Positions 1-20,000 are shown, counted from the stretch's first letter. The stretch: 20,000 nt of DNA from an uncultured virus (IMG/VR IMGVR_UViG_3300027851_000025) (IMGVR_UViG_3300027851_000025); one strand, 5' to 3'. Numbers and translations are program-made. Notes: a model not told the origin generated them from the letters alone.

Positions 1-1
1 G

Positions 2-148
2 AGGTTTCAAACCCGGGGAAGGATCTTCTTCCAGTACGATTACAGGACAAAAGATGGTCATTTGTTCAGTTGCGTAGGGCCATCCCTGGAGAATTGCAGG
101 ATCAGAAGAGACTGCTGGTTGGATAAAGAAGGACACTCAGAAGCATAA
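2..148 (+). CDS. 3' end of a small phage protein (DUF3873-like), truncated by the window edge
   Basis: Frame 2 reads RFQTRGRIFFQYDYRTKDGHLFSCVGPSLENCRIRRDCWLDKEGHSEA* (TAA 146-148). The QYDYR..DG.LFSCV...L..CR..RD.WL pattern recalls DUF3873 (from memory). Confidence 0.55.
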   Translation, partial: RFQTRGRIFFQYDYRTKDGHLFSCVGPSLENCRIRRDCWLDKEGHSEA

Positions 149-245
149 TTGGAGGGTCTATAAAATACTTTCTCATGATTTTGCTTTGGTCGTTGATGCC
201 GGCATATTACCTACTGGAAACCCTTATCAAATAAAGGAGAAGTAA

Positions 246-416
246 ATGAAAAATGCAATCGCTCAAACCAATACTGTTCCCCTCTATCGAGCATTCAAAG
301 TCGGCAGAGAATGGCGTGCCAAAACCCCTCATGGGGTGATCATCAGAAGAACTAAAAGGGATGTTGCCAAAGCCGCTGCGGCCTGGAAAGAAGTTGTCCA
401 GATGATAAACTCTTAA
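246..416 (+). CDS. Hypothetical basic protein, 56 aa (below ORF-track cutoff)
   Basis: AAGGAG RBS at 234-239, ATG 246, MKNAIAQTNTVPLYRAFKVGREWRAKTPHG...VVQMINS*, TAA 414-416. Confidence 0.65.
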   Translation: MKNAIAQTNTVPLYRAFKVGREWRAKTPHGVIIRRTKRDVAKAAAAWKEVVQMINS

Positions 417-428
417 TTGGAGACCGCC

Positions 429-518
429 ATGAAAACATTTTTTGGTGGGTTTGTATTTCTCATTCTGATTCCTTTTGTATATTTCATAGTTGGATTCCTG
501 GAGCTGGTACTAAGATGA
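429..518 (+). CDS. Small single-pass membrane peptide, 29 aa
   Basis: GGAG at 419-422, MKTFFGGFVFLILIPFVYFIVGFLELVLR*; its stop overlaps the next start (ATGA 515-518). Confidence 0.55.
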   Translation: MKTFFGGFVFLILIPFVYFIVGFLELVLR

Positions 519-1051
519 GAGAGGAAGATTATCCGAAACACGAAGGCATCATTGTAAAGGTGTTGGGCTGGCAAGCCATGAAGGATGGGGAAGGAGTCGA
601 ACCATATCTGAAGGCTTGCCGGACCTATAATCCAGAATGTGGATCTTTCAGCACATGGCTCTGGAATAACCTGGCTCTGAGAAAAAAGAAGATGGAGGAC
701 GCTACCAAAAAACAACTCGACACAATAAGCCTGGATGATATCCTTTCCGCCAGTTTGGACGACCCTTACCTCTCCACTGAAAACTGCTCTATCGAAAGAC
801 AGCTAGACTTCAGGAAAGCGGTTATGGATTTGTCAGAAGATGCTAAAACGATCGTACACTGCTTATTTGAAGGGGTTGCCAGCCAACCCCTAAAGAGAAG
901 GAGGACAAATTTCAAGGAAGATATCACAGTCAGCAGGAAGAAGCTCAGGAGAGAAATCAAGGACCACTGCCGGAATTGCCTGGAATGGTCCTGGCCAAGA
1001 TATTGGGCAGCTGTCCATGAAATCGAAAAAATGTTAACGAAACTCAAATAA
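515..1051 (+). CDS. Sigma-70/ECF-like transcription factor (putative)
   Basis: Region 2-like A..Y.P..GSFSTWL, an ISLDD linker and a region 4-like LSEDAKTIV helix; 178 aa. Confidence 0.5.
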   Translation: MREEDYPKHEGIIVKVLGWQAMKDGEGVEPYLKACRTYNPECGSFSTWLWNNLALRKKKMEDATKKQLDTISLDDILSASLDDPYLSTENCSIERQLDFRKAVMDLSEDAKTIVHCLFEGVASQPLKRRRTNFKEDITVSRKKLRREIKDHCRNCLEWSWPRYWAAVHEIEKMLTKLK

Positions 1052-1062
1052 CCAGGTATAAT
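1034..1062 (+). promoter_or_regulatory. Conserved phage promoter P1
   Basis: TTAACG (1034-1039), 17 nt, TATAAT (1057-1062), with CCAGG just before the -10; same layout at 4268, 9085 and 19711. Confidence 0.8.
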
Positions 1063-1107
1063 CTCTAAAACCAATCCGACCTCTAATTGAGACAAAGGAG
1101 AATCATC

Positions 1108-3108
1108 ATGCTACAACCTGTCGCCACATCCAACCCAGAAATCTTCCGCAAAGTCATAGAAAAGGACGAATATGCCATTGGTGCCCTTCTCGTCCTCTAC
1201 TCCCATCAAACCATCGACGAGCAACTTGAAAAAGGAACCAAATACCAGAACGGGACCGGGTTCAACGGGACTGATGGTAACTTTGGGGCCTCCCTGGCAG
1301 AGCAATACCTGTCTAGGGGAAGATTGACCGACAAACAACTTGCTGCCCTGAAGAAGATCCTCCCCAAGTATCACGGTCAAGTCAAACTGATTGAACCGAA
1401 AGAAAATGGTCCTGCGCCAGCCTCGACCAAACCAGCACAAAAGAACCTTGCCAGCCTCCATGGGGACATCGTTCATTTAGAGTTCCCGTTCAGCTACGAA
1501 ATGGTAGCCAATGTAAAGAATCTCCCGAACCGGAGATGGAATGGTGCAGCCAAGCGTTGGGAAGTTCCATTGAATGAACTCTCCTTCCAGATGATTGAAA
1601 GGCTTGGAATTCCTTTGTGCGAAAACCTCCTCAAATGGAAAAACAGGCCAGTAGCAAAACCAGAATCAATCGATACTATCAAGGGGCTCCGCTGTAACCT
1701 AATGGACTTCCAGAAGACCGGAATCGAGTTTGTCTGCTCCAAAAATGGTAGGGCCTTGATTGGTGATGATATGGGTCTCGGCAAGACGGCACAAGCCCTG
1801 GCATGGCTGCAGCTGAAGAAGAATATTGCCCTGCCGGCATTGGTCATCTGTCCGGCAAGTATCAAGATCCACTGGGCCAGGAAGGCGCTTGAATGGACTG
1901 AGTTGGAACCGGTCCTGTTAAGCGGCAAGGATCTCAAGCATACCATCTTCCCGGGAGGGACCAGAAAAGATTTGTTTGTAGTTAACTACGACATCATTCA
2001 TTCCTCGGTAGTTTGTCCAAAATGCGAAGGGAAGAAGATGATCCATGGAATAAAGTGTAAGAACTGTAATGGCAAAGGGAAGGTTCCCGAACTCCATCCG
2101 GAACTGAAGAAACTCAATCTGAAGACCATCGTATTTGACGAGATCCACTACACCAAAACCAGAGGAACGGGTCGGACCTTGGCTGCTCAAGAATTGGCCA
2201 AAGATGCAGAGTTTGTCCTGGGATTGAGCGGAACCCCGATCACCAACAGGCCAATTGAGTTCTTCGAGCCCATTCAGATGATCAATCCCAAACTGTTCCC
2301 GTCTTGGTGGGCATATACCAAGAGATATTGTGCCAGAAAACATTCTGGATTTGGCTGGGATGTTTCAGGGGCCAGCAACACCGAAGAGCTGAATAAGATC
2401 CTGACCAGCTCCATAATGGTTCGCAGATTGAAATCAGAAGTTTTAACCCAACTGCCTCCCAAAGTCAGGCAAGTCATCCCGATTGAAATCGACAAGGGAA
2501 AGTATTCCAGAATCATGGAAGAAATCAAGGATGAATTAGAAAGATCGGAAAAGCAGGCAGAGCATCTGGTCATCATTGAAAAAGCCAAACAACTCGTAGT
2601 CAAGATGAAAATGAAGGTCTCACTGGAGTGGATCGAGGACTTCATCCAGAATGAGAAGTTAGTCGTATTTGCCGAACATCGGGAAGTGATCGAAGAGATC
2701 CATAATCACTTCAAGGATTCTTCAGTTGTTGTATATGGGGGGACTGATTCCAAAGCCAGGCAATTAGCAGTCGATCAGTTCCAGAACGATCCGAATTGCC
2801 GACTGTTTATTGGCAGCAAAGCGGCAAAGGAAGGTTTGACCTTGGTTGCCGCCTCCTCCACCGCTTTCATGGAATTATGGTGGACTCCAGGCGACCACGA
2901 TCAGGCAGAAGACCGGGTCAACAGGATTGGCCAAGAGGCGCAAAGTATTAACGCCTTCTATCTCCTGGCAGCAGATACAATAGAAGAGGATATCGCCCAG
3001 CTCCTCGACACCAAGCGACAAATCCTTTCATCGATACTGGATGGGAAAGAAGTAGAAGACATTTCCTTACTGACCGAACTCATGAAGAAAATAAGGGGTG
3101 AAAAATGA
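1108..3108 (+). CDS. SNF2-family (SMARCAL1/HARP-like) helicase with an extra N-terminal domain and a Zn-finger insertion
   Basis: DDMGLGKT, ICPAS, DEIH, SGTP..N and QAEDRVNRIGQ motifs; HARP-like RRWNGAAKRWEVP. AAGGAG at 1095-1100 supports ATG 1108 over TTG 1087. Confidence 0.9.
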   Translation: MLQPVATSNPEIFRKVIEKDEYAIGALLVLYSHQTIDEQLEKGTKYQNGTGFNGTDGNFGASLAEQYLSRGRLTDKQLAALKKILPKYHGQVKLIEPKENGPAPASTKPAQKNLASLHGDIVHLEFPFSYEMVANVKNLPNRRWNGAAKRWEVPLNELSFQMIERLGIPLCENLLKWKNRPVAKPESIDTIKGLRCNLMDFQKTGIEFVCSKNGRALIGDDMGLGKTAQALAWLQLKKNIALPALVICPASIKIHWARKALEWTELEPVLLSGKDLKHTIFPGGTRKDLFVVNYDIIHSSVVCPKCEGKKMIHGIKCKNCNGKGKVPELHPELKKLNLKTIVFDEIHYTKTRGTGRTLAAQELAKDAEFVLGLSGTPITNRPIEFFEPIQMINPKLFPSWWAYTKRYCARKHSGFGWDVSGASNTEELNKILTSSIMVRRLKSEVLTQLPPKVRQVIPIEIDKGKYSRIMEEIKDELERSEKQAEHLVIIEKAKQLVVKMKMKVSLEWIEDFIQNEKLVVFAEHREVIEEIHNHFKDSSVVVYGGTDSKARQLAVDQFQNDPNCRLFIGSKAAKEGLTLVAASSTAFMELWWTPGDHDQAEDRVNRIGQEAQSINAFYLLAADTIEEDIAQLLDTKRQILSSILDGKEVEDISLLTELMKKIRGEK

Positions 3109-3338
3109 GAACCAGAATCAAAGCAGAGGAACCAAAGAAGAAAAGAACCAGGATCAAAGAAGCTCCAATCCGCCGGCGAATAGAAAAAACAGAGATAGTA
3201 ATTTGCTCGGGTGTAGCCAAAGGATCTTGTTGGTTTCAGCAAGGTTGTGTTCATAAAACTCCTCATGAACATTCCGTTGCCTGTGAACAGACCTTTTGTT
3301 CATTGGCAAGAATCCACTGCTGTTGCAAAAAATCATGA
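3105..3338 (+). CDS. Small basic Cys/His-rich protein, 77 aa
   Basis: ATGA overlaps at both ends (3105-3108, 3335-3338); RTRIK occurs twice; C-terminal half is rich in Cys and His. Confidence 0.7.
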   Translation: MRTRIKAEEPKKKRTRIKEAPIRRRIEKTEIVICSGVAKGSCWFQQGCVHKTPHEHSVACEQTFCSLARIHCCCKKS

Positions 3339-4258
3339 TAGATATTATTCGCCTCTACGATGACCGGGGAGTGGAATATAAGCTCCCAGGTCATAAACAC
3401 GTATCGGCAGGATGGGTGGGGGTTCCCTGCCCATTCTGTTCCGGGAACCCTGGGTATCATCTCGGTTATTGTATCGACCCTGGAAGCAAGTATGCAGGAA
3501 GGTTCGTATGCTGGAGATGTGGCCCAAAGAAAGTAAGCGATGTTTTGTGCCGTATTTTGCCGATTGATAAATCTAGGCTAAGAGTCCTCCTTGACCTATA
3601 CCAGCAAAATTTGCCTATAAATTTCGAGAATAACGAGGGGAAAAAGAGGGAGAGGAAATCCAGATTGGTCCTGCCTGCCGGAACCGAGGAGATGAATAAG
3701 AGACATCGGCGATATCTAATCGACCGGAAATTCGATCCGGATAAGTTGGAAAGGGAATGGGGATTGAAAGGAACCGGGCCTGTCGGACCATACAAACATC
3801 GCATCATTATCCCAATTAAATACAAAGGACAACTGGTCAGTTATCAGGGCCGGGATATCACCGGCAAGTCAGATATGAAGTACAAAGCATGCCTGCAAGA
3901 GGATGAAGTTCGAGACCATAAAGACTGCCTATATGGCCTGGATAAAGCCAGATCAAACAAGGTCATAGTGGTTGAAGGAGTGACCGATGTCTGGAGGATG
4001 GGGCCAGGATCTGTAGCTACCTTTGGAATAAAATACAAGCCTTCTCAAGTCAGGTTATTGCTGAATTTTTCCATGGCATTTATCCTCTTTGACCCGGAAT
4101 CTGAAGCCCAGGAACAGGCCAGAAAACTCGGTCTTGAATTGAAAATAGCCGGCATTCAAAGCGAACTTATTGACATAGGAAGCGGTGATCCTGGAGAGTT
4201 ATCGGATGAAGAAGCAACTTATATATCCATGAATTTATTAGGTAAAAAAATAAATTAA
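3335..4258 (+). CDS. DNA primase (Zn-binding + TOPRIM)
   Basis: CPFC..H..CWRC zinc domain, RIIIPI..G..VSYQGR, TOPRIM VVEGVTD and GDPGEL; likely start ATG 3335 via ATGA overlap. Confidence 0.88.
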   Translation: MIDIIRLYDDRGVEYKLPGHKHVSAGWVGVPCPFCSGNPGYHLGYCIDPGSKYAGRFVCWRCGPKKVSDVLCRILPIDKSRLRVLLDLYQQNLPINFENNEGKKRERKSRLVLPAGTEEMNKRHRRYLIDRKFDPDKLEREWGLKGTGPVGPYKHRIIIPIKYKGQLVSYQGRDITGKSDMKYKACLQEDEVRDHKDCLYGLDKARSNKVIVVEGVTDVWRMGPGSVATFGIKYKPSQVRLLLNFSMAFILFDPESEAQEQARKLGLELKIAGIQSELIDIGSGDPGELSDEEATYISMNLLGKKIN

Positions 4259-4267
4259 TAAACATCC

Positions 4268-4296
4268 TTAACGATTTAAAAAAATCCAGGTATAAT
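4268..4296 (+). promoter_or_regulatory. Conserved phage promoter P2
   Basis: TTAACG 4268-4273, 17 nt spacer ending CCAGG, TATAAT 4291-4296; intergenic. Confidence 0.82.
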
Positions 4297-4358
4297 ATAA
4301 AGACCGGACCTTTTTATTATGGGATATCAGCTGATCACTGAGAAGAGCGAAGTTAGCC

Positions 4359-4432
4359 GGAGGATGGATGTTGATAGTTTGAGTCGATCTGGTCCAATTA
4401 ATTCACTATCCCCTTCCTGACATCCATCCTTC
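4359..4432 (+). other. Long inverted repeat / structured 5' leader of the initiator gene
   Basis: AGGATGGATGT (4361-4371) is the exact reverse complement of ACATCCATCCT (4420-4430); inner GATAGT (4373-4378) pairs with ACTATC (4405-4410). Confidence 0.6.
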
Positions 4433-4469
4433 CCCCATTTCCTTTCAACCTTTCTCTGCAGAGGCCAAT

Positions 4470-5450
4470 ATGACGACAATCATCGACGAAAACAAAGGCT
4501 TTACGATTATTGACAATAATATTCTGGATAGGTGGTTAAGAATTATCGGTCCCGGACCATATATGGTTTATAGTGTCCTTAAAAGAATGTGTAGAGGAAA
4601 TTCACAAATAGTTTTCCCGCATGTATCGCAATATGACTGGTCCCAATATATTGGAATATCGGAATTGTCTTTCAAAAATCATATAAATACCCTCAGTAAC
4701 CATAGACTAATTGAATGCGAAATCCCAAAAAGCTCAGAAAGGAGAAAAGGATTTACAGCTAAATACATTCTCACTTCTCCTGAGAAATGGTGTTGCAAAG
4801 AAGAAGATATGCCAAAGCCAATAAATTCAAATTGTAAATTCCACGATCCAATATACGAACCGGAACAACCTTTATTCCGCGGAAAAGAAAATGATTATTA
4901 TGTTATTTCCCCTCCTATAAAAAATATCGAATCCCCCCATATAAAAAATATAGGGGATACCCATATAAAAAATATAGGAGTATATAATACAGGATATAAG
5001 GACAATAATAAAAATATATTCTCTCGACAAAGAATTTTTGAAAAAGAAAAGAAATCCTCTCCGGTCAAGTCTAAAGAAGGAGAAGAACAAAATAAAACAT
5101 ACATCCGGCTGGCAAGAAGACTTCGCCGGATAGTAGAATCAGCAAATCGAATTACATCCGCCACAAAAACAAATCAATGGCCTGACCAGTTTCGCAAACT
5201 CCACGATGTTGACAAAGTTCCGCTCCTGCAGATCAATAAAGTGTTGGACTGGTATGAAGAACATATTGGACAGCAATATGTTCCGGAATGCTTTTGCGCC
5301 TCCTCTTTCCGCAACAAGTTTCCCAAACTGGAACTCTCCATCACCCGCTCCGAAAAACAGAAGCCGGTATCAGATTGGAGGTCCAAAAGAAAGTATCTAA
5401 ACCCTCCAGGCACCTACGGCCGCAATGTTACAGTAATTGAAATTGATTGA
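4470..5450 (+). CDS. Phage replication initiator (N-terminal wHTH, replisome-organizer type)
   Basis: N-terminal FTIIDNNIL...VYSVL...IGISE..F...I..L...LI pattern, central DNA repeats, and position directly upstream of a DnaC-like ATPase. Confidence 0.75.
   Translation: MTTIIDENKGFTIIDNNILDRWLRIIGPGPYMVYSVLKRMCRGNSQIVFPHVSQYDWSQYIGISELSFKNHINTLSNHRLIECEIPKSSERRKGFTAKYILTSPEKWCCKEEDMPKPINSNCKFHDPIYEPEQPLFRGKENDYYVISPPIKNIESPHIKNIGDTHIKNIGVYNTGYKDNNKNIFSRQRIFEKEKKSSPVKSKEGEEQNKTYIRLARRLRRIVESANRITSATKTNQWPDQFRKLHDVDKVPLLQINKVLDWYEEHIGQQYVPECFCASSFRNKFPKLELSITRSEKQKPVSDWRSKRKYLNPPGTYGRNVTVIEID
4911..4980. repeat. Three iteron-like direct repeats with 24-bp period (putative replication origin)
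   Basis: ATAAAAAATAT at 4917, 4941 and 4965 (encoding PPIKNIES/PHIKNIGD/THIKNIGV), followed by an AT-rich stretch at ~4981-5050. Confidence 0.7.
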
Positions 5451-6097
5451 AACCAGAGGATTCTATGACTACGTGTTCTTGTGGAACCATCCTCCGCAAT
5501 GGGGAAAAGAAGTGCCAGCAATGCAGAAGAATACAGATGTTTGTAAATGGATTCCCGGCCCATCTGATCCCTGCCGGCCTCCCTGGTGTGATTGTCCGGA
5601 ATCTGGAGAAGAGGCGAAAAGTAACGCTGCCAGAACCTTTTGATAGAGGATTCTTCCTGTATGGGCCTGCCGGACATGGCAAATCGCATCAGGCAGCGGC
5701 ATTGCTTCTGAATCTATTGGAGAATGGAACGGTCAGGGGAATGAGCTACAAGTGGGTAAATATTCCAGAGATGCTTTTCTCTCTCCGATCCTCATACCAG
5801 TCAAATCAATCAAGTTTTGAAAAGGATCTGATTGAATCCTGCGCCGGCGTAGATTGGTTGTGTTTGGATGATCTTGGGGCCGAGAAGACAACTGATTGGA
5901 CCATGTCCACCCTGTACCTAATCATTAACAAAAGATATGAATCAGGAAAGATTACGGTAGTGACTTCCAATCTGAGTTTTGAAGAGCTGGATGAACGATT
6001 TGGGGATGATAGGCTGGTCAGCCGGATTCAAGGGATGTGTGAGCCCTATTTGATCAACAGTAAAGTAGGCGACAGGAGAATCCCAAGCAATGGCTAG
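5447..6097 (+). CDS. DnaC/IstB-like AAA+ helicase loader
   Basis: Walker A GPAGHGKS, LCLDDLGAE, IINKRY, VTSN and DRLVSRI; N-terminal CxC/CxxC. The start could be ATG 5465. Confidence 0.88.
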   Translation: MKPEDSMTTCSCGTILRNGEKKCQQCRRIQMFVNGFPAHLIPAGLPGVIVRNLEKRRKVTLPEPFDRGFFLYGPAGHGKSHQAAALLLNLLENGTVRGMSYKWVNIPEMLFSLRSSYQSNQSSFEKDLIESCAGVDWLCLDDLGAEKTTDWTMSTLYLIINKRYESGKITVVTSNLSFEELDERFGDDRLVSRIQGMCEPYLINSKVGDRRIPSNG

Positions 6098-7640
6098 ATA
6101 TCAGAGGAAGGCGATTGAAGAGAGCCCAGAACGACAGATAGTCCTGGGTATGGTAGTTTCAGATCGATTCATCAAGGAAGTTCAACCAATCCTCCGCCCG
6201 GATCTCCTAGAGTCACCATGGGCCATGAAGGTGATTGGTTGGTGCCAGAACTATCATACCAAGTTCGGCAAAGCGCCTGGAGTCCACATTGAAGACATCT
6301 TCCGACAAGAGGTGGAACAGGGCAATCTGGATGACGATCAGGAAAGCATTATCTCCAAGCTGCTGGGGACTCTCTCAGACGAGTATGAGCGGTCCAAAGA
6401 GTTCAATGCCGAGTTTCTTCTGGATAGAGCTGAAAAGTATTTCGAGTCGAGAAACCTGGAGAAGAAGGCGGCAAACATCAAGGCTCTATTGGGCAGAGGA
6501 GATGTGGCTGCAGCTCAGGCCGAGTTCAATTCATATCAGTCAGTTTCCAGGCCCGGGTCAATGGGGGTTGATCCCTTTTCAGACCGAGATTCCATGCTGG
6601 CGGCTTTTGAATATTCTTCAGAGCCATTATTCAGGATGCCCGGCGCGGTAGGTAGATTCCTGAACGACTTGATGGAAAGGGAGGCATTCGTCACTTTACT
6701 TGGGCCGGAAAAGCGTGGAAAAACATGGATGCTGATTGAAATATCATTGTGGGCAAGAAGAGCCGGATTGAATGTGGCTTTCTTCTCTGCTGGGGATATG
6801 TCACAATCTCAGCTGGAGGTCAGGTTTGGAATCAGATTTGCCGGCAGATCCAATCGGCCAAAAAACTGTGGGGAGATCCTTGTTCCGGTTCTTGACTGCA
6901 AGAGGAATCAGGACGACACCTGCGACAACCCAAACAGGGCAGGGACCTTTGCTATTATGGACCCGAACACTAAGCAACTTCTCCCGTATGAAGAATGTCC
7001 AGACCATAATCCATGCACCTACTGTATGAAGAACCCAGGCGAACAGCCAGGGTATAAAGGGGCATCTTGGTTGAGAGTTCGCCCTCCTGTCCCTGTTCTG
7101 GATGGCCCTGGAGCGGCAAAAGCGGCGCAGAGAATGGCAAGGAGATGGGGAAAGAAGGCCAGGATGAAATTAATTGCTTTCCCGAACGATACCTTGACCA
7201 TTAGCCGGATAGACCAGCAACTGGATGCCTGGGAGTCGCAGGAGAGCTTTATTCCGGATGTGATTATAATTGACTATATGGATTTGATTGTTCCAGATAC
7301 CCTTCATTCGGGGGAGCAGGTCCGGCATGGAATTGGAAAGATATGGGGAGGAGTCCGAAGGATGTCTCAGGAAAGGCATTGTCTGGTCCTTTCCGCCTCC
7401 CAATCTGATACCGAGTCGTATGATACCAAATGGATCACCAGCAAGAACTTCAGTGAAAGTAAGCAGAAGAACGCTCATGTAACAGGGATGATCACCCTTA
7501 ACCAAACCAGGGAGGAGAAGAGAAGAAAAGTAATGAGGTTGGGGACAATCCTGACCCGTGAAGAAGAATTTGATGACCACAAAGGAGTAGCAATACTGCA
7601 AAGCCTGGAACAAGGCAGACCATTGATTGCCTCATTTTAA
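6090..7640 (+). CDS. DnaB-like (SF4) replicative helicase with a Cys-rich insertion
   Basis: Walker A GPEKRGKT, VAFFSAGDM, VIIIDYMD and SASQ; follows the initiator and loader genes. Confidence 0.8.
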   Translation: MARYQRKAIEESPERQIVLGMVVSDRFIKEVQPILRPDLLESPWAMKVIGWCQNYHTKFGKAPGVHIEDIFRQEVEQGNLDDDQESIISKLLGTLSDEYERSKEFNAEFLLDRAEKYFESRNLEKKAANIKALLGRGDVAAAQAEFNSYQSVSRPGSMGVDPFSDRDSMLAAFEYSSEPLFRMPGAVGRFLNDLMEREAFVTLLGPEKRGKTWMLIEISLWARRAGLNVAFFSAGDMSQSQLEVRFGIRFAGRSNRPKNCGEILVPVLDCKRNQDDTCDNPNRAGTFAIMDPNTKQLLPYEECPDHNPCTYCMKNPGEQPGYKGASWLRVRPPVPVLDGPGAAKAAQRMARRWGKKARMKLIAFPNDTLTISRIDQQLDAWESQESFIPDVIIIDYMDLIVPDTLHSGEQVRHGIGKIWGGVRRMSQERHCLVLSASQSDTESYDTKWITSKNFSESKQKNAHVTGMITLNQTREEKRRKVMRLGTILTREEEFDDHKGVAILQSLEQGRPLIASF

Positions 7641-7650
7641 AGGGATAAAC

Positions 7651-7995
7651 ATGATTGATCTAAAACAAAAACAACTGAAAGAATGGCAGGAAAAAAACTT
7701 CGGAATTCACGAAGACGATCTTTTGAAGTGTGCCCTTGGTATGGCCGAAGAGGTAGGTGAGGTCTGTCATCATATATTGAAAGGGGTTCAAAGAATCCGT
7801 TGTGGCGCTGACGGAATTGATAAAAAGCAGGTGGCAGACGGCATTGCTGATACTTTGATTTTTGGTCTTCAGATACTTTCTAAACTTGACTTGGATGCAG
7901 AGAAAGAGATTGCAGAAGTCATAGAAAAGGTTTTGCAACGAGACTGGATAAAAGATCCATCTGGAAAGAAAATGGACAAGCCGGTTCAGGTATGA
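7651..7995 (+). CDS. MazG-like NTP pyrophosphohydrolase
   Basis: LGMAEEVGEV and DGIADTL motifs; AGGGA RBS before ATG 7651. Confidence 0.8.
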   Translation: MIDLKQKQLKEWQEKNFGIHEDDLLKCALGMAEEVGEVCHHILKGVQRIRCGADGIDKKQVADGIADTLIFGLQILSKLDLDAEKEIAEVIEKVLQRDWIKDPSGKKMDKPVQV

Positions 7996-8039
7996 CGCAG
8001 ATACATAATGTCAAAAATATCTAAACCAAGGAGAAAATC

Positions 8040-8411
8040 ATGATTTCAGTAACAAAGAAGTTTTCATTCAGTTATGCCCATCACCTCCCCGAATATGACG
8101 GAGACTGTCAAAGGGTCCATGGTCATAACAGCAATGTGGAAGTGGAGTTTTCGAACCAGGCCCCCATAATGCCGGCGGCATACCCGGGAATGGTGGTTGA
8201 TTTCAAAATCATTAAAAAGATTATTGACCCGATCATCGATGAATTGGATCATCACGATCTCAATCAGGTAATTGTCGGCAATCCAACTGCTGAAAACATT
8301 GCTCAATGGATTGCCGACAAGATTGGGAAAACCAGTATTGGGGCTGGTTTGGTCAGGGTCCAGGTATCTGAAACCGACGATTCTTTTGCTACCTGGAGGA
8401 AGGGAAAATGA
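8040..8411 (+). CDS. queD: 6-carboxy-5,6,7,8-tetrahydropterin synthase
   Basis: AHHL...C.RVHGHN, DF, LDHHDLN, PTAENIA and VSET motifs; AAGGAG RBS. Confidence 0.95.
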   Translation: MISVTKKFSFSYAHHLPEYDGDCQRVHGHNSNVEVEFSNQAPIMPAAYPGMVVDFKIIKKIIDPIIDELDHHDLNQVIVGNPTAENIAQWIADKIGKTSIGAGLVRVQVSETDDSFATWRKGK

Positions 8412-9088
8412 GAGTAAATGAAATCTTTTGTTCTTTGGATGGGGAAGTAAATCAATGGGGGCAGGGCAAACCAACTGTATTCATCCGGCTCCAGGGCTGC
8501 AATCTCAGGTGTCCTTACTGCGATACCAAACAGACATGGGATTTGGAAGGGGGAGGTGAATTATCAGTTTATGAAATTATGGAAAAAGTAAACTCCTCTG
8601 GATTTGGCAAGGTCACTATAACTGGAGGGGAGCCCCTTTTTAGTCCTGAATTTGTAATGTTGGCAAAGGCTCTGGTCGGAATGGGGATTCAAATATCAGT
8701 GGAGACGAATGGAACCATCCCGATTCCGGCTGGAGCATGGGCAGATAAAATCTGTTGGGTGGTTGACTATAAATTGGAGCTGAAACAATCCCTTGGAGAG
8801 TTCGTATCCATCTTGGGGAGAAAACCAAGCATGTGGGTAAAAATCATTATTGGAGGATATGATGATTTTTACAAGGGGATGGAAATGGTAGAGGATATCA
8901 CCTTCCTTTTGCCTGATTGTAATTTTGCTTTCAGCCCCATGTTTGGGAAAACCAGTGAGGAACAGATTTTTACCTGGATGATCGAGAATAGATATAAACA
9001 CCCGACTATATTGAATAAAGTGGTGGTGAATACCCAGCTCCATAAAATTATTTTTCCAAAAGGCGAAAAAAACTTTGTTTTGCCTTAA
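8408..9088 (+). CDS. queE: 7-carboxy-7-deazaguanine synthase (radical SAM)
   Basis: EIF.SLDGE, FIRLQGCNLRCPYCDT (CxxxCxxC), TGGEP, ETNGT and QLHK; ATGA-coupled to queD. Confidence 0.95.
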   Translation: MRVNEIFCSLDGEVNQWGQGKPTVFIRLQGCNLRCPYCDTKQTWDLEGGGELSVYEIMEKVNSSGFGKVTITGGEPLFSPEFVMLAKALVGMGIQISVETNGTIPIPAGAWADKICWVVDYKLELKQSLGEFVSILGRKPSMWVKIIIGGYDDFYKGMEMVEDITFLLPDCNFAFSPMFGKTSEEQIFTWMIENRYKHPTILNKVVVNTQLHKIIFPKGEKNFVLP

Positions 9089-9113
9089 CGATATATTGTT
9101 TTCCAGGTATAAT
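9085..9113 (+). promoter_or_regulatory. Conserved phage promoter P3
   Basis: TTAACG 9085-9090 (contains the queE TAA stop), 17 nt, TATAAT 9108-9113, preceded by CCAGG. Confidence 0.82.
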
Positions 9114-9186
9114 CTAACATAAGCAAGACAGGGGAAGGTCCCCAACCAGATCAATTCGATCAACCAAAAGTACAAAGGAGAACCAC

Positions 9187-9942
9187 ATGGCCAAGAAGAA
9201 AGCAGCAAAAGCCCCAGAAGTCCCCCTGGAAGCCCTTCAGGCAGTAGCAATGGACTTCAATTCCTTCATGAAGTTTGCCGAGGGAGATGAGATCCCGGTA
9301 GATATGGCATACGACGATCTGCTCGGCGAGCTCACCGAATGTGCTGCCCAGTTGGAAGAGTCCGATACCATCCAGCCCGGCACCGCCGAAACCCTGACCG
9401 CCTTGGGGTTAGAGTTTGCCGCCACTGTCGCTGAGGGCGAAGCCCAGGCCGATGATGATGCCGATGATGATGCCGATGATGATGCCGATGATGATGCCGA
9501 TGATGATGCCGATGATGATGCCGATGATGATGCCGAGCCCGACAATTCGGAGCTGGTTGCCAAGGTGAACAAGGCTCGCAAGATCGACGATCTTCTGGTT
9601 ATTGCCAAGGAAGAGCGGATTGCAGTTCCCCCTCCCTTCCGGAAGGACATCAAGAAGCTGAAGGAATATCTGGTCAAGAAACTGGAAGAAGGCCCCAAGG
9701 AGAAACCGGCCAAGAAGGAGAAACCGGCCAAGAAGGAGAAGGCGCCGCGCGGCCCGTCGGTCACGAATATGATCTCCATGGAAATCTGCAAGAACGAGAA
9801 GGCATCAACAGAAGACATCGCCAAGGTCTTGAAAGAGAACGGAATGGTATTCAGCGACTCTACCATCAACACCACGAAGGCCGGCGTTCTGAAGGTTCTG
9901 AATTGCCTGAAAGAACTCGGTCGACTCAAGCCCATCAAGTAA
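9187..9942 (+). CDS. Hypothetical bipolar-charge protein (acidic N-half with (ADDD)7, Lys-rich C-half)
   Basis: AAGGAG RBS, its own promoter upstream and a terminator downstream; C/G-ending codon bias; 251 aa. Confidence 0.85.
   Translation: MAKKKAAKAPEVPLEALQAVAMDFNSFMKFAEGDEIPVDMAYDDLLGELTECAAQLEESDTIQPGTAETLTALGLEFAATVAEGEAQADDDADDDADDDADDDADDDADDDADDDAEPDNSELVAKVNKARKIDDLLVIAKEERIAVPPPFRKDIKKLKEYLVKKLEEGPKEKPAKKEKPAKKEKAPRGPSVTNMISMEICKNEKASTEDIAKVLKENGMVFSDSTINTTKAGVLKVLNCLKELGRLKPIK
9448..9531 (+). repeat. Perfect 12-bp tandem repeat GCCGATGATGAT x7
   Basis: Read directly; encodes (ADDD)7 in frame. Confidence 0.95.
9697..9740 (+). repeat. 18-bp tandem repeat AAGGAGAAACCGGCCAAG x2 plus a partial copy
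   Basis: Read directly; encodes KEKPAK KEKPAK KEK. Confidence 0.9.
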
Positions 9943-9966
9943 TTCCCGACAAACTATATATTGAAA

Positions 9967-9994
9967 GGGGATGGAGGTTTCCATCCCTTTTTTT
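9967..9994 (+). terminator. Rho-independent terminator
   Basis: Stem GGGATGGA (9968-9975), loop GGTT, TCCATCCC (9980-9987), then T7 (9988-9994). Confidence 0.85.
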
Positions 9995-10005
9995 GGAGGA
10001 TCTGT

Positions 10006-10668
10006 ATGAAAGCTATTCTCGCTTTGTCAGGAGGAATGGACTCCGCTACGGTTCTTGCCTGGCTTCGGAAAAATGGCTATGAAGTGGAATGTTTTTCTTT
10101 CTCCTATGGTTCCAAGCATAATCATTGGGAAGGAAATGCTGCCCAGAAAGTAGCAGCATTTTATGGAATGGAACTGCAGGAATCGATTGATCTGTCAAAC
10201 ATCACAAAACAATTCAAATCCAATCTCCTGAAAGGCCAGGGCGAAATCCCGGAAGGCCATTATCAGGATGAGACCATGTCGCAGACGGTGGTACCCGGAA
10301 GAAACATCATTTTTCTTTCTATCTGCGCCGGCCTTGCCTGGTCAAAAGGCGCATCCAAGATTGCCATAGGGATTCATCAGGGAGATCATACCATTTACCC
10401 CGACTGCAGGGTAGAGTTCTACGAAGAGATGTCTAAGGCGATCTCCACCGGTACAGATGGAAATGTGGATGAGATCATCGCCCCCTTCCTCCACACCGAC
10501 AAAGCAGGCATACTCGCTTGGGGCCTGAAAAACGGGGTTCCATATCACCTGACCCGGACTTGCTATAAAGACCAGCCATTGTCGTGCGGGAAATGTGGAT
10601 CTTGCGTCGAGCGCCTGGAAGCCTTTGCTTCGGTCGGGATTAAAGATCCGATTGAATATGCAAAGTAG
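10006..10668 (+). CDS. queC: 7-cyano-7-deazaguanine (preQ0) synthase
   Basis: SGGMDS, VPGRNIIF, YPDCR and TCY...CGKCGSC..R; GGAGGA at 9995-10000 places the start at ATG 10006. Confidence 0.96.
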   Translation: MKAILALSGGMDSATVLAWLRKNGYEVECFSFSYGSKHNHWEGNAAQKVAAFYGMELQESIDLSNITKQFKSNLLKGQGEIPEGHYQDETMSQTVVPGRNIIFLSICAGLAWSKGASKIAIGIHQGDHTIYPDCRVEFYEEMSKAISTGTDGNVDEIIAPFLHTDKAGILAWGLKNGVPYHLTRTCYKDQPLSCGKCGSCVERLEAFASVGIKDPIEYAK

Positions 10669-10676
10669 AATAATTT

Positions 10677-10889
10677 TTATTTTTTATGCAAGCCATAAAC
10701 TGGATGAGTATAGTTATTAATCCAGTTTATGAGGTCTAAGTCTGCCGATTGAGTTTTAGTATAAGCCGAACGAATTGGATGTTCTTTGGGTATTTTGTTG
10801 ATATGTTTATGAATAAGACCCAAAGCTTCTTCTAATTTTGATTCGGCTTTGGAAAAATCTAAAAGTTGTTCATCTGAAAAAGTAAGCAT
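10677..10889 (-). CDS. Hypothetical 70-aa protein, AT-rich, opposite strand
   Basis: Fills the gap between queC and the next + gene; GGAGG precedes the ATG at 10889 (MLTFSDEQ...). Confidence 0.6.
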   Translation of the reverse strand: MLTFSDEQLLDFSKAESKLEEALGLIHKHINKIPKEHPIRSAYTKTQSADLDLINWINNYTHPVYGLHKK

Positions 10890-10960
10890 TTTAGCCTCCA
10901 TAGAGATTGGTTTAATGTATTTAATTATTTTCCGGCTGAAATTGCAAGAGGATTCAACAT

Positions 10961-11182
10961 ATGCAAAGTAGAAGGGAGTCGCTGGCAGAAGCCTCCTTGA
11001 ATATCCTCACTGGATTTCTGGTATCCTGGCTGATCACCCCTCCCATCCTGCAGATGTTTGGATACTCAATATCCATGAACAAGGCGTTTGGCGTCACTGT
11101 AATCTATACGGTGTTTTCATTTCTGCGTTCTTACATTTGGCGTAGGATTTTCAACAGGAGAGTAAAATGGCAAAAAAGATAG
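10961..11182 (+). CDS. Small two-helix membrane protein of a common phage type
   Basis: MQS..ESL.E...N...G...S...RSY.WRR.FN pattern; two hydrophobic segments. Confidence 0.75.
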   Translation: MQSRRESLAEASLNILTGFLVSWLITPPILQMFGYSISMNKAFGVTVIYTVFSFLRSYIWRRIFNRRVKWQKR

Positions 11183-12045
11183 TCCTTTCAAACGAACAGA
11201 TTCAGGAGCGGTGTGCCGACATAGCCAATGACCTGCCAGCTCACAAAAACTTCTATGGGGTGCCAAGGGGAGGAATCGCTCCTGCTTATTTACTGGCCGG
11301 CATGTCCGATGGCTTTGTGGTTTCGAATCCGGAAGAAGCAGATTTCTTTGTCGATGATCTTATCGACTCCGGAAGAACCCGGGCAGAATATCGCGAGAGA
11401 TTCCCCTTCACCCCATTCATCTTTTTGTATGAAAAGATCGATTCCTCCCAGTGGTTCGTATTTCCTTGGGAAGTTGACAATTCCGGCAATGATACTTCTG
11501 GCGAAGACATCTTTATCCGACTCCTGGAGTTCATCGGTGAAGATCCGAGCAGGGAAGGGCTTTTGGCTACTCCCAAGAGGATGATGCGGGCCTGGACTCA
11601 TTGGACTCAGGGATACGGCAAATCTCCGAAAGATGTCTTCACTTCATTCGAAGATGGTGCGGAAGACTATGACCAGATGCTTCTGGTCGATCCTATTCCA
11701 TTCTTCTCCCATTGCGAGCACCATCTGGCCATATTCTTTGGGGAGATCCACATCGCCTATATCCCGCACAAGAAGATTGCCGGCCTGTCAAAGTTCATCC
11801 GGCTGGCAAGGATCTTCTCTCAGCGCCTGCAAGTCCAGGAAAGACTGACGGTTCAGATTGCCAACGCCATCTTCAACAGCGGCCTGGAAACCCCGGGAGT
11901 CGGGGTATTCATCAAGGCCCGGCACATGTGTATGGAATCCAGGGGGGTTTCCACTTTTGGGACCTACACCAAAACCTCGGCTCTCCGGGGGGTATTTATG
12001 AAGCCGGAGGTTCGGGAAGAGTTTTTCAACATGATCAAGTTGTAA
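11167..12045 (+). CDS. folE: Phosphoribosyltransferase-like domain fused to GTP cyclohydrolase I
   Basis: N-terminal YGVPRGG, FVDDLIDSGRT (PRPP loop) and WFVFPWE; C-terminal REGL..TP.R, SHCEHH, GLSK, RLQVQERLT and HMCMESRG. Confidence 0.92.
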   Translation: MAKKIVLSNEQIQERCADIANDLPAHKNFYGVPRGGIAPAYLLAGMSDGFVVSNPEEADFFVDDLIDSGRTRAEYRERFPFTPFIFLYEKIDSSQWFVFPWEVDNSGNDTSGEDIFIRLLEFIGEDPSREGLLATPKRMMRAWTHWTQGYGKSPKDVFTSFEDGAEDYDQMLLVDPIPFFSHCEHHLAIFFGEIHIAYIPHKKIAGLSKFIRLARIFSQRLQVQERLTVQIANAIFNSGLETPGVGVFIKARHMCMESRGVSTFGTYTKTSALRGVFMKPEVREEFFNMIKL

Positions 12046-12078
12046 TCCATTTTCCAATTTAACCAAAAGAGGAAATAA

Positions 12079-12609
12079 ATGAAAAAGTATCTGTGGCCGG
12101 CACTGTACCTGTCCAGCATTCTTCTTGGAAACTTCTTTGTCATGTGGTTTGGGATCGTCAAGTTTGCCGGCCTGACCTTCCCTGCCGGCGTTATCTTTGT
12201 CGGTCTGACCTTCTCCTTCCGAGATTTTGTTCAACGCCAATGGGGAGACTACGCCTGCTGGATCTGGATGGGCCTGGCCACAGTCATTACCTTCTTCCTC
12301 AACCGGCAAATTGCCATCGCCTCGGTCACTGCCTTTTTTGTTTCAGAGCTGGTCGACTGGGCTTGTTTCAAATACTTGAAGTTTTCATTCAGGAAGAGGA
12401 TATACATCTCAAACCTGTTCTCCTGCCCATTGGATTCTATAATCTTCGTTACCCTGGCATTTGGATGGTTTTGGCCGGCGATCTGGGGTCAGGCTCTGAT
12501 CAAGTATCTTTCCGGGTTATTGGTCCTACCTTTCCTTGGTTTGAAGGATCGCATTCCTGCCGACAATAACTATACCGACATCTTCCCTTCTTACGGAGTT
12601 GGAAAGTGA
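12079..12609 (+). CDS. yhhQ: VUT/YhhQ-family (DUF165) 7-deazaguanine precursor transporter
   Basis: Multi-TM; TF..RD.V...WG, IA.AS..AF..SE.VD, SN..S...DS..F..LAF and GQ...K; located in the que cluster. Confidence 0.8.
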   Translation: MKKYLWPALYLSSILLGNFFVMWFGIVKFAGLTFPAGVIFVGLTFSFRDFVQRQWGDYACWIWMGLATVITFFLNRQIAIASVTAFFVSELVDWACFKYLKFSFRKRIYISNLFSCPLDSIIFVTLAFGWFWPAIWGQALIKYLSGLLVLPFLGLKDRIPADNNYTDIFPSYGVGK

Positions 12610-12816
12610 AAGTTTATCTTGCCGGGGTTCCAGGGGGGTTCTCCAGGAGATTGTAAGAGGGAGAGGGAACTCTCCATTAAGTTCAAAAGAAGACTACATT
12701 CTTACTATCACATCAAAATAACAAAAAGTAATCTGATCAATCCAAATGAAAATATATCTAGCATCGGGATATTCTGTAATGAATACCAAAGGCAGAGAGA
12801 GAGAGATGCTAAGTAG
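12606..12816 (+). pseudogene. MKIYLA-family module 1, frameshifted at G6
   Basis: GTG 12606 overlaps the yhhQ stop. MKVYLAGVPGG stops at 12654-12656, but the +1 frame continues SPGDCKRERELSIKFKRRLHSYYH. G6 lies at 12633-12638. Confidence 0.7.
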
Positions 12817-12934
12817 ATTTGGGGGCGCGTATAAAAGATTAGTATCCTATTATGATTTGTCAAGAGGCAATAAAATACTTAATATAATAAATCTGAATAC
12901 GAATGAAAATATATCTTGCCGGAAATACCCCTGA
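12746..12934 (+). CDS. MKIYLA-family module 2, in frame
   Basis: MKIYLASGYSVMNTKGREREMLSRFGGAYKRLVSYY...; (AG)6 at 12794-12805. Confidence 0.75.
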   Translation: MKIYLASGYSVMNTKGREREMLSRFGGAYKRLVSYYDLSRGNKILNIINLNTNENISCRKYP

Positions 12935-13085
12935 CAGAGAGAGAGAGGAGAAAATTCTTTTACAGAAAAACCTGACCAGAAAAAGACTTTTGGCTTTCCA
13001 TTACCTTCTCTGTGATAAGAATGTAAAATTAATGTTTGATCTATGGACAAATGAAAATAAACTTTGCAGGAACTCCAGGAACTAG
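12903..13085 (+). CDS. MKIYLA-family module 3, in frame
   Basis: MKIYLAGNTPDREREEKILLQKNLTRKRLLAFHY...; (AG)6 at 12936-12947. Confidence 0.75.
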   Translation: MKIYLAGNTPDREREEKILLQKNLTRKRLLAFHYLLCDKNVKLMFDLWTNENKLCRNSRN

Positions 13086-13186
13086 AGGGAGAGAGAGATT
13101 GGCAAAAGATTTTCAATAAGCGCCTGCTCTCCTTCTGGAACTATACAAATAATGAATTTAACATCCCATTTGCTTTTGAGGAATCA
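13051..13186 (+). pseudogene. MKIYLA-family module 4 (N-terminal module of the DpdA-like gene), frameshifted at (GA)5
   Basis: ATG 13051 MKINFAGTPGTRGRER stops at 13117-13119. The +1 frame reads DWQKIFNKRLLSFWNY and runs uninterrupted into the transglycosylase. (GA)5 lies at 13089-13098. Confidence 0.75.
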
Positions 13187-14080
13187 ATGAAAAACAAAAT
13201 TGACATCTTTCTCGACTCCGGGGCCTTTTCCGCATTCACTCAGAATGTTCAAATCGACATCGAAGAATACATTGCCTTCATCAAGGAACACCAGTCGAAT
13301 CTGGAAGTATATGCCAATCTAGATGTTATAGGTTCGCCGAAAGGGACCTGGATGAATCAGAAGATCATGGAGCGTGCCGGCCTGAATCCCCTCCCCTGTT
13401 TCCACTACGGGGAGGATCTGAAGTGGCTCCACAGATATCTGAATACCGGGTATGAGTATATTGCCCTTGGAGGCATGGTTCCGATCTCGACCCGTGATCT
13501 CATTAAGTGGTTGGATACCCTCTTTGCAGAGCACTTGACCGACTCCAATGGTTTCCCGATAATCAAGGTCCATGGCTTCGGCTTGACCAGCTTGACTCTC
13601 ATGCTTCGCTACCCTTGGTTCAGTGTCGACAGTACTTCCTGGGTTATGACCGGTAGAATGGGCTCTATCTACGTTCCCAAGCGAACCAAGGGGCAATGGT
13701 CATATCATGAGGAAGCGGTGAAAATAGCCGTATCTACGCGCTCTCCGAGCAAGAAGGATGCCAACCAGCATATCTCCACCCTATCCCCGAAAAGAAGGCA
13801 GGTCATCCTCGATTACTTGGACGAAAAAGGATATGCCCTTGGGTCCTCCAGGTTTCGGAAAGAGTCCGAGAAATACGAGCTCAAAGAGAATGAACGATGG
13901 GATGGCAAGGCTGTAAATGGAAAGAGGGGCGTGGAGGAAGTCATCGAACCGGGAATCAGCAATGACTACAAACTCAGGGACGAGATGAACATTATCTATT
14001 TCCTCGATCTGGAAAAGTCCTTTCCGCCGTATCCCCGGCAATTTCAGGTCAAGAAGAGAGTGGGGTTGAAAGGACTATGA
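13187..14080 (+). CDS. dpdA: TGT-fold DpdA-like DNA guanine transglycosylase (catalytic core)
   Basis: FLDSGAFS, ANLDVIG, PCFHYG, YIALGGMV, KVHGFG and SVDSTSW match the TGT-barrel motif order; lies in the queCDE/folE cluster; GAGGA 13178-13182 precedes ATG 13187. The subfamily is not verified. Confidence 0.8.
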   Translation: MKNKIDIFLDSGAFSAFTQNVQIDIEEYIAFIKEHQSNLEVYANLDVIGSPKGTWMNQKIMERAGLNPLPCFHYGEDLKWLHRYLNTGYEYIALGGMVPISTRDLIKWLDTLFAEHLTDSNGFPIIKVHGFGLTSLTLMLRYPWFSVDSTSWVMTGRMGSIYVPKRTKGQWSYHEEAVKIAVSTRSPSKKDANQHISTLSPKRRQVILDYLDEKGYALGSSRFRKESEKYELKENERWDGKAVNGKRGVEEVIEPGISNDYKLRDEMNIIYFLDLEKSFPPYPRQFQVKKRVGLKGL

Positions 14081-14262
14081 AAGTATTTCTTGCGACTTGG
14101 GTTTTGGAGCCTTCCCAGGGTCAGACCTTGACAAAGATGGAGGCTGGCAATAGGCTTTTGAGTTACTTCCATACCAAGCAGAAAGAAGAGGTCTTTTCCG
14201 TATATTGTAGACGAGGTGTAAATGAAGATATATCTGGCAGGAAACGGGGCAATGCCAAGTGA
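14077..14262 (+). CDS. MKIYLA-family module 5, in frame, no slippery tract
   Basis: ATGA overlap with the dpdA stop; MKVFLATWVLEPSQGQTLTKMEAGNRLLSYFH... Confidence 0.72.
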   Translation: MKVFLATWVLEPSQGQTLTKMEAGNRLLSYFHTKQKEEVFSVYCRRGVNEDISGRKRGNAK

Positions 14263-14417
14263 AGAGAGAGAGAGTATATTCAGAAAAAGAATGCTTCTTT
14301 ATTCATCAGCGCCTCTTCTCTTTCTTTGAAATTCAGCCTGGAAGATTTGCCCACTCTCAATGGAATTGGATAATCCAAAACAAGGGGAAAATTCATGAAG
14401 AGGATCGAGGATGTTAA
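14222..14417 (+). pseudogene. MKIYLA-family module 6, frameshifted at (AG)6
   Basis: ATG 14222 MKIYLAGNGAMPSEERE stops at 14327-14329. The +1 frame gives RVYSEKECFFIHQRLFSFFEIQPGRF...GC* (TAA 14415-14417). (AG)6 lies at 14263-14274. Confidence 0.72.
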
Positions 14418-14985
14418 AACTGGGATGGTAAGAAGAAAAAACGTTACTTCCTATTTCGAAAGGGAACTTACCAAAAGAGGGAAAGGATATATCAAAGCTA
14501 TTGGACCATCATTTATCGAAGAAGAATTAACCCCAAAACAAATACATGATCTCAATCTTCCGACAAATAGAACCTTGAGAAATAATTCAAACAGTCTTGG
14601 TTTGACCTGGCAGTTTAAGAATGAAATAACCAGAATCAGCAGACTCGTTGAAATAAGAGAATATGGGGATAATTATTTGAAATCACCATCTATTTATAAT
14701 GGTGATATTGATAAAGCGTATGATTTCTTTAGTCCACATATTTTCCTGGTAGTGGAATATGATAATGAAAATAACCCATGTAAATTTAGTAACTTAGTAG
14801 AAGTAGGAAGTATCCCAAAGAAAATGTTTTACTTTTCCGAATCAAAAGGGAATCGAAATCGAATAAATATAAAAGGATTCTCCAGATATTTTACTATGTA
14901 TAAAATGAGCAAACACCGGAGTGGTATTTTGAATCGGCCAGATGTAATCGATCAACTGGATATTATCCTTTCCGGTAAAGAATGA
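14395..14985 (+). CDS. Hypothetical protein, 196 aa, AT-rich
   Basis: Long open frame; its stop overlaps the module 7 start; no motif recognised. Confidence 0.7.
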   Translation: MKRIEDVKTGMVRRKNVTSYFERELTKRGKGYIKAIGPSFIEEELTPKQIHDLNLPTNRTLRNNSNSLGLTWQFKNEITRISRLVEIREYGDNYLKSPSIYNGDIDKAYDFFSPHIFLVVEYDNENNPCKFSNLVEVGSIPKKMFYFSESKGNRNRINIKGFSRYFTMYKMSKHRSGILNRPDVIDQLDIILSGKE

Positions 14986-15155
14986 AAATCTATCTAGCCA
15001 GCACCGCTCCAGGAACGGAAGGAACTGAAAAAAACCAGTTGATCTCCATCCCAATTCCAAAGCGCCTGCTCTCTTATCACCATATCAAATTCAATCAGTT
15101 CGGAACCCGGGTCGTCTTTAATGCCTTAACCACAAGGAGGAACAAAACCAAATGA
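14982..15155 (+). CDS. MKIYLA-family module 7, in frame, 57 aa (below ORF-track cutoff)
   Basis: MKIYLASTAPGTEGTEKNQLISIPIPKRLLSYHHIKFNQFGTRVVFNALTTRRNKTK*; ATGA overlaps at both ends; A7 at 15028-15034. Confidence 0.78.
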   Translation: MKIYLASTAPGTEGTEKNQLISIPIPKRLLSYHHIKFNQFGTRVVFNALTTRRNKTK

Positions 15156-16159
15156 AAATCAATCTGTCGCAATTCAAGGAAGTTCTTGGCAAGGTCAAGC
15201 CAGGCTTGTCAAGCGGTAAGGAGACTACAGAGCAGTCCGACTGCTTCGTATTCCACAAGAACCGGATCTTCACCTACAACGACGAGATTTCAGTCAGCTG
15301 CCCCTGGGAATCCCCGATTGAAGGTGCCGTCCCGAGTAAGGAGCTTCTGGCCCTGGTCAATAAGTTGTCGGCTGAAGAAGTAGAAATGAACATGGAGAAT
15401 GGGGAGCTCAGGATCAAGTCAGGCCGATCCAAGTCAGGGCTGGTAGTTCAAGCAGACATCCACATGCCCATCGACGAGATCGTGATGCCAAAGAAGTTTA
15501 GTCCACTTCCCAAGAACTTCACTGCCGGCCTGAAGTCATGCGTCTTCTCTGCTTCCAACGATTTCAGTTTTCCGATCCTCACGGTCGTCCATTGCCTGGA
15601 TTCTTGGATGGAGTCTACGGATAACGATCGGGCAACCAGATGGGAGTTGAGCAAACAGTGGTTCAAGAAGCCGGTCCTGATCCCGGTCGTCGCCGCCAAG
15701 GCTTTGTCTGGGTATTCAGATGTAAAAGCCTATCACGACGATGGGAGTTGGGTCCACTTCCAGATTGGGGATTCCTTGGTATTCAGCTGCCGGACCATTG
15801 ATGGGGATTTCCCTGACATTGGAGGATACTTCAAGACCGATGGGTATGAGCTGGAGTTCCCTAGCTCCACCCTGGATATCCTTAGCAGGGCCGGTATATT
15901 CGTGGAAGCCGACAACTCTGAGAAGCTGGTCCACGTCTCGGTGAATGAGAAGGGGGTTATGGAGATCAAGGCTCAGTCGGATCATGGTTGGTATAATGAA
16001 ACCATTCGATTGAAAGCAGCGCCAAAAACAGCCCTGGCATTCTCCATTCATCCCGACTATCTGTCACAGATACTCAGCTCCACCGGGAAAGCCACTATTG
16101 GTGAAAAGCTGGTATTGTTTGAGACAGAGAACTTCAAACATGTAATTGCCTTGGAATAG
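15152..16159 (+). CDS. dnaN: DNA polymerase III beta sliding clamp-like protein
   Basis: AS.D...PILT.V, STDNDR (cf. ATDGHRL), RTIDGDFPD (cf. RLIDG.FPD) and F...YL; 335 aa; AAGGAGG RBS. Confidence 0.8.
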   Translation: MKINLSQFKEVLGKVKPGLSSGKETTEQSDCFVFHKNRIFTYNDEISVSCPWESPIEGAVPSKELLALVNKLSAEEVEMNMENGELRIKSGRSKSGLVVQADIHMPIDEIVMPKKFSPLPKNFTAGLKSCVFSASNDFSFPILTVVHCLDSWMESTDNDRATRWELSKQWFKKPVLIPVVAAKALSGYSDVKAYHDDGSWVHFQIGDSLVFSCRTIDGDFPDIGGYFKTDGYELEFPSSTLDILSRAGIFVEADNSEKLVHVSVNEKGVMEIKAQSDHGWYNETIRLKAAPKTALAFSIHPDYLSQILSSTGKATIGEKLVLFETENFKHVIALE

Positions 16160-16193
16160 AATAAACAAACCCATTAAACAGGAGAAATCAACC

Positions 16194-16487
16194 ATGAAGC
16201 ATGCCAGAACCGACTACGACTGTATCCAGGACCCATCCGGCAAGATCGCTGAAGACGAACCTGTATTCCTTCTTCGTGCCAAGGATAAGATTGCTCCCAC
16301 CATCGTCAGGGCCTGGGCAAAGCATTTGAAGCTAAATGGAGGGGATTGGCGGACCGCCAATAGGGCAATGGATTGGGCAAACGAAATGGAGAAGTGGCAG
16401 AAAACGAATGGATCGAAGATGCCGGATACTCCCAAGGAATTGATTCCCGAGTTTCCTGCCGGCCAAGTCAACGATCACTTCTGCTGA
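16194..16487 (+). CDS. Conserved phage hypothetical protein (DEPVFLLRAxD motif), 97 aa
   Basis: AGGAGA RBS before ATG 16194; DEPVFLLRAKD.IAP..V..W pattern. Confidence 0.75.
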   Translation: MKHARTDYDCIQDPSGKIAEDEPVFLLRAKDKIAPTIVRAWAKHLKLNGGDWRTANRAMDWANEMEKWQKTNGSKMPDTPKELIPEFPAGQVNDHFC

Positions 16488-17017
16488 GATCGATCGTGAG
16501 TTTATTCCGGATTGAACAATTAGCAGGGGAGGCAGAAAAAGTCCTCCCCTGCGATATCGAAAAGATTCAGATCCTCAATACTAAAGAGGAAGTGGACAAA
16601 TATCTTCTTGAGGTATTGAGGTTAAAGCCAAAGATCATTGCCTTTGATTATCATGGGGTATCCGCCGGCGGGAAAATCAATATAGTTTGCTGTTCCATGT
16701 GCTGGCAGTTGATCAGATCCGTTTCCTGGCAATGGGTTAATACCGACCCCAAACTATTTAGAAAGTTCCTTGAAAGTAATGATATTGGGAAAACAAGTCA
16801 GTATCATAAGCAAGAAATAGAATGGTCGGAAAATAGGTTTAGAAGGACTACAATAAACAACTTAATTGAATATGATTATCCAGGTATAATAAAGAGGGAG
16901 AGAAGGGTTAATGGAAATATGCCAATAGAAAGAATACTGAAAAGTATGGCATTAAACAGTCTATCCAAATACAAAGTAATAGCCGATCAAATAATAGAAC
17001 TGGGGATTATAAAATGA
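16373..17017 (+). CDS. Degenerate DnaQ/PolA-type 3'-5' exonuclease-like protein (start uncertain)
   Basis: KIIAFDY (ExoI-like), FLES.DIGK...HKQE..W (ExoII-like) and P.E.ILKSMALNS (ExoIII-like); ATGA-coupled to dnaE. Confidence 0.5.
   Translation: MGKRNGEVAENEWIEDAGYSQGIDSRVSCRPSQRSLLLRSIVSLFRIEQLAGEAEKVLPCDIEKIQILNTKEEVDKYLLEVLRLKPKIIAFDYHGVSAGGKINIVCCSMCWQLIRSVSWQWVNTDPKLFRKFLESNDIGKTSQYHKQEIEWSENRFRRTTINNLIEYDYPGIIKRERRVNGNMPIERILKSMALNSLSKYKVIADQIIELGIIK
16862..16890 (+). promoter_or_regulatory. Variant copy of the conserved promoter, upstream of dnaE, inside a CDS
   Basis: TTAATT 16862-16867, 17 nt ending CCAGG, TATAAT 16885-16890. Confidence 0.55.
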
Positions 17018-19707
17018 GTTTTTGCCACCTTCATGTCCATAATGAATACTCAGTTCTTGATGGGGTCGGAACCTCAAAACAATATGCCACAATCGCAAAA
17101 GAACTCGGCCAGACCCATCTTGCCTTAACCAATCATGGGAATGTCGATGGCGCAATAGAACATCAAAAACAATGCCTTGAAATAGGGATAGAACCGATCA
17201 TTGGGGCAGAGATGTATCTGGTTCCGGATCTTTCCATTAAAGAAAAGGGAGAAACTCGCTATCACATGACCCTGCTGGTGGAGAATCAAACAGGCTGGCG
17301 GAACCTCCTACAGCTCTTGACGATCGCCAATATAGATGGGTTTTATCACAGGCCCAGGATCGACCATAAGACCTTGATGAAACATCTGGAGGGCCTGGTT
17401 GTTATGAGTGCCTGCTCCGCTTCCTTTATCCATCACAAACCTCATACTAAATTCCTCCGGGATTATATTGATAGGATCGGAAATAACAGAGTATTCTTGG
17501 AAGTAATGCCGCACAAGATCCCGGAGCAGATTGAAACGAATAAGTTGGCCATTTCTCTTTCAAAGAAACTCGGAATCCAAGTAGTGGCCACTAATGACTG
17601 TCATTATCCAACCTCCAAAGCCACAAAACATCAAGAAGTCCTCCTTGCCATCCAAACCAAAAAGAAGTGGTCAGACTCCAGCAGATGGAAGTTTAATTGT
17701 GATGGCCTTTTCCTCCGGTCAGAACAGGAAATGATTGAAGCATTCCAGGAACAAGATTGTCTATCTGATGGCGAAATAAAGAAGGCGATCAGGAGGACAA
17801 TGACCGTTGCCAACATCTGCCAATCATTCCGAATAGAAAAACAAGAAGTATATCTTCCAAGCATTAAGAACTTCCCGACAGAAGAAGATGAATTGATCTT
17901 TCTGGAAAACTTGGTTTATAGAGGGCTCAAGCGGCGCATCGGGGATCTGCCATACGACGATCTAAAAGAATACAAAGAAAGAATCGAAATGGAGATGAAG
18001 CTGATTATCTCCAAGAAGTTTGTTCGATATTTTCTGATTGTTTGGGATCTTATCAAATGGTGTAAGAAGAACAATATTATGACCGGCCCAGGGAGAGGTA
18101 GCGTCGGTGGATCATTAGTTGCCTATCTTCTATTTATTACCGACTGTGATCCGCTTATATACGGCACGGAGTTCTTTCGATTTGTATCTGAGGACCGGAA
18201 TGACCTCCCGGACATCGATATGGACTTTGAGGATATCAAAAGGCAGGAGGTCAGGAAGTACCTGTCTGATAAATACGGGGAGTTCAATGTTTCTGGCCTT
18301 TCAAACTTCTTGACGATGAAGGGGAAAGGGGTTCTCAGGGACGTTTCCAGAGTATTCGACATCCCCCTCAAAGAAGTCGATGTAGCGGCGAAAGCCATGG
18401 TTGATGGGGAAGATGGGGAGGAGATTTCAAAGTCTTTCAAAGAGGTTGGAGAATGCCGGCGCTTTGGTCACAAGTATCCAGAAGTGGTCGAGATATGTAA
18501 ATCAATAGAGGGTCAGATTAGGGGGTATGGCCAACATGCTGCAGGGGTTTGTATTTCCGAAAAGGACTTGAGAGAAGGATATAATTGCAATCTTGTTACC
18601 CGGTCCAATACCATCGTGGCAAACTGGGATATGCGGAATGCGGAGTATTGCGGTTTGATGAAACTCGATATTCTTGGATTGAGTGCCTTAACCATCCTCA
18701 ATGAATGCCGACGATTGGTAAAGCAAAATCACGATATTGATATAGACTACAAAGCAATTTCATTTGATGACAAAAAGGTATTCCAGGAAATCTCCAATGG
18801 TCATACTGTTGGGGCATTTCAGATAGGATCTTCTGGCCTGACCAATTATTGTAAAGAGCTTGGGGTTGATAACTTTGCTATGCTCTATGCAGTGACTGCC
18901 CTCTGGAGGCCAGGACCATTGCAGTCCGGGATGACCGAACTCTATGCCAAGAGAAAGAGGGGACAAGTTAAGATCCAAAAGATCCATCCAATATTCGATA
19001 AAATTACTGAAGAGACTTTTGGTGTAATTGTTTATCAGGAACAGGTAATGAAGGTGGTTAATCAACTGGCAGGAATCCCAATGTCCACCTGTAACAAGAT
19101 CAGAAAGGTCATGGGAAAGAGTATGGGTCATATTGCCTTTGACAAATACAAAGAAGAATTTCTCCAGGGATGTAAAAATAACGAAATAAACTGGAAGAAG
19201 GCAAACCAAATCTGGGACATGATGTCGAAGTTTGGTGGATACGGATTCAATCTTTCACACTCTGTTGAATACTCGATGATTACCTATTGGGATATGTGGA
19301 GCAAGACATATTATCCCAATGAGTTCTTGGCTGCTTCTCTGACCCTTGGGGATAAGACCAAAAATATTATATATATGCAGGAAGCAAAAAGACTGGGTCT
19401 CAAGATCAATCTTCCGAAAATAGGCAGATCCGAGGCGGTTAGATGGAATTGTGATGACAAAGGTAATTTATATGCCCCTTTCATTTCCATAAACGGCGTT
19501 GGAGATGCTACGGCAGAGAAGATTGCTGAGGCAAAAGTAGAGAATAAAAAGAGAAGGGGATTTTTCAATCATTTGAAACAAAGCGAGAGGATTCCTGGAG
19601 TTGATAAAAATGTAATTGATATCCTCACCAAAATAAAGGCTTTTGATCCTAACCATGAAACCACAACCCAAGACCTGAGAGAGTTTAGATCATATTTTAT
19701 TTTTTAA
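17014..19707 (+). CDS. dnaE: DNA polymerase III alpha subunit (family C), C-terminally short
   Basis: PHP motifs HLHVH..YS.LDG and TNDCHY; GPGRGS..GSLVAY, PDIDMD, H.AG, KLDILGL, YQEQ and YGFN.SH; 897 aa. Confidence 0.97.
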   Translation: MSFCHLHVHNEYSVLDGVGTSKQYATIAKELGQTHLALTNHGNVDGAIEHQKQCLEIGIEPIIGAEMYLVPDLSIKEKGETRYHMTLLVENQTGWRNLLQLLTIANIDGFYHRPRIDHKTLMKHLEGLVVMSACSASFIHHKPHTKFLRDYIDRIGNNRVFLEVMPHKIPEQIETNKLAISLSKKLGIQVVATNDCHYPTSKATKHQEVLLAIQTKKKWSDSSRWKFNCDGLFLRSEQEMIEAFQEQDCLSDGEIKKAIRRTMTVANICQSFRIEKQEVYLPSIKNFPTEEDELIFLENLVYRGLKRRIGDLPYDDLKEYKERIEMEMKLIISKKFVRYFLIVWDLIKWCKKNNIMTGPGRGSVGGSLVAYLLFITDCDPLIYGTEFFRFVSEDRNDLPDIDMDFEDIKRQEVRKYLSDKYGEFNVSGLSNFLTMKGKGVLRDVSRVFDIPLKEVDVAAKAMVDGEDGEEISKSFKEVGECRRFGHKYPEVVEICKSIEGQIRGYGQHAAGVCISEKDLREGYNCNLVTRSNTIVANWDMRNAEYCGLMKLDILGLSALTILNECRRLVKQNHDIDIDYKAISFDDKKVFQEISNGHTVGAFQIGSSGLTNYCKELGVDNFAMLYAVTALWRPGPLQSGMTELYAKRKRGQVKIQKIHPIFDKITEETFGVIVYQEQVMKVVNQLAGIPMSTCNKIRKVMGKSMGHIAFDKYKEEFLQGCKNNEINWKKANQIWDMMSKFGGYGFNLSHSVEYSMITYWDMWSKTYYPNEFLAASLTLGDKTKNIIYMQEAKRLGLKINLPKIGRSEAVRWNCDDKGNLYAPFISINGVGDATAEKIAEAKVENKKRRGFFNHLKQSERIPGVDKNVIDILTKIKAFDPNHETTTQDLREFRSYFIF

Positions 19708-19710
19708 TCC

Positions 19711-19739
19711 TTAACGATTTTATAAAATTTAGGTATAAT
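19711..19739 (+). promoter_or_regulatory. Conserved phage promoter P4
   Basis: TTAACG 19711-19716, 17 nt, TATAAT 19734-19739, preceded by TTAGG. Confidence 0.8.
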
Positions 19740-19767
19740 CTATAAACCAACCAATAAAGAGGAAGAC

Positions 19768-20000
19768 ATGCCACTCCATACCGACTATAGACCAGAAACC
19801 CTGGATGATTTTATTGGGAACCGGACTACCATAAGTAGCCTCCGAACCCTCTTGAAGTCGAAGAATCCACCCCATAGCTATCTATTCACTGGCCCTCAAG
19901 GATGTGGGAAAACCACCCTGGCCCGGATTGTAGCCAAAGAATTGGGATGCGATGGCTACAATCTCAAAGAGCAGAATGCAGCTGACTTTCGTGGAATTGA
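19768..20000 (+). CDS. Clamp loader AAA+ subunit (DnaX/RFC-like), truncated by the window edge
   Basis: MPLHTDYRPETLDDFIGN...PHSYLFTGPQGCGKTTLARIVAKEL...EQNAADFRGI; GAGGA RBS. Confidence 0.92.
   Translation, partial: MPLHTDYRPETLDDFIGNRTTISSLRTLLKSKNPPHSYLFTGPQGCGKTTLARIVAKELGCDGYNLKEQNAADFRGI

Follow-up and report, generated by a model that had tools for sequence, protein, structure and literature searches.

A phage DpdA-like gene with seven paralogous N-terminal-module mini-genes and switchable repeats: a candidate modular DNA transglycosylase

The locus and its seven mini-genes

The window analysed here is a 20,000-nucleotide stretch of DNA from an uncultured virus (IMGVR_UViG_3300027851_000025), in which the preQ0 pathway genes QueD, QueE, QueC and FolE, recognized by Pfam, occupy positions 8040–12045 and are linked to a DpdA-like gene (Table 1). 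Seven paralogous mini-genes accompany that gene, forming an array whose GC content is 0.34–0.37, as against ~0.5 in the adjoining genes.

Table 1. Features of the locus, in window coordinates
Feature	Position	Strand	Description
QueD	8040–8411	+	Pfam
QueE	8408–9088	+	Pfam
QueC	9961–10668	+	Pfam
FolE	11167–12045	+	Pfam
Vut/YhhQ-like transporter	12079–12609	+	Pfam
Unit 1, type B	12606–12816	+	GTG start; frame 0 VKVYLAGVPGGFSRRL, stop 12654–12656; reads as OFF
Unit 1 remainder	12619–12816 (ORF)	+	GGSPGDCKRERELSIKFKRRLHSYYHI... in +1 frame; break in G6 run 12633–12638
Unit 2, type D	12746–12934	+	intact 62-aa ORF; (AG)6A tract 12794–12806 encodes REREM
Unit 3, type C	12903–13085	+	intact 60-aa ORF; (AG)6 tract 12936–12947
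Unit 4, type A, N-part	13051–13119	+	MKINFAGTPGTRGRER...; frame 0 stop 13117–13119; break in (GA)5 tract 13089–13098
DpdA-like ORF	13064–14080	+	codons 13064–13186 read as module A β2-α2, KRLLSFWNYTNNEFNIPFAFEES
Core proper, 297 aa	13187–14080	+	starts at ATG 13187; FLDSGAFS ... FSVDSTSW; GAGGA precedes this internal ATG
Unit 5, type E	14077–14262	+	intact 61-aa ORF; ATGA overlap with core stop
Unit 6, type H-like	14222–14417	+	frame 0 stop 14327–14329; break in (AG)6 tract 14263–14274; reads as OFF
Unit 6 remainder	14259–14417 (ORF)	+	...VYSEKECFFIHQRLFSFFEI... in +1 frame
ORF196	14395–14985	+	196 aa, AT-rich; inserted between units 6 and 7; not a module
Unit 7, type F	14982–15155	+	intact 57-aa ORF; ATGA overlaps with ORF196 stop and clamp gene start

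A first, sequence-only reading of this DNA had proposed seven co-oriented paralogous units, and all seven are found on the + strand at the starts it gave, with distances to the next gene start of 140, 157, 148, 136 (to ATG 13187), 145, 173 and 170 nt in unit order. Each opens with MK[IV][YFN][LF]A and carries R/K-L-x-[SA]-[YF]-[YFWH] downstream. The two shared motifs of that reading are thus both present, but they fall within a single ORF only in units 2, 3, 5 and 7; in units 1, 4 and 6 the second motif is shifted to the +1 frame, frame 0 having closed after 16, 22 and 35 codons, respectively. Judged by their reading frames, the former four would be ON and the latter three OFF. The overlap coupling that it described also holds, via GTGA between the Vut gene end and unit 1 and via ATGA at the core/unit 5, ORF196/unit 7 and unit 7/clamp gene junctions, as does its placement of the second half of the fourth copy, which is in the +1 frame and thereby in the frame of the DSGAFS core. 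What that account lacked is that simple repeats put three of the seven units out of frame, and that these repeats toggle between near-identical phages. In a listing of ORFs of at least 25 aa, the start at 12606 is missing and that at 13051 appears only within a 27-aa TTG ORF.

A strict regular expression for the N-terminal motif finds eight matches on the + strand of the window (the seven units and the clamp gene that adjoins unit 7 downstream, which begins MKINLS) and none on the − strand. The same expression, run over 82 non-redundant related loci, finds 160 matches on the + strand, 145 of them with the second motif as well, as against three on the − strand, none of which has the second motif. 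The seven-unit array is no chance pattern. Orthologs are present for unit 2 (L005:5890, L008:5092, L094:1260), unit 3 (L005:3820, L026:4110) and unit 7 (L004:4601, L009:4450, L026:5663), and type A orthologs in L005, L017, L022, L024 and L027 are in frame with (AG)6. Neither the mini-genes nor ORF196 belong to any family in Pfam, PHROG or NCBIfam; ORF196, which is missing from two relatives, gives only sub-threshold leads in Atlas to PD-(D/E)XK or restriction-endonuclease-like folds.

The core itself matches the phage families phrog_887 (E 5.3e-59) and phrog_7068 (E 3.6e-23), and tblastn with it returns 237 phage records; against the bacterial DpdA equivalog NF041059 it scores 26.7 bits, below the curated cut-off of 200. 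FolE, QueD, QueE and QueC adjoin this phrog_887 TGT-like gene, which we assign as a probable phage DpdA of the TGT/DpdA superfamily, predicted to insert 7-deazaguanine into DNA. Its Asp-bearing strands, xFLDSGAFS and SVDSTSW, contain D10 and D148, which are invariant in 49 sequences and are, by analogy with TGT, the putative catalytic residues. In favor of an internal start, a Met 6–18 aa ahead of DSGA is kept in 62 of 63 fused proteins (overall Met frequency 3.1%), but no more than 17 of 39 loci have an SD-like sequence in front of that ATG.

Homology, predicted fold and split forms

Aligned by hhalign, the profile of the mini-proteins matches full-length DpdA with probability 96.5 and E 7.7e-10, residues 1–36 of the former pairing with 1–39 of the latter. 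By this comparison of sequences, the units and the N-terminal βαβα module of the enzyme itself are homologs, as the first reading had held. Its further suggestion, that the module supplies the first strands of the barrel, agrees with the structure that AF2 predicts for a type B DpdA in fused form, that of the relative L008, used since the window's own form is frameshifted. That model (pTM 0.81) shows E2-6, H18-23, E30-33 and H34-39, with the strands preceding LFLD at 54–57, and its residues 1–334 superpose on Zymomonas mobilis TGT 40–365 with Z 16.5 and rmsd 3.5 over 249 aligned positions, residue 1 pairing with TGT residue 40; the pLDDT of the fused N-module is modest, at 53–62 with a mixed alignment and 47–73 with type B only. 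As modelled, the module provides strands one and two of a barrel like that of TGT. The (β/α)8 fold and the DSGxF strand are common to Z. mobilis TGT and this enzyme, which lacks the first ~39 residues of TGT, while the bacterial DpdA 7ui4_A is a weak sequence match (E 0.064).

A profile search returns 692 cluster representatives at E ≤ 1e-3, and among the best 150 matches 133 are of 80 aa or less and two are of ~350 aa, which places the units, by sequence similarity, in a large family of ~55-aa proteins that stand alone. Types E and F, those of units 5 and 7, account for 55 and 28 of these 133 small proteins. Loop identity is 0.38 within a module type versus 0.14 between types.

The core is encoded both with and without a fused module. 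The best 120 DpdA homologs comprise 63 fused proteins, 48 core-only proteins of ~300 aa and nine with frameshift-like starts; 35 of the 63 full-length homologs have type B, to which unit 1 belongs, as their in-frame N-module. In five loci (L010, L011, L023, L024, L028) a stop lies at most 26 codons upstream of the core motif, and 102 of the 145 units in the related loci are free and in frame. Consistent with the earlier proposal that a free module could complete the core in trans, a complex model of the core with unit 5, the sole module modelled, scores 0.89, with 0.01 for the best control and likewise for the control with a replaced core, although a split barrel can score high through its likeness to solved single-chain TGT structures. 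The runs share at least 92% of contacts, with partner pLDDT of at least 73, and 116 of 157 solved complexes attain the mark set for this score, against 2 of 215 mismatched pairs. Contacts are predicted between mini-protein residues 2–4 and core 146–148 (FSVDS) and between 26–30 and core 7–11 (IFLDS), so that unit 5 is predicted to sit between core strands β8 and β3, closing the barrel in trans.

Such an interface bears on binding and is silent on activity, and the mini-proteins might instead be regulators or competitors that bind the core or displace a fused module, whether as dominant negatives, in timing or dosage control, or as folding helpers. On/off repeats would suit a regulator too, and free modules adjoin complete, in-frame fused DpdA genes in L004, L008, L017 and L022, and are therefore not simply a missing piece. 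We nevertheless consider regulation unlikely, as the core-only genes, both among the best homologs and in the five loci above, are without two barrel strands and would need a productive partner, at least seven conserved type-specific versions exceed the needs of a simple inhibitor, and cores that look active carry these same module types as in-frame fusions.

Repeat tracts, frame state and module exchange

Repeat length toggles units between near-identical phages. Tracts of (AG)≥5 are concentrated just past the unit starts, where 16 of 22 lie in 2.5% of the sequence, with none on the − strand, and RER is written as pure AG in 14 of 17 unit cases versus the 3% expected from codon usage. Tract length sets the frame: (AG)6 is in frame, while (AG)5 gives a +1 and (AG)7 a +2 offset. 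Runs of G6, G9 and A likewise break unit frames. Two pairs of loci, L073 and L016 (98.7% identical) and L094 and L096 (99.3% identical), each differ by one AG that sets the frame, and in contigs of a ~91%-identical relative 4 nt are missing at 14263, within the unit 6 tract, which places that unit in frame. Five of seven indels between near-identical contigs fall inside modules; for one strain seen in three samples, as contigs only, the repeat states are identical. These are simple in-ORF repeats whose length varies between close genomes with the remainder of the ORF intact, and the units therefore display two of the marks of an SSR phase-variable gene.

In all, 35 of the 145 units are out of frame, 25 at +1 and 10 at +2, and one unit carries a 37-nt deletion that removes β2; some decay therefore occurs. 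It is conceivable that repeated recombination or duplication at the 5' end of dpdA left the whole array behind as debris, its fragments functionless and its repeats mere mutational hot spots, and the AT-richness of the array, the three out-of-frame units here and the fast turnover of module content among close relatives would all fit. The sequence-only reading had named neutral decay, with dN/dS near 1 and random stops, as what would tell against it. The module types are instead under purifying selection, with median dN/dS of 0.14–0.39 in every type and all 67 usable pairs below 1 (84 of 151 pairs were unusable owing to saturated dS), and the frameshifts are non-random: each of the 13 frameshifted units examined has its sole lesion at a simple repeat and an open frame downstream. 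Conserved motifs are written with varied synonymous codons, conservation extends to unit start codons and to stop-start overlaps, and the 692 cluster representatives fall in conserved subtypes. With the synonymous substitutions in unit 4 described below, these observations make debris quite improbable.

In the ~91%-identical relative unit 4 is also out of frame, and the substitutions in both of its halves are synonymous in their own frames. This might be read as programmed recoding, by ribosomal frameshifting on the AGA/AGG-rich tracts or by transcriptional slippage, such that all modules are made and the frame state is only quantitative. Rare Arg codons within purine-rich tracts form known slippery contexts, and 8 of 16 fused units found by the strict motif are out of frame. 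Both offsets are present, however, and track repeat length, which fits DNA-level slippage and not one programmed shift; near-identical phages, moreover, differ in their DNA by one repeat unit. Recoding thus seems to us very improbable.

Module content probably also changes by exchange. In L004 the flanks are 90–97% identical to the window but the N-module content differs, with breakpoints at module edges: the start of unit 1 and the core are common to both, and 127 nt of another module type replace 561 nt of the window. This comparison supports cassette exchange by recombination at module edges, one of the routes that the sequence-only reading had put forward.

A modular, partly split DpdA

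The explanation that we favor, and hold to be probable with some reserve, is a modular, partly split phage DpdA whose interchangeable N-terminal subunits are under repeat-slippage switching. The core from ATG 13187 would comprise barrel strands β3 to β8 and the C-terminal part, while the first quarter of the barrel (β1-α1-β2-α2, ~45–60 aa) would be a separable module, with seven paralogs here, each of its own widely conserved type, and present either as a fusion with the core or as a mini-protein on its own. A free module would enter between β8 and β3 and close the barrel in trans, with its type-specific β1-α1 loop on the catalytic face, beside the two Asp-bearing strands. Each module would contain a repeat that is prone to slip, in most cases (AG)n specifying RERE and in others a G run, and a change of one repeat unit would turn the module ON or OFF; recombination at the conserved module edges would reshuffle the array.

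A function apart from the DpdA core, as self-assembling quarter-barrels or as 7-deazaguanine conjugation substrates like type IV CBASS Cap9/Cap10, strikes us as most improbable, since the modules share homology with barrel strands of the enzyme itself, the predicted interface is specific (as the core-replaced control indicates) and the linkage to dpdA is tight in 82 loci, notwithstanding natural tandem proteins with two or three modules (P0204, P0229, P0125), not all of whose modules can therefore sit in one barrel, and a reported enzyme of the TGT family to which a modified protein N-terminus binds (PMC11996544).

Among the closest known counterparts of the modular, switchable enzyme that we propose is the DpdA1 type of Escherichia phages BRET/9g/CAjan, Pseudomonas phage iggy and Providencia phage PSTCR4, which shares the core family (tblastn 41–49% identity, phrog_887), a like neighborhood with FolE, QueD and clamp, and a similar N-terminus, with a hydrophobic β1, a helix with E-K/R, and xILESWHY before IFLDSGAFS. 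DpdA1-type enzymes, however, are one polypeptide with one N-terminus, whereas here the N-module is multiplied, often apart from the core, and furnished with slippery repeats; in three regions from DpdA1-type phages, mini-gene paralogs were neither annotated nor matched by a motif scan. Phasevarions, with their SSR-switched mod/hsd genes, and hsdS shufflons are bacterial methyltransferase systems. The present locus resembles such phase-variable restriction-modification in its in-ORF repeats that switch DNA-modification parts and in having several specificity-type parts per catalytic machine, but it comes from a virus, its enzyme is a transglycosylase that exchanges bases, and what is swapped is a segment of the catalytic barrel itself. 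We regard the resemblance as one of logic rather than membership, any change of specificity here being conjectural. Complementation of TIM barrels by half- or quarter-barrels is known from laboratory constructs or as evolutionary inference. A separable (βα)2 unit that completes a barrel, here by prediction, is common to both, but these are natural genes, with many free quarter-barrels beside a six-strand core. Our literature searches found no split or multi-module TGT or bacterial DpdA, no description of this arrangement, and none of phase variation in phage DNA hypermodification.

Module identity may set the DNA-motif or substrate specificity of the enzyme, and switching might then serve as bet-hedging against host restriction and modification-sensing defences. 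In its fullest form, which we put forward as a tentative possibility, one core would be served by a bank of repeat-switchable quarter-barrels, each loop directing 7-deazaguanine to another motif or another base, with many modification patterns per population. Published work shows phage DpdA to be limited by motif, that of iggy acting at GA only and that of CAjan at GA and GGC, and DNA is protected only there (PMC10484667). If the core accepts alternative front pieces, it would thus have a simple route to wider or varied motif protection, and the repeat switches would render the modification pattern heritable yet changeable. For annotation, the proteins called from ~40% of these dpdA genes are short at the N-terminus. 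If such a bank of quarter-barrels exists, it would be the first natural TIM barrel completed in trans by interchangeable (βα)2 pieces, and hundreds of natural free quarter-barrel genes beside a six-strand core would open the modular origin of TIM barrels to direct test.

The array and its genomic setting

Pfam and PHROGs show the window to be a block of phage genes for replication and DNA modification; these genes are listed with the array in the table. The ORF at 13064-14080, which joins the second half of unit 4 to the catalytic core, matches phage families named "queuine tRNA-ribosyltransferase" (phrog_887, E 5.3e-59) and, at 41-49% identity, DpdA genes in 237 phage records, and scores 26.7 bits against the bacterial DpdA equivalog model, below its cut-off of 200. 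Because the phrog_887 match begins at profile position 43, some 42 N-terminal positions are absent from this ORF.

Features of the window, with coordinates, strand and class or basis of assignment
Feature	Coordinates	Strand	Class or basis
SNF2 helicase, primase, helicase loader, DnaB-like helicase			Pfam/PHROGs
QueD	8040-8411		Pfam/PHROGs
QueE	8408-9088		Pfam/PHROGs
251-aa ORF	9187-9942		no Pfam, PHROG or NCBIfam family
QueC	9961-10668		Pfam/PHROGs
FolE	11167-12045		Pfam/PHROGs
Vut/YhhQ-type transporter	12079-12609		Pfam/PHROGs
Unit 1	start 12606	+	type B
Unit 1 frame break	12633-12638	+	G6
Unit 2	start 12746	+	type D
Unit 3	start 12903	+	type C
Unit 4	start 13051	+	type A
Unit 4 frame break	13089-13098	+	(GA)5
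DpdA-like core	13187-14080		from internal ATG
Unit 5	start 14077	+	type E
Unit 6	start 14222	+	H-like
Unit 6 frame break	14263-14274	+	(AG)6
ORF196 (196 aa)	14395-14985
Unit 7	start 14982	+	type F
Sliding clamp	15152-16159		Pfam/PHROGs
Pol III alpha	17014-19707		Pfam/PHROGs

Three other genes of the window deserve mention. In the 292-aa FolE, the GTP cyclohydrolase I domain is confined to residues 117-290, and the N-terminal extension of about 115 aa includes VDDLIDSGRT, a candidate phosphoribosyltransferase-type PRPP motif. The 251-aa ORF lies between QueE and QueC. In the clamp gene, the window reads TTT at 15703 where a 99.96%-identical metagenome contig (L031) has TT, one T fewer, a difference that most likely reflects a fault of assembly or an infrequent variant.

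The sequence-only reading described seven co-oriented mini-genes, and all seven are found on the + strand with stop-start overlaps; a strict regular expression for the start motif matches the window eight times on that strand (the seven units and the clamp's MKINLS) and never on the - strand. That each unit is one peptide, as was also assumed, holds for units 2, 3, 5 and 7, with intact ORFs of 62, 60, 61 and 57 aa, respectively. It does not hold for units 1, 4 and 6, in which the frame of the MKxYLAG part closes after 16, 22 and 35 codons, respectively, and RLLSYY has to be read in the +1 frame. With this correction of frame the observation itself stands, and its interpretation is supported in part. 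The array is AT-rich (GC 0.34-0.37, vs about 0.5 in flanking genes), and the window's conserved motifs are spelled with varied synonymous codons (CTA, CTT or CTG for Leu; AGA or CGC for Arg).

The module as the first quarter of a TGT-type barrel

Homology of the units to the enzyme's own N-terminus, which had been proposed from one in-frame copy, is borne out by a profile of 43 intact mini-ORFs, which aligns with residues 1-39 of full-length relatives (probability 96.5, E 7.7e-10). The N-terminus of single-chain phage DpdAs (BRET, PSTCR4, Sulfitobacter M39) runs from a hydrophobic strand through a helix to xILESWHY and then IFLDSGAFS. The fused relative L008, modeled with AF2 from 36 aligned type B sequences (pTM 0.81), has strands at residues 2-6 and 30-33, helices at 18-23 and 34-39, and the LFLD strand at 54-57, after which come five more barrel strands; residues 1-334 of the model align with residues 40-365 of Z. 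mobilis TGT (Z 16.5, rmsd 3.5, 249 aligned). This strand order and alignment make the module the opening (beta-alpha)2 quarter of a TGT-type barrel, with strands 3 to 8 in the core from its internal ATG. Placement of the module in the fused models is only modestly confident (pLDDT 47-73 with the type B alignment, 53-62 with a mixed one). A Foldseek search with the first model returned nothing at E<=0.001, its best TGT rows having prob 0.92-0.98, and the ESM Atlas gave no usable match for unit 7.

The enzyme occurs with and without the module attached. Among the best 120 homologs of a fused relative, 63 have an in-frame N-module (35 of type B), 48 begin just before xLFLDSGA and are about 300 aa long, and nine have frameshift-like starts such as VIVRERE; in five loci (L010, L011, L023, L024, L028) a stop lies at most 26 codons upstream of the core, with intact free modules nearby. 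A Met stands 6-18 residues before DSGA in 62 of the 63 fused proteins, where Met overall makes up 3.1% of residues. At the DNA level, an in-frame ATG stands at this position in 39 of the 44 loci whose core has a module attached, in 17 of the 39 with a Shine-Dalgarno-like sequence ahead of it, and in the window GAGGA precedes this ATG. Such a conserved internal start would yield a core-only protein whatever the state of the module upstream. Against the proposed reading of a modular, partly split enzyme, complete fused dpdA genes and free modules coexist.

One relative, L004, has a 965-nt in-frame insertion in dpdA (L004:3039-4003, falling between window 13619 and 13625), which makes a 666-aa ORF. 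The insertion begins with a Cys after PWY and ends in VTGN before SVDSTSW, has no Pfam match at E<=1, and by its ends looks like an intein, set in a conserved Asp-bearing strand.

That a module completes the core barrel in trans, a further proposal of the sequence-only reading, is predicted for unit 5, the one unit of the seven modeled with the core (alignments of 52 and 49 sequences, respectively). The complex scores 0.89 vs 0.01 for the best control, with contacts that agree at >=92% across three runs and a partner pLDDT of >=73; in the benchmark, 116 of 157 solved complexes and two of 215 mismatched pairs attain this mark, counts that are only rough here, as our own alignments were used. 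Unit 5 residues 2-4 pair with core residues 146-148 (FSVDS, strand 8) and residues 26-30 with core residues 7-11 (IFLDS, strand 3), so that the modeled site is the position expected of barrel strands 1 and 2. Both flanking core strands bear an invariant Asp (D10, D148), and loop residues 8-12 of unit 5, being outside the modeled interface, would be free on the catalytic face. The model thus supports core-module binding as a prediction, although a split barrel may pass through its likeness to solved single-chain TGTs.

A family of modules with repeat-linked frame states

Core-based searches found 26 IMG/VR loci and 80 metagenome loci, which upon merging of near-identical contigs give 82 groups (410 kb). 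These hold 145 two-motif units on the + strand; the - strand has three first-motif matches and none with both motifs. The highest unit count is the window's seven. Module types, defined by their loops, recur among phages that share no more than 50-60% identity in DpdA: A (GTPGTE.REREW), B (GVPGGGS.GDCKRERE), C (GNTPDREREEK), D (GGMTV.NVKGRERE), E (ATWL...G..LTK), F (ASTAPGNE), G (AAPEPNELKL) and H (GN.G...REK).

An exhaustive profile search of 1.84 billion representatives gives 692 matches to the mini-proteins at E<=1e-3 (36 at E<=1e-10), where a word-index search with unit 5 finds only two proteins. The best 150 of the 692 are mostly free-standing, with 133 of <=80 aa, 14 of 81-120 aa (some two-module), one of 207 aa and two DpdAs of about 350 aa, with tandem modules. 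Among these best 150, the 133 small proteins comprise 55 of type E, 28 F, 25 A, 8 H, 3 D, 2 C, 1 G and 11 unclassified, and their loops are 0.38 identical within types vs 0.14 between types. The mini-proteins have no family in Pfam, PHROGs or NCBIfam; two exact DNA patterns gave nothing new in IMG/VR, and a degenerate pattern had no match in metagenome contigs. The mini-proteins form a gene family of wide distribution rather than a peculiarity of this locus.

Two or three tandem N-modules stand in one frame in seven natural proteins (P0204, P0229, P0125, P0126, P0131, P0145, P0191). In P0229 they precede a DpdA core, and P0204 has three (first 125 residues only). The barrel accommodates at most one module of a tandem protein.

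Neutral decay of the copies, by which the sequence-only reading could have failed, is contradicted by the varied synonymous codons and by Nei-Gojobori dN/dS medians within types of 0.14 (A), 0.21 (C), 0.28 (D), 0.35 (H), 0.36 (E, a set that includes some type F units through regex overlap) and 0.39 (G). The ratio is <1 in 67 of 67 usable pairs, 84 of 151 pairs being unusable, mostly through saturated dS. Some units do decay, which counts against a modular, repeat-switched DpdA.

The 145 units of the 82 loci divide into 110 in frame, 25 at offset +1 and 10 at +2. All 13 frameshifted units examined in detail (10 at +1, three at +2) break at a simple repeat with the downstream frame open, and in type A frame follows tract length, (AG)6 being in frame, (AG)5 at +1 and (AG)7 at +2. 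A single programmed +1 frameshift was set aside, since both offsets occur and track repeat length. In 25 loci (205 kb), (AG)>=5 tracts number 22 on the + strand and none on the - strand; 16 of the 22 lie within the 2.5% of sequence just 3' of strictly recognized unit starts, and several of the other six lie inside units with divergent starts. Within units, RER is coded purely by A and G in 14 of 17 cases and ERE in 10 of 12; codon usage predicts 3% for RER, an excess which argues that the repeat is kept at the DNA level.

Near-identical relatives differ at the same places. L016 and L073 (98.7% identical over 4.2 kb) are separated by four indels. A type F unit, which L073 has in frame, differs by one AG, a type H unit by two bases, and a type G unit by one AT within its (AT)7/8 tract; the fourth is a 37-nt deletion by which the H unit loses beta2. 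The type G tract (L016:2131, L073:2903) encodes DIYIYIS after beta2, and a change of one repeat unit shifts the frame of the C-terminal helix. L094 and L096 (99.3% identical) are one AG apart in a type D unit, in frame in L094, and over all near-identical pairs five of seven indels fall in modules. Sequencing error was set aside, as three studies agree on the states of the window's strain and relatives differ by whole repeat units. In the contigs of those studies, one of which may be the source, states are identical wherever units 1, 4 and 6 are covered, and so contigs give no sign of fast switching within the population.

In X4, a relative about 91% identical to the window, unit 6 is brought into frame by the absence of 4 nt at 14263; X4's unit 4, as inferred from a clipped contig end, has 2 nt fewer and would stay out of frame at the other offset. 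The relative's four substitutions at 13126-13165 change no amino acid when read in the core frame, and the two upstream of the unit 4 tract are synonymous in the ATG-13051 frame, which suggests that both halves of unit 4 were translated at some time in their history.

Cassette exchange, suggested earlier as one use of such a bank, fits the comparison with L004, which matches the window at 90-97% in the flanks on both sides of the array. In L004 the shared unit 1 start leads into 127 nt of another type of module, which continues in frame into the core, in place of the window's 561 nt (the remainder of unit 1 and units 2-4); the shared unit 6 start is joined directly to unit 7, window 14239-14980 being missing. 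The breakpoints therefore lie in conserved start sequence and at the start of the core. ORF196, AT-rich and inside the array, is absent from L004 and from X4, where 14372 is joined to 14981; its Atlas leads, all sub-threshold, are PD-(D/E)XK or restriction-endonuclease-like folds, and it may be a mobile nuclease promoting exchange in the array.

Proposed consequences for DNA modification

The literature, in a survey covering few subscription journals, describes no split DpdA, N-terminal mini-genes or repeat switching for these systems, and in passages of one paper "split" denotes a tree method only (PMC10516641). The window holds a DpdA system whose architecture, probably modular, split and repeat-switched, is undescribed in that survey. 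In TGTs, the beta1-alpha1 loop and beta2-end residues line the pockets for the neighbors of the target base. What the analysis establishes is the homology and fold of the modules, the size of their family, the selection on them, their repeats and the recombination in the array. In the proposed mechanism a free module, as the complex model predicts, would associate with the core in trans. Its type-specific loop, which would lie at the catalytic face flanked by the two strands that carry Asp, would change the guanines that the enzyme acts on or the base that it uses, and the active set of modules would vary through repeat switching and recombination.

Published phage DpdAs are motif-limited, that of iggy to GA alone and that of CAjan to GA and GGC (PMC10484667). 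The (AG)n tracts at 12794-12806, 12936-12947, 13089-13098 and 14263-14274 are runs of the GA motif that both of these enzymes modify. If the window's DpdA likewise targets GA, its own (AG)n switches would be densely modified.
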